A stretch of 64,000 nt of DNA from Escherichia coli (GTDB lineage Bacteria > Pseudomonadota > Gammaproteobacteria > Enterobacterales > Enterobacteriaceae): NCBI RefSeq assembly GCF_024502345.1, contig NZ_JALDNN010000001.1; one strand, written 5' to 3'. The position numbers and the translations under genes were made by a program. Positions within the stretch are counted from its first letter, which is position 1. Every line of letters begins with the position of its first letter. Under the pieces are notes generated by a model. The model saw nothing but the letters and a program-made list of their open reading frames with translations. It had not been told where the DNA came from and did not search any database. Below, piece after piece: positions 1 to 64,000 of this stretch.

Positions 1-1158
1 GGCGAGGCACAAGAACGCATCATTCTTGAAACGTTTATCTGGTTTGAGGATGACGTCGGCAAACAGCTGCATGCGGCACTACTGGCAGCAGCGCAACGCG
101 GGGTTAAAGCGGAAGTCTTGCTGGATGGCTACGGTTCGCCGGATCTCAGCGATGAGTTTGTCAATGAACTGACGGCAGCTGGCGTGGTATTTCGCTACTA
201 CGATCCCCGCCCTCGCCTTTTTGGTATGCGCACCAATGTGTTTCGCCGGATGCATCGCAAAATTGTGGTGATCGACGCGCGTATAGCCTTTATTGGCGGG
301 CTGAATTACTCCGCCGAGCATATGTCCAGCTACGGTCCAGAGGCCAAACAGGATTACGCGGTACGCCTTGAAGGGCCGATTGTTGAAGATATCCTCCAGT
401 TTGAACTGGAAAATCTGCCAGGACAGAGCGCGGCACGACGCTGGTGGCGACGTCATCACAAAGCGGAAGAGAACCGCCAGCCGGGAGAAGCGCAGGTATT
501 GCTGGTCTGGCGCGATAACGAAGAACATCGCGATGATATTGAACGTCACTATCTGAAAATGCTCACTCAGGCGCGGCGAGAAGTCATTATCGCCAACGCC
601 TACTTCTTCCCCGGCTATCGATTTTTACACGCCTTGCGTAAAGCGGCACGGCGCGGGGTGCGGATCAAACTGATCATTCAGGGCGAACCGGATATGCCGA
701 TTGTCAGAGTCGGTGCGCGCTTGCTGTATAACTATCTGGTTAAAGGCGGCGTTCAGGTATTTGAGTACCGCCGCCGCCCGCTCCACGGCAAAGTGGCATT
801 GATGGACGATCACTGGGCGACAGTAGGGTCCAGTAATCTCGATCCGCTCAGTTTGTCACTGAATCTCGAAGCAAATGTCATCATCCACGATCGTCATTTT
901 AACCAGACGCTGCGCGATAATCTGAACGGCATTATTGCCGCAGATTGTCAGCAGGTCGATGAGACCATGCTGCCGAAACGCACCTGGTGGAACCTGACCA
1001 AAAGCGTGCTGGCGTTCCACTTTTTACGCCACTTCCCGGCGCTGGTTGGCTGGCTTCCGGCACACACACCACGTCTGACGCAGGTTGATCCCCCCGCACA
1101 ACCGACAATGGAAACGCAGGATCGGGTAGAAACTGAAAACACGGGGGTAAAACCCTGA
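1..1158 (+). CDS. clsB: Cardiolipin synthase B (PLD/HKD family), 5'-partial; start lies upstream of window
   Basis: Open frame from nt 1 to stop at 1156-1158; HxK(x)4D motif (HRKIVVID); matches remembered E. coli ClsB/YbhO C-terminal region. Confidence 0.9.
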   Translation, partial: GEAQERIILETFIWFEDDVGKQLHAALLAAAQRGVKAEVLLDGYGSPDLSDEFVNELTAAGVVFRYYDPRPRLFGMRTNVFRRMHRKIVVIDARIAFIGGLNYSAEHMSSYGPEAKQDYAVRLEGPIVEDILQFELENLPGQSAARRWWRRHHKAEENRQPGEAQVLLVWRDNEEHRDDIERHYLKMLTQARREVIIANAYFFPGYRFLHALRKAARRGVRIKLIIQGEPDMPIVRVGARLLYNYLVKGGVQVFEYRRRPLHGKVALMDDHWATVGSSNLDPLSLSLNLEANVIIHDRHFNQTLRDNLNGIIAADCQQVDETMLPKRTWWNLTKSVLAFHFLRHFPALVGWLPAHTPRLTQVDPPAQPTMETQDRVETENTGVKP

Positions 1159-2114
1159 TGAGTAAATCACACCCGCGCTGGCGCTTAGCAAAGAAGATCC
1201 TCACCTGGCTGTTTTTTATCGCGGTGATTGTGTTGCTGGTGGTCTACGCCAAAAAAGTGGACTGGGAAGAGGTCTGGAAGGTCATCCGCGACTACAATCG
1301 CGTTGCGCTGCTTAGTGCGGTCGGGCTGGTGGTCGTCAGCTATCTGATTTACGGCTGCTATGACCTGCTCGCCCGCTTTTACTGCGGTCACAAACTGGCG
1401 AAGCGCCAGGTGATGCTGGTGTCGTTTATCTGCTACGCCTTCAACCTGACGCTCAGTACCTGGGTCGGCGGCATTGGTATGCGCTATCGTTTGTACTCCC
1501 GACTAGGGTTACCGGGCAGCACTATTACGCGGATTTTCTCGCTCAGTATTACCACCAACTGGCTGGGCTATATTTTACTGGCAGGGATTATCTTTACCGC
1601 AGGCGTGGTGGAGTTGCCGGATCACTGGTATGTCGATCAAACTACGCTGCGTATTCTCGGCATTGGCTTACTGATGATTATCGCGGTTTATTTGTGGTTT
1701 TGCGCTTTCGCGAAGCACCGCCATATGACCATCAAAGGGCAAAAGCTGGTGCTGCCTTCATGGAAATTCGCCCTCGCTCAGATGCTGATTTCCAGCGTTA
1801 ACTGGATGGTAATGGGAGCGATAATCTGGCTGTTACTTGGTCAAAGCGTGAACTATTTCTTTGTACTGGGCGTGTTGCTGGTTAGTAGTATTGCTGGTGT
1901 CATCGTGCATATTCCGGCGGGAATTGGTGTGCTGGAAGCGGTGTTTATCGCGCTACTGGCTGGGGAGCATACATCCAAAGGCACAATTATCGCCGCCCTA
2001 CTCGCTTATCGCGTCCTGTATTACTTTATCCCGCTGCTGCTGGCGCTGATCTGTTACCTGCTACTGGAAAGCCAGGCGAAGAAGCTACGGGCGAAAAATG
2101 AAGCGGCGATGTGA
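1158..2114 (+). CDS. ybhN: Inner membrane protein YbhN (UPF0104 / lysyl-PG synthase-like)
   Basis: 318 aa multi-TM ORF; ATGA overlap with clsB stop; matches remembered K-12 YbhN. Confidence 0.9.
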   Translation: MSKSHPRWRLAKKILTWLFFIAVIVLLVVYAKKVDWEEVWKVIRDYNRVALLSAVGLVVVSYLIYGCYDLLARFYCGHKLAKRQVMLVSFICYAFNLTLSTWVGGIGMRYRLYSRLGLPGSTITRIFSLSITTNWLGYILLAGIIFTAGVVELPDHWYVDQTTLRILGIGLLMIIAVYLWFCAFAKHRHMTIKGQKLVLPSWKFALAQMLISSVNWMVMGAIIWLLLGQSVNYFFVLGVLLVSSIAGVIVHIPAGIGVLEAVFIALLAGEHTSKGTIIAALLAYRVLYYFIPLLLALICYLLLESQAKKLRAKNEAAM

Positions 2115-2149
2115 AGTTTAGTTAAGTTCTTTAGTATCTGCATTTACGA

Positions 2150-2863
2150 CTAATGAAAAAAACGCGTATGCCTTTGCCAGACAAGCGTTATAGCTATCGC
2201 GGCAAGTATCCCAAAGAAGCCGATAAAATAGTAATAGAGTGTTAATGCACCTGTAACAGCGCAACGAACCGGACTCCACAACTCTTCACTATGGCATTTT
2301 CCTGCCAGTTCAAGGAGCTTATTTCGTCCATGCGAGATAATGCCTGGCCATAACACAATCATTAAGCAACTTATTACCCAAACGGGTCGTTCACTCATTA
2401 ATGCGGCATTCATGATGATCACCAGGGCCAAACCTGTCAACGTCATCATAATGATAAAACGGTGAGAACCAGGATCAACATTAAATAATAAACCGGCCAG
2501 CATACTGATTAAAAACATCGCGCCCGCAGTGCTGAACACGACGATAATGGCAGGTACAGGAGCTAAACTTGCAACGACAATCGCCACCAAAGAGAGTAAA
2601 AACAGATATATTACGCCTGCGATGACGGCATTTATCTTGTTGATATCCTTACTTAAGCCATACATACAAAGTAATAATAACCCTATGGCGACATACATTG
2701 GTGGTGAATCATATTTGGTTGCCGTAATTTCGAGATACTTAGCACCCCAGGCCAGCCCTGCGGTTGCCACCAAACCTAAAGCGGTAATGAGCCATATACC
2801 GTTTAATATCCTGGTCTCGTGCTGAAAATCTAATTTATTGCTGTTTTGCAAGTATGATTCCAT
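2150..2863 (-). CDS. ybhM: Inner membrane protein YbhM (BAX inhibitor-1 family)
   Basis: 237 aa hydrophobic multi-TM ORF; position and length as in K-12. Confidence 0.85.
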   Translation of the reverse strand: MESYLQNSNKLDFQHETRILNGIWLITALGLVATAGLAWGAKYLEITATKYDSPPMYVAIGLLLLCMYGLSKDINKINAVIAGVIYLFLLSLVAIVVASLAPVPAIIVVFSTAGAMFLISMLAGLLFNVDPGSHRFIIMMTLTGLALVIIMNAALMSERPVWVISCLMIVLWPGIISHGRNKLLELAGKCHSEELWSPVRCAVTGALTLYYYFIGFFGILAAIAITLVWQRHTRFFH

Positions 2864-3026
2864 TCTTTTAGTTGTCCTTATAGAAAAATATTAATATTCA
2901 TCATGAATAAATTTAAACCCACGCATACAAAATACTTTTGTTTTTATGGATACGGAAAACGCTTCCGCTCGGCCATAAGGCATATTTTATACCTGGTACT
3001 TGTTAAGTGTCGTTTTTAGTAAGAAA

Positions 3027-3058
3027 AAAAATCCCGGCACCAGGCCGGGATCAGCAGG
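3027..3058 (-). terminator. Rho-independent terminator downstream of ybhL
   Basis: GC hairpin cccggcaccaggccggg followed by T-run on minus strand. Confidence 0.6.
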
Positions 3059-3068
3059 AAGAAGAGAA

Positions 3069-3773
3069 TTAACGACGATTGCCAAAAATTCGCAGCAACA
3101 TCAGGAACAGGTTGATGAAGTCCAGATACAAGGTTAACGCGCCAAGAATGGAATATTTGCGCAGGTTCGACGTGTCGCGAGTATCAATCTGCTCACCCAT
3201 ATTTTTCAATTTCTGAGTGTCATACGCCGTCAGTCCGACAAAGACAATCACGCCGATGTAGGTAACTGCCCACATCAATGCTTCGCTTTTCAGCCAGAAG
3301 TTGACCAGCGATGCCAGCACAATGCCGATTAACGCCATAAACAGCATATTGCCAAAGCCACTTAAATCGCGCTTCGTGGTGTAACCGTACAGGCTCATTG
3401 CGCCGAACATCCCGGCAGTAACGACGAAGGTACTGGCGATAGAAGCAGCGGTATAAACAATGAAAATACTGGAAAGCGTAAGACCCGTCAGCGCCGAATA
3501 AAGCATAAAGAGCATCGTCGTTACACCTGCGCTCAGCTTTTGAATCATCGCTGATAACACAATAACCAATGCTAATTGCGCGATGATCAGACCGATTAAA
3601 AAGACACGGTTAGTGAACAACAGCTCCATCACGGCCGCGGAATTAGCCGCATACCAGGCAACAAATGCGGTCAGCAACAAGCCAACGGTCATCCAGCCAT
3701 AGACTTGCGCCATATAAGTCTGCAAGCCAGCCCGGGGTTGTACAATTGAATCAGAACGTGGGAATCTGTCCAT
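3069..3773 (-). CDS. ybhL: Inner membrane protein YbhL (BAX inhibitor-1 family)
   Basis: ORF track 3069..3854; start placed at internal MDRFPRS to give 234 aa as remembered for K-12 YbhL. Confidence 0.85.
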   Translation of the reverse strand: MDRFPRSDSIVQPRAGLQTYMAQVYGWMTVGLLLTAFVAWYAANSAAVMELLFTNRVFLIGLIIAQLALVIVLSAMIQKLSAGVTTMLFMLYSALTGLTLSSIFIVYTAASIASTFVVTAGMFGAMSLYGYTTKRDLSGFGNMLFMALIGIVLASLVNFWLKSEALMWAVTYIGVIVFVGLTAYDTQKLKNMGEQIDTRDTSNLRKYSILGALTLYLDFINLFLMLLRIFGNRR

Positions 3774-3908
3774 GACGATCTCCTGAAGATATAAGGAATA
3801 TCTTAAGGATACTGCAAAATGATGAGGCTGTGCATCGACGCAGCGTAAACGCATGTACTGAGCGGTGAAATTGCCGGACGCAGCGGTGCCTTATCCGGCT
3901 AACAAAAA

Positions 3909-4361
3909 CTACCAGCGTTTTGCCGCCTGCTGATCGCTCTCCCGAGCTTCGACCCAGCGGTCGCCCTCCGGCGTGGCTTCGCGCTTCCAGAACGGTGCGC
4001 GGGTTTTGAGATAATCCATAATAAACTGCCCGGCTTCAAACGCACTGCTGCGATGCGCACTGGTGACACCGACAAAAACGATTTCATCGCCCGGCCATAA
4101 TTCCCCGATGCGGTGAATCACCGTGACGCGCCCCAGCGGCCAGCGGTTACGCGCTTCATCGACAATTTCTGCCAGTGCTTTTTCAGTCATCCCCGGATAG
4201 TGTTCGAGGGTTAATGCTTTGACGCTGTCGCCCAGGTTATGGTTGCGCACCTTACCGGTAAAGGTGACTACCGCACCGTCTTCGTCACGCTCCGCCAGCC
4301 ACGGGTACTCTTCTCCTACGCTGAACGGCTGCGGACCAACAACAATTTTGGTTTCTGCCAT
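3909..4361 (-). CDS. moaE: Molybdopterin synthase catalytic subunit MoaE
   Basis: 150 aa; sequence matches remembered MoaE; last gene of moaABCDE. Confidence 0.95.
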   Translation of the reverse strand: MAETKIVVGPQPFSVGEEYPWLAERDEDGAVVTFTGKVRNHNLGDSVKALTLEHYPGMTEKALAEIVDEARNRWPLGRVTVIHRIGELWPGDEIVFVGVTSAHRSSAFEAGQFIMDYLKTRAPFWKREATPEGDRWVEARESDQQAAKRW

Positions 4362-4362
4362 C

Positions 4363-4608
4363 TTAACCTCCGGTTACCGGCGGGAAGAAAGCTACTTCGT
4401 CGCCGTCAGTCAGCGGATGGTCAAAACTCACCAGCGTCTGGTTGACGGCAGCCAGTAATTTGCCATCTTCCAGCGCCAGCGCCCAGCGATCGCTCTGCGC
4501 AGCCAGGTGCTGGCGTAACGCTTCAACGGTTGGGAAATCCGCAGCCACTTCGGTTGCATCTGTTCCTACCAACTCGCGCACCTGGGCGAAAAAAAGAACT
4601 TTAATCAT
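4363..4608 (-). CDS. moaD: Molybdopterin synthase sulfur-carrier subunit MoaD
   Basis: 81 aa from [13 protein letters not shown] to C-terminal GG; ORF-track start is an upstream alternative start overlapping moaC. Confidence 0.9.
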
Positions 4609-5086
4609 CCGCTTCCACCTTAAAGTCACCCGACTTGCCGCCGCTCTTCGCCAGCAAACGTACCGGACCAATCACCATATCTTTTTGCACCGCTTTGCAC
4701 ATGTCATAAATGGTCAGCGCCGCCACGGAGGCCGCGGTTAACGCTTCCATTTCGACACCGGTTTTCCCGGTCAGGCGGCATAAGGTTTCTATACGCACCC
4801 GATTGTGCTCCGGCTCGGCCTGTAAATTGACTTCAACTTTGCTGAGCATCAGCGGATGACAGAGCGGGATCAGATCCCAGGTGCGTTTTGCCGCCTGAAT
4901 ACCGGCAATACGCGCAGTGGCAAATACGTCGCCTTTGTGGTGGCGACCATCAATAATCATCGCCAGCGTCTCGCTGCGCATGGTGACAAAGGCTTCCGCC
5001 CGCGCTTCACGCACGGTTTCCGCTTTGGCGGAGACATCCACCATGTGCGCTTCGCCAGCGGCGTTGATATGGGTCAGTTGCGACAT
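4601..5086 (-). CDS. moaC: Cyclic pyranopterin monophosphate synthase MoaC
   Basis: 161 aa; matches remembered MoaC; 8 nt overlap with moaD. Confidence 0.95.
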
Positions 5087-5088
5087 AC

Positions 5089-5601
5089 TTATTTCTTCAA
5101 ATGTGGATGGAAATTACACGGACGCGTACGGGCATCCAGCTGCGGCGCGATGATATTTTCCCATGCGGTACGGCACGCTTTGGTCGAACCCGGCATGGCG
5201 AAAATCAGCGTTTTGTTGGCGACGCCCGCTACCGCACGAGATTGCAACGTGGAAGTGCCAATCTCTTCAAAAGACAACATCCGGAACACTTCACCAAAAC
5301 CTTCAACTTCACGGTCGAACAACGGCAGCAATGCTTCGGGAGCCTGATCACCTTCCGTCAGGCCAGTACCACCCGTAATCAATACCACTTGTACATCGTC
5401 GCTGGCGATCCACGCAGATACCTGAGCGCGAATAGCGTAGCGGTTTTCTTTCACAATGGCTTTATCGACAACGTGATGGCCCGCTTCTTGCGCCGAATCG
5501 CGCAGATAGTGACCGGAGGTATCGTCTTCTTCACCGCGACGATTAGAAACCGTAAGAATAGCAATACGGGTCGGGATAAATTCAGTGCTTACCTGACTCA
5601 T
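5089..5601 (-). CDS. moaB: Molybdenum cofactor biosynthesis protein MoaB
   Basis: 170 aa MogA/MoaB-fold ORF in operon position. Confidence 0.95.
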
Positions 5602-5622
5602 CTGATCTCTCCTTTTGACGTT

Positions 5623-6612
5623 TTAGCCGCCAATGTACGATAAGTTTTGCGTAATACCGGTGTTGTTTTGATGCAGGAAATGGGTCTGTTTCTTCTCCCG
5701 CAGCGCCGCTGAAATACGCGCTTCCAGCGCCTGTTGCTGGGTATCGTCTTCCAGCAGATCGCGCAGGTTAACGCCGCCTTCACCAAACAGGCAGAGATGG
5801 AGTTTACCAATGGAGGAAACGCGCAGGCGGTTGCAAGTGGCGCAGAAGTCTTTTTCATACGGCATGATAAGGCCAATCTCTCCGGCGTAATCTGGATGGC
5901 AAAAGACTTGCGCGGGACCGTCGCTGCGTTGACGTAATTGGTGGATCCAGCCGCGACGCAGTAGCTCGTCACGCAGAACCTGACCAGAGATGTGATGCTT
6001 ACGGAAGAGCTCGCTGCCCTCGCCCGTTTCCATCAGTTCGATGAAACGCAGCTGGATAGGGCGATGCTGGATCCAGTTCAGAAAGGTGTCGAGCTGGTGA
6101 TGATTAACATCACGCATCAGCACGGTATTGACTTTGACCTTCTCAAAACCGGCCTCAAATGCAGCATCAATCCCCGCCATGACCTGGTTGAATTTATCCT
6201 GCCCGGTAATAGCGTGAAACTGGCGGGCGTCCAGACTGTCGACACTGACGTTAATGCCAGTAAGTCCCGCATCGCGCCAGTTCGCCACATCGCGTTCCAG
6301 ACGGTAACCATTGGTGGTGACCGCAATCTGGCGGATAGCGTCGTTTTCCCGCACAGCGGCGATGATATCGGTAAAGTCGCGGCGTAAAGACGGCTCACCG
6401 CCTGTCAGGCGCACTTTTTCGGTGCCCAGACTGGCGAAGGCGCGCGTAACCCGGCGAATTTCATCGACGGTAAGAAAGCCTTTATTGGTGACGCCGCTCG
6501 GTTTGTAGCCATCCGGCAGGCAGTAGGTGCAACGAAAGTTACACACATCGGTAATCGACAGGCGCAAGTAGTAAAACTTACGCGCAAATGCATCAGTCAG
6601 TTGTGAAGCCAT
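5623..6612 (-). CDS. moaA: GTP 3',8-cyclase MoaA (radical SAM)
   Basis: CNFRCTYC radical-SAM cysteine motif; start set at MASQLTDAF (329 aa) rather than upstream alternative start. Confidence 0.95.
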
Positions 6613-6760
6613 GTACACCTTTCCAGATACGGGAGGCGAAGTCATTTCTTCCTTCGCCCTGGTGGCAATCTTTACGAGCATTGTCACGGCCAAAGCACCG
6701 TATCAGTTGACCCAGGTGCAGAGGCTAGAGTGTTTAGTGGTTATGCCGATACTAGCGTGT
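6613..6760 (-). promoter_or_regulatory. moaA 5' leader; expected location of the molybdenum-cofactor (Moco) riboswitch
   Basis: Long structured leader directly upstream of moaA ending in ..ggaaaggtgtacATG; Moco RNA is known in E. coli moaA leader; exact boundaries not determined. Confidence 0.55.
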
Positions 6761-6948
6761 AAATGAGATTTTTACCATCCACACTTTCGCTATGTAATCA
6801 TGTATATAGCGTCATGATCGTGCTATTTCGCTACAGAATAAGGGAAAATGGCGGTTTTACTTTGATATACATCATCAGGGAGGCATAGCGTGCATCGTCC
6901 TTTAGAGGTAGAAGAAAATAGTTTGTATCCTCAATATTGGCAGGTTAA

Positions 6949-7917
<969 letters not shown>

Positions 7918-7974
7918 CGGAAATCCGAAGGAAAATTCCGGCTTCCTATTGAAGACAAAGTGCGCGTTGTTTAT

Positions 7975-8071
7975 GCCGGATGCGGCGTGAACGCCTTATC
8001 CGGCCTACAAACCGCGCAAATTCAATATATTGCGGAGAAAATGTAGGCCTGATAAGCGTAGCGCATCAGGC
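7975..8071. repeat. REP elements (pair) between ybhK and uvrB
   Basis: gccggatgcggcgtgaacgccttatccggcctac and gtaggcctgataagcgtagcgcatcaggc match the E. coli REP consensus family. Confidence 0.7.
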
Positions 8072-8108
8072 TGTTTTCCGTTTGTCATCAGTCTTCTTCG
8101 CTATCCTG

Positions 8109-10130
8109 TTACGATGCCGCGATAAACAGCTCACGCAGCTGATGCAACTGGTCACGAATTTGCGCCGCTTCTTCGAACTCCAGATTCTGCGCGTGTTGCA
8201 TCATCAACCCTTCCAGCTCATGGATTTTCTGCTGCAACGCTTTAGGCGACATATCCATCGGCACATTATCCGGCTCAACAATCGGGCGCGATTTTCCTCT
8301 GCCCTTCGCTTTGGTTTTGGCAATGTTCTGCCCCAGCGCCAGGATATCGACCACTTTCTTGTTCAAGCCTTGCGGCGTAATGCCGTGTTCCTCGTTGTAC
8401 TTCTGCTGTTTCTCACGGCGACGTTCGGTTTCGCCAATCGCTTTCGCCATTGATGGGGTGATCTTATCGCCGTAGAGAATCGCTTTACCGTTAACGTTAC
8501 GTGCCGCACGACCAATGGTCTGGATCAACGAACGTTCGGAACGCAGGAAGCCTTCTTTGTCAGCGTCGAGGATCGCCACCAGCGACACTTCCGGCATATC
8601 CAGACCTTCGCGCAGTAAGTTGATCCCTACCAGCACGTCGAACTCACCCAGACGCAAGTCGCGGATAATCTCCATACGTTCGACGGTGTCGATATCTGAG
8701 TGAAGATAACGCACGCGCTCGCCATGTTCTTCGAGATATTCGGTAAGATCTTCCGCCATCCGCTTGGTCAGTGTGGTGACCAGTACGCGTTCGTTAATTG
8801 CCGCTCGCTGACGAATCTCCGAAAGAAGATCATCAACCTGTGTCGCCACCGGCCGCACTTCGATAATCGGGTCAAGCAATCCGGTTGGACGCACCACCTG
8901 ATCCACCACATCGCCGCCGGATTTTTCCAGCTCATAATTACCCGGCGTCGCCGAAACATAGATGGTTTGCGGCGCTAATGCTTCGAACTCTTCAAACTTA
9001 AGCGGACGGTTATCCAGCGCTGATGGCAGGCGGAAGCCGTACTCCACCAGTGTCTCTTTACGCGCCCGGTCACCGCGATACATGCCGCCAATTTGTGGAA
9101 TGGTGACGTGAGATTCATCGACCACCAGCAGCCCATCAGCAGGGAGGTAATCAAACAGCGTCGGCGGTGGCTCACCCGGTCCACGACCGGAGAGGAAGCG
9201 CGAGTAGTTTTCAATCCCCGAACAGTAGCCCAGCTCGTTCATCATCTCCAGATCAAACTGGGTACGCTGGGTCAGCCGCTGCTCTTCCAGCAGTTTGTTG
9301 TTTTCCAACAGCACTTTGCGTCTGGCGGCCAGCTCTTCTTTGATCTCCTCCATCGCCTGTACGATGCGCTCGCGCGGTGTGACGTAGTGCGTTTTCGGGT
9401 AGATGGTAAAACGTGGAATAGTGGAAACAATCTGCCCGGTCAGCGGGTCAAATAACGACAATCGTTCCACTTCCTCGTCAAACAGTTCCACGCGAAGTGC
9501 AATGTCATCCGATTCTGCCGGGAAGATATCTATCACCTCGCCACGAACGCGGAAAGTACCACGCTGGAATGCTTGATCATTACGAGCGTATTGCAGCTCC
9601 GCCAGTCGGCGCAGAATCGCGCGCTGATCGATAATCATACCGACCGTGAGATGGAGCATCATCTTGAGATATAAATCAGGATCGCCCAGACCATAAATCG
9701 CGGAAACAGACGCCACCACAACCACATCACGCCGCTCCAGCATCGCTTTGGTGGCGGATAAACGCATCTGCTCAATATGTTCGTTAACCGAGGCATCTTT
9801 CTCAATGAAAGTGTCGGAACTCGGTACATAGGCTTCCGGCTGATAGTAGTCGTAGTAGGAGACGAAATACTCCACCGCGTTTTCCGGGAAGAACTCTTTC
9901 ATTTCGCCATACAGCTGGGCCGCCAGCGTTTTGTTGGGCGCAAGTACCATGGTTGGGCGCTGAAGGTCAGCAATGACATTGGCAATGGTGAAGGTTTTCC
10001 CTGAGCCAGTCACGCCAAGTAACGTCTGGTGCGCCAGGCCATCTTCCAGCCCCTCTTCGAGACGTCGAATCGCCTCTGGCTGATCGCCAGAAGGTTTAAA
10101 AGCGGAATTCAGTTTGAACGGTTTACTCAT
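8109..10130 (-). CDS. uvrB: Excinuclease ABC subunit B
   Basis: 673 aa; Walker A GSGKT and helicase motifs; matches remembered UvrB. Confidence 0.97.
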
Positions 10131-10204
10131 GAGTCGCTACCTGAAGGAGTTGGGCGGGCAGGTATGTAATTTTACTCGTCGTACTTAATTATGCCAACAA
10201 ATTA

Positions 10205-10224
10205 TACTGGATAAAAAAACAGTT
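10205..10224 (-). promoter_or_regulatory. LexA operator (SOS box) of uvrB
   Basis: tactggataaaaaaacagtt = CTG-N10-CAG palindrome about 75 bp upstream of uvrB start. Confidence 0.8.
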
Positions 10225-10708
10225 CATCACCATAATATTTCTGATACAGCGTAAACTCCGCTGTCAATCATGAGCAAAATTTACTCTGTGGCGAGATAAA
10301 ACTCCGGCCTTACCGGGTTATCCCCAAAGCAACGGCTTTTTTAACATTTGTCAAGATGAGTGATGACAGTTTTATGGCAAGAGATGCCTGTTCAGTGACT
10401 GCCATTGCATTTATCTAACCAGTTAAAAAATAAAAGATATTTCTTTGAGCCGTCTTTAACGCCAATTCGCGTGCAAGCCGCGTATTCTCTCGCTTGCCTC
10501 GTGTTTTCTAACTCTAATACACATGGTTATCCACAGGAATAGTGGATAACTGTCTCCAGCCCCTATCCCCCGCCGCCTGGGCAATTCCCACATTCGCCGC
10601 ATGAGGCGGAAGTAAAATTTTTTTCGTGATTATTTTAGAATTTAATTGGTTAAATTGCAGTCAATCGAAGACGCGATCTCGCTCGCAATTTAACCAAATA
10701 CAGGATGG

Positions 10709-11386
10709 CTACAACAAGGCAAGGTTTATGTACTTTCCGGTTGCCGCATTTTCTGGATTTTCTGCAAGCCAGGGGATCTCTCCCAGCAGCGGCGCGGGAA
10801 TCATGCGGGTGAGCGTGGTTATATATTCAGCGTGACGTTTTCCAGGAGGCGTGACATCATTCGCCACCCAACCCGCCAGCGTCAGTCCGGCGTGTTGTAT
10901 TGCCTGTGCAGTCAACATCGCGTGATTAATACAGCCGAGTTTCACGCCAACCACCAGTATTACCGGCAGTTGTTCCTGTGTTACCCAATCCGCAAAAGTG
11001 AAAGTGTCAGAAAGGGGCGTAAACCAGCCGCCAGCGCCTTCCACTAACACCCAGTCAGCCTGTTGTTCAAGCGCGCGTAATCCGGAGCTCATTACCGATG
11101 ATTCTATCGGCCTGCCCTCTTGCGCGCTGATGATGTGCGGTGAGGTGGGTTCTGCGAAGGTGTAAGGATTTACTGTTGCGTAATCCAGCTGCAGGCTGCT
11201 GTTGCGCTGTAACGCCAGCGCGTCGCTATTGCGTAAACCTTCCGGGGTCTTTTCGCTGCCAGAGGCGACCGGTTTATAACCTGCCGTCCGGTAGCCTGCT
11301 GCCTTTGCGGCTTGTAAAAGTGCACAACTGGCGACAGTTTTCCCCACTTCGGTATCCGTTCCGGTGACAAAATAACGTTTACTCAC
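10709..11386 (-). CDS. bioD: Dethiobiotin synthetase
   Basis: 225 aa with GTG start ([18 protein letters not shown]-loop); ORF track begins 2 codons upstream at TTG. Confidence 0.93.
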
Positions 11387-12134
11387 GAGCAATCACTCCC
11401 AAAAAAAGATGATACGTCAGAGGATATCGCCCCTGCTGTTGCGGCCAGGCCAGTTGCAATCGCTGCAACTGCGAACGCGTTAATATTCGCGGGTCGCGCC
11501 CTTCATGAAGATGCGTGGCACCGATGCCTTTCAGCGAACGCATGGCACTGAGCGCATCATCAAACCACAGCGTGATGGGCTGAATATGATGTTGATAATG
11601 CACGCCGTTCAGCGACTGTTCGATTTCATCTGGCGGTAAAAAGCGATTAGCATGCGGACGCTCGTCCACCGCCTGCCACGCCTGATGCAGTTCGGGTAAG
11701 GATCCCTGCACCAGCGTGGTAAACGCGACCACGCCTTTGGGGCGCACCACCCGATACAGCTCGCGGAGTGCCGTGGATAAATTACCGCACCACTGCACTG
11801 CGAGATTGCTCCATGCAAGATCGAACGTCGCAGTCGCTAACGGCAGGGATTCGATATCTCCCGCCAGATAATGGTCTGCGGCATCCTTCTGGCGTGCCTG
11901 AACAAGCATTGGCGGCGAGAGATCTAAGGCCGTCACCTGCGCGTGACGTTCCCGCCAGTGGCGGCTCATCCAGCCAGGTCCACAACCCGCGTCCAGTACG
12001 TGGGTGTATTTACGCTGTGGGAGCATTGCCAGTAAGACGTCAGCACTCTGGCGCTGTAGATCTGCGTGTTGCTCATAGAGTGCGGCTGCCCGACCAAATG
12101 CCGCTGCAATGGCTTGTTTATTAACCGTTGCCAT
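11379..12134 (-). CDS. bioC: Malonyl-ACP O-methyltransferase
   Basis: 251 aa from [17 protein letters not shown]; SAM-MTase motif LDAGCGPG; 8 nt overlap with bioD. Confidence 0.93.
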
Positions 12135-13275
12135 GCAGCACCTCCAGCAGACGGTCGATATCCTGCATTTCATGCGCTGCGGTTAGCGTTAAGCGCAGTC
12201 GCGCAGTACCAGCGGGTACGGTTGGCGGGCGAATCGCCGTGACCCAGCAGCCTTGCTGGCGCAGTTTTTCTGCCAGTTGTAACGCACGGCTGTTATCACC
12301 GACGATCAATGGCTGGATGGCGCTGCATGAATCAGCCAGCGTAAACGGCAAATCCTGTACTCCGGCACGAAAACGCGCAATGAGTGACACCAGTTTTTCG
12401 CGCCGTGCATCCCCCTCATCACGGCGAATGACCGCCAGTGACGCACGTAATGCCTGCGCCTGAGCGGGCGGCATACTGGTGCTGTAGATAAGGTGGCGGG
12501 CGAATTGCAGCAGATAATCCGCCACCGTACTTGAGCAAAGCACCGCAGCCCCACTGACGCCAAATCCTTTGCCAAAAGTCACTACCAGCAATTCTGGTTT
12601 TACCTTTTGCAGCCAGCAGCTGCCGCGCCCCTGCTCCCCGATAACGCCCGTGCCGTGGGCATCATCGACCATCAACCAGCCATTGTGCTGTTGCGTTACC
12701 TGCTGGATTTCCGCCAGTGGCGCACTATCGCCGTCCATGCTGAACACGCCTTCTGTCACCACCAGTTGCTGCCCCGGACAGGGGGAAGCAAGCAATCGCG
12801 CCAAATGAGTGACATCGTTATGAGCAAAACGGCGAAGCTGCGACGGGCTTAAACTGGCAGCTTCCAGCAATGAGGCATGGCTAAGCCGGTCGGCAGCAAT
12901 ACGGTCCTCTTTCGCCATCATCGCGGCAATAACTGCCTGATTAGCGGCAAAACCAGAGATAAACAGCAGTGCCCGCGAATAGCCAAGCCACTCGGCCAGC
13001 TCTTCTTCCAGTGCCTGATGCACCACGCTATAACCGCTGACGTGACCGGAGCCGCCGCTACCGATGCCAAATTGCTCCGCCCCCTGCTGCCAGGCACGGA
13101 TAATTTGCGGATGATGGCTTAAACCTAAATAATCGTTACTGGAAAAGTTCAGATACTGGCGATCATCCGCCACCAGCCAGCGTCCGGCTCCTTGCGCCAC
13201 CGGATAACGGCGACGCAGGGCATCGGCAGCACGCCGCGCATCGAGCGCCGCGTTGATTTTCTCCTGCCAGCTCAT
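12121..13275 (-). CDS. bioF: 8-amino-7-oxononanoate synthase
   Basis: 384 aa PLP-dependent acyltransferase; overlaps bioC and bioB. Confidence 0.95.
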
Positions 13276-14312
13276 AATGCTGCCGCGTTGTAATATTCGT
13301 CGGTGTCCGGGGTCATCAGCGCCTGTTCAAGACGTTGCTGTTGTTCGTTATCCCCTGCCAGCACGGCAGTTTGCTGCGGATTTAGCCCCAGTTTGCGGAA
13401 CAGTTGCAGGTCTTTATCTTCTTCCGGATTCGGCGTGGTCAGCAGTTTGCAACCGTAGAAAATCGAGTTTGCGCCTGCCATAAAGCACATCGCCTGAGTC
13501 TGTTCGTTCATCTGCTCGCGTCCGGCAGAAAGGCGCACGTAAGAGGTTGGCATCATGATCCGCGCGACCGCAATGGTGCGAATAAAATCAAAGGCATCGA
13601 CATCATCGTTATCGGCAAGCGGCGTGCCTTTCACCTTCACTAGCATGTTGATTGGCACGCTTTCCGGCGGCGTCGGCAGGTTTGCCAGTTGCAGCAATAA
13701 TCCGGCGCGATCTTTTACCGTTTCGCCTAAGCCCACAATGCCGCCAGAACAGACTTTGATCCCGGCATCGCGCACTTTTTCCAGCGTATCGAGGCGTTCC
13801 TGATAAGTGCGGGTGGTGATGATATTGCCGTAAAACTCCGGCGAGGTGTCCAGGTTGTGGTTGTAGTAATCCAGCCCGGCGTTCGCGAGGCGCTGCGCCT
13901 GAGATTCACTCAACGTGCCCAGCGTCATACACGCCTCCAGCCCTAAATCTTTTACCCCCTGCACCATCTGCTCCAGGTACGGCATATCGCGTTCGTTGGG
14001 ATTCTTCCACGCCGCGCCCATGCAAAAACGCGTCGATCCCGCCGCTTTCGCTTTGCGCGCCGACTCCAGCACCTGTTCAACTTCCATCAACCGCTCGGCT
14101 TCCAGCCCGGTTTTATAGCGCGAGCTTTGCGGGCAATATTTGCAATCTTCCGGACAAGCTCCGGTCTTAATCGACAGCAACGTGCTGACCTGGACCTGAC
14201 GAGGATCAAAATGCTGGCGATGGACCTGCTGCGCTTCAAACAGCAGATCCAGCAACGGTTTTTCAAATAATTCTGTGACTTGCGACAAGGTCCAGCGTGG
14301 GCGGTGAGCCAT
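13272..14312 (-). CDS. bioB: Biotin synthase (radical SAM)
   Basis: 346 aa; [10 protein letters not shown] radical-SAM motif. Confidence 0.95.
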
Positions 14313-14356
14313 GGGGCTTCTCCAAAACGTGTTTTTTGTTGTTAATTCGGTGTAGA

Positions 14357-14392
14357 CTTGTAAACCTAAATCTTTTCAATTTGGTTTACAAG
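14357..14392. promoter_or_regulatory. bioO: bio operator (BirA binding site) between divergent bioB and bioA
   Basis: Near-perfect palindrome cttgtaaacc-taaatcttttcaattt-ggtttacaag. Confidence 0.85.
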
Positions 14393-14398
14393 TCGATT

Positions 14399-15688
14399 AT
14401 GACAACGGACGATCTTGCCTTTGACCAACGCCATATCTGGCACCCATACACATCCATGACCTCCCCGCTGCCGGTTTATCCGGTGGTGAGCGCCGAAGGT
14501 TGCGAGCTGATTTTGTCTGACGGCAGACGCCTGGTTGACGGAATGTCGTCCTGGTGGGCGGCGATCCACGGCTACAATCACCCGCAGCTTAATGCGGCGA
14601 TGAAGTCGCAAATTGATGCCATGTCGCATGTGATGTTTGGCGGTATCACCCATGCGCCAGCCATTGAGCTGTGCCGCAAACTGGTGGCGATGACGCCGCA
14701 ACCGCTGGAGTGCGTTTTTCTCGCGGACTCCGGTTCCGTAGCGGTGGAAGTGGCGATGAAAATGGCGTTGCAGTACTGGCAAGCCAAAGGCGAAGCGCGC
14801 CAGCGTTTTCTGACCTTCCGCAATGGTTATCATGGCGATACCTTTGGCGCGATGTCGGTGTGCGATCCGGACAACTCAATGCACAGCCTGTGGAAAGGCT
14901 ATCTGCCAGAAAACTTGTTTGCTCCCGCCCCACAAAGCCGTATGGATGGCGAATGGGATGAGCGCGATATGGTGGGCTTTGCCCGCCTGATGGCGGCGCA
15001 TCGTCATGAAATCGCGGCGGTGATCATTGAGCCGATTGTCCAGGGCGCAGGCGGGATGCGCATGTACCATCCGGAATGGTTAAAACGAATCCGCAAAATA
15101 TGCGATCGCAAAGGTATCTTGCTGATTGCCGACGAGATCGCCACTGGATTTGGTCGTACCGGGAAACTGTTTGCCTGTGAACATGCAGAAATCGCGCCGG
15201 ACATTTTGTGCCTCGGTAAAGCCTTAACCGGCGGCACAATGACCCTTTCCGCCACACTCACCACGCGCGAGGTTGCAGAAACCATCAGTAACGGTGAAGC
15301 CGGTTGCTTTATGCATGGGCCAACTTTTATGGGCAATCCGCTGGCCTGCGCGGCAGCAAACGCCAGCCTGGCGATTCTCGAATCTGGCGACTGGCAGCAA
15401 CAGGTGGCGGATATTGAAGTACAGCTGCGCGAGCAACTTGCCCCCGCCCGTGATGCCGAAATGGTTGCCGATGTGCGCGTACTGGGGGCCATTGGCGTGG
15501 TCGAAACCACTCATCCGGTGAATATGGCGGCGCTGCAAAAATTCTTTGTCGAACAGGGTGTCTGGATCCGGCCTTTTGGCAAACTGATTTACCTGATGCC
15601 GCCCTATATTATTCTCCCGCAACAGTTGCAGCGTCTGACCGCAGCGGTTAACCGCGCGGTACAGGATGAAACATTTTTTTGCCAATAA
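14399..15688 (+). CDS. bioA: Adenosylmethionine-8-amino-7-oxononanoate aminotransferase
   Basis: 429 aa from [17 protein letters not shown]; ORF-track start upstream is an alternative start inside the operator region. Confidence 0.95.
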
Positions 15689-15746
15689 CGAGAAGTCCGC
15701 GTGAGGGTTTCTGGCTACACTTTCTGCAAACAAGAAAGGAGGGTTC

Positions 15747-16223
15747 ATGAAACTCATCAGTAACGATCTGCGCGATGGCGATAAATTGCCGCATCGTCAT
15801 GTCTTTAACGGCATGGGTTACGATGGCGATAATATTTCACCGCATCTGGCGTGGGATGATGTTCCTGCGGGAACGAAAAGTTTTGTTGTCACCTGCTACG
15901 ACCCGGATGCGCCAACCGGCTCCGGCTGGTGGCACTGGGTAGTTGTTAACTTACCCGCTGATACCCGCGTATTACCGCAAGGGTTTGGCTCTGGTCTGGT
16001 AGCAATGCCAGACGGCGTTTTGCAGACGCGTACCGACTTTGGTAAAACCGGGTACGATGGCGCAGCACCGCCGAAAGGCGAAACTCATCGCTACATTTTT
16101 ACCGTTCACGCGCTGGATATAGAACGTATTGATGTCGATGAAGGTGCCAGCGGCGCGATGGTCGGGTTTAACGTTCATTTCCACTCTCTGGCAAGCGCCT
16201 CGATTACTGCGATGTTTAGTTAA
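15747..16223 (+). CDS. ybhB: PEBP-family protein YbhB
   Basis: 158 aa; CYDPDAPTGSGWWHW PEBP signature. Confidence 0.9.
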   Translation: MKLISNDLRDGDKLPHRHVFNGMGYDGDNISPHLAWDDVPAGTKSFVVTCYDPDAPTGSGWWHWVVVNLPADTRVLPQGFGSGLVAMPDGVLQTRTDFGKTGYDGAAPPKGETHRYIFTVHALDIERIDVDEGASGAMVGFNVHFHSLASASITAMFS

Positions 16224-16374
16224 TCACTCTGCCAGATGGCGCAATGCCATCTGGTATCACTTAAAGGTATTAAAAACAACTTTTTGTCTTTTTACCTTCC
16301 CGTTTCGCTCAAGTTAGTATAAAAAAGCAGGCTTCAACGGATTCATTTTTCTATTTCATAGCCCGGAGCAACCT

Positions 16375-17658
16375 GTGAACACATTTTCAGTTTCCCGTCT
16401 GGCGCTGGCATTGGCTTTTGGCGTGACGCTGACCGCCTGTAGCTCAACCCCGCCCGATCAACGTCCTTCTGATCAAACCGCGCCTGGTACCTCTTCTCGC
16501 CCGATTCTGTCGGCAAAAGAAGCGCAGAATTTCGATGCTCAACACTATTTTGCATCCCTGACACCAGGTGCTGCAGCGTGGAATCCTTCCCCGATTACCC
16601 TGCCTGCGCAACCTGACTTTGTTGTCGGCCCGGCGGGCACTCAAGGTGTAACGCATACCACGATTCAGGCGGCGGTAGATGCGGCAATTATCAAGCGTAC
16701 CAACAAGCGCCAGTATATTGCCGTGATGCCTGGTGAGTATCAGGGAACGGTATATGTCCCTGCCGCTCCGGGTGGAATTACTCTGTACGGTACAGGTGAA
16801 AAACCGATTGATGTGAAGATTGGGCTTTCCCTTGATGGTGGCATGAGCCCTGCCGACTGGCGTCACGACGTCAACCCGCGCGGCAAATATATGCCAGGTA
16901 AACCAGCGTGGTATATGTACGATAGCTGCCAGAGCAAACGCAGCGACAGTATCGGTGTTCTCTGCTCTGCGGTCTTCTGGTCACAAAACAATGGCCTGCA
17001 ACTGCAAAATCTGACCATCGAAAACACGCTGGGCGATAGCGTAGATGCAGGTAACCATCCGGCGGTGGCACTGCGTACTGATGGTGACCAGGTACAGATT
17101 AACAACGTTAACATTCTCGGTCGTCAGAACACCTTCTTTGTCACCAACAGCGGTGTGCAGAACCGTCTGGAAACGAATCGTCAGCCGCGTACGCTGGTGA
17201 CCAACAGCTACATTGAAGGGGATGTGGATATCGTTTCTGGTCGCGGCGCAGTGGTGTTCGATAACACCGAATTCCGCGTGGTGAACTCACGTACTCAGCA
17301 AGAAGCGTATGTGTTTGCACCGGCTACGCTGTCCAACATTTACTACGGTTTCCTCGCCGTAAACAGCCGTTTCAATGCTTTCGGTGATGGTGTGGCGCAA
17401 CTGGGCCGCTCGCTGGATGTTGATGCCAATACCAACGGTCAGGTGGTGATCCGTGATAGCGCCATCAACGAAGGTTTTAACACGGCTAAACCGTGGGCCG
17501 ATGCGGTGATCTCTAATCGTCCGTTTGCGGGTAATACCGGCAGCGTAGATGATAACGACGAAATACAGCGCAATCTGAATGACACTAACTACAACCGCAT
17601 GTGGGAATACAATAACCGCGGCGTGGGTAGTAAAGTGGTTGCAGAGACGAAGAAGTAA
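16375..17658 (+). CDS. ybhC: Outer-membrane lipoprotein YbhC (pectinesterase-like fold)
   Basis: 427 aa; lipobox LTAC near N-terminus. Confidence 0.9.
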   Translation: MNTFSVSRLALALAFGVTLTACSSTPPDQRPSDQTAPGTSSRPILSAKEAQNFDAQHYFASLTPGAAAWNPSPITLPAQPDFVVGPAGTQGVTHTTIQAAVDAAIIKRTNKRQYIAVMPGEYQGTVYVPAAPGGITLYGTGEKPIDVKIGLSLDGGMSPADWRHDVNPRGKYMPGKPAWYMYDSCQSKRSDSIGVLCSAVFWSQNNGLQLQNLTIENTLGDSVDAGNHPAVALRTDGDQVQINNVNILGRQNTFFVTNSGVQNRLETNRQPRTLVTNSYIEGDVDIVSGRGAVVFDNTEFRVVNSRTQQEAYVFAPATLSNIYYGFLAVNSRFNAFGDGVAQLGRSLDVDANTNGQVVIRDSAINEGFNTAKPWADAVISNRPFAGNTGSVDDNDEIQRNLNDTNYNRMWEYNNRGVGSKVVAETKK

Positions 17659-17671
17659 GAGCAATTAACTA

Positions 17672-17878
<207 letters not shown>

Positions 17879-17891
17879 CACATGGCGCTTT

Positions 17892-20153
17892 TTACATCTG
17901 ACGGTTTTTATTGAAGTTAATCAAACTACCCGCCTTGATAATCTCGCGCTCTTCAGCAGTCAGACTTTCCATATAGAGCGTAATTTCCGTTACCGGCGCA
18001 TCTTCATGGATCACATAACCTTTAAACGTCGTACCCGGATTATCCAGCGCCGCTTTAATGCCAGGGATGTAAATGTAATCCCCCACTTCAAAGGTTGGCA
18101 CTTCCGCCATCTGCAGCGGTAACATCCCCCAGTTGATGACGTTAGAACGGTAGCGTTTAGTCGCGTACTCTTCGGCAATATTCGCTAGACCGCCAATCAC
18201 ACGCTGGCAGCTCGCCGCCTGTTCACGCGCAGAACCATCGCCTGGTTTCACCGCATATACCATGCTGCCAATTTCAGTTTGCAGCGGATCAATATGCTCC
18301 TGACCAGCAATCTGCTTAATGCGCGCAAACACCTCTGTCAGCTCGCTGACATTCCCCGCCAGACGCTGATTTTCCAGCTCAGCAGTCGCTTTACTTCTGC
18401 CAACATAACCGGGATCGCGGCGTGACAGGGTAAACTCCGCCAGACCAATCGGATTTGAACGATAAGAAGAGGTTTCACCGGAAGGAATCAGTTCGTCGGT
18501 GGTGGTCACTTCGTCGAGGATCTTCGAGCACACTTTCAGGACGATATTGTCAGTCAGCGCACCCAATTCCGGCCAGTCTTTAATGTTCGGTCCGTAAATC
18601 AGCGGTTGCTGAGTTGCCCCTTTCACAAAGCCCTGATAAACACGGTTTTTATACGGCGTTACATCGAAGGCGTACTCCGGCACGTTGTCCCAGCAATCAA
18701 GTTCGCTGGCAGAGGTTAAATAGCCACCGTTTGCCGCAGTCGCAGCGATAGAACGAGCGTCCATCAACGCCACCGCTGACATCTGCCCATTAGCTGGCTT
18801 AGAGCCTTCGCGGTTCGGGAAGTTACGCGTGGTGTGGCGAATACTCAAACCGTTGTTGATTGGCGTATCGCCCGCGCCAAAGCATGGGCCGCAGAACGCG
18901 GTTCTGATGATTGCGCCTGCGCCAATCAAATCTGCTACCACACCTTTTTTGGCGAGATCCATAAACACCGGCTGTGATGACGGGTAAACTGCCAGCGAGA
19001 AGGTGTCATTGCCACAGGATTGACCGCGCAGTGCATTCGCCGCCGCGATGACGTTTTCGTAGTTACCGCCAGAACAGCCCGCGATAATCCCCTGCTGCAC
19101 TTTCAGGCGACCATTTTCCACTTTATCCAGCAGCGAGAGTTTGGCTTTACCGTGCGCCACGCGTTCGGACTCAATTTCAATCTCACGCAGAATGTCGGTC
19201 AGGTTCTGGTTCAGTGTGTCGATTTCATACACGTTGCTCGGGTGGAACGGCAGCGCAATCATTGGTTTGATGGCGCTTAAATCAACGCTGATGCAGCCAT
19301 CGTAGTACGCCATCGGTTGAGGGTTAAGCTGGCAGTAATCCTGGCCGCGACCGTGCAGCGCCAGCCAGTTATGGACTTCTTCATCGGTTTGCCAGACAGA
19401 ACTTAAACAGGTCGTTTCCGTGGTCATAACGTCAACGCTGTTACGGAAATCGGTAGAGAGCGCAGCAACACCGGGACCTACGAATTCCATCACTTTGTTT
19501 TTGACGTAGCCGTTTTTGAACACGGCACCGATGATAGCCAGCGCCACATCCTGCGGCCCCACATACGGCGCTGGTTTTCCGGTCAGATGCACCGCAACCA
19601 CGCCCGGATAGTCGATATCCCAGGTGTCATTAAGCAGCTGTTTTACCAACTCACCGCCGCCCTCACCGACTGCCATTGTCCCTAATGCACCGTAACGGGT
19701 GTGGCTGTCTGACCCGAGGATCATTTTGCCGCCGCCTGCCATCATCTCACGCATATATTGATGGATGACCGCAATGTGCGGAGGCACAAAAATACCGCCA
19801 TAACGCTGGGCCGCCGATAAACCAAAAACATGGTCATCACCGTTAATAGTGCCGCCGACGGCGCAGAGTGAGTTATGGCAGTTGGTCAGCACATACGGCA
19901 GCGGGAAACGTTCCATACCGGACGCTTTAGCGGTCTGTACAATACCAACAAAGGTAATATCGTGAGAGGCTAATGAATCAAACTTAATTTTAAGTTTATC
20001 CATATTTCCGGACGTATTATGCGAAGAGAGAATAGACCAGGCAATAGTGCCTTTTTTGGCTTCTTCTTTTTTAATTTCGCCGGTGAAATGTTCTTCGGCA
20101 ATTATTTCGTTATTACTGGCGAGAAACACGCCTTTTTCAGATAACTTGATCAT
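17892..20153 (-). CDS. ybhJ: Aconitase-family (4Fe-4S hydro-lyase) protein YbhJ
   Basis: Aconitase-like Cys ligand context (CGPCFGAG); start placed at MIKLSEKG (753 aa) from memory of K-12 length. Confidence 0.85.
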
Positions 20154-20335
20154 CAAATGCTCCAGATATCTGCGCACCGTGAAGTGCGCAGAAAGATAAT
20201 AAATGGATATATTCTAAATAATTCGAGTTGCAGGAAGGCGACAAGTGAGTGAATCCCCAGGAGCTTACATAAGTAAGTGACTGGGGTGAGCGAACGCAAA
20301 CGCAGCACATGCAACTTGAAGTATGACGAGTATAT

Positions 20336-21769
20336 TTACAGCATGTTCCAGCCGATCAGCATATTCCACCACCACACGCCGAGGGTGATATGCACCAGGA
20401 AGGTTAATATCGTCAGTACCGCACCGACCAACCACCAGGATTTAATATCGTTGTAACCCACGCCAAAGATGACCGGACCTGCCGCGCCGCCATAGTGAGT
20501 AACCATGCCGCCATAGGAGTTGGAGAACAACAGTGCCAGCGCGGTTAACATTAACGGTGCGCCGGAGACGTTCGCCAGCATGGCAAATACCGGTAACATA
20601 GCAACGATATAGGCACTACCGGAAGCGAAGAAATAACGCACGATAATGCTGAGGAAAATAATAACGAAGAAAGCAACGTTACCGTGACCATCAAATGCCA
20701 GGTTATTTTTAAAGACTTCAGCTAACCATTCGAAGAATTTAACTTTCGATAATAAGGAGCTTAATCCGATAATACCGCCGTACCAGATTAAGGTATTCCA
20801 GCCGCCTTTATTTTTAACCACGTCTTCCCAGGTAACGATACCCAGCAGCAGCATGGTCGCCATAACAACGATTGCCACGGTGGATTCATCACCCCCCAGA
20901 GACTTACTGAAAATCCAGCCCAGCAGCGCCAGCACAAAGACACCGAGCAGCATTTTTTCGCGGATTTTCATCGGTCCCAGTTCGGCAAGGCCCGCTTTAG
21001 CGATGGTTTTATTATCCACCTTCTTAATTTCTGGCGGATACATGGTATAAATCACCAGCGGGGTGACCAGCAGCATAATGATGCCCGGCAATCCGGCGGC
21101 CAGTGCCCATCCACCCCAGCTAATTTGCAGGTGCAGAATGTCGTTGATCATTTTCAGCGCCAGAATGTTCCCCGCCATTGCGGTAAAGAACATATAGCTG
21201 GTGGTTTTGGTGACCATGTAAATGGACATCATCAGGTAATGTCCGACACGACGCGGACTTTTTTCCGGTTCGGACCCCAAAGCCACCGCCACGCTGTTGA
21301 TGATCGGTAACACAATGCCGCCCGCACGCGCGGTGTTAGACGGTGTTGCCGGAGCCAATACCAGATCGAGGAATACCGTAACGTAACCCAGACCCAGCGT
21401 GGTGTTACCGATTTTACCAATCAGCAGATAGGCAATACGTTTACCTAAACCGGTGGTCACAAATGCGGCGCTTAAGGTAAACGCCGAGAACACCAGCCAG
21501 GTAGTACCTGAAGAGTAACCGCTTAATACGGCGGTGGTCTTAAACGCACCGTCGGATAAGTTACCGACCACCACCATGGAGGCAGCAACGGCAATTAACA
21601 GTACGACAGGTTCCGGGAAAGGCTTGATAACCAGACCCACAATGGCCGCCAGGTAAATACCAAAAAGCACCCACGCCAGTTCGCTTAATCCTGCCGGAGC
21701 TGGCATAAAGCCAATAATACATGGGATCGCTAATATCACAATTAGCTTCCATAACGATTTCTTATTCAT
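20336..21769 (-). CDS. ybhI: DASS-family anion:sodium symporter YbhI
   Basis: 477 aa polytopic membrane protein. Confidence 0.9.
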   Translation of the reverse strand: MNKKSLWKLIVILAIPCIIGFMPAPAGLSELAWVLFGIYLAAIVGLVIKPFPEPVVLLIAVAASMVVVGNLSDGAFKTTAVLSGYSSGTTWLVFSAFTLSAAFVTTGLGKRIAYLLIGKIGNTTLGLGYVTVFLDLVLAPATPSNTARAGGIVLPIINSVAVALGSEPEKSPRRVGHYLMMSIYMVTKTTSYMFFTAMAGNILALKMINDILHLQISWGGWALAAGLPGIIMLLVTPLVIYTMYPPEIKKVDNKTIAKAGLAELGPMKIREKMLLGVFVLALLGWIFSKSLGGDESTVAIVVMATMLLLGIVTWEDVVKNKGGWNTLIWYGGIIGLSSLLSKVKFFEWLAEVFKNNLAFDGHGNVAFFVIIFLSIIVRYFFASGSAYIVAMLPVFAMLANVSGAPLMLTALALLFSNSYGGMVTHYGGAAGPVIFGVGYNDIKSWWLVGAVLTILTFLVHITLGVWWWNMLIGWNML

Positions 21770-21844
21770 TTAAAATCCTGTTCTTTCTGTATGACTCATA
21801 CAGAAGTCCTTTATTGATTGTCCTTATCCTGACAACGAATTTTT

Positions 21845-22897
21845 TCAGGGAAGATAAACTTCACCGGAAAATATTTTTCTGGTCGTCCGAATAACAGATG
21901 CGCGTAACGTCGTGGCATCCTGACCTTCATTACTTAAATGAACGTCGAGCGCACCACTGGGGTGTTCAATATTGATATTGCCATATCCTACAGAAGGGAC
22001 GATTTGTCGGGTGACGGTGCCTTCCAATGCACAACTACTGGAAATAGCAATAGCACCGGTTATCGCCAACGCGCGATGGCAAGAATGCGGCATAAAATAA
22101 CGCACATTAATTGCCCCGCCTTTCTGCGCTGGAGAAATAAGCACAGGTTTAGGGATAACCATATTACTGACATCACCTAAGCCCATTGCTTTACCCGCTT
22201 GTAGACGGATAGATTCAATGCGGGCTAATAATGCTTTGTCGGCATCCAGTTCCGCCGGTAATTCATAGCCTGTTTTTCCCAGATATTCAGCCGGAATAAT
22301 GACGACTGGCATCGCCATATCGATACAGGTCACCGGGACATCGTCAAAATAATCAATCTGATTATCAGTCGGGAAAACTTTTCCGGTTTTGGTTCCAGCG
22401 GCATTCAGGAAAGTGAGCGCAACCGGTGCGGCAGTACCCGGTACGCCGTCAATTCTGGCGCTACCCTCGTACTCGACAACACCATTTGGTGTTTGCACAT
22501 CAGCTTCGATAAACGTACCCGTATTGACGTTGCGGATACGTACGCGGGTAACTGGCGAAGTCGCTGCAATCAAACCATTTTCAATGGCGAATGCCCCAAC
22601 GCCAGACAGCATATTGCCGCAGTTAGGCGTGGTATCGACACGTTGCTCATGGACGATAACTTGAGCAAACAGATAATCGACATCAGCACGCGGATCGCTG
22701 GAACGGCTAATAATGGCGACTTTACTGGTCAGCGGATTACCGCCGCCAATACCGTCAATTTCCAGATCGTTACCGGAACCCATAATTGCCATCAATATTT
22801 TATCGCGCTGCGTTTGATCTTCGGGTAAATGTTCCGCTAACAGGAACGCGCCCCTCGAGGTTCCACCTCGCATCATCACGCAGGGTATTTTTTTCAT
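21845..22897 (-). CDS. ybhH: PrpF/AcnD-accessory-like isomerase YbhH
   Basis: 350 aa; gene order ybhH-ybhI-ybhJ as in K-12. Confidence 0.85.
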   Translation of the reverse strand: MKKIPCVMMRGGTSRGAFLLAEHLPEDQTQRDKILMAIMGSGNDLEIDGIGGGNPLTSKVAIISRSSDPRADVDYLFAQVIVHEQRVDTTPNCGNMLSGVGAFAIENGLIAATSPVTRVRIRNVNTGTFIEADVQTPNGVVEYEGSARIDGVPGTAAPVALTFLNAAGTKTGKVFPTDNQIDYFDDVPVTCIDMAMPVVIIPAEYLGKTGYELPAELDADKALLARIESIRLQAGKAMGLGDVSNMVIPKPVLISPAQKGGAINVRYFMPHSCHRALAITGAIAISSSCALEGTVTRQIVPSVGYGNINIEHPSGALDVHLSNEGQDATTLRASVIRTTRKIFSGEVYLP

Positions 22898-23080
22898 AAT
22901 AATGCCCTCAATTTAAAAACATAACTTATTGCGATATGGTTACATTAAGGGCAAAGCATCTCTAATGACTTTAGCTCAACGATTAATAACATTTTTTCAT
23001 TAATTTAAGTTGGCTAAATGCAGTTAAAATTTTTAACGGCCAGCCACCCAAAATCAACGCTTCCATTTTCCGGAGTAATA

Positions 23081-24034
23081 ATGAAGCATGAATTATCAAG
23101 TATGAAGGCATTTGTCATACTGGCAGAGTCCAGTTCATTTAACAATGCCGCTAAATTACTCAATATTACGCAACCTGCATTAACGCGAAGAATAAAAAAG
23201 ATGGAGGAAGATTTACATATTCAACTATTTGAGCGTACAACTCGCAAGGTTACGTTAACAAAAGCAGGAAAAAGGTTGCTCCCGGAGGCGCGGGAATTAA
23301 TAAAGAAATTCGATGAAACGCTTTTTAATATTCGTGATATGAATGCTTATCATCGTGGTATGGTGACGTTAGCGTGTATTCCGACCGCAGTATTTTATTT
23401 TTTACCGCTGGCAATCGGTAAATTTAATGAGCTGTATCCCAATATTAAAGTGCGGATTCTGGAACAAGGCACGAATAATTGCATGGAATCGGTGCTATGT
23501 AACGAATCAGACTTTGGCATAAACATGAACAACGTCACAAATTCATCCATTGATTTTAGCCCACTGGTCAACGAGCCGTTCGTGCTGGCCTGTCGGCGTG
23601 ACCATCCATTGGCCAAAAAGCAGCTTGTAGAATGGCAGGAGTTAGTGGGTTACAAAATGATTGGCGTACGCTCCTCCAGCGGCAACCGACTGTTGATAGA
23701 ACAACAGCTAGCCGACAAGCCCTGGAAGCTGGACTGGTTTTACGAAGTGCGTCATCTTTCGACGTCATTAGGACTGGTGGAGGCAGGACTGGGGATTTCA
23801 GCGCTTCCTGGTCTGGCAATGCCCCATGCGCCCTATTCTTCGATTATTGGTATCCCACTGGTGGAACCCGTTATACGTCGGACATTGGGGATTATTCGCC
23901 GCAAAGATGCCGTGCTTTCTCCGGCAGCTGAACGCTTTTTTGCCTTGCTGATTAATTTGTGGACTGACGATAAAGACAATTTGTGGACCAATATCGTCGA
24001 ACGCCAGAGACATGCGTTACAGGAGATAGGTTAA
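23081..24034 (+). CDS. ybhD: LysR-family transcriptional regulator YbhD
   Basis: N-terminal LysR HTH; divergent from ybhH; start placed at MKHELSS. Confidence 0.85.
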   Translation: MKHELSSMKAFVILAESSSFNNAAKLLNITQPALTRRIKKMEEDLHIQLFERTTRKVTLTKAGKRLLPEARELIKKFDETLFNIRDMNAYHRGMVTLACIPTAVFYFLPLAIGKFNELYPNIKVRILEQGTNNCMESVLCNESDFGINMNNVTNSSIDFSPLVNEPFVLACRRDHPLAKKQLVEWQELVGYKMIGVRSSSGNRLLIEQQLADKPWKLDWFYEVRHLSTSLGLVEAGLGISALPGLAMPHAPYSSIIGIPLVEPVIRRTLGIIRRKDAVLSPAAERFFALLINLWTDDKDNLWTNIVERQRHALQEIG

Positions 24035-24074
24035 TACACCGGCGCAGGAGAGACTGCGCCGGGTAAATCAGCGG

Positions 24075-25106
<1,032 letters not shown>

Positions 25107-25224
25107 CTAAAATTAGTCGCTTTTGGCGGTGAATGCTGAATTAAAACGCAGAATTTTGTCCGATAGTGGTATCGGTGTACCATTCGCGCAGAAGAAAATT
25201 CTTAACCTTAATCTGGAATACGCC

Positions 25225-26043
25225 ATGACCACACGCGTGATTGCTCTCGACTTAGACGGCACCTTATTGACCCCGAAAAAGACCTTGCTTCCATCATCGA
25301 TAGAAGCCCTGGCCCGCGCTCGCGAAGCAGGCTATCAATTAATCATCGTCACAGGTCGCCATCACGTCGCTATTCATCCTTTTTATCAGGCGCTGGCGCT
25401 GGATACACCTGCTATTTGCTGTAATGGCACCTATTTGTATGATTATCATGCAAAAACCGTGCTGGAAGCGGACCCAATGCCCGTTAATAAAGCCCTGCAA
25501 CTCATTGAGATGCTGAATGAACACCACATTCACGGTCTGATGTATGTCGATGATGCAATGGTCTATGAGCACCCGACCGGGCATGTCATTCGCACGTCTA
25601 ACTGGGCGCAAACCCTGCCGCCGGAACAGCGTCCGACTTTCACACAAGTCGCTTCTCTGGCTGAAACGGCGCAACAAGTTAACGCCGTATGGAAGTTCGC
25701 CCTGACGCACGATGACCTGCCGCAATTGCAGCATTTTGGTAAGCATGTCGAACATGAACTGGGACTGGAGTGTGAATGGTCCTGGCACGATCAGGTTGAT
25801 ATTACACGCGGCGGCAACAGCAAAGGTAAACGTTTGACGAAATGGGTTGAGGCGCAAGGCTGGTCGATGGAAAACGTCGTGGCGTTCGGCGATAACTTTA
25901 ATGATATCAGTATGCTGGAAGCCGCTGGTACAGGCGTGGCGATGGGCAACGCCGATGACGCGGTAAAAGCGCGCGCCAACATTGTGATTGGTGATAACAC
26001 CACCGACAGCATTGCCCAGTTCATTTATAGCCACCTGATTTAA
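25225..26043 (+). CDS. ybhA: HAD-family sugar/pyridoxal phosphate phosphatase YbhA
   Basis: HAD motif I (IALDLDGTL) immediately after start MTTRV; 272 aa. Confidence 0.9.
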   Translation: MTTRVIALDLDGTLLTPKKTLLPSSIEALARAREAGYQLIIVTGRHHVAIHPFYQALALDTPAICCNGTYLYDYHAKTVLEADPMPVNKALQLIEMLNEHHIHGLMYVDDAMVYEHPTGHVIRTSNWAQTLPPEQRPTFTQVASLAETAQQVNAVWKFALTHDDLPQLQHFGKHVEHELGLECEWSWHDQVDITRGGNSKGKRLTKWVEAQGWSMENVVAFGDNFNDISMLEAAGTGVAMGNADDAVKARANIVIGDNTTDSIAQFIYSHLI

Positions 26044-27102
26044 TCAGGCGGTTATCGACACACTTTTAATTTGCGCGTACAGCCACAGGCCAGGTTTGAT
26101 CGCCAGTTCATCCCTGGCCCACGGGCTGATACGCGCCCACAGCGTTTTACCGCCGACTTCCAGTTCCACTTCCACCTGGCCGTTGTCGTCATAACTATTA
26201 ACAACTTTTGCCCGCAATACGTTACGAATGCTGGTTTGCTGCGGCGGTTGTAAAACCAGAGAAACATCGGAAGCCTGAATGCGGATACGTAGCGCAGCTT
26301 GCAGCGGTTCGTCCAGCTTATTGACCCACAAATGCTGATCGCCCAGCGCCAGCGCGGTCATCGCGTAATGCGGATGATGCTCAAGCACCGTCACTTTCAG
26401 AATGCTACTTTGTTGCTCTTTCGGCAGCCACGGATTCATCACGCTACTACCCCAGACTTCTTCCAGCGCGCCAAAGGCTTTCACCTGACCGTTTTCCAGT
26501 ACCATCACTCTGTCTGCCAGATGGAGGATCTCATCCAGCGAATGGCTGACATACAACATCGGGATGTTGATTTCCCGCGTCAGACGTTGCAGATAAGGCA
26601 ACAGTTCGCGTTTACGCGGAATATCCAGTGACGCCAGCGGTTCATCCAGCAACAGCAATTCTGGTGCCGTCAGCAAAGCCCGCCCAATCGCTACGCGCTG
26701 TTTTTCGCCTCCGGACAGGCTGCCTGGTAAACGGTCAAGCAACGGTTCAATGCCTAAAAGCGCCAGCAGCTTATCGAACTGATCGACCATGCTTTTCGCC
26801 ATGCCGTAGCGCAGATTGCCACGCACTTTGTAATGCGGGAACAGCCGCGCATCCTGAAAAACATAGCCAACGCGACGCTTTTCCGGCGTCAGGCAGATAC
26901 CTTTTTCGGCATCATTTAGTACCCGCCCATTGAGGACAATCCGCCCTTTTTGCGGGCGCGTCAGTCCACTGATGGCGTTAATCAGCGAAGTTTTTCCGGC
27001 ACCGGAGACGCCAAAGATAGCAGTGATGCCATTGGCGGGCAGCGTTTCATTAATGGTCAGGCAATGGTTGCCCAACGTCTGGGAAAAATTCAGTTCCAGC
27101 AT
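26044..27102 (-). CDS. modC: Molybdate ABC transporter ATP-binding protein
   Basis: Walker [12 protein letters not shown] signature LSGGEKQR, C-terminal Mop/TOBE domain. Confidence 0.95.
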
Positions 27103-27104
27103 GA

Positions 27105-27794
27105 TTAGCGCCCCGCCCGTTCACGGCTGATTCTGGCCAGCCATTCTGAAATCAACAGGGAGATCATCGCCAGTGCAATAGAAATAATGCACAGTCTCGC
27201 CGCTCCACTTTCCCCGCCGGGGGTCTGGATCAGGGTATACATGGCAGAAGGAATGGTTCGCGTTTCACCAGGAATGTTCGACACAAAGGTGATGGTTGCA
27301 CCAAACTCACCGAGAGAACGAGCAAAAGCCAGTACCGTACCAACAATAATGCCCGGTAATGTCAGCGGTAACGTGATAGTAAAGAAAACGCGCCAGCGCC
27401 CGGCCCCCAGTGTTCTTGCGGCCTGTTCCAGTTTGACATCAACCCCTTCCAGCGCCAGACGAATTGCCCGCACCATCAGCGGAAACGACATGACGGCGGC
27501 AGCGAGAACCGCGCCGCGCCAGCTAAAGGCGAAGGTAATACCAAACCAGTCATACAGACGTTCACCGATAAATCCGCGCCGTCCCATCGAAACTAATAAT
27601 AAGTAACCGACGACCACGGGCGGTAACACCAGCGGTAGATGCAGTACGCTGTCGAGCAGAGCTTTGCCCGGAAACGTGCATCGCACCAGTAACCAGGCAA
27701 AAAAGATCCCAAACGGCAGGCTAAACAGCACAGCCAGGGAAGAAACTTTCAGGCTTAATAAAACTGCCTGCCATTCTGGATCGGTCAGTATCAT
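27105..27794 (-). CDS. modB: Molybdate ABC transporter permease
   Basis: 229 aa permease in operon position. Confidence 0.95.
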
Positions 27795-28567
27795 TACTTG
27801 GTTGTAAATCCGTAACGTTTAAAGATTTCCGCTGCCTGCGGTCCCTTCAGATAATCATAAAATGCTTTCACTGTCGCATTGTTATGCCCTTCCACAACAG
27901 CAACCGGATATTCCACTTTTTTATGTGAATCTTCCGGGAAGGTGGCAACCACTTTTACCCCTTTGCTGGCAACTGCGTCAGAACCGTAAACAATACCCAA
28001 CGGCGCTTCATTGCGTTCGACCAACGCCAGCGCGCCACGAACATCTTCCGCCGGAGCCAGTTTCGGGGAGAGCGTATCCCATGCGCCCAGTTTTTGCAGT
28101 GCTTCTTTTGCATAAATGCCAGCAGGGACATGTTCCGGATCGCCAACCGCGAGGCGACCGCCATTCAGCAGCGAAGTCCAGTTAGTTTTGCTGTCGATGA
28201 TGAAATCTTTCTGCTCGCTGGCTTTCGGTGCTACAACGACCAGGCTATTGCCGAGCAGTGTCTGGCGCGAAGCCGTATCGATCGCTTTTTTATCAACCGC
28301 ATAATCCATCCATTTCTGATCGGCAGAAATAAACAGATCCGCAGGCGCACCCGCTTCAATCTGACGGGCGAGTGTAGATGACGAAGCGAAAGAAGAAACC
28401 ACATCCACGCCTTTCTCTTTTTTATACTGCGTAGCAATGTCCTGCATTGCGTTAGTCAGTGATGCGGCGGCGAACACCGTGATTTTCCCTTCATCTGCCA
28501 GTGCATTGCCAGCAACAGCGAAAGAGAGTGCCGCCCCGGCAAACAAGTTCAACCATTTACGAGCCAT
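27794..28567 (-). CDS. modA: Molybdate-binding periplasmic protein
   Basis: 257 aa with signal peptide; first gene of modABC. Confidence 0.95.
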   Translation of the reverse strand: MARKWLNLFAGAALSFAVAGNALADEGKITVFAAASLTNAMQDIATQYKKEKGVDVVSSFASSSTLARQIEAGAPADLFISADQKWMDYAVDKKAIDTASRQTLLGNSLVVVAPKASEQKDFIIDSKTNWTSLLNGGRLAVGDPEHVPAGIYAKEALQKLGAWDTLSPKLAPAEDVRGALALVERNEAPLGIVYGSDAVASKGVKVVATFPEDSHKKVEYPVAVVEGHNNATVKAFYDYLKGPQAAEIFKRYGFTTK

Positions 28568-28575
28568 TGGTAACC

Positions 28576-28610
28576 CCTTAATGTAACGTTATGTAGGCGA
28601 CAATATAACG
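28576..28610 (-). promoter_or_regulatory. ModE operator at the modA promoter
   Basis: Minus strand reads cgttatattgtcgcctacataacgttacattaagg, matching the remembered ModE site (CGTTATATT / TACAT). Confidence 0.8.
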
Positions 28611-28693
28611 ACTAACTCGGAATTTTCCCAGCAGTTATTGCTAACCTTTGTGAGGTAGATAAGAAAAAATATCGGCAGGAAAAGCAGGAAGTT

Positions 28694-28726
28694 GAGAAAA
28701 AGAAAATGCCCGACTAAGCGGGCATT
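28694..28726 (-). terminator. Rho-independent terminator downstream of acrZ
   Basis: Hairpin aatgcccgcttagtcgggcatt followed by TTTTCTTTTT on minus strand. Confidence 0.65.
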
Positions 28727-28733
28727 CAGGGAA

Positions 28734-28901
<168 letters not shown>

Positions 28902-29011
28902 TCATGAGACTATTCTAACCGCTAAGCACAGAAAAGCACTCCCCTTTTGTGCGGTCAGCTTTGCGTGGCGTTCGTTTTCCGTCACAATAAGACTTTTGCC
29001 AGGACATTGTT

Positions 29012-29800
29012 ATGCAGGCCGAAATCCTTCTCACCCTTAAGCTCCAACAAAAATTATTCGCCGACCCGCGCCGCATTTCGCTACTAAAACACATTGCGCT
29101 TTCCGGTTCCATTAGCCAGGGAGCGAAAGATGCCGGTATCAGCTATAAAAGCGCCTGGGATGCCATTAACGAGATGAATCAGTTAAGTGAGCATATTCTG
29201 GTCGAGCGCGCAACAGGCGGTAAAGGTGGCGGCGGCGCAGTACTGACCCGCTATGGTCAGCAACTGATTCAGCTCTATGACTTACTGGCGCAAATCCAGC
29301 AAAAAGCCTTTGATGTGTTAAGTGACGATGACGCCCTGCCGCTGAACAGCCTGCTGGCCGCGATCTCACGTTTTTCACTGCAAACCAGCGCCCGTAACCA
29401 GTGGTTCGGCACCATCACCGCCCGCGATCATGATGACGTTCAACAGCATGTTGATGTCTTACTGGCTGACGGAAAAACACGCCTGAAAGTCGCAATTACC
29501 GCACAAAGCGGCGCGCGTCTGGGGCTGGATGAAGGCAAAGAAGTGTTGATATTGCTAAAAGCGCCGTGGGTAGGCATTACTCAGGACGAAGCGGTCGCGC
29601 AAAACGCTGACAACCAATTACCGGGTATTATTAGTCATATTGAGCGCGGCGCAGAGCAGTGCGAAGTATTAATGGCGCTACCGGACGGGCAAACACTGTG
29701 CGCCACAGTGCCGGTAAATGAAGCGACTTCTCTTCAGCAAGGACAGAATGTCACGGCCTACTTTAATGCCGACAGCGTGATTATCGCCACGCTGTGCTAA
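29012..29800 (+). CDS. modE: Molybdate-responsive transcriptional regulator ModE
   Basis: 262 aa; N-terminal HTH plus tandem Mop domains. Confidence 0.95.
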   Translation: MQAEILLTLKLQQKLFADPRRISLLKHIALSGSISQGAKDAGISYKSAWDAINEMNQLSEHILVERATGGKGGGGAVLTRYGQQLIQLYDLLAQIQQKAFDVLSDDDALPLNSLLAAISRFSLQTSARNQWFGTITARDHDDVQQHVDVLLADGKTRLKVAITAQSGARLGLDEGKEVLILLKAPWVGITQDEAVAQNADNQLPGIISHIERGAEQCEVLMALPDGQTLCATVPVNEATSLQQGQNVTAYFNADSVIIATLC

Positions 29801-29867
29801 GCGTGTTGACAATTTGTTATGAAACACGTATCCCTGTCAGTAATCGCTGCACAAAATGGGATATAAA

Positions 29868-31340
29868 ATGTCATCGTTGCAAATTTTGCAAGGCACGTTT
29901 CGTCTTAGCGACACAAAAACGCTGCAATTGCCTCAGCTAACGTTAAACGCGGGTGATAGTTGGGCGTTTGTCGGTTCGAATGGAAGCGGGAAATCGGCCC
30001 TGGCCCGCGCGCTGGCGGGGGAACTTCCGCTTTTGAAAGGTGAACGGCAAAGCCAGTTTTCCCACATCACTCGTCTCTCCTTCGAGCAATTGCAAAAGCT
30101 CGTCAGCGACGAATGGCAGCGCAATAACACCGATATGCTCGGCCCTGGCGAAGATGACACCGGGCGTACCACGGCTGAGATCATTCAGGATGAAGTTAAG
30201 GATGCACAGCGTTGCACGCAGCTGGCGCAGCAGTTCGGTATTACCGCCCTCCTCGACCGACGCTTTAAATACCTTTCCACTGGTGAAACGCGTAAAACCC
30301 TGCTCTGTCAGGCACTGATGTCGGAGCCTGACTTATTGATTCTTGATGAACCGTTCGATGGTCTGGATGTTGCCTCACGTCAGCAGTTGGCTGAGCTACT
30401 CGCCTCGTTACATCAGTCCGGTATTACCCTGGTACTGGTGCTCAATCGCTTCGATGAGATCCCGGAATTTGTCCAGTTTGCTGGCGTGCTGGCGGATTGC
30501 ACGTTAGCGGAAACGGGCGCTAAAGAGGAACTGCTCCAGCAAGCACTCGTCGCGCAACTGGCACATAGCGAACGGCTTGATGGCGTGCAACTGCCGGAAC
30601 CAGATGAACCTTCAGCACGTCACGCCTTACCCACCAACGAACCGCGCATTGTGCTGAATAATGGCGTGGTTTCTTATAATGATCGCCCCATTCTTAATAA
30701 CCTTAGCTGGCAGGTGAATCCTGGCGAGCACTGGCAAATTGTCGGACCAAATGGTGCGGGAAAATCGACGTTATTAAGCCTGATTACTGGCGATCATCCG
30801 CAAGGTTACAGCAACGATTTGACGCTTTTCGGACGACGTCGTGGCAGCGGCGAAACCATCTGGGATATCAAAAAGCATATCGGTTACGTCAGCAGTAGTT
30901 TGCATCTGGATTACCGGGTCAGTACTACTGTGCGTAATGTGATTCTTTCTGGCTATTTTGATTCGATTGGCATTTATCAGGCCGTTTCGGATCGCCAGCA
31001 AAAACTGGTGCAGCAGTGGCTGGATATTCTCGGCATTGATAAACGCACGGCTGACGCTCCGTTCCATAGTCTTTCCTGGGGACAGCAGCGTCTGGCGCTG
31101 ATTGTCCGCGCACTGGTGAAACATCCGACGTTGCTTATTCTCGATGAACCACTACAGGGGCTTGATCCGCTCAATCGCCAGCTTATCCGCCGTTTTGTTG
31201 ATGTGCTGATTAGCGAAGGTGAAACGCAATTGTTGTTTGTTTCGCACCACGCTGAAGATGCGCCTGCCTGTATTACCCATCGTCTTGAGTTCGTGCCGGA
31301 CGGTGGACTCTATCGCTATGTGCTGACAAAAATATATTGA
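29868..31340 (+). CDS. modF: ABC-family ATPase ModF (two NBDs)
   Basis: Two Walker A motifs (GSNGSGKS, GPNGAGKS); start at MSSLQILQG. Confidence 0.93.
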   Translation: MSSLQILQGTFRLSDTKTLQLPQLTLNAGDSWAFVGSNGSGKSALARALAGELPLLKGERQSQFSHITRLSFEQLQKLVSDEWQRNNTDMLGPGEDDTGRTTAEIIQDEVKDAQRCTQLAQQFGITALLDRRFKYLSTGETRKTLLCQALMSEPDLLILDEPFDGLDVASRQQLAELLASLHQSGITLVLVLNRFDEIPEFVQFAGVLADCTLAETGAKEELLQQALVAQLAHSERLDGVQLPEPDEPSARHALPTNEPRIVLNNGVVSYNDRPILNNLSWQVNPGEHWQIVGPNGAGKSTLLSLITGDHPQGYSNDLTLFGRRRGSGETIWDIKKHIGYVSSSLHLDYRVSTTVRNVILSGYFDSIGIYQAVSDRQQKLVQQWLDILGIDKRTADAPFHSLSWGQQRLALIVRALVKHPTLLILDEPLQGLDPLNRQLIRRFVDVLISEGETQLLFVSHHAEDAPACITHRLEFVPDGGLYRYVLTKIY

Positions 31341-31395
31341 GTCGGTAGTGCTGACCCTGCCGGAGGCGGCCTAAGCGCCCTCTCCGGCCAACGGT

Positions 31396-31430
31396 TCGAC
31401 GCATGCAGGCATGAAACCGCGTCTTTTTTT
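31396..31430 (+). terminator. Candidate terminator after modF
   Basis: Stem gacgc..gcgtc followed by T7 run; weak stem, low confidence. Confidence 0.4.
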
Positions 31431-31507
31431 CAGATAAAAAGCGCAATCATTCATAAACCCTCTGTTTTATAATCACTTAATCGCACATAAAAAATGGCTA
31501 AACTCTT

Positions 31508-31523
31508 GTGTAAACGATTCCAC
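31508..31523. promoter_or_regulatory. gal external operator OE (GalR/GalS)
   Basis: gtgtaaacgattccac matches the remembered gal OE sequence. Confidence 0.85.
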
Positions 31524-31590
31524 TAATTTATTCCATGTCACACTTTTCGCATCTTTGTTATGCTATGGTTATTTCATACCATAAGCCTAA
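31524..31590 (+). promoter_or_regulatory. gal P1/P2 promoter region with CRP site
   Basis: ttattccatgtcacactttt (CRP half-site TCACA), extended -10 tatgctatggtta upstream of galE. Confidence 0.7.
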
Positions 31591-31601
31591 TGGAGCGAAT
31601 T

Positions 31602-32618
31602 ATGAGAGTTCTGGTTACCGGTGGTAGCGGTTACATTGGAAGTCATACCTGCGTGCAACTACTGCAAAACGGTCATGATGTCATCATTCTTGATAACCTC
31701 TGTAACAGTAAGCGCAGCGTACTGCCTGTTATCGAGCGTTTAGGCGGCAAACATCCAACGTTTGTTGAAGGCGATATCCGTAACGAAGCGTTGATGACCG
31801 AGATCCTGCACGATCACGCTATCGACACCGTGATCCACTTCGCCGGGCTGAAAGCCGTTGGCGAATCGGTACAAAAACCGCTGGAATATTACGACAACAA
31901 TGTCAACGGTACTCTGCGCCTGATTAGCGCCATGCGCGCCGCTAACGTCAAAAACTTTATTTTTAGCTCCTCCGCCACCGTTTATGGCGATCAGCCCAAA
32001 ATTCCATACGTTGAAAGCTTCCCGACCGGCACACCGCAAAGCCCTTACGGCAAAAGCAAGCTGATGGTGGAACAGATCCTCACCGATCTGCAAAAAGCCC
32101 AGCCGGACTGGAGCATTGCCCTGCTGCGCTACTTCAACCCGGTTGGCGCGCATCCGTCGGGCGATATGGGCGAAGATCCGCAAGGCATTCCGAATAACCT
32201 GATGCCATACATCGCCCAGGTTGCTGTAGGCCGTCGCGACTCGCTGGCGATTTTTGGTAACGATTATCCGACCGAAGACGGTACTGGCGTACGCGATTAC
32301 ATCCACGTAATGGATCTGGCGGACGGTCACGTCGTGGCGATGGAAAAACTGGCGAACAAGCCAGGCGTACACATCTACAACCTCGGTGCTGGCGTAGGCA
32401 GCAGCGTGCTGGACGTGGTTAATGCCTTCAGCAAAGCCTGCGGCAAACCAGTTAACTATCATTTTGCACCGCGTCGCGAGGGCGACCTTCCGGCCTACTG
32501 GGCGGACGCCAGCAAAGCCGACCGTGAACTGAACTGGCGCGTAACGCGCACACTCGATGAAATGGCGCAGGACACCTGGCACTGGCAGTCACGCCATCCA
32601 CAGGGATATCCCGATTAA
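31602..32618 (+). CDS. galE: UDP-glucose 4-epimerase
   Basis: 338 aa from MRVLVTGGSGYIGSH (Rossmann GxxGxxG). Confidence 0.97.
   Translation: MRVLVTGGSGYIGSHTCVQLLQNGHDVIILDNLCNSKRSVLPVIERLGGKHPTFVEGDIRNEALMTEILHDHAIDTVIHFAGLKAVGESVQKPLEYYDNNVNGTLRLISAMRAANVKNFIFSSSATVYGDQPKIPYVESFPTGTPQSPYGKSKLMVEQILTDLQKAQPDWSIALLRYFNPVGAHPSGDMGEDPQGIPNNLMPYIAQVAVGRRDSLAIFGNDYPTEDGTGVRDYIHVMDLADGHVVAMEKLANKPGVHIYNLGAGVGSSVLDVVNAFSKACGKPVNYHFAPRREGDLPAYWADASKADRELNWRVTRTLDEMAQDTWHWQSRHPQGYPD
31621..31636. promoter_or_regulatory. gal internal operator OI
   Basis: gtggtagcggttacat inside the galE 5' coding region. Confidence 0.85.
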
Positions 32619-32627
32619 GGAACGACC

Positions 32628-33674
32628 ATGACGCAATTTAATCCCGTTGATCATCCACATCGCCGCTACAACCCGCTCACCGGGCAATGGATTCTGGTTT
32701 CACCGCACCGCGCTAAGCGCCCCTGGCAGGGGGCGCAGGAAACGCCAGCCAAACAGGTGTTACCTGCGCACGATCCAGATTGCTTCCTCTGCGCAGGTAA
32801 TGTGCGGGTGACAGGCGATAAAAACCCCGATTACACCGGGACTTACGTTTTCACTAATGACTTTGCGGCCTTAATGTCTGACACGCCAGATGCGCCAGAA
32901 AGCAACGATCCGCTGATGCGTTGCCAGAGCGCGCGCGGTACCAGCCGGGTGATCTGCTTTTCACCGGATCACAGTAAAACGCTGCCAGAGCTAAGTGTTG
33001 CGGCATTGACGGAAATCGTCAAAACCTGGCAGGAGCAAACCGCAGAACTGGGGAAAACGTACCCATGGGTGCAGGTCTTTGAAAACAAAGGCGCGGCGAT
33101 GGGCTGCTCTAACCCGCATCCGCACGGACAGGTTTGGGCAAATAGCTTCCTGCCTAACGAAGCTGAGCGCGAAGACCGCCTGCAAAAAGAATATTTTGCC
33201 GAGCAGAAATCACCAATGCTGGTGGATTATGTTCAGCGCGAGCTGGCAGACGGTAGCCGTACCGTTGTCGAAACCGAACACTGGTTAGCCGTAGTGCCTT
33301 ACTGGGCTGCCTGGCCGTTCGAAACGCTACTGCTGCCCAAAGCCCACGTTTTACGGATCACCGATTTGACCGACGCCCAGCGCAGCGATCTGGCGCTGGC
33401 GTTGAAAAAGCTGACCAGTCGTTATGACAACCTCTTCCAGTGCTCCTTCCCCTACTCTATGGGCTGGCACGGCGCGCCATTTAATGGCGAAGAGAATCAA
33501 CACTGGCAGCTGCACGCGCACTTTTATCCGCCTCTGTTGCGCTCCGCCACCGTACGTAAATTTATGGTTGGTTATGAAATGCTGGCAGAAACCCAGCGAG
33601 ACCTGACCGCAGAACAGGCAGCAGAGCGTTTGCGCGCAGTCAGCGATATCCATTTTCGCGAATCCGGAGTGTAA
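32628..33674 (+). CDS. galT: Galactose-1-phosphate uridylyltransferase
   Basis: 348 aa; HPHGQ active-site motif. Confidence 0.97.
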
Positions 33675-33677
33675 GAA

Positions 33678-34826
33678 ATGAGTCTGAAAGAAAAAACGCA
33701 ATCTCTGTTTGCCAACGCATTTGGCTACCCTGCCACTCACACCATTCAGGCGCCTGGCCGCGTGAATTTGATTGGTGAACACACCGACTACAACGACGGT
33801 TTCGTTCTGCCCTGCGCCATTGATTATCAAACCGTGATCAGTTGTGCGCCACGCGATGACCGTAAAGTTCGCGTAATGGCAGCCGATTATGAAAATCAGC
33901 TCGACGAGTTTTCCCTCGATGCGCCCATTGTCGCGCATGAAAACTATCAATGGGCGAACTACGTTCGTGGCGTGGTGAAACATCTGCAACTGCGTAACAA
34001 CAGCTTCGGCGGTGTGGACATGGTGATCAGCGGCAATGTGCCGCAGGGTGCCGGGTTAAGTTCTTCCGCTTCACTGGAAGTCGCGGTCGGAACCGTATTG
34101 CAGCAGCTTTATCATCTGCCGCTGGACGGCGCACAAATCGCGCTTAACGGTCAGGAAGCAGAAAACCAGTTTGTTGGCTGTAACTGCGGGATCATGGATC
34201 AGCTAATTTCCGCACTCGGCAAGAAAGATCATGCCTTGCTGATTGACTGTCGCTCACTGGGGACCAAAGCAGTTTCCATGCCGAAAGGTGTGGCTGTCGT
34301 CATCATCAACAGTAACTTCAAACGTACCCTGGTTGGCAGCGAATACAACACCCGTCGTGAACAGTGCGAAACCGGTGCGCGTTTCTTCCAGCAGCCAGCT
34401 CTGCGCGATGTCACCATTGAAGAGTTCAACGCTGTTGCACATGAGCTGGACCCAATCGTGGCGAAACGCGTGCGTCATATCCTGACTGAAAACGCCCGCA
34501 CCGTTGAAGCTGCCAGTGCGCTGGAGCAAGGCGACCTGAAACGTATGGGCGAGTTGATGGCGGAGTCTCATGCCTCTATGCGCGATGATTTCGAAATCAC
34601 CGTGCCGCAAATTGACACTCTGGTAGAAATCGTCAAAGCTGTGATTGGCGACAAAGGTGGCGTACGCATGACCGGCGGCGGATTTGGCGGCTGTATCGTC
34701 GCGCTGATCCCGGAAGAGCTGGTGCCTGCCGTACAGCAAGCTGTCGCTGAACAATATGAAGCAAAAACAGGTATTAAAGAGACTTTTTACGTTTGTAAAC
34801 CATCACAAGGAGCAGGACAGTGCTGA
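33678..34826 (+). CDS. galK: Galactokinase
   Basis: 382 aa GHMP kinase ([10 protein letters not shown]). Confidence 0.97.
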
Positions 34827-35860
34827 ACGAAACTCCCGCACTGGCACCCGATGGTCAGCCGTACCGACTGTTAACTTTGCGTAACAACGCAGGGATGGTA
34901 GTCACGCTGATGGACTGGGGTGCGACTTTACTTTCAGCCCGTATTCCGCTTTCCGATGGCAGCGTCCGCGAGGCGCTGCTCGGCTGTGCCAGCCCGGAAT
35001 GCTATCAGGATCAGGCCGCGTTTCTGGGGGCCTCTATTGGTCGTTATGCCAACCGCATCGCCAATAGCCGTTATACCTTTGACGGTGAAACCGTGACGCT
35101 TTCGCCAAGTCAGGGCGTTAACCAGCTGCACGGCGGCCCGGAAGGGTTCGACAAACGTCGCTGGCAGATTGTGAACCAGAACGATCGTCAGGTGCTGTTT
35201 GCCCTGACTTCAGATGATGGCGATCAGGGCTTCCCGGGTAATCTCGGCGCGACGGTGCAATATCGTCTGACCGACGATAACCGTATCTCCATTACTTATC
35301 GCGCCACAGTTGATAAACCTTGCCCGGTGAATATGACTAATCACGTCTATTTCAATCTTGACGGCGAGCAGTCTGACGTGCGCAATCACAAGTTGCAGAT
35401 TCTGGCGGACGAATATCTGCCGGTTGATGAAGGCGGCATTCCGCACGACGGCCTGAAATCTGTCGCCGGAACGTCTTTTGATTTCCGCAGCGCCAAAATC
35501 ATCGCCAGTGAGTTTCTTGCCGACGACGATCAGCGCAAAGTGAAAGGTTACGATCACGCGTTCTTGTTACAGGCCAAAGGCGATGGCAAGAAAGTGGCGG
35601 CGCATGTCTGGTCAGCAGATGAAAAATTGCAGCTGAAGGTCTACACCACCGCTCCGGCTCTGCAATTCTACTCCGGCAACTTCCTCGGCGGCACACCGTC
35701 GCGGGGAACCGAACCTTACGCCGACTGGCAAGGGCTGGCGTTGGAAAGCGAGTTTCTGCCGGACAGCCCGAACCACCCTGAATGGCCGCAACCGGACTGC
35801 TTCCTGCATCCTGGTGAAGAGTATTCCAGCCTGACGGAATATCAGTTTATTGCTGAGTAA
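34820..35860 (+). CDS. galM: Aldose 1-epimerase (galactose mutarotase)
   Basis: 346 aa; overlaps galK end by 7 nt. Confidence 0.96.
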
Positions 35861-35864
35861 GTTT

Positions 35865-35892
35865 AAGCCCTCGCGATGAGGGCTTTCCCCTT
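35865..35892 (+). terminator. Candidate gal operon terminator
   Basis: Hairpin aagccctcgcgatgagggctt just after galM stop; poor U-tract. Confidence 0.5.
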
Positions 35893-36020
35893 GTATTGTT
35901 CAAATCACCAGCAAACACCGACATATTTGCAACTCAATATTCACAACAACCTTACACTGCGACACTATTTTCGCTATGGTTATGCGTAAGCATTGCTGTT
36001 GCTTCGTCACGGCAATATAA

Positions 36021-36040
36021 TGAGAATTATTATCATTAAA
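36021..36040. promoter_or_regulatory. Candidate Fur box upstream of gpmA
   Basis: tgagaattattatcattaaa resembles the GATAATGATAATCATTATC consensus; gpmA is reported Fur-regulated. Confidence 0.4.
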
Positions 36041-36062
36041 AGATGATTTGAGGAGTAAGTAT

Positions 36063-36815
36063 ATGGCTGTAACTAAGCTGGTTCTGGTTCGTCATGGCGA
36101 AAGTCAGTGGAACAAAGAAAACCGTTTCACCGGTTGGTACGACGTGGATCTGTCTGAGAAAGGCGTAAGCGAAGCAAAAGCAGCAGGTAAGCTGCTGAAA
36201 GAGGAAGGTTACAGCTTTGACTTTGCTTACACCTCTGTGCTGAAACGTGCTATCCATACCCTGTGGAATGTGCTGGACGAACTGGATCAGGCATGGCTGC
36301 CCGTTGAGAAATCCTGGAAACTGAACGAACGTCACTACGGTGCGTTGCAGGGTCTGAACAAAGCGGAAACTGCTGAAAAGTATGGCGACGAGCAGGTGAA
36401 ACAGTGGCGTCGTGGTTTTGCAGTGACTCCGCCGGAACTGACCAAAGATGATGAGCGTTATCCGGGTCACGATCCGCGTTACGCGAAACTAAGCGAGAAA
36501 GAGCTGCCGCTGACTGAAAGCCTGGCGCTGACTATTGACCGCGTGATCCCTTACTGGAATGAAACCATTCTGCCGCGTATGAAGAGCGGTGAGCGCGTAA
36601 TCATCGCTGCACACGGTAACTCGTTACGTGCGCTGGTGAAATATCTCGATAACATGAGCGAAGAAGAGATTCTTGAGCTGAATATCCCGACCGGCGTGCC
36701 GCTGGTTTATGAGTTTGACGAGAACTTCAAACCGCTGAAACGCTATTATCTGGGTAATGCTGACGAGATCGCGGCGAAAGCAGCAGCCGTTGCGAACCAG
36801 GGTAAAGCGAAGTAA
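36063..36815 (+). CDS. gpmA: 2,3-bisphosphoglycerate-dependent phosphoglycerate mutase
   Basis: 250 aa; RHGESQWN phosphohistidine motif. Confidence 0.95.
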
Positions 36816-36837
36816 ACGTCATTCGTTTAAAAATGAG

Positions 36838-36872
36838 AAAGCCGACTGCAAGTGAGTCGGCTTTTTTGTTTG
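36838..36872 (+). terminator. Rho-independent terminator after gpmA
   Basis: aaagccgactgcaagtgagtcggcttttttg. Confidence 0.8.
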
Positions 36873-36896
36873 TCGTCGCTAACAATGGAGCACATT

Positions 36897-36975
36897 GCCT
36901 GATGCGACGCTGCGCGTCTTGTCAGGGCTACGGTGATTCATCGGATACGCCACTCTGACGGCGCATCCGACAATT
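36897..36975. repeat. REP element(s) between gpmA and aroG
   Basis: gcctgatgcgacgctgcgcgtcttgtcagggctac REP-type palindrome plus second copy. Confidence 0.6.
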
Positions 36976-36980
36976 AAACT

Positions 36981-38033
36981 TTACCCGCGACGCGCTTTCA
37001 CTGCGTTCGCCAGTTGACGTAACAGAGCATCGGTATCTTCCCAGCCGATGCAGGCATCGGTGATGCTCTTACCGTAGGCCAGCGGCTCCCCGCTCTCGAG
37101 GCTCTGATTGCCTTCCACCAGATGGCTTTCCACCATCACGCCAATAATGGCCTTTTCGCCACCGGCAATCTGCTGGCAAACGTCAGCACAAACATCCATC
37201 TGCTTTTTGAATTGTTTTGACGAGTTAGCATGGCTGAAATCGATCATCACCTGTGCTGGCAGGCCTGCTTTGTTCAGCCCTTCTTTCACTTCAGCAACGT
37301 GCTTCGCGCTGTAGTTAGGCTCTTTACCGCCGCGCAGAATGATATGGCAATCACCGTTACCGCTGGTATTCACAATCGCCGAATGCCCCCATTTCGTTAC
37401 GGACAGGAAGCAGTGCGGCGCACCGGCGGCATTAATGGCATCGATAGCCACTTTAATCGTACCGTCGGTGCCATTTTTGAAGCCGACCGGACAAGAAAGC
37501 CCTGATGCCAGTTCGCGGTGCACCTGCGATTCGGTGGTACGTGCGCCAATTGCGCCCCAGCTCATCAGGTCAGCGAGATATTGTGGGGTGATCATATCGA
37601 GAAACTCACCCGCCGCTGGCAGACCGCTGTCGTTAATATCAAGCAGCAATTTACGGGCTATACGCAGACCGTCGTTGATCTGGAAGCTGTTATCCATATG
37701 CGGATCGTTAATCAGCCCTTTCCAGCCCACCGTGGTACGCGGCTTTTCAAAATAGACGCGCATTACGATTTCCAGCTCATCTTTCAGCTCTTCACGCAGC
37801 GCCAGCAAGCGAGTGGCATACTCTTTAGCCGCGACAGGATCATGAATTGAGCACGGGCCAATCACCACCAACAGGCGATCATCATTCCCTTTCAGGATTT
37901 TATGGATCGCTTTTCGGACATGGGCAACCGTATTAGCGGCATTTTCAGTAGCGGGGAATTTTTCCAGCAATGCGACAGGAGGAAGTAACTCTTTGATTTC
38001 TTTGATGCGTAAATCGTCGTTCTGATAATTCAT
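36981..38033 (-). CDS. aroG: Phe-sensitive DAHP synthase
   Basis: 350 aa matching remembered AroG. Confidence 0.95.
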   Translation of the reverse strand: MNYQNDDLRIKEIKELLPPVALLEKFPATENAANTVAHVRKAIHKILKGNDDRLLVVIGPCSIHDPVAAKEYATRLLALREELKDELEIVMRVYFEKPRTTVGWKGLINDPHMDNSFQINDGLRIARKLLLDINDSGLPAAGEFLDMITPQYLADLMSWGAIGARTTESQVHRELASGLSCPVGFKNGTDGTIKVAIDAINAAGAPHCFLSVTKWGHSAIVNTSGNGDCHIILRGGKEPNYSAKHVAEVKEGLNKAGLPAQVMIDFSHANSSKQFKKQMDVCADVCQQIAGGEKAIIGVMVESHLVEGNQSLESGEPLAYGKSITDACIGWEDTDALLRQLANAVKARRG

Positions 38034-38103
38034 GTCTGTTCCAGTGTTGCCATACTTATCTTAGTGAATGCAATACCTCCAATCTATATCTTCCGTCAGA
38101 ATG

Positions 38104-38121
38104 TGTAAACGGGGTTTTACA
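38104..38121. promoter_or_regulatory. TyrR box upstream of aroG
   Basis: tgtaaacggggttttaca = TGTAAA-N6-TTTACA palindrome. Confidence 0.7.
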
Positions 38122-38348
38122 CTATGAACGGATTAATCCTGGAATTAGCAAGAAAAACGCCAGATTGTCGCGAAAAACGAGATCTCTCCTACAATTTCTA
38201 ACTGTAACTCCTTTGTTTGTTAATTATTTCAAGATTCTCTGCTGGATTTCTTTGCCTGGCTGAAATCTTAAACCAATGCCTTATATTCACCTGCAAATGC
38301 ACTGTTGGAAGAGGTTATCCGACATAACGACCATAACAGGAGCATCCT

Positions 38349-38729
38349 ATGAAAATGACAAAACTGGCCACACTATTTCTGACTGCCACTCTAAGCCTTG
38401 CCAGCGGTGCCGCACTGGCTGCCGATAGCGGAGCGCAAACCAATAACGGCCAGGCAAACGCCGCAGCTGATGCGGGCCAGGTAGCCCCTGACGCCCGTGA
38501 AAATGTCGCGCCAAATAACGTCGACAATAACGGGGTAAATACCGGTTCTGGCGGCACTATGCTGCATCCGGATGGTTCTTCAATGAACAATGACGGCATG
38601 ACCAAAGATGAAGAGCACAAGAACACCATGTGCAAAGATGGTCGCTGCCCGGATATCAATAAAAAGGTACAAACCGGTGATGGCATCAATAATGATGTCG
38701 ATACCAAAACCGACGGTACCACGCAGTAA
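38349..38729 (+). CDS. ybgS: Secreted protein YbgS
   Basis: 126 aa; signal peptide; low-complexity N/G/D-rich mature part. Confidence 0.9.
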
Positions 38730-38750
38730 CCCTGCAAAATAGCCAATAAT

Positions 38751-38781
38751 GGGAGAGCGGAGTCTCTCCCTTTTAATTTTT
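38751..38781 (+). terminator. Rho-independent terminator after ybgS
   Basis: gggagagcggagtctctccc hairpin + ttttaattttt. Confidence 0.75.
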
Positions 38782-38842
38782 CACTTCTAAAAGCAGTATG
38801 ATGTCATAAAGTTAAGTGAGAATAATTAAGGGATGACTCGTC

Positions 38843-39784
38843 ATGGCGCACTCACACTCACACACGTCCTCACACCTGCCAGAAGATAATAATGCTCGTC
38901 GCTTGTTGTATGCTTTCGGCGTGACTGCCGGGTTTATGCTGGTAGAAGTCATTGGTGGTTTTCTTTCTGGTTCTCTGGCTTTGCTGGCCGATGCGGGTCA
39001 TATGTTGACCGATACTGCCGCCCTGCTTTTCGCTCTACTCGCCGTGCAATTTTCACGTCGTCCTCCCACCATTCGCCACACTTTCGGTTGGCTAAGACTG
39101 ACCACGCTCGCGGCGTTTGTGAATGCCATCGCCCTGGTGGTGATTACCATTTTGATTGTCTGGGAGGCGATAGAACGCTTCCGCACACCGCGTCCGGTCG
39201 AGGGCGGCATGATGATGGCAATTGCCGTGGCTGGGTTGCTGGCAAATCTACTTTCTTTCTGGTTACTTCATCACGGCAGCGAAGAGAAAAACCTCAACGT
39301 ACGAGCAGCGGCACTGCATGTGCTCGGGGACCTGCTGGGTTCGGTTGGGGCTATTATTGCCGCGTTGATTATTATCTGGACCGGCTGGACACCTGCTGAC
39401 CCCATTCTCTCGATACTGGTGTCGCTTCTGGTTCTGCGTAGCGCGTGGCGACTGTTGAAAGATAGCGTGAATGAATTACTTGAGGGTGCACCGGTATCGC
39501 TGGATATCGCTGAACTGAAGCGTCGTATGTGCCGGGAAATCCCGGAAGTCCGCAATGTGCACCATGTGCATGTATGGATGGTAGGCGAGAAGCCGGTGAT
39601 GACGTTGCATGTGCAGGTGATCCCGCCACACGATCACGATGCCTTGTTGGATCAGATCCAACACTACCTGATGGATCACTATCAGATTGAGCACGCCACC
39701 ATTCAGATGGAATATCAACCTTGTCATGGGCCAGACTGCCACCTGAATGAAGGGGTGTCTGGCCATTCACATCATCACCATTAA
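38843..39784 (+). CDS. zitB: Zinc efflux CDF transporter
   Basis: 313 aa; His-rich termini (HSHSH / HSHHHH); six TM. Confidence 0.95.
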
Positions 39785-40500
39785 TGGGACAGCGCGCGTG
39801 AGCCTCTTTCACGTGCGCTGTTGATCCACATCCGGCTGCCGTTGAGCGCAATAAAGGTCAGGATGATGTACTCCAGAGACATGGCGTAAACGCCCTGAAG
39901 TGCAAAAATAACGACGCTAATCACGTTAATAATCACCCACAACAGCCAGTTTTCCACATACTTACGCGTCATCAGAATCATTGCCACGATAGATAACACC
40001 ATCATGCATGAATCCCAGAACGGGAAAGCGTCCGGTTGCAGTTCAGGCATCACAACCTGTAATCCTAATGCTTGCATGATCATGACTGCCACGCGGGTCA
40101 AAAATGCAAACACCGGATTGATAAATACCGTCATCAGACCAATCGAAACAACGCAAACCGCCAACCAGCTTAGCGCCTTCGGCAATGGCAACCAGCGAAT
40201 TTTCAACTCCGCCTCGTTCTGACTGGTTTGTCGCGACCACGCATACCAACCGTAAATATTCGCGGCAAAGAAAAACACCTGTAATAGCAGGCTGGCATAC
40301 AGCTGAATCTGAAAGAAAATAATGCCAAACAAGGTGACGTTGATCAGGCCAAAGAAGTAGTTGCTGATCTTCTCCAGACTGGCAAGGCCAATACACAGCA
40401 ACCCGGCGATCGTGCCTACCGCTTCGATCCATGAGAGATCATAACCGCCTGCTCCTATTGGTATATGTACCAGGATATTCTGCACACTAAAAAAATCCAT
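39781..40500 (-). CDS. pnuC: Nicotinamide riboside transporter
   Basis: 239 aa membrane protein downstream of nadA. Confidence 0.95.
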
Positions 40501-40537
40501 CTTTCCCCCAAAGCGTAACGTTACGCCTTATTATTCG

Positions 40538-41581
40538 TTATCCACGTAGTGTAGCCGCAAAATCCAGCATACGATTGAGCGGCACCAGCGCCCTCTCTCG
40601 CAGCCTTTCATCAACATGAACCTCGTGATTGCTTCCTTCCTGTTCTAATGCCTCTGCGATGGCCTGAAGGCCATTCATGGCCATCCACGGACAATGCGCG
40701 CAGCTGCGGCAGGTTGCACCCTCACCCGCGGTTGGTGCTTCCAGTAACTCTTTATCTGGCACCGCCTGCTGCATTTTGTAGAAAATACCCCGATCGGTTG
40801 CCACAATAAGCCTCTGATGTGGCAATGTTTTCGCAGCAGCGATCAGTTGACTGGTGGAACCGACCGCATCCGCCATATCGACAATAGCTTGTGGTGATTC
40901 TGGATGCACCAGTATGGCAGCATCCGGGTATTCTTCTTGCAAGCGGGTTAACGCCTGAGTCTTAAATTCATCATGCACAATGCAGGCACCCTGCCAGCAT
41001 AAAATGTCTGCGCCCGTCTGTTTTTGCACGTAACGCCCCAGATGTTTGTCGGGTGCCCAGATGATTTTTTCACCCAAACTATCCAGATGATCAATAAGTT
41101 CGACGGCAATGCTTGAAGTTACCACCCAATCTGCCCGCGCTTTTACCGCAGCAGAAGTGTTGGCGTAGACGACGACAGTATGATCGGGATGGGCATCGCA
41201 AAATGCGTTAAATTCTTCAACAGGGCAGCCGAGATCCAGTGAACATTCAGCCTGAAGTGTCGGCATCAGAATTGTTTTTTCCGGACTGAGAATTTTGGCG
41301 GTTTCTCCCATAAATCTCACCCCAGCGACTAACAACGTAGAGGCGGGATGCTTTGCACCGAAGCGCGCCATTTCCAAAGAATCAGAAATGCAGCCACCGG
41401 TTTCTTCTGCCAGTTGTTGAATTTCGGGATCGGTATAGTAGTGGGCAACCATCACCGCATTACGTTCTTTTAGCAGACGTTTTATCTTCTCGCGGTAATA
41501 CGCTTTTTCATCAATGCTTAACGGCGTCGGCTTCGGGGGGAAAGGATAAATCGCCGTGTCTGGATCAAACATCACGCTCAT
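40538..41581 (-). CDS. nadA: Quinolinate synthase A
   Basis: 347 aa; conserved Cys ligands; matches remembered NadA. Confidence 0.95.
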
Positions 41582-41653
41582 CTTACCATCTCGTTTTACA
41601 GGCTTAACGTTAAAACCGACATTAGCGTGATATTCGCTGTTATCGGTGTGATT

Positions 41654-41671
41654 TGTTTTATATGCTAAACA
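41654..41671. promoter_or_regulatory. NadR (NAD box) operator of nadA-pnuC
   Basis: tgttttatatgctaaaca = TGTTTA-N6-TAAACA palindrome. Confidence 0.7.
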
Positions 41672-41858
41672 AGATAGTCGAATGGTGGGGAAAAGTCACT
41701 CGAATTACGTATGAGATGCCGAATGCCACACTTTGCGTCTTATTCCTCCGACGTAAAGTTGTTTACGCAGCAAGCGCGGAGTATGTCATCAGGGTCAAGA
41801 ATTGAAATTGAGAGATGCCTGAATAGCAAAAAAGCGCCTTTAGGGCGCTTTTTTACAT

Positions 41859-41978
41859 TGGTGGGTCGTGCAGGATGACTCGCTTCGCTCGCCCTTCGGG
41901 CCGTCGCCGCGAGCGGCTCCGTTGTTTCGCTGCGCTCAACTCAAACCTGCTGCAGGTTCGAATCTTTGAGTATCGCAG
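41859..41978. repeat. tRNA-derived fragment block distal to lysQ
   Basis: 17 nt copy of tRNA-Lys 3' end (tggtgggtcgtgcagga) plus inverted T-arm-like gcaggttcgaatc; the 41823-41877 segment duplicates the terminator + tRNA 3' end at 41989-42031. Confidence 0.6.
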
Positions 41979-41984
41979 ATAGCA

Positions 41985-42010
41985 AAAAAGCGCCTTTAGG
42001 GCGCTTTTTT
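41985..42010 (-). terminator. Rho-independent terminator of the lysT tRNA operon
   Basis: aaaaaagcgcc-ctaa-aggcgctttttt hairpin directly 3' of last tRNA; second copy at about 41825-41850. Confidence 0.75.
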
Positions 42011-42014
42011 ACAT

Positions 42015-42090
42015 TGGTGGGTCGTGCAGGATTCGAACCTGCGACCAATTGATTAAAAGTCAACTGCTCTACCAACTGAGCTAACGACCC
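42015..42090 (-). tRNA. lysQ: tRNA-Lys (anticodon UUU)
   Basis: Exact 76 nt match to remembered E. coli tRNA-Lys incl. CCA; anticodon loop CUUUUAA. Confidence 0.95.
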
Positions 42091-42123
42091 CTTGCGGGAT
42101 TATGCTGCTTTAATCATTCAGGA

Positions 42124-42199
42124 TGGTGGGTCGTGCAGGATTCGAACCTGCGACCAATTGATTAAAAGTCAACTGCTCTACCAACTGAGCTAACGACCC
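42124..42199 (-). tRNA. lysZ: tRNA-Lys (anticodon UUU)
   Basis: Identical 76 nt tRNA-Lys copy. Confidence 0.95.
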
Positions 42200-42247
42200 A
42201 TACGGGTGTTACCTGAAAGATTTTTACTCGGGGCCAATCTTTAAGAT

Positions 42248-42323
42248 TGGTGGGTCGTGCAGGATTCGAACCTGCGACCAATTGATTAAAAGTCAACTGC
42301 TCTACCAACTGAGCTAACGACCC
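42248..42323 (-). tRNA. lysY: tRNA-Lys (anticodon UUU)
   Basis: Identical 76 nt tRNA-Lys copy. Confidence 0.95.
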
Positions 42324-42326
42324 GAG

Positions 42327-42402
42327 TGGTGGGTGATGACGGGATCGAACCGCCGACCCCCTCCTTGTAAGGGAGGTGCTCTCCCAGCTGAGCTAATCAC
42401 CC
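42327..42402 (-). tRNA. valZ: tRNA-Val (anticodon UAC)
   Basis: 76 nt match to remembered tRNA-Val(UAC); 3 nt spacer to lysY. Confidence 0.95.
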
Positions 42403-42453
42403 GATACTGCGCTAGATACTACAAACTACTTCCACCGAACCCACCGTAATTAG

Positions 42454-42529
42454 TGGTGGGTCGTGCAGGATTCGAACCTGCGACCAATTGATTAAAAGTC
42501 AACTGCTCTACCAACTGAGCTAACGACCC
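42454..42529 (-). tRNA. lysW: tRNA-Lys (anticodon UUU)
   Basis: Identical 76 nt tRNA-Lys copy. Confidence 0.95.
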
Positions 42530-42531
42530 GG

Positions 42532-42607
42532 TGGTGGGTGATGACGGGATCGAACCGCCGACCCCCTCCTTGTAAGGGAGGTGCTCTCCCAGCTGAGCTA
42601 ATCACCC
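42532..42607 (-). tRNA. valT: tRNA-Val (anticodon UAC)
   Basis: 76 nt tRNA-Val copy; 2 nt spacer to lysW. Confidence 0.95.
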
Positions 42608-42642
42608 GATACTACGCTGGATACTACAACTAACTATGTTAG

Positions 42643-42703
42643 TGGTGGGTCGTGCAGGATGACTCGACTTCGTCTCGCCCTTCGGGCCGTTGCTGATGCA
42701 ACG
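42643..42703 (-). repeat. tRNA-Lys 3'-end-derived pseudo-tRNA fragment in lysT-valT spacer
   Basis: tggtgggtcgtgcagga + tgactcg(a)cttcg(t)ctcgcccttcgggccg, near-identical to the fragment at 41859. Confidence 0.6.
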
Positions 42704-42742
42704 TTATCCTTCACGTTTTACTACCGCTTCCACCTTAGCGAT

Positions 42743-42818
42743 TGGTGGGTCGTGCAGGATTCGAACCTGCGACCAATTGATTAAAAGTCAACTGCTCTAC
42801 CAACTGAGCTAACGACCC
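42743..42818 (-). tRNA. lysT: tRNA-Lys (anticodon UUU)
   Basis: Identical 76 nt tRNA-Lys copy; first gene of operon. Confidence 0.95.
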
Positions 42819-42982
42819 ACTTTTTCGTTGCTTTCGGTTTGTTTGATATCCCGTGGCAACGGCGGCATATATTACTGATTTCAGACTTGAGCGCAACAAA
42901 AATTTCGATGTAGATCACTCAACTGCTTATGATTCGCACGACACGACCAGAAATAATGCGACTTCTGGTCGTGTGTTATGCA

Positions 42983-43774
42983 TTACATCGCGTTCAGACG
43001 TTTTTGTGCCTGTTTAGCGCCATCAGTACCAGGGTATTTACTGATAACCTGCTGGTATACGGCTTTCGCTTTTGCGGTGTCACCTTTGTCCTGCATGATG
43101 ACGCCGACTTTAAACATCGCATCTGCAGCCTTTGGTGACTTCGGATAGTTTTTCACTACCGAAGCAAAATAGTACGCCGCATCATCTTTTTTACCCTTGT
43201 TGTAGTTTAACTGACCCAGCCAATAATTGGCGTTTGGCAGGTAAGTTGAATCAGGGTAATTTTTGATGAAATTCTGAAATGCCACCATTGCGTCATCCTG
43301 GCGGGATTTATCCTGCACCAGCGCAATAGCTGCATTGTAATCCGTGTTTGCATCACCGCTTTTCACCGGCGCGCCAGCATTCGCAGTACCAGCATCAGCT
43401 GTCGGCGTCGTTGATGCCGCCGCACCGCTTTGATCGACGCTGGTTGATTGCGCCGCTGCACCACCGCTGCTGAGGCTATCGATCTGCAACAGGATCTGCT
43501 TTTGCCGCTCCACGACCTGATTCAGTTGATACTGATTTTCCTGAATCTGACCACGCAGGGAATCAATATCGGATTGATTATCAGAGAGTTGTTGCTGGAG
43601 TTGGGTTAAAAGCTGGCTGTGAGCATTAGAAATACGCTCAAGTTGAGTGACGCGGTCTTCGACCGAGCCTGAGCCGACACTACTGATTGGTGCCTGAGCA
43701 AAAGCGGCCCAGGGGGCCGCTATACCAACCAGTAACGACAGACTCAATAGTTGATGTCTGAAGTTACTGCTCAT
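42983..43774 (-). CDS. cpoB: Cell division coordinator CpoB (YbgF), TPR protein
   Basis: 263 aa; signal peptide, coiled-coil, C-terminal TPR. Confidence 0.93.
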   Translation of the reverse strand: MSSNFRHQLLSLSLLVGIAAPWAAFAQAPISSVGSGSVEDRVTQLERISNAHSQLLTQLQQQLSDNQSDIDSLRGQIQENQYQLNQVVERQKQILLQIDSLSSGGAAAQSTSVDQSGAAASTTPTADAGTANAGAPVKSGDANTDYNAAIALVQDKSRQDDAMVAFQNFIKNYPDSTYLPNANYWLGQLNYNKGKKDDAAYYFASVVKNYPKSPKAADAMFKVGVIMQDKGDTAKAKAVYQQVISKYPGTDGAKQAQKRLNAM

Positions 43775-43783
43775 GCAATTCTC

Positions 43784-44329
<546 letters not shown>

Positions 44330-44339
44330 TTAATTATTA

Positions 44340-45632
44340 TCACAGATACGGCGACCAGGCAGGGAATTTGACCTGTCCATCAGTTGCCGGAAGACGCGCT
44401 TTGAAACGCCCATCTGTAGAAACCAAATTCAGCACGGCTCCCATCCCCTGAGAAGAGCTGTAGATTACCATAGTGCCGTTAGGTGCCAGACTTGGCGTTT
44501 CATCCAGGAACGTGGACGACAGAACTTGTACGCCTCCCGTTGCCAGATCTTGTTTGGCAATGTGCTGCTGCCCACCATTGGAGCTGACCATTACCATAAA
44601 TTTACCGTCGCTGCTGACATCCGCATCCTGGTTCTGCGAACCTTCCCAGGTAATACGTTGTGGCGCACCGCCGTTGATATTCACTTTATAAACCTGGGGA
44701 CGACCGGCCTGGTCAGAAGTAAATGCCAGGTTCTGGCTGTCCGGGAACCAGGTCGGTTCGGTATTGTTACTGCGACCATCAGTCACCTGGCGGATCTGAC
44801 CAGAAGCCAAATCCATTACGTACAGGTTCAGGCTACCGGTTTTCGACAAGGCGAATGCCAGTTTGCTGCCGTCTGGCGAGAATGCAGGTGCACCGTTGTG
44901 ACGCGGGAATGAAGCCACCTGGCGTACAGCGCCATTTGCCAGCGTTTGGATGACCAGCGCGGAACGACCGCTTTCGAAGGTCACATAAGCCAGTTTAGAA
45001 CCGTCTGGTGACCACGCCGGAGACATCAGCGGCTGTGGTGAACGGTGAACGACAAACTGGTTGTAACCGTCATAGTCAGATACGCGCAGTTCATACGGGA
45101 ACTGACCGCCGTTGGTCTGAACAACGTAGGCAATACGGGTACGGAACGCACCTTTAATGCCGGTCAGTTTTTCAAACACTTCATCACTGGCGGTATGACC
45201 AGCATAACGCAGCCACTGCTTGTTCACTTTGTACGAGTTCTGAGCAAGTACAGTACCCGGTGCGCCGCCAGTGTCAACAAGTTGATAAGCAACATTGTAA
45301 GAACCATCCGGATTCGGAGTGACCTGACCGACAACTACAGCGTCAATGCCCAGTGCGGACCATGCAGCTGGTTGTACTTCCTGCGCACTACCCGGCTGCT
45401 GTGGCAGACGAGCGCGATCTAACGGATTAAATTTACCGCTGTTACGCAAGTCAGCAGCAACGATGCCGCCAATATCTTCAGGTGCTGCACCAGGACCCGC
45501 CCACTGGAAAGGAACAACGCCAATAGGACGACCGGAATCTACACCGCTGTCGATCACAATGCGGACTTCAGCATGCAGAACTGATGCCCACAGTATGAGA
45601 AAACCAAATGCTACTCGTAATGCCTGCTTCAT
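44340..45632 (-). CDS. tolB: Tol-Pal system periplasmic beta-propeller protein TolB
   Basis: 430 aa from [12 protein letters not shown]. Confidence 0.95.
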
Positions 45633-45764
45633 CATATCTCCCTTATCTGGACCGATGGCCCACGATAATTTAGCAGAATGTTAACAAACTAAAATACACA
45701 AAACTACCAGAACCCTGTGGCAACCGGTGCCTGATGTTGACCGTCGGAACAGTCACCATCACGA

Positions 45765-47030
45765 TTACGGTTTGAAGTCCAATGGCGCGTTTTTGAACAC
45801 TTCATATACTGCCTGGCTTGGTGGTTTCGGGATCTTCGCAAGTTTAGCTGCTGCCAACGCAGCCTGACAAAGTGCGGGATCGCCACCTTCAGGTTTGATA
45901 TCCAGTAACATACCATCGGGTGCCAGTTTTATGCGCAGCGTACAGGTTTTGCCTGCATAGGACGATGCGTCATAGAACTTACTTTCGATAGCAGATTTAA
46001 TCTGTCCGGCATAGTTATTGATATCGGCCCCTGATGCGCCATTGTTTTTAGTATTACCACTCCCGGCAGGCGAAGCATTGTTCCCTTTCGCCCCTCCCCC
46101 CGTTTTCGGTGCATTCTTACCAGAGCTTAGCTCACCGAAAATATCATCTGCCTCTGCGGCCGCTTTTGCTGCAGCGGCTTTTTCAGCTGCAGCTTTTGCC
46201 GCTGCCGCTTTTTTGTCTGCGGCGGCTTTTTCTGCCGCTGCTTTCTTATCAGCTGCTGCCTTTTCAGCAGCCGCTTTTTCTGCTGCTTTTTTGTCGGCTG
46301 CAGCTTTCTCTGCTGCCGCTTTCTTATCAGCTGCAGCCTTTTCAGCAGCCGCTTTCTTCTCAGCTTCTGCTTTGGCTTTTTCAGCAGCTTCAGTTGCCGC
46401 TTTCTTTCTTGCTTCAGCTGCAGCTGCTTCTGCCGCTTCCGCTTTCTTCTTCAGTGCCGCAGCGGCTGCCTCGGCTTTTTTCTGCGCTTCGGCTGCGGCT
46501 TTGGCGGCTTCTGCTTCTGCTTTTTTCTTTGCGTCTGCAGCCGCTTTCTTCGCTGCTTCTTCCGCAGCTTTAGCATCTGCTTCGGCCTTCGCTTTAGCAT
46601 CTGCCGCCGCTTTCGCTGCCGCCTCTTCAGCTTGCTTCTGCTTTAACTCGGCCTGTTTTGCGGCTTCTTCAGCCTGCTTTTTCTGCTCCTGAGCCGCTAA
46701 CCGCTCTTTCTCAAGTTGCTTCAGGCGTTCCTGTTCAGCCGCTTGTTTCTCACGCAGTTCTTCAGCAGCCTGCTGTTCCTTCATCTTGCGCTGTTCATCA
46801 GAACGCTTCGCGCTTGATTCCTGGCTTTGCATGCGTTTGTACTGCTCAACTACCGCACCTGAATCAACCATGACAGCGTCGATGGACGAACCACCGCCGC
46901 CTCCGGCTGAAGCTTCTATATTCTCATCGAACGAACTCCAGATCAGCGCCGCAAATAAGATGACATGCAGCACTGCTGAAATAATTATCGCCCGCTTGAG
47001 CTTGTCGTTTTGTTCGGTTGCCTTTGACAC
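45765..47030 (-). CDS. tolA: Tol-Pal system protein TolA
   Basis: 421 aa; long Ala/Lys/Glu-rich helical domain with AAEKAAADKKAA repeats. Confidence 0.95.
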   Translation of the reverse strand: MSKATEQNDKLKRAIIISAVLHVILFAALIWSSFDENIEASAGGGGGSSIDAVMVDSGAVVEQYKRMQSQESSAKRSDEQRKMKEQQAAEELREKQAAEQERLKQLEKERLAAQEQKKQAEEAAKQAELKQKQAEEAAAKAAADAKAKAEADAKAAEEAAKKAAADAKKKAEAEAAKAAAEAQKKAEAAAAALKKKAEAAEAAAAEARKKAATEAAEKAKAEAEKKAAAEKAAADKKAAAEKAAADKKAAEKAAAEKAAADKKAAAEKAAADKKAAAAKAAAEKAAAAKAAAEADDIFGELSSGKNAPKTGGGAKGNNASPAGSGNTKNNGASGADINNYAGQIKSAIESKFYDASSYAGKTCTLRIKLAPDGMLLDIKPEGGDPALCQAALAAAKLAKIPKPPSQAVYEVFKNAPLDFKP

Positions 47031-47094
47031 TCTCGGTTTCCAAAAACTGTTCGCCTGTTACCCGCTCTCTTTCAAGCAAGGGAAACGCAGATGT

Positions 47095-47523
47095 TTAGAT
47101 AGGCTGCGTCATTAAACCAACCGATTTCACACCCGCACTATGTAACAAGTTCAGTGCTTTAATTATTTCATCGTAAGGCACATCTTTTGCGCCACCGATC
47201 AGAAAGACCGTTTTCGGGTTGGCCTTGAAACGGCTGGACACTTCCGCCACCACCTGCTCTGGTGGTAAACGCTCCAGGCGATCTTTCTCAACCACCACGG
47301 TGTACTGACCAATACCAGACACTTCAACAATCACTGGCGGATTATCGTTACTGCTCACCGCCTGTGATTCAGTAGCGTCTGGCAGATCGACCTCCACGCT
47401 CTGGGTGATGATGGGCGCTGTCGCCATAAAGATCAGCAACAGCACCAGCAGTACGTCCAGCAACGGTACAATGTTGATTTCGGACTTGAGATCGCGACGA
47501 CCTCGTCCACGCGCTCTGGCCAT
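47095..47523 (-). CDS. tolR: Tol-Pal system protein TolR
   Basis: 142 aa ExbD/TolR family. Confidence 0.95.
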   Translation of the reverse strand: MARARGRGRRDLKSEINIVPLLDVLLVLLLIFMATAPIITQSVEVDLPDATESQAVSSNDNPPVIVEVSGIGQYTVVVEKDRLERLPPEQVVAEVSSRFKANPKTVFLIGGAKDVPYDEIIKALNLLHSAGVKSVGLMTQPI

Positions 47524-47526
47524 GGC

Positions 47527-48620
<1,094 letters not shown>

Positions 48621-48769
48621 TTTACATCCCGGTAATGCAACAAAAGTTAGAGCTTTTAAACGCTGCTACTATACGCGCGCGATTGAGGTTTGGGAATGAG
48701 GGCAAGTTAAGGGAGCGTAAAAATTTATGGGCCTGGAGCGGCCCATAATTTTTTAAAGAGAATTCTGAT

Positions 48770-49063
48770 TTAAAAGAAGAAGAAAATCAGCCCGACAATG
48801 AGAACAATATCGGCAAGCAATGGGCAAAAAATCCCTTGCCAAAGAACCTTCTGCGGACGAAAGCCCACGCCGTGAATCACACCAGCACAGACGGCCCACA
48901 TCAGCAATAAACCATGCCAGATTTCCAGTTCACTGGTCTTCGCGGCAAAACGAGATGGGTCCCAAAACATACATCCTGCTAACAGAAGCGCCATCACGAA
49001 GGAAAGCGCCCGCAGGGGGCGCTTGTCCATTACCGCATACAAAGTCGCGATAATCTTACTCAT
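48770..49063 (-). CDS. ybgE: cyd-operon membrane protein YbgE
   Basis: 97 aa hydrophobic ORF downstream of cydX. Confidence 0.88.
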   Translation of the reverse strand: MSKIIATLYAVMDKRPLRALSFVMALLLAGCMFWDPSRFAAKTSELEIWHGLLLMWAVCAGVIHGVGFRPQKVLWQGIFCPLLADIVLIVGLIFFFF

Positions 49064-49176
49064 CAGATGTCTTCTTGACCGGCTTTGCCTGATTCGACGT
49101 GTTCAAGCGCCAGCGCGGTGATTACCCCAAACGAACAGGCAAGAAGCGTTCCCAGAATCCATGCGAAATACCACAT
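49063..49176 (-). CDS. cydX: Cytochrome bd-I small subunit CydX (37 aa)
   Basis: Hand-translated (below ORF-track cutoff): MWYFAWILGTLLACSFGVITALALEHVESGKAGQEDI; stop overlaps ybgE start (TGATG). Confidence 0.9.
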   Translation of the reverse strand: MWYFAWILGTLLACSFGVITALALEHVESGKAGQEDI

Positions 49177-49190
49177 TTTTAGCTCCTTAC

Positions 49191-50330
49191 TTAGTACAGA
49201 GAGTGGGTGTTACGTTCAATATCTTCTTTGGTGATACGACCGAACATTTTCCAGTAACACCAGGCGGTGTAGAGCAGAATGATCGGTACCAGAACCACCG
49301 CAACCCAGGTCATGACGTTAAGCGTCAGCTGGCTGGAAGTTGCATCCCACATTGTCAGACTTGCGTTCATCATGGTGCTGGACGGCATCACAAACGGGAA
49401 CATTGCGATACCGGCTGTCAGGATGATGCAGGCCAGCGCCAGGGAGGAGAACACAAACGCCCACGCGGCTTTATCCATACGTGCAGTCAGGATGGTCAGC
49501 AGCGGCAGAACCACACCCAGTGCCGGAATAGCCCACAGAATTGGCGTGTTGTTGAAGTTAACCAGCCATGCGCCAGCTTCACGAACCACTTCTTTATTCA
49601 GTGGGTTAGAGGCTGCGTAATGGTCCATTGTCGATTTCACGACATAACCATCGATACCGTACATCACCCATACGCCAGCCAGTGCGAAACAGACCAGTGT
49701 CACCAGCGCAGCCACCTGAGCCGTTGCACGGGTACGCAGGTGCAGTTCGCCCACGGTACGCATTTGCAGATAGGTTGCGCCCTGAGTAATGATCATCCCT
49801 ACGCTCACCACGCCTGCCAGCAGGCCGAACGGGTTAAGCAACTGGAAGAAGTTACCGGTGTAGTACAGACGCAGATATTCATCAACGTTGAACGGTACGC
49901 CCTGCAACAGGTTACCGAACGCTACACCAATTACCAGCGGCGGAACGAAGCTACCAATGAAGATGCCCCAGTCCCACATGTTACGCCAGCGGGTTTCTTC
50001 AATCTTGGAGCGGTAGTCAAAACCGACCGGACGGAAGAACAAAGACGCCAGCACGAGGATCATCGCCACATAGAAGCCGGAGAACGCAGCGGCATAGACC
50101 ATCGGCCAGGCAGCAAAGAGTGCGCCGCCCGCGGTGATCAGCCAAACCTGGTTACCGTCCCAGTGTGGTGCAATGGAGTTAATCATAATTCGACGCTCGG
50201 TGTCGTTACGACCGAGGAAACGGGTGAGCATGCCCACCCCCATGTCGAAACCGTCAGTGACTGCAAAACCAATCAGCAGAACGCCAACCAGCAGCCACCA
50301 GATAAAACGCAATACTTCATAATCGATCAT
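49191..50330 (-). CDS. cydB: Cytochrome bd-I ubiquinol oxidase subunit II
   Basis: 379 aa polytopic membrane protein. Confidence 0.95.
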   Translation of the reverse strand: MIDYEVLRFIWWLLVGVLLIGFAVTDGFDMGVGMLTRFLGRNDTERRIMINSIAPHWDGNQVWLITAGGALFAAWPMVYAAAFSGFYVAMILVLASLFFRPVGFDYRSKIEETRWRNMWDWGIFIGSFVPPLVIGVAFGNLLQGVPFNVDEYLRLYYTGNFFQLLNPFGLLAGVVSVGMIITQGATYLQMRTVGELHLRTRATAQVAALVTLVCFALAGVWVMYGIDGYVVKSTMDHYAASNPLNKEVVREAGAWLVNFNNTPILWAIPALGVVLPLLTILTARMDKAAWAFVFSSLALACIILTAGIAMFPFVMPSSTMMNASLTMWDATSSQLTLNVMTWVAVVLVPIILLYTAWCYWKMFGRITKEDIERNTHSLY

Positions 50331-50345
50331 TTGACGACTCCTGTC

Positions 50346-51914
50346 TTAGCGTGCCGGCTGAGTAGTCGTGGAAGACTGCTCAAAGTGATAGCGACCGGTT
50401 TTCAGGCTGCTTGGGCCGAGGCGTGCAAACTTGAACATTAAGAACAATTCTGCCACCAGGAACAGGGTATACAGGCCGCAAATCAGCACCATTGAGAAGA
50501 TGAGATCGCCTGCGGTCAGTGACGAGTTCGCCACAGCTGTCGGCAGCACTTCACCGATAGCCCACGGTTGGCGGCCATATTCAGCCACGAACCAGCCCGC
50601 TTCTACAGCAATCCACGGCAGCGGAATACCGTACAGCGCGGCGCGCAGCAGCCATTTTTTCTCGCCAATGCGGTTGCGGATGACACTCCAGAAAGAGAGC
50701 GCGATGATTGCCAGCAGCAGGAAGCCACACGCCACCATGATACGGAACGCGAAGTACAGCGGCGCTACACGCGGAATGGAGTCTTTGGTTGCCTGTTGAA
50801 TCTGCGCTTCAGTCGCATCAGCCACGTTTGGCGTATAGCGTTTCAGCAGCAGACCGTAACCGAGGTCTTTCTTCATGCTATTGAACTGGTCACGAACTGC
50901 CTGGTCGGTAGAACCAGAACGCAGTTGCTCGAGCAGAGAGTACGCCTTCATCCCGTTACGAATGCGTTCTTCATGCTGCACCATCAGTTCTTTCAGGCCG
51001 ATAACTGGAGTATCCACGGAACGCGTTGCAATGATGCCCAGCGCGTAAGGGATCTGGATCGCAAATTTGTTCGTCTCCTCTTCCTGATCAGGAATGCCGA
51101 ACAGAGTAAAGGCAGCAGGCGCAGGTTGCGTTTCCCACTCGGCTTCAATAGCAGCCAGTTTGGTTTTCTGCACGTCGCCCATTTCGTAACCAGATTCATC
51201 ACCCAGAACAATAACAGACAGAACGGCAGCCATACCGAAGCTGGCAGCGATAGCAAAGGAGCGTTTAGCGAAGGCGAAGTCACGACCTTTCAGCATATAC
51301 CATGCGCTGATACCGAGGATGAACATCGCGCCAGTCACATAACCAGACGCTACAGTGTGAACGAATTTCACCTGAGCAACCGGGTTAAGCACCAGCTCGG
51401 AGAAGCTCACCATCTCCATACGCATAGTTTCAAAGTTGAAATCGGACGCGATTGGGTTTTGCATCCAGCCGTTCGCAACCAGAATCCACAGTGCGGACAG
51501 GTTTGAACCGAGCGCCACCAGCCAGGTGACACACATATGCTGAACTTTACCCAGACGATCCCAACCGAAGAAGAACAGACCTACAAAGGTGGATTCGAGG
51601 AAGAAGGCCATCAGACCTTCGATTGCCAGCGGCGCACCGAAGATATCCCCTACATAGTGGGAATAGTAAGACCAGTTAGTCCCGAACTGGAACTCCATGG
51701 TCAGACCGGTAGCCACACCCAGAGCGAAGTTGATACCAAACAACTTGCCCCAGAACTTGGTCATATCTTTATAAATCTGTTTGCCGGAAAGGACGTAGAC
51801 CGTTTCCATAATGGCCAGCAGGAACGCCATACCGAGCGTCAGTGGCACAAAAAGGAAGTGGTACATCGCGGTCAAGGCAAACTGTAAGCGCGACAGTTCG
51901 ACTATATCTAACAT
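50346..51914 (-). CDS. cydA: Cytochrome bd-I ubiquinol oxidase subunit I
   Basis: 522 aa from [15 protein letters not shown]. Confidence 0.95.
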
Positions 51915-52251
51915 CATGACTCCTTGCTCATCGCATGAAGACTCCGAGAGTGAACCCCGTTAGAAAGGGTCACACGCATGCCCCAATACAAAATTATTTG
52001 CTCGCCTCTATCGTTGCCATTTCATCAAAAGAGGAAAAGACAATGATAAAAAAGTTACAAATATGTTAATGAATAAACCAAATTGATCCCGTAATTATAT
52101 TACGCCGCAAAATCCTTACAATAAACAGGTTTTTATTGAGCAAATTTGCATTTTTCGACAGTGATCAATTTATAGCGAAATTGTCACGATCTCACCAATT
52201 TGATCTACGACAATTTATCGTGTTTTGCAGATTTTTTTCAAGAATTAAAAA

Positions 52252-52265
52252 TTGATTTATATCAA
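52252..52265. promoter_or_regulatory. FNR-type box in the cydA upstream region
   Basis: ttgatttatatcaa = TTGAT-N4-ATCAA about 340 bp upstream of cydA. Confidence 0.55.
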
Positions 52266-52719
52266 AACCAACCAAATATGTTAATTATGTATAAACCATA
52301 GATCATTGGTGATTTTATTGTTAATTTATTGTGAAATATTTATGCAACACAATTATTACAATGAAAAGGTATAGATAAAAAACCAGTGTTTTATTTAACA
52401 GAACCGCCCAATCAACTTTTTATAATACCAATTGATTAGAGTAGCCAATTTGTTGCTATTTTACATAACATATTTTTATCAAAGTTAATTGATTGTTGCC
52501 TTTATGAGCACCGACCGTAAGCCCGTTATGTTATTGTTTCATTAGTAATAATCACTTAAATGTATCGATGAAACAGGTATGACTTACCGGGAGTGATTGT
52601 TTCTGAGTGAACAGAGGCCACTTTCGCCTGATAAATGAAAAATGAGCGATTTTTGCAAGTTAGTTTTTCTATAGCCGAGTACGCTCAGCGCCTCGCTTGA
52701 TTACAATGAGGTTGCTGCT

Positions 52720-53664
52720 ATGAGTCCTGATAATATCGGTTCGGCTGTCAATCGCTTCTCAGGTTGGCCATCTAATGATCCTCTAAAAACAGATGAAGAA
52801 TCAATGAAATCACCCGTGACTGTGCAAGTAATAAAGATGATTGCCGCCATCCTTGACCCACATCGGATAGTCGTTGGAATTGATACACTTTATACAACGC
52901 AGCGCGAAACATTTACCTCAGAGAGTCAACAGCTCATTGAATCAGCATTGCAAACACTTCATGTGATGAATTTAAATAATCTGGAAACAAATCGCGATGA
53001 AGAAGGTCACTATCTGGCTTTTGAATATAACGTTGACACCTCTGACAGAATAACCGTTTCTGCTTATAATGAAAAAAAGCCTGGCTGCTATGGCCAATGT
53101 CTTTTAATACAGGATGACGAAACAGACTTATTTAACCTGATAAAAATTAAAATTTTCGAAGCCAGGCATAATTATGTCGCTCAATTGATGAGCGATCCGG
53201 AATTTATGTTCAAATTCAGTTATAGCGCTCAACAAAATAGATTAGAACCTCATCTTCTGGTTCCCGCTTATTTCCCTCTAAAAACAAACGAACCGGTTAC
53301 GCAAGAGGATGTACTGTTACTTTATCGTTTCTTTAAAATGAATGATGATTTTAATAAATTAACATCAGAGGAATACATGAGTATCATGACTCCTCTGATG
53401 AAGTGTGAGCGTAGCGTCCACGACAACAACAGGTATGTGACGGGCAAAGATACCCATCTTCTGGACTATCCTCCTTCTGGTAACCAGATACATTTCCATA
53501 TTTTTCCTGACGAATCAGCAACACTAGTCCTTTATTTTTCAAACAATGACCTTGAATGTTTCGTCTTTGAAAGAGATATTCCTAGCCAGTATCGCTTTTT
53601 CAAAATGTTTACCAATCTGGCACTGGTTATAGATCAGTTAACCGAAGCCAATAAAATACTTTAA
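52720..53664 (+). CDS. Hypothetical protein (314 aa), AT-rich accessory gene, no recognised domain
   Basis: Intact ORF with SD (gagg) 9 nt upstream; visibly AT-rich codon usage; no TM segment, signal peptide or P-loop; Ser/Asn/Pro-rich N-terminus. Confidence 0.6.
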   Translation: MSPDNIGSAVNRFSGWPSNDPLKTDEESMKSPVTVQVIKMIAAILDPHRIVVGIDTLYTTQRETFTSESQQLIESALQTLHVMNLNNLETNRDEEGHYLAFEYNVDTSDRITVSAYNEKKPGCYGQCLLIQDDETDLFNLIKIKIFEARHNYVAQLMSDPEFMFKFSYSAQQNRLEPHLLVPAYFPLKTNEPVTQEDVLLLYRFFKMNDDFNKLTSEEYMSIMTPLMKCERSVHDNNRYVTGKDTHLLDYPPSGNQIHFHIFPDESATLVLYFSNNDLECFVFERDIPSQYRFFKMFTNLALVIDQLTEANKIL

Positions 53665-53744
53665 TTTTCTATATATCCCTATGGCAAATATTGCTAAACA
53701 ATGCCTGGGGATTAATTTTTATTACTCACGGAAAGATTTAAATA

Positions 53745-54167
53745 ATGATACCATCTCAGATCTCTTTCAATACCCTTCCAGTCAATGCAACATACGCTTC
53801 AGAGACAACAGTTGACACACAAAAATTCTCTGACATCCTCTACTCAGCGGGGTGTTCCCTAAAGGATATGGCTTATCTGAGCAGATGTCTGGCATCAATA
53901 CACCCGACTCTCGCCAAAAACATTTATGAAACAGAAAATCTCAGCGATCAAAAATTACTGCATATTGATTGCCGTAGTACAAATGACATCAAGATAAATA
54001 TCTTTTTTGGTCAGCAACGAGAAGGATTAATTGAAATTAGTTCTGACACAGTTATTTTTTCGATACTGTCTTCATTGATTGACTCCGCCATTTCTAAATT
54101 TCAACATCAAAACCCCGTTAACGGTTCAGTTAATCCTGAACTATTGTATAAGGATTATACTGATTAA
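53745..54167 (+). CDS. Hypothetical protein (140 aa), AT-rich accessory gene, no recognised domain
   Basis: Intact ORF 80 bp downstream of the 314 aa ORF, same strand, SD-like ggaaag; Ser/Thr/Asn-rich N-terminus. Confidence 0.55.
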   Translation: MIPSQISFNTLPVNATYASETTVDTQKFSDILYSAGCSLKDMAYLSRCLASIHPTLAKNIYETENLSDQKLLHIDCRSTNDIKINIFFGQQREGLIEISSDTVIFSILSSLIDSAISKFQHQNPVNGSVNPELLYKDYTD

Positions 54168-54714
54168 ACCCACCCAGTCGCGAAAAATGGCCTGCGTTAT
54201 TGCCAGACGTAATAAAACCGTTGATTAACGTTACTCATACTGGTAGCACCTTCATGTACCTCTCTTTTTTACGAAAAATCAAAAGAGCTAACTAAGGTCA
54301 TAATTCGCATGAATCATTAACCATTTGTTATTTTCAACATTATTTTTACATTAAGCAGAAATGAATTGCAGTGAAATTCGACTTAAATCTTATGAAATGC
54401 ATTTACTCATGGCTAAAACCACGTCACAAAAATGCAAATTAGAAGTAGATCACAATTATCTCAATACATTAAATCAAGTTAATTTTAAAAATTTAACATT
54501 CATGTCATTAGTTGACATAACACACTGAATTAACATGGAAATTTAAAAACACACTTTAAACAATCATTTCCCGAAAGACATTTTGAAAATAGATCAATTG
54601 CAACATTACGGTCAGATAAAGACACTCCTGTGATATTAAACCTGTGCCGTTATGAACGGCCATAAATACGACGTGTGTAACTTATTTTACTCTCTGTCTT
54701 ACAAAGGATTACCC

Positions 54715-55164
54715 ATGAAGAAAGCAACACTTGTGATTGGCGTTATTGGCGCGGACTGCCATGCAGTAGGCAATAAAGTTCTGGACCGCGTTTTTAGCAA
54801 CCACGACTTCAGAGTCATTAATCTGGGCGTAATGGTCAGCCAGGACGAATATATTGATGCTGCCATCGAAACTGGCGCTGACGCGATTATCGTCTCCTCT
54901 ATCTATGGGCATGGCGATATCGACTGTCTGGGCATGCGCGAACGCTGCATCGAGCGTGGACTGGGTGACATCCTCCTCTATGTGGGCGGTAACCTGGTGG
55001 TCGGAAAACATGACTTCGCTGACGTGGAAACCAAGTTCAAAGAGATGGGATTTGATCGCGTCTTTGCCCCAAGTCATGACTTAGAAGATGTTTGTCAGCT
55101 GATGGCCCACGATATCAATCAACGTCATGACGTTGATACTCGTATTCTTGAAGAGGCTATCTGA
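54715..55164 (+). CDS. glmS: Glutamate mutase sigma subunit (B12-binding)
   Basis: Cobalamin-binding DxHxxG motif ([10 protein letters not shown]); close match to remembered Clostridium GlmS/MutS; start at MKKATLVIG. Not the GlcN-6-P synthase glmS. Confidence 0.88.
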
Positions 55165-56552
55165 TGCAAATCGTCTCTGTCGATATTGGATCGACGTGGA
55201 CCAAAGCTGCCCTCTTCACCCGGGAGGGGGACGCGTTAACGTTGGTTAACCACGTACTGACCCCAACCACCACCCATCATCTGGCGAAGGGGTTTTTCTC
55301 CAGCCTGAACCAGGTGTTAAACGTAGATAATGCCCTCCCCCTGTTAAACAGCGGTGAGGTTGCATTGAAGTATTCCTCCTCTGCCAAAGGTGGGCTGGCG
55401 GTTGCCGCAATGGGATTGGTGCCTTCTATCACCCTGGAAACCGCGAAAGTAACCGCTCACTCTGCGGGGGCTAAAATTGCGCAATATTACGCCTACAAGC
55501 TGAACCGCCGTGATATCCAGGCACTGGAAGAAACGCAGCCCGATATTCTCTTGTTCACCGGCGGCACCGACGGCGGAGAAGAAAGCTACGGACTGAATAA
55601 CGCCCGTGTGCTGGCAGAATCCAAACTCGACTGCGCCATTATTTATGCCGGAAACCGGGATATTCAGGACGAGGTGCAGGAGATCCTCGGGCATAAAGAC
55701 CTGACCATCGTCGACAATGTTCTGCCCGATCTTGACCATCCGAACCCTTTAGCCGCACGCCAGGCTATTTGCGACATATTCCTTAAACGCATCGTTAAAG
55801 GGAAAGGGCTGGATGTCATTGTTGATAAAACAGGCGAAGAACCAATGCCGACACCATGGACGGTCTTTGAACTGGTCAAGGCAATCAGTAACGTCGATCA
55901 CAGCTGGAAAGAGTTCATGCTGATCGACATGGGCGGCGCAACCACCGATGTTTATTCCGCCGGTGCCAACACGCTCTCGCCCGACACCGTTTTACACGGC
56001 GTACCGGAACCCTTCGTAAAACGGACGGTGGAAGGCGATCTGGGAATGCGCGTCTCGGCAGTGGTGGTTGGTGAAAGTGCGAAAGAGTTAGTCAATGTGA
56101 ATTTTGCTCAGCAACCCGCACAGCTGGACGCTTTTTATCATTACCTCCGTCATCTAGTCGCTCATCCCGACTACTTACCCGCAAATGCAGAAGAGAAATA
56201 TTTCGATACCGTCCTGGCCGGACTGTGTGTGGGTTATGCCACCGAAAGACATGCGGGCACCAAAAAAGAGGTCTGCACCTGCGTCGGCAATGTCGATTTA
56301 CAGATGGGACGTGACCTGACAACCGTGCGTAAAGTCGTCGGATCCGGCGGATGGCTCTCGCGTGCCAGTCAGTTCGATATGCATCACTGGTTGAAATACC
56401 GCGAGTTAAACGACGACGGTAAACGCATTCTCTTACCGACCGAATTTGAATATTACCGCGATTCCCGGGGGCTATTACCACTGCTGGCAAACGTCGCCAG
56501 AGTCGATCCGCTGGCCGCCGCGCGCACCAGTATTCAATGCTTAACCCTATAA
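55164..56552 (+). CDS. glmL: Glutamate mutase-associated protein GlmL/MutL (actin-like ATPase fold)
   Basis: 462 aa; N-terminal VDIGSTWTKAALF phosphate-1 motif; sits between S and E subunit genes; ATGA overlap with glmS. Confidence 0.8.
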   Translation: MQIVSVDIGSTWTKAALFTREGDALTLVNHVLTPTTTHHLAKGFFSSLNQVLNVDNALPLLNSGEVALKYSSSAKGGLAVAAMGLVPSITLETAKVTAHSAGAKIAQYYAYKLNRRDIQALEETQPDILLFTGGTDGGEESYGLNNARVLAESKLDCAIIYAGNRDIQDEVQEILGHKDLTIVDNVLPDLDHPNPLAARQAICDIFLKRIVKGKGLDVIVDKTGEEPMPTPWTVFELVKAISNVDHSWKEFMLIDMGGATTDVYSAGANTLSPDTVLHGVPEPFVKRTVEGDLGMRVSAVVVGESAKELVNVNFAQQPAQLDAFYHYLRHLVAHPDYLPANAEEKYFDTVLAGLCVGYATERHAGTKKEVCTCVGNVDLQMGRDLTTVRKVVGSGGWLSRASQFDMHHWLKYRELNDDGKRILLPTEFEYYRDSRGLLPLLANVARVDPLAAARTSIQCLTL

Positions 56553-56570
56553 CAATTAAGGCTGCAATCA

Positions 56571-58016
56571 ATGGAACTTCGAAATAAGAAATTAACCCAT
56601 GACGAATTCATGACCGAGCGGCAACAGGTACTGAAAACCTGGGAAACCGGCAAGGATGTTGAAAACTTTGAAGATGGCGTTAAATACCAACAAAACATTC
56701 CTGAGCATAAACGCTTCTCTCATGCCCTGCTGAAAGCAGACAAGGAAGGTAAAACCCTTAGCCAACCGCGCGCAGGTGTGGCGCTGATGGACGAACACAT
56801 CGAACTGCTGAAAACACTACAAGAAGAGTGCGATCTGCTGCCAAGCACCATCGATGCATATACCCGTCTGAATCGGTACGAAGAAGCGGCTGTAGGGATT
56901 AAAAAATCCATCGAAGCCGGAACCTCTAAACTGAACGGTTTACCGGTAGTTAACCATGGTGTCGCAGCTTGCCGTCGCCTCACCGAAACCCTGCAAAAAC
57001 CGCTACAGATCCGCCACGGCACGCCAGATGCGCGTCTGCTGGCTGAAATCTCAATGGCCAGCGGCTTTACCAGTTATGAAGGCGGTGGCATTTCCTACAA
57101 CATTCCGTATGCCAAACGTGTAACGCTGGAAAAATCGATCCGCGACTGGCAGTACTGCGACCGTTTAATGGGGATGTACGAAGAACACGGGATCCGCATC
57201 AACCGCGAACCGTTTGGCCCACTAACGGGTACGCTGATCCCGCCGTTTATCTCGCACTCTATCGCGATAATCGAAGGCTTGCTGGCGCTGGAACAGGGTG
57301 TGAAATCTATCACCGTTGGTTATGGCCAGGTCGGCAGCCTGACGCAGGATGTTGCGGCGATCCAGTCTCTGCGTGAACTTGCACACGAATACTTTCAGAG
57401 CTATGGCTATACCGACTATGAATTAAGTACCGTGTTTCACCAGTGGATGGGCGGCTTTCCGGAAGACGAATCGAAAGCGTTCGCTATTATCTCCTGGGGC
57501 GCAGCCGTCGCGGGGATGTCTGGTGCCACCAAACTCATCACCAAAAGTCCGCACGAAGCCTGGGGCATTCCGACTGCCGCTGCCAACATTCAGGGGCTGA
57601 AAGCCTCCCGCCAGATGCTCAACATGGTCAATGAGCAGAAATTCCCGCCGTGCCCTGCGGTTGAACTGGAAATTGAACTGATTAAGAGCGAGGTTCGCGC
57701 AGTACTGAATAAAGTGTTCGAACTGGGTAATGGTGATATTGCGCGCGGAACGGTGCTGGCATTTGAAGCGGGCGTACTGGATGTGCCGTTTGCGCCAGCC
57801 GCCTGCAACGCGGGCAAAATTCTTCCGGTCCGTGACAACACCGGCGCGATACGCGTACTGGAAGCCGGAGCCGTTCCATTGCCAAAAGATATTCTCGACC
57901 TCCACCACGATTACGTTGCGGAACGCGCACGCTGTGAAGGACGCCAACCGACATTCCAGATGGTTGTAGATGACATCAATGCTGTATCCCACAGTAAATT
58001 AATAGGAAGACCATAA
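56571..58016 (+). CDS. glmE: Glutamate mutase epsilon (catalytic) subunit
   Basis: 481 aa; extensive identity to remembered Clostridium GlmE (LPSTIDAYTR, HGTPD, VFHQWMGGFP, KTPHEA). Confidence 0.9.
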   Translation: MELRNKKLTHDEFMTERQQVLKTWETGKDVENFEDGVKYQQNIPEHKRFSHALLKADKEGKTLSQPRAGVALMDEHIELLKTLQEECDLLPSTIDAYTRLNRYEEAAVGIKKSIEAGTSKLNGLPVVNHGVAACRRLTETLQKPLQIRHGTPDARLLAEISMASGFTSYEGGGISYNIPYAKRVTLEKSIRDWQYCDRLMGMYEEHGIRINREPFGPLTGTLIPPFISHSIAIIEGLLALEQGVKSITVGYGQVGSLTQDVAAIQSLRELAHEYFQSYGYTDYELSTVFHQWMGGFPEDESKAFAIISWGAAVAGMSGATKLITKSPHEAWGIPTAAANIQGLKASRQMLNMVNEQKFPPCPAVELEIELIKSEVRAVLNKVFELGNGDIARGTVLAFEAGVLDVPFAPAACNAGKILPVRDNTGAIRVLEAGAVPLPKDILDLHHDYVAERARCEGRQPTFQMVVDDINAVSHSKLIGRP

Positions 58017-59257
58017 TGAAAATAAAACAGGCCCTGTTCACCGCTGGCTATTCCTCATTCTATTTCGATGACCAGCAGGCGATAAAAAACGGAGCGGGTC
58101 ATGACGGCTTTTTTTATACCGGGGAGCCGGTAACACAGGGGTTTAACGCCGTTCGTCAGGCCGGGGAGTGCGTATCGGTACAGTTGATTCTGGAAAACGG
58201 CGCGGTCGCCGTAGGTGACTGTACTGCCGTACAGTATTCCGGGGCAGGCGGTCGCGATCCACTGTTCCTCGCAGAGCACTTTATTCCGTTCCTCAACGAC
58301 CATATCAAGCCATTACTGGTAGGCCGCGATGTGGATGCTTTCCTGCCGAATGCCCGTTTCTTCGACAAATTGCGTATTGACGGCAACTTGCTGCATACCG
58401 CCGTGCGCTACGGATTATCACAGGCGCTGCTTGATGCTACCGCGCTGGCAACCGGCCGTCTGAAAACTGAAGTGGTCTGTGATGAATGGCAGTTGCCACG
58501 CGTGGCGGAATCCATTCCATTATTTGGTCAGAGCGGCGACGATCGATATATCGCCGTCGATAAGATGATCCTTAAAGGCATCGACGTGCTGCCCCATGCG
58601 CTGATTAATAACGTCGAAGAGAAGCTGGGCTTTAAAGGTGAAAAACTGCGCGAATATGTCCACTGGCTGTCGGATCGCATTCTGAGCAAGCGCACCAGCG
58701 CACGCTACCACCCAACCCTGCACATCGATGTATACGGCACTATCGGTCTGATCTTCGATATGGATCCGCTTCGCTGTGCGCAATACATCGCCAGCCTGGA
58801 AAAAGAAGCGCAAGGCCTGCCGCTCTACATCGAAGGGCCGGTCGATGCCGGTAACAAGCCCGATCAAATTCGCCTGCTGACCGCGATTACCAAAGAGCTG
58901 ACGCGCCTCGGTTCCGGCGTGAAAATTGTGGCCGATGAATGGTGTAACACCTACCAGGATATTGTTGATTTCACTGATGCTGCCAGTTGTCACATGGTGC
59001 AAATCAAAACCCCGGATCTGGGCAGTATTCACAACATCGTCGATGCGGTTCTTTACTGCAACAGCCACAGCATGGAAGCGTACCAGGGCGGCACCTGCAA
59101 TGAAACTGATGTCAGTGCCCGCACCTGTGTCCACGTCGCCCTTGCCGCTCGCCCTATGCGTATGCTGGTAAAACCAGGGATGGGCTTTGACGAAGGCCTC
59201 GATATCGTCTTCAACGAAATGAATCGTACTATCGCGCTGTTGCAGGCTAAGGATTAA
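58016..59257 (+). CDS. mal: 3-methylaspartate ammonia-lyase
   Basis: 413 aa; enolase-superfamily; strong identity to remembered Clostridium MAL (GAGHDGF, VQYSGAGGRDPLFLA, HMVQIKTPDLG); ATGA overlap with glmE. Confidence 0.92.
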   Translation: MKIKQALFTAGYSSFYFDDQQAIKNGAGHDGFFYTGEPVTQGFNAVRQAGECVSVQLILENGAVAVGDCTAVQYSGAGGRDPLFLAEHFIPFLNDHIKPLLVGRDVDAFLPNARFFDKLRIDGNLLHTAVRYGLSQALLDATALATGRLKTEVVCDEWQLPRVAESIPLFGQSGDDRYIAVDKMILKGIDVLPHALINNVEEKLGFKGEKLREYVHWLSDRILSKRTSARYHPTLHIDVYGTIGLIFDMDPLRCAQYIASLEKEAQGLPLYIEGPVDAGNKPDQIRLLTAITKELTRLGSGVKIVADEWCNTYQDIVDFTDAASCHMVQIKTPDLGSIHNIVDAVLYCNSHSMEAYQGGTCNETDVSARTCVHVALAARPMRMLVKPGMGFDEGLDIVFNEMNRTIALLQAKD

Positions 59258-59260
59258 CAA

Positions 59261-60631
59261 ATGGCTCGTTCTTTTAAAGTCTTATCGCCAACGGCAATCC
59301 TCGGGTATGGATTCCCGGAAGAGAGCTTCCGCAAAGCGATGGCAGAATCGCCCGATCTGATCGCCGTTGATGCAGGCTCTTCCGATCCAGGCCCCCACTA
59401 CCTCGGGGCAGGCAAACCGTTTACCGATCGCGCAGGGGTCAAGCGCGATCTGCGCTATATGATCACCGCAGGCGTGCAAAATAATATACCGGTGGTGATC
59501 GGAACGGCTGGCGGTTCTGGTGCCGCACCACACCTGGAGTGGTGCCGAGAAATAATTCATGAGATTGCCCGGGAAGAGCACCTCTCGTTCTCGATGGCGC
59601 TGATCCCGGCAGACGTTGACAAAGCCATCGTCCACCAGGCGCTGGATAACGGCAAAATCACGGCGCTGGAGTTTGTCCCGCCGTTAACCCACGACGCGAT
59701 TGACGAAAGTACGTATATCGTCGCGCAAATGGGCATCGAACCCTTCCAGCGTGCGCTAAAAGAAGGCGCGCAAGTGGTGCTGGGTGGGCGCGCTTACGAC
59801 CCGGCCTGCTTTGCTGCGCTACCGATCATGCAAGGCTTTGATGAAGGTCTGGCGCTGCATTGTGGGAAAATCCTTGAGTGCGCAGCAATCGCCGCAACGC
59901 CCGGCTCAGGCTCTGACTGTGCGATGGGCATCATTGATGACAACGGCTTTACGCTGAAGACATTTAATCCGAAGCGTAAATTTACCGAAACGTCAGCAGC
60001 TGCACACACACTGTATGAGAAATCCGATCCTTACTTCCTGCCAGGACCTGGCGGCGTGTTGAATCTGAAAGGCTGCACATTTAAAGCGGTCAATAACGGC
60101 GAAGTGTACGTCAGCGGTTCTAAGCATGAAGAAACGCCGTATGCCCTGAAACTGGAAGGTGCACGACGGGTGGGCTTCCGCTGTCTGACCATCGCCGGAA
60201 CGCGCGACCCGATTATGATCGCCGGGATCGATAAAATCATCGATGAAGTCAAAACCAGCGTTTCGCGTAACCTGTCGCTCGACGATGACAGCATTCGCAT
60301 CAATTTCCACCTGTACGGCAAAAACGGGGTGATGGGAGACCATGAACCGATGCAAACTGCCGGGCATGAGCTGGGGATTGTCCTTGATGTAGTTGCACCG
60401 ACCCAGGAAATTGCCAACAGCGTTTGCTCGCTGGTGCGCTCTACCATGCTGCACTACGGCTATGAAAACCGCATCGCTACCGCAGGCAATCTGGCGTTCC
60501 CGTTCTCCCCTTCTGATATCCAGGGCGGGCCGGTATACGAATTTTCCATATATCACCTGATTGAAGCCAACGACGCTCTGCGTTTTGATTTCCATATTGA
60601 ACAGGTGACGCCAGAAGGAGTTCAGGCATGA
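59261..60631 (+). CDS. DUF1446 (AtuA N-terminal domain-like) protein of unknown function
   Basis: 456 aa ORF 4 nt after mal; family assignment from memory, not searched. Confidence 0.7.
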   Translation: MARSFKVLSPTAILGYGFPEESFRKAMAESPDLIAVDAGSSDPGPHYLGAGKPFTDRAGVKRDLRYMITAGVQNNIPVVIGTAGGSGAAPHLEWCREIIHEIAREEHLSFSMALIPADVDKAIVHQALDNGKITALEFVPPLTHDAIDESTYIVAQMGIEPFQRALKEGAQVVLGGRAYDPACFAALPIMQGFDEGLALHCGKILECAAIAATPGSGSDCAMGIIDDNGFTLKTFNPKRKFTETSAAAHTLYEKSDPYFLPGPGGVLNLKGCTFKAVNNGEVYVSGSKHEETPYALKLEGARRVGFRCLTIAGTRDPIMIAGIDKIIDEVKTSVSRNLSLDDDSIRINFHLYGKNGVMGDHEPMQTAGHELGIVLDVVAPTQEIANSVCSLVRSTMLHYGYENRIATAGNLAFPFSPSDIQGGPVYEFSIYHLIEANDALRFDFHIEQVTPEGVQA

Positions 60632-60945
60632 AACAGTCAATTGTCTCACTGGCGCAAGTCATTCGTTCGAAAAATGCCGGACCTTACGAACTGGTTTTAG
60701 ATATTTTATTTAAAACGAAAGAAAACTATGAGCGAGTTAAATCATCAGGGCAATTAACCCCAGAACTGATTGCGCGCTTATATCATGTTGAACCTGACTT
60801 TATTCATCGTATTGTCTGGTTTGATCCTTCTAACGCAGTAAAAATCGTCATGCCACGAGATATTATCTCCGGGAATGTAGGTGACAATGATGTCTATGGT
60901 GCACAGCAACATGCACCTTTATTAAATATGAGTTTCGATTTGTAA
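60628..60945 (+). CDS. DUF4387 (AtuA C-terminal domain-like) small protein
   Basis: 105 aa ORF overlapping preceding ORF by 4 nt (ATGA); family assignment from memory. Confidence 0.65.
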   Translation: MKQSIVSLAQVIRSKNAGPYELVLDILFKTKENYERVKSSGQLTPELIARLYHVEPDFIHRIVWFDPSNAVKIVMPRDIISGNVGDNDVYGAQQHAPLLNMSFDL

Positions 60946-61028
60946 AAATCCGAATACTTTTAGCCAACTGACATCCCGTCACTTATTACAGTTCAACACT
61001 TCAGCTATTTGTAAGGTTGTAATAGCAG

Positions 61029-61060
61029 GTAGATGCCTGAATCTCTATTCAGGCATCTAC
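61029..61060 (+). terminator. Inverted repeat / possible attenuator between DUF4387 gene and transporter gene
   Basis: gtagatgcctgaatctctattcaggcatctac perfect 14 bp stem; no clean U-tract. Confidence 0.4.
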
Positions 61061-61084
61061 TTCTCCTGATTCTGATTTATCGCC

Positions 61085-61378
61085 GTGCACCTGATGGAGG
61101 AAAAAATGAAGAAAATAAGTTTAACCACGATGATTCTTTTGGCGCTGGTACTTGGAATGATTATCGGCGTAGTGCTCAATAACACTGTTTCACCGGAAAC
61201 AGCAAAACTCTATGCGCAAGAAATATCGATATTCACGACGATTTTCTTACGACTGATAAAAATGATTATCGCTCCGTTAGTGGTCTCTACCCTGGTGGTA
61301 GGTATTGCTAAAATGGGAGATGCCAAAGCCCTTGGTCGTATTTTTTCTAAAACACTCTTTTTATTTATTTGCGCCTCA
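61085..61378 (+). pseudogene. 5' fragment (98 codons) of a DAACS-family (GltP/DctA-like) dicarboxylate/amino acid:cation symporter gene, truncated by IS1
   Basis: [30 protein letters not shown] matches the GltP N-terminal signature; reading frame runs into IS1 and stops after 8 IS1-encoded codons. Confidence 0.85.
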
Positions 61379-61433
61379 GGTGATGCTGCCAACTTACTGA
61401 TTTAGTGTATGATGGTGTTTTTGAGGTGCTCCA

Positions 61434-61709
61434 GTGGCTTCTGTTTCTATCAGCTGTCCCTCCTGTTCAGCTACTGACGGGGTGGTGCGTAACGGCAAAA
61501 GCACCGCCGGACATCAGCGCTATCTCTGCTCTCACTGCCGTAAAACATGGCAACTGCAGTTCACTTACACCGCTTCTCAACCCGGTACGCACCAGAAAAT
61601 CATTGATATGGCCATGAATGGCGTTGGATGCCGGGCAACCGCCCGCATTATGGGCGTTGGCCTCAACACGATTTTCCGCCATTTAAAAAACTCAGGCCGC
61701 AGTCGGTAA
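61434..61709 (+). CDS. insA: IS1 protein InsA
   Basis: 91 aa; zinc-finger CPSC..CSHC; matches remembered InsA. Confidence 0.95.
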
Positions 61710-62131
61710 CCTCGCGCATACAGCCGGGCAGTGACGTCATCGTCTGCGCGGAAATGGACGAACAGTGGGGATACGTCGGGGCTAAATCGCGCCAGCGCTG
61801 GCTGTTTTACGCGTATGACAGGCTCCGGAAGACGGTTGTTGCGCACGTATTCGGTGAACGCACTATGGCGACGCTGGGGCGTCTTATGAGCCTGCTGTCA
61901 CCCTTTGACGTGGTGATATGGATGACGGATGGCTGGCCGCTGTATGAATCCCGCCTGAAGGGAAAGCTGCACGTAATCAGCAAGCGATATACGCAGCGAA
62001 TTGAGCGGCATAACCTGAATCTGAGGCAGCACCTGGCACGGCTGGGACGGAAGTCGCTGTCGTTCTCAAAATCGGTGGAGCTGCATGACAAAGTCATCGG
62101 GCATTATCTGAACATAAAACACTATCAATAA
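61628..62131 (+). CDS. insB: IS1 transposase InsB (expressed as InsAB' by -1 frameshift)
   Basis: 167 aa ORF in -1 frame relative to insA. Confidence 0.93.
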
Positions 62132-62146
62132 GTTGGAGTCATTACC

Positions 62147-62555
62147 AATCGCCGTTATTAGCTAAAGAATGAATATTAACAATAATATCGGGATGTAACT
62201 TTGTGAATTCATGTAAATTTGGGATTAACCAGTGGGTACTAAAAGTAGGATTAACGGCAAGTTCAATAACCTGAACCGTAGGCTGCCAGGTCATAATGGT
62301 ATTGGTATCGCGTTCCAGCTTATTTAATGTTTCTTTTACTATCCCCAGGTAATACTTCCCTGCATCATTAAGAAAAATGCGTTTTTTAGAGTGTGAAAAT
62401 AACGGAGTACGTAAAAATTCCTCCAGCGCACTTACTTGTCTGAATACTGCACTTTGGGTTAACGCTAACTCCTCTGCCGCTCTGGTATAACTTTCATGAC
62501 GTGCGACGACCTCAAAAGTCACCAGCAGTTCCGTTTTAGGTATTTTCCCTCGCAT
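62147..62555 (-). pseudogene. LysR-family regulator, 3'-truncated by IS1 (only about 135 N-terminal codons remain)
   Basis: LysR HTH (TFEVVARHESYTRAAEELALTQSAVFRQVSALE); last codon and stop are supplied by the IS1 end. Confidence 0.85.
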
Positions 62556-63118
62556 AATGCCGTCCCTTAAAAATAGTTTAAACCATCAAAAATACATTAC
62601 TTATTACGAAGTAATGGTAACAAAGCAGCAATAAATAATTTATAAGAATCATGATTGACATTTATAAACCAGTAAGGCTGGCGTGACAAATATCTTAATC
62701 AGATAATAATAATCCGAAAAGCACAGCGCCTTTCGAATTATCCGGAATCACATTAAGTGAAAATTATTAAATTGATATCATTTATCATATCTGTGGATAT
62801 TATGATAAACAATCAACAAAGATTTTATTTTTGATTTATAGCATATCCATCTAAGAATTTTTGCGATGCTGCAATATCCGGGGTAAAGACCCGATCCTGG
62901 CTGACAAATGGCACGACTTGACGAAAAGCGGTGAACATCGCTTTTGTTGATTTACTTAACGCTACGGTCAAACGCTGGGAAGCCAGTGCATCAGGTAACG
63001 ATTCGAAATTCGCCGTCGTTCTTATTCGTGGCTTGCGGTCGGTCGCGGCAATCCACAGTGGCTGTGGTCATGCAGTCAAGCCTGCAGTCAGATTTCGACC
63101 GTGGTTAACCGTTTAAGG

Positions 63119-63220
63119 TATAAAAAAGGCCATCATACGATGGCCAACCATGTCGAAACCGACAGCCCTTCGCCATTCCTGTAGAGGGAAGCGGCGAGGG
63201 CTATTTCTTATTACAGATAT
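63119..63220 (-). ncRNA. sdhX: sucD 3'UTR with terminator; expected location of 3'UTR-derived sRNA SdhX
   Basis: Immediately after sucD stop; ends in hairpin ggccatcgtatgatggcc + T6; SdhX is reported to derive from the sdh-suc operon 3' end. Confidence 0.55.
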
Positions 63221-64000
63221 TTATTTCAGAACAGTTTTCAGTGCTTCACCGATATCCGCCAGGCTGCGAACGGTTTTCACGCCTGCGGCTTCCAGAGCAG
63301 CGAATTTCTCATCCGCAGTCCCTTTCCCACCGGCAATGATGGCACCCGCGTGGCCCATACGTTTGCCTTTCGGCGCAGTCACACCAGCGATGTAACCCAC
63401 AACTGGCTTGGTAACGTGCTCTTTGATGTACGCAGCTGCTTCTTCTTCAGCGCTACCGCCGATCTCACCGATCATCACGATCGCTTCGGTCTGCGGATCT
63501 TTTTCGAACATTTCGAGAATGTCGATAAAGTTAGAGCCAGGGATCGGGTCACCGCCGATACCGACACAGGTCGACTGACCGAAACCGTAATCCGTGGTCT
63601 GTTTAACCGCTTCATAGGTCAGTGTACCGGAACGGGAAACGATACCCACTTTACCCGGTTTGTGAATGTGACCCGGCTGGATACCGATTTTGCATTCACC
63701 CGGAGTGATAACGCCCGGGCAGTTCGGGCCGATCATACGAACGCCGGCTTCGTCCAGTTTCACTTTCACAGTCAGCATATCCAGCGTCGGGATGCCTTCA
63801 GTGATGGTGATAATCAGTTTGATGCCTGCATCAATAGCTTCCAGAATGGAGTCTTTGCAGAACGGTGCTGGTACGTAGATAACAGAAGCGGTAGCGCCAG
63901 TAGCAGCAACAGCTTCACGCACGGTGTTGAACACCGGCAGGCCGAGGTGGGTAGTACCGCCTTTACCTGGGGTTACGCCGCCAACCATTTTAGTGCCGTA
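63221..64000 (-). CDS. sucD: Succinyl-CoA synthetase alpha subunit, 5'-partial (start beyond window end)
   Basis: Frame open to window edge; matches remembered SucD through C-terminal ..ALKTVLK. Confidence 0.95.

Follow-up and report, generated by a model that had tools for sequence, protein, structure and literature searches.

The DNA analysed here (referred to as the window) is a 64-kb stretch of the Escherichia coli chromosome that extends from the uvrB-bio-gal-tol-cyd region to sucD. Between cydAB and sucABCD it carries an accessory island, the glm-mal-fumD (methylaspartate pathway) island, with an IS1 allele in its distal half. The intact locus of E. coli O157:H7 EDL933, whose coordinates (L001) were used as reference, begins with two hypothetical genes followed by glmS, glmL, glmE, the methylaspartate ammonia-lyase gene, an AtuA-family gene and a DUF4387 gene; the remaining genes are those for a symporter, a class I fumarate hydratase and cobO, and then a convergent lysR gene beside sucD. 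A figure legend in Kronen & Berg 2015 (PMC4682846) gives the corresponding order as GltP, FumD, CobA, LTTR.

Judged by their reading frames, the six genes that precede the symporter stub in the window (54715 to 60945, all on the + strand) are apparently intact. The glmS frame (54715-55164) ends as in EDL933 and contains a 149-aa annotated CDS. The frames of glmL (55164-56552, 462 aa), glmE (56571-58016, 481 aa), the methylaspartate ammonia-lyase gene (58016-59257, 413 aa), the AtuA-family gene (59261-60631, 456 aa) and the DUF4387 gene (60628-60945, 105 aa) all match their EDL933 counterparts in length. Nucleotide identity to EDL933 across positions 52001-61378 is 98.9%, and the Pfam families B12-binding, MutL, Met_asp_mut_E and MAAL match the genes on identical contigs. 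The left end of the island (52000-54700) is very AT-rich, with 27-39% GC, and contains two hypothetical genes (52720-53664 and 53745-54167) which EDL933 and other strains also have. The pair formed by the AtuA-family and DUF4387 genes (59261-60945) is conserved immediately 3' of the methylaspartate ammonia-lyase gene. NCBIfam gave no match for either member of this pair; Kronen & Berg 2015 (PMC4682846) described its function as unknown and remarked that it is often mis-annotated. The pair could account for a pathway step to which no gene is assigned. A scan of positions 52000-64000 against Rfam returned no family at or above the gathering score.

Downstream of the DUF4387 gene lies the 5' stub of a gene for a GltP/DctA-type dicarboxylate/amino acid:cation symporter (61106..61378, + strand). 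It retains 91 of 426 codons, the full-length gene in EDL933 measuring 1,281 nt, and its breakpoint falls within codons 89-91. Residues 2-87 of the stub match positions 4-88 of the NCBIfam GltP profile NF008440. The open reading frame continues through eight IS1-encoded codons (GDAANLLI) and then meets a stop at 61403-61405. On the other side of IS1 lies the 5' stub of a gene for a LysR-type regulator (62147..62555, - strand), which comprises 136 codons plus 1 nt of the 301 codons (906 nt) found in EDL933; the break is at nt 401-409 of the gene. The stub retains the helix-turn-helix (HTH) domain and the beginning of the substrate-binding domain. Its residues 3-132 match an NCBIfam GcvA-like subfamily, and Pfam HTH_1 matches the identical stub product on other contigs. 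The corresponding open reading frame (62142-62555) ends with a tryptophan codon and a stop within the right inverted repeat (IRR) of IS1.

The element between the two stubs is an intact, IS1B-like IS1 of 768 bp (61379-62146, + strand). Its terminal repeats, GGTGATGCTGCCAACTTACTGAT at the left end (IRL, 61379-61401) and, as the reverse complement, GGTAATGACTCCAACTTATTGAT at the right end (IRR, 62124-62146), are imperfect 23-bp sequences that match at 18 positions. The insA frame (61434-61709) encodes 91 aa and the insB' frame (61628-62131) 167 aa; the A6C frameshift motif is found at 61685-61691, that is, at IS1 position 307. Both frames match the IS1 family transposase profile NF033558 of NCBIfam (90 and 143.8 bits, respectively) and jointly span profile positions 1-199. 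Length, terminal repeats, the insA/insB' arrangement with its A6C motif and transposase homology all place the element in the IS1 family. It differs by a single nucleotide (99.87% identity) from a copy annotated as IS1B in the RefSeq genome of strain 14EC033. No second copy of IS1 is present within the 64-kb window.

The 9-mer flanking IS1 on the left, TGCGCCTCA (61370-61378), corresponds to EDL933 L001 9421-9429, and the one on the right, AATCGCCGT (62147-62155), to L001 13340-13348. The two sequences agree at one position out of nine, and no repeat of 6 nt or longer is common to the two sides within 25 bp of the IS1 ends. Thus, there is no target-site duplication (TSD). The absence of a TSD is meaningful here, since three simple IS1 insertions in the same locus each have a TSD of 8 or 9 bp: in strain MEW the element lies upstream of lysR (9-bp TSD), in ETEC4077 it lies in the DUF4387 gene (8 bp) and in E200086 in fumD (9 bp). 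In all three strains, the flanks overlap on the reference by an amount equal to the TSD. Duplication and contiguous flanks, the two marks of a simple insertion, are therefore found in MEW, ETEC4077 and E200086 and are both missing for the IS1 of the window. The original prediction described an intact 768-bp IS1 at 61379-62146 whose 9-bp flanks differ, so that it could not be a simple insertion; both statements hold, with the coordinates exact and both ends and reading frames of the element recovered. It also proposed that 98 codons of the symporter gene and about 135 of lysR are kept. The truncation at the IS1 ends is correct in each case, while the counts need adjusting: 91 codons remain when the symporter is read from the RefSeq ATG at 61106 (98 is the count from a GTG at 61085), and 136 codons plus 1 nt remain of lysR.

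When the window was aligned with the EDL933 locus by BLAST, the alignments stopped precisely at the IS1 boundaries, with the left flank ending at 61378 (L001 9429) and the right flank resuming at 62147 (L001 13340). Since both flanks map to EDL933 colinearly and with the same orientation, the loss amounts to exactly 3,910 bp. This segment has no match anywhere in the 64-kb window. It comprises the final 1,008 nt of the symporter gene, the entire 1,653-nt class I fumarate hydratase/mesaconase gene fumD (L001 10545-12197), the entire 603-nt cobO gene for cob(I)alamin adenosyltransferase, and the final 497 nt of lysR. In EDL933, the fumarase matches NCBIfam NF011921 with 1,287 bits and the cobO product matches TIGR00708; this fumarase is FumD, described as a mesaconase/fumarase by Kronen & Berg 2015 (PMC4682846). 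The island of the window thus has glmS, glmL, glmE and the methylaspartate ammonia-lyase gene at full length and lacks the clustered fumD: it is a degraded member of the glm-mal-fumD cluster. Comparison with intact loci, suggested earlier as a way to rebuild the lost DNA, has in this manner yielded a segment of defined length with four genes affected. It bears out the view that the two convergent genes have both lost their 3' portions, EDL933 having them at 1,281 and 906 nt, and also the guess that FumD might lie inside the lost segment, which contains the fumarase gene from end to end. The proposal that mesaconase and transport functions might have been removed was right for fumD and for the 3' end of the symporter gene, and had overlooked the loss of cobO. 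As to annotation, both stubs should be treated as pseudogenes, and the locus should not be described as a complete methylaspartate pathway.

The distribution of the intact and deleted states was examined in 5,426 complete RefSeq genomes of E. coli. The 3.9-kb segment was found in 1,127 of them, at least 80% of it being kept in 1,122; the left flank is present in 1,123 of the 5,426 genomes and the right flank in 1,125. These figures exclude the case in which symporter and lysR genes would be naturally short and adjacent, which had been named beforehand as one that would speak against a deletion. Neither junction of the window occurs in the 5,426 complete genomes, as searched with 300-bp queries spanning each junction; the only match covering the queries in full is 14EC033, and there the match consists of two separate pieces. 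Likewise, the two junctions had no match in the GTDB species-representative genomes. Across window positions 1-61378, the best 25-kb matches to complete genomes show normal gene order at only 98.3-98.8% identity, indicating that this set contains no close finished relative of the lineage.

Other carriers of the allele were found by exact lookup of the junction-specific fusion peptides, those in which a stub reading frame continues into IS1. The lysR fusion peptide occurs on 18 contigs and the symporter fusion peptide on 14, in ENA and Logan assemblies derived mainly from human-gut metagenomes and in one NCBI draft genome (GCA_050022275.1). Both junctions are present in samples ERZ27268145 and ERZ27268317. 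The matches listed represent about 14 distinct samples, with 99.4-100% identity to the window; among these matches, every contig breaks off inside IS1, as is typical of short-read assemblies at repeats. Since both junctions recur in other assemblies, the allele is that of a lineage in circulation, and an assembly artefact is excluded for either junction. Given that the other contigs all end inside IS1, it is the window assembly only that displays a single IS1 joining the two flanks. One contig (L017; ENA ERZ27268317 k141_21029), corresponding to window positions 54177-61517, has the same left IS1 junction with 45 mismatches over 7.3 kb; one of these is only 72 bp from the junction, and roughly half lie close together upstream of glmS (54218-54545). 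The contig represents either a diverged or recombinant haplotype bearing this allele or a chimera created in metagenome assembly. In the literature searched, no paper links insertion sequences to the glm-mal-fumD cluster. The deletion allele is thus absent from the searched literature and from complete RefSeq genomes, and constitutes a new instance of a known phenomenon.

Several other alleles of the locus are disrupted in the same part of the island. Strain 14EC033 (NZ_CP024147.1; L003 8507-9845) resembles the window in having just one IS1B, likewise oriented and lacking a TSD, at a deletion that removes the 3' end of the symporter gene, fumD, cobO and the 3' end of lysR. Its endpoints, however, differ from those of the window on both sides (L001 9627 and 13649, for a loss of 4,021 bp, L001 9628-13648), and its flanking haplotype is 98.7% identical. 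Each of the two alleles keeps DNA that is missing from the other. A shared origin was therefore rejected: neither allele can be derived from the other, and the deletion in 14EC033 is an independent event. In 23CRST031 (NZ_AP045800.1; L022 7976-10800), as in the window, an IS-bounded deletion ends in lysR and leaves a 5' stub beside sucD; unlike in the window, the element at the breakpoint is IS903B, directly beside a lysR stub of 600 nt, and nothing of the island is left between cydA and lysR. This strain has an additional, frameshifted IS1A between lysR and sucD. In two further contigs, L023 (JGI 3300055680, positions 6392-6612) and L024 (SRR413694), the right end of IS1 abuts lysR at L001 13358, 18 bp from the window breakpoint and in the same orientation, and the IS1 fragment is 100% identical to that of the window. 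Both contigs end inside IS1, so that insertion and deletion are indistinguishable there. Finally, a point frameshift or nonsense change splits lysR into frames of 162 and 135 aa in a metagenome contig (L025, Logan ERR14980059, positions 6001-6907) whose locus is otherwise intact, cobO, fumD and the symporter gene included. Altogether, the distal part of the island shows recurrent but rare decay across alleles.

Two additional variants were observed in the course of this survey. A frameshifted symporter allele (P0017, P0018 and P0023), in which the tail YLFAPHCCQLP follows residue 82-85, arises in a T-rich run just to the left of the breakpoint (equivalent to window positions ~61350-61370). P0018 is found on 51 contigs, the longest of 4.0 Mb, and NCBI names the protein from E. 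coli DEC4A. This allele may be a genuine pseudogene, or it may stem from a homopolymer error in sequencing. In E200086 (NZ_CM128605.1; L005 14465-15862), lysR and sucD are separated by an RtcB-family gene, which is absent from both the window and EDL933.

That the locus carries an IS1-associated deletion is, in our judgement, almost certain. As for the route, an adjacent deletion promoted by IS1 is probably the one that was taken. We infer the following order of events and transposition steps. The first step would have been a simple insertion of IS1 at either breakpoint, in symporter codons 89-91 or at lysR nt 401-409. Intramolecular replicative transposition would then have joined the free end of the element to the other breakpoint (the 'adjacent deletion'); the intervening DNA would have been excised together with a second IS1 copy and lost, leaving a single IS1 between two unrelated 9-mers. 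IS1 prefers AT-rich DNA as target. Local GC content is 31% at the left breakpoint and 34% at the right one, as against 50% in the deleted segment, values which fit this preference; both breakpoints being AT-rich, either could be the primary insertion site. What favours an adjacent deletion is parsimony, as it takes two events instead of three in a locus where IS1 insertions are rare (about 6 in 1,127 genomes).

The three-event scheme, which we regard as a possible but distinctly less probable origin, holds that IS1 inserted twice and independently, into the symporter gene and into lysR, the two copies having like orientation and a 9-bp TSD each; RecA recombination between them would then have deleted the interval along with one IS1. 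The product would be the one observed, in which the left 9-mer is a TSD remnant of one copy and the right 9-mer a TSD remnant of its partner. Published work acknowledges such a route: Ngan et al. 2024 (PMC11708052) state that absence of a TSD classically denotes either an adjacent deletion or recombination between IS copies. Moreover, IS1 strikes this locus repeatedly, five of the six copies seen have the same orientation, and many E. coli genomes hold 10-40 or more copies of the element. Against this scheme, all three events would have to take place within 3.9 kb, and no genome with a single or double insertion was found among the 5,426 complete genomes and the JGI metagenomes. Nor is the IS1 of the window a mosaic, being of plain IS1B type, although near-identical parent copies would leave no trace of recombination.

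Adjacent deletion and two-copy recombination give the same sequence, hence only precursor genomes can discriminate between them. A simple-insertion precursor at either breakpoint was found in none of the 5,426 complete genomes. Reciprocal junctions, peculiar to a simple insertion, would consist of IRR followed by TGCGCCTCA and TTGCTGTCAATTGCC on the symporter side, and of CCCGATTAAGAA followed by AATCGCCGT and IRL on the lysR side. JGI metagenome contigs were scanned with the patterns IRR, 7-14 nt, symporter continuation, and lysR continuation, 7-14 nt, IRL; both scans yielded 0 matches. The missing precursor weighs little as evidence, since the lineage lacks a close complete relative (98.3-98.8% best identity). 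It speaks in favour of a third scheme, in which an IS1 from elsewhere inserted while the 3.9 kb were lost, with no IS1 previously resident at either breakpoint. A one-step movement of this type, accompanying a rearrangement and leaving no TSD, is proposed in PMC11708052 for IS5 and IS481. We consider it very unlikely in the present case: every deletion-associated IS movement detected in populations of the long-term evolution experiment, in each case one of IS150, could be classed as an adjacent deletion (PMC11708052), and IS1 is not known to move in the one-step manner.

Still less credible is an assembly artefact, in which two real IS1 copies flanking the segment would have been collapsed by the assembler and the 3.9 kb dropped. 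The idea draws on the independent contigs, all of which end inside IS1 so that none confirms linkage through a single element. The window, however, is contiguous for 64 kb through IS1, each junction is exactly reproduced in many samples, and the finished genome of 14EC033 contains an analogous deletion with a single IS1. A simple insertion between naturally short neighbouring genes, with a TSD eroded by mutation, is refuted by the 1/9 flank match and the 3,910-bp separation of the flanks in the intact locus, by the full-length genes of 426 and 301 codons, and by the ~1,122 complete genomes that keep the segment.

The deletion leaves a locus that still encodes glutamate mutase, its partner GlmL, methylaspartate ammonia-lyase and the AtuA-family and DUF4387 proteins. 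Conversion of glutamate to mesaconate would thus be possible in principle, provided that the glm and mal genes are expressed. The lineage lacks a dedicated mesaconase, adenosyltransferase, transporter and regulator and would presumably rely on FumA/FumB, BtuR and housekeeping glutamate transporters instead. E. coli possesses several glutamate transporters as well as a housekeeping BtuR. In hydrating mesaconate, FumA reaches 4% and FumB 19% of the catalytic efficiency that each has with fumarate (Kronen & Berg 2015, PMC4682846); the same study detected neither pathway expression nor citramalate-cleaving activity in the laboratory. With promiscuous FumA/FumB and these housekeeping functions in place, the loss may be phenotypically mild, which is consistent with persistence of the allele in many gut samples. 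As the allele demonstrates, the island, which leads from glutamate through mesaconate to citramalate, can lose the genes for mesaconase, adenosyltransferase, transporter and regulator in a lineage circulating in human guts. These losses fit a dispensable or partly redundant module, and the allele offers a potential natural knockout for the contributions of FumD, CobO and the LysR regulator.

We also considered whether the distal half of the island was lost under selection as opposed to neutral decay. At least five independent disruptions are on record: those of the window, 14EC033 (IS1), 23CRST031 (IS903B), the L023 lineage and the point-split lysR of ERR14980059. Every one of the five affects lysR, and the three that are deletions remove fumD, cobO and the symporter gene as well; glm and mal remain intact in the window and in 14EC033, whereas 23CRST031 has lost the whole island. 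If selection were at work, inactivation of LysR or a cut of the pathway at mesaconate could favour gut commensal lineages, the possible gains being mesaconate as an excreted end product or relief from regulation. We find this doubtful, since disruption events are few among thousands of genomes and selection need not be invoked.

The finding is an ordinary IS1-associated deletion in an already described accessory cluster. IS1-promoted adjacent deletions were classically described beside IS1 in the gal region of E. coli. The allele of the window has the features of these deletions, that is, a single intact IS, absence of a TSD, loss of the interval beside the element, and one or both flanks new; it differs from them in that the event is deduced from a natural allele and was not observed as it occurred. 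With respect to the 'glutamate fermentation' cluster reported for O157:H7 and other Enterobacteriaceae by Kronen & Berg 2015 (PMC4682846), it is the same island, with the same gene order and at the same site by sucD; what the window has lost from it is fumD and cobO/cobA, together with three quarters of the gene for the GltP-like transporter and that half of the LTTR gene which encodes effector binding.

Follow-up and report, generated by a model that had tools for sequence, protein, structure and literature searches.

The sucD 3' untranslated region of an Escherichia coli chromosome matches the small RNA gene sdhX and borders a variable gene block

The window analysed here is a stretch of 64,000 nucleotides of the E. 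coli chromosome (contig NZ_JALDNN010000001.1, assembly GCF_024502345.1) that runs in the reversed orientation relative to K-12 and ends inside sucD, the gene for the alpha subunit of succinyl-CoA synthetase (Table 1). The last 260 codons of SucD lie within it; their translation is that of K-12 SucD without any differences, at a DNA identity of 98.4%, and sucC-sucD synteny is present in related genomes. The TAA stop codon of sucD occupies positions 63223-63221 on the minus strand, and the sequence matched to sdhX starts at 63220, directly 3' of this codon; the sucD 3' UTR extends on the same strand from 63220 down to 63120. Two open reading frames on the plus strand were considered and set aside, namely an 81-codon frame antisense to this region (63150-63395), which has no Pfam match, and a 61-codon frame in the adjoining spacer (62931-63116), which returned noise-level matches only. 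Elsewhere in the window, Rfam matches were found at 6600-6744, 41859-42818, 43745-43883, 17727-17797 and 8009-8050, and the families represented are the Moco riboswitch, the lysT-valT tRNA cluster with its RtT elements, the cpoB/ybgF thermometer, naRNA4 and ES036. These further features are expected for this region of the E. coli chromosome.

Table 1. Features at the end of sucD and in the adjoining gene block. Positions are those of the window; a dot marks features given without a strand.
Feature	Position	Strand	Remarks
sucD, 3' part (succinyl-CoA synthetase alpha subunit)	63221..64000	-	gene continues past window end
sdhX (RybD), full-length 101-nt 3' UTR-derived sRNA gene	63120..63220	-	100/101 identical to K-12 b4764
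SdhX 5' stem-loop, nt 19-57, E. coli-specific C/U-rich stretch including C34	63164..63202	-	from MFE structure and pairing probabilities
RNase E-type motif GG↓UUU (RN↓WUU)	63156..63160	-	predicted cut between 63159 and 63158
Seed UUCGACAUGGU	63147..63157	-	core CGACAU at 63155-63150; complementary to ackA -2 to +8
Rho-independent terminator hairpin GGCCAUC-GUAU-GAUGGCC	63128..63145	-	7 bp, of which 5 G-C; loop of 4
U6 tract, 3' tail, expected Hfq-binding end	63122..63127	-	final segment common to K-12
Breakpoint zone, start of cluster-specific flank	63119..63121	.	K-12 identity to 63122, CFT073 identity to 63120
Probable 3'-end remnant of histidine/aromatic-amino-acid ammonia-lyase gene	62825..63067	-	80-codon frame and stop
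Truncated LysR-family regulator gene, co-oriented with sucD	62147..62555	-	about 136 of 301 codons left; Pfam HTH_1 E = 1.6e-17
IS1 copy	61379..62146	.	99.5% over 769 bp to annotated IS1B of strain MEW

The K-12 MG1655 reference carries a curated ncRNA gene, sdhX (b4764; NC_000913.3 765050-765150), directly after sucD. In a direct alignment the window sequence has the same position and the same length and is identical to this gene at 100 of its 101 bases; the only mismatch, A for G, falls at nt 100 (63121), 3' of the six-U tract. Every base through the U tract is therefore that of the K-12 RNA, which was experimentally tested (PMC6393394), and the published functional parts of SdhX (the seed, G62, C34, the terminator hairpin and U6) are all intact. 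Judged by its sequence, the feature after sucD is almost certainly the known sRNA gene sdhX (RybD), intact and ordinary; SdhX is already well described in E. coli, and there is nothing new in it here. The preliminary description had expected an SdhX sRNA at the 3' end of sucD and had named alignment to the published RNA as a check. The expectation is borne out by that alignment and by the presence of the published seed and terminator. The range it gave, 63119-63220, captures the feature but exceeds the 101 nt annotated in K-12 (63120-63220) by one base, and it named no strand, although the hairpin it quoted was written in the sense of the minus strand, on which the feature lies.

A search of Rfam 15 returned no SdhX-type family, either at the gathering score across the whole window or at E <= 10 in the interval 62700-63400, and the sole local match near sdhX was a generic terminator resemblance to isrD (E = 1.1). 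In the RefSeq records that we examined other than curated MG1655, no feature is annotated at the site. We attribute this to a pipeline effect, since the name occurs only in the curated MG1655 record. As sdhX is both unannotated in RefSeq outside MG1655 and without an Rfam match, automated annotation misses it.

The gene itself is nearly universal. Using the 101-nt sequence as the query, we found sdhX in 5425 of 5426 complete E. coli genomes, and the matches divide into 4225 at an identity of 99% or more, 1194 at 95-99% and seven at 90-95%. In the few strains that were aligned, the variants change the 5' stem-loop or the terminator loop and leave the seed and the terminator stem as they are. 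In O157 TR01 a C49U change in the 5' stem-loop retains a G-U pair; the CFT073 copy carries A45G and U46G in the same stem-loop and G83U in the terminator loop.

The combination of a hairpin with a T-run seen at the end of the UTR occurs once in the window, where none is expected from 100 shuffles. The 111-nt region folds with a free energy of -42 kcal/mol, compared with -25.3 +/- 3.4 for shuffled sequences (z = -4.9), and none of 200 shuffles was as stable. These values agree with the earlier statement that roughly 100 nt after the sucD stop end in a strong hairpin, here of seven base pairs, and a U-run. Just upstream of the terminator lies the seed UUCGACAUGGU with its CGACAU core, as given in PMC6393394; this sequence has one exact match in the window, where 0.05 would be expected. 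With K-12 ackA as a proxy, the strain's own ackA, katG and fdoG lying outside the window, the seed is predicted to form ten contiguous base pairs (UUCGACAUGG with CCAUGUCGAG) from -2 to +8, across the AUG and the following UCG. Only this 10-bp seed duplex was taken from the duplex prediction, which for the full-length RNA opens the terminator unrealistically. The ackA target segment is conserved in 5424 of the 5426 complete genomes. Upstream of the seed, C34 (63187) belongs to an E. coli-specific region whose pairing with the katG Shine-Dalgarno sequence is supported by the compensatory mutation C34G, and G62 (63159) pairs with fdoG, again by compensatory mutation (PMC6393394). Binding of Hfq and repression in vivo of ackA, katG and fdoG are known for K-12 and Salmonella (PMC6393394).

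A motif scan of the last 40 nt of sucD together with the 3' UTR identified a single RN↓WUU motif, the GG↓UUU at nt 62/63. A cut at this position, which has been probed in published work by a UUU to CCC mutant (PMC6393394), is predicted to yield a 39-nt fragment, in agreement with the published functional form of SdhX of about 38 nt (PMC6393394, PMC9438474). On average, the seed is predicted to be unpaired with a probability of 0.91 in the 39-nt form and of 0.60 in the 101-nt form, in whose predicted fold its CGAC pairs with GUCG at nt 58-61. By analogy with the K-12 and Salmonella literature, processing, Hfq dependence and target repression would hold for the source strain as well.

Beyond the U tract the window departs from K-12. 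Similarity to K-12 stops at 63122, the last T of the tract, and returns at 52290, upstream of cydA; no part of the window matches the K-12 mngR-mngA-mngB segment (L001 3150-9085). In place of that segment stand about 10.8 kb that are about 99% identical to the region that follows sucD in O157:H7 and ES5. CFT073 has a third alternative, a TPR-repeat pseudogene (L005 21546-23487), and agrees with the window as far as 63120. The three flank types all diverge within two bases of the U tract, and the edges on the cydA side differ among the blocks (52290 versus K-12, 52555 versus CFT073). Among complete genomes, the sdhX terminator is flanked by the mngR type in 3884, by the methylaspartate cluster type in 837 and by the TPR type in 547, which leaves by subtraction about 157 with a flank outside these three queries. 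The sucD-cydA interval is occupied by at least three alternative blocks, all of which start at the sdhX terminator. The preliminary description rightly placed the start of an island immediately beyond the terminator, with sdhX undisturbed. Its view of a simple insertion does not hold, as relative to K-12 the block replaces mngR-mngA-mngB. Junctions of the cluster and CFT073 types have A at nt 100, where the K-12 type has G, and since the window has A, the annotated 101-nt RNA would already reach into the variable flank with its final one or two transcribed bases.

A site-specific integrative genomic island was considered for this block and rejected: no att-like flanking direct repeats were found at the cluster boundaries (52200-63200), no integrase gene is annotated in the equivalent regions of O157, MEW and ES5, and mngRAB is replaced by the block. 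Two inverted matches to the SdhX terminator region occur on the plus strand inside cluster genes, one at 58101-58120 (18 of 20 positions, to ATGATGGCCTTTTTTATACC) and the other at 52762-52779 (16 of 18, to GGTTGGCCATCGTATGAT). We do not regard them as att-like repeats, as they are at about the level expected by chance in an all-against-all comparison. Within the cluster type, sequence differences are concentrated in the roughly 50 nt past the terminator (63068-63119), where PCN033 and PCP06238 show five to six changes including a 1-nt indel, and the next 200 nt or so are almost invariant.

In O157:H7 and ES5 the region comprises genes for a LysR regulator, cobO, a class I fumarate hydratase, a dicarboxylate symporter, a DUF4387 protein, an AtuA-like protein, methylaspartate ammonia-lyase and glmE-glmL-glmS. 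This is the known glutamate fermentation (methylaspartate pathway) cluster of enterobacteria with the FumD mesaconase, for which glmS-glmL-glmE, methylaspartate ammonia-lyase, DUF1446/AtuA-like proteins, a GltP-like transporter, FumD, a cob(I)alamin adenosyltransferase and a LysR regulator have been described (PMC4682846, Kronen and Berg 2015). In the window the LysR gene keeps its helix-turn-helix and the start of the substrate-binding domain, and alignment to O157/ES5 stops at 62147. The IS1 element (flanks 60945-62555) joins LysR codon 136 or so to the first 90 or so codons of the dicarboxylate symporter gene. Compared with O157/ES5, 3.9 kb are missing at this point, consisting of the LysR C-terminus, cobO, FumD and most of the transporter gene. 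From its gene content, the glutamate fermentation cluster of the window appears as a degraded, incomplete copy. This exact IS1-deletion structure was absent from the best 15 matches among complete genomes. In the LysR pseudogene of O157:H7 TR01, just beyond the position equivalent to 62147 (L002 4096-4135), exactly 40 bp of the gene have given way to a 40-bp IS1 end, so that the gene keeps its length and is listed in RefSeq with an 'internal stop'. In strain MEW a full IS1 lies upstream of the LysR gene. These observations suggest three separate IS1 events at one LysR regulator, in the window, in O157:H7 and in MEW.

Between the LysR gene and the terminator, the putative lyase remnant falls within the first 300 bp or so of the cluster. 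Its last 45 residues match positions 453-497 of the 505 in NCBIfam NF006871 (E = 5e-4). There are also matches to five further models of lyases or aminomutases, in the C-terminal 60 residues or so of those models. Other Escherichia have near-identical fragments, which their sources call histidine ammonia-lyase or aromatic amino acid lyase. The cluster edge thus probably cuts through an old lyase gene, truncated at the boundary formed by the sdhX terminator.

Consideration of the flank bears on whether the sucD 3' UTR acts here as it does in K-12. The region could be merely the sucD terminator and 3' UTR, giving no trans-acting RNA, and the new downstream context could block the formation of a stable fragment; the sequence past the U tract does differ from K-12, and RefSeq lists no feature at the site in non-K-12 genomes. 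That missing feature reflects the annotation pipeline, and the full agreement with the tested K-12 RNA through the U tract, together with the conservation of sdhX in the 837 genomes that carry the cluster-type junction, makes this reading very unlikely. We give still less credence to a reading in which the sRNA is transcribed separately, from a promoter of its own within the end of sucD, and is not processed from the operon mRNA. This idea was at first favoured by the observation of Miyakoshi et al. that SucD and SdhX accumulate incongruently, but the paper reports neither a transcription start site nor a conserved promoter, and both SdhX species were lost in an rne temperature-sensitive strain (PMC6393394). 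Our promoter scan likewise found no sigma-70-like promoter on the minus strand at 63150-63500. The lack of a promoter-like site and the single RN↓WUU motif are consistent with RNase E processing of the operon mRNA.

It is also conceivable, at a slim probability, that the changed 3' flank makes this a functionally distinct SdhX variant, either through an altered 3' end or Hfq binding, or through read-through from sdh-suc into the regulator of glutamate fermentation. In the flank an A/U-rich AUACCUUAAA replaces GUGCUUAUCG, and nt 100 differs with it. The convergent mngR, which in K-12 lies on the opposite strand and ends 2 nt from sdhX, is absent, and the gene nearest to sdhX is the co-oriented LysR gene, 564 bp away. 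Against this, the hairpin and U6, which are the determinants of termination and Hfq binding, are unchanged, and in the window IS1 has in any case truncated the LysR gene. Slight differences from K-12 in termination efficiency and in the exact position of the 3' end are conceivable, since nt 100 and the sequence past the U tract are different; any effect of the changed neighbour on read-through or on the RNA 3' end is speculation. The preferred reading remains that of an intact and ordinary sdhX.

The same RNA in K-12 differs from that of the window in its setting, with the convergent mngR as its downstream neighbour in place of the methylaspartate cluster. In Salmonella, SdhX1 is 87 nt and SdhX2 38 nt in length (Miyakoshi et al. 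2019, PMC6393394). The Salmonella RNA and the window sdhX have the same parental operon, and in both the core seed CGACAU stands ahead of a terminator and U tail, with an RNase E-type site shortly before the seed; the logic of the ackA target is shared as well. The region from the sucD stop to the seed is not conserved, and the katG-pairing stretch and G62 are specific to E. coli (PMC6393394); in this region the window has the E. coli version, unlike Salmonella SdhX. CpxQ, SroC, NarS, MalH and GlnZ share the general design of an operon terminator with an upstream seed and release by RNase E (PMC9438474), and they are likewise Hfq-dependent. Their parental genes and targets are different, and the likeness drawn here is one of design.

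Taken together, these data fit a mechanism in which the sdhCDAB-sucABCD transcript would end at the intrinsic terminator (63145-63122, minus strand) and RNase E would free the 3' end of the operon mRNA as an RNA of about 101 nt whose first base directly follows the sucD stop codon. Further cleavage at GG↓UUU would trim this to a core of about 38-39 nt. Once Hfq occupies the hairpin and U tail, the single-stranded seed may pair across the start and second codon of ackA and so repress the translation of acetate kinase. The E. coli-specific upstream part of SdhX may pair with katG, around C34, and with fdoG, through G62. Such action would link expression of the TCA-cycle operon to acetate metabolism.

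The finding has little importance beyond the right annotation of the locus and the confirmation that sdhX is intact despite the replacement of its neighbouring genes. A modestly useful point is that automated pipelines miss a gene present in essentially every E. coli genome. The sdhX terminator marks a sharp boundary between a conserved core and a variable segment. A broader proposal, which we hold to be improbable, is that this terminator is the fixed left edge of a sucD-cydA replacement hotspot with at least three swapped blocks, and that in cluster-type strains read-through from the TCA operon could reach the control of an acetate-producing glutamate fermentation, because the convergent gene is absent and the LysR regulator is co-oriented. 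SdhX couples expression of the TCA-cycle operon to acetate kinase, and if this proposal were true, the glutamate fermentation pathway would come to lie in the same circuit as SdhX and ackA.
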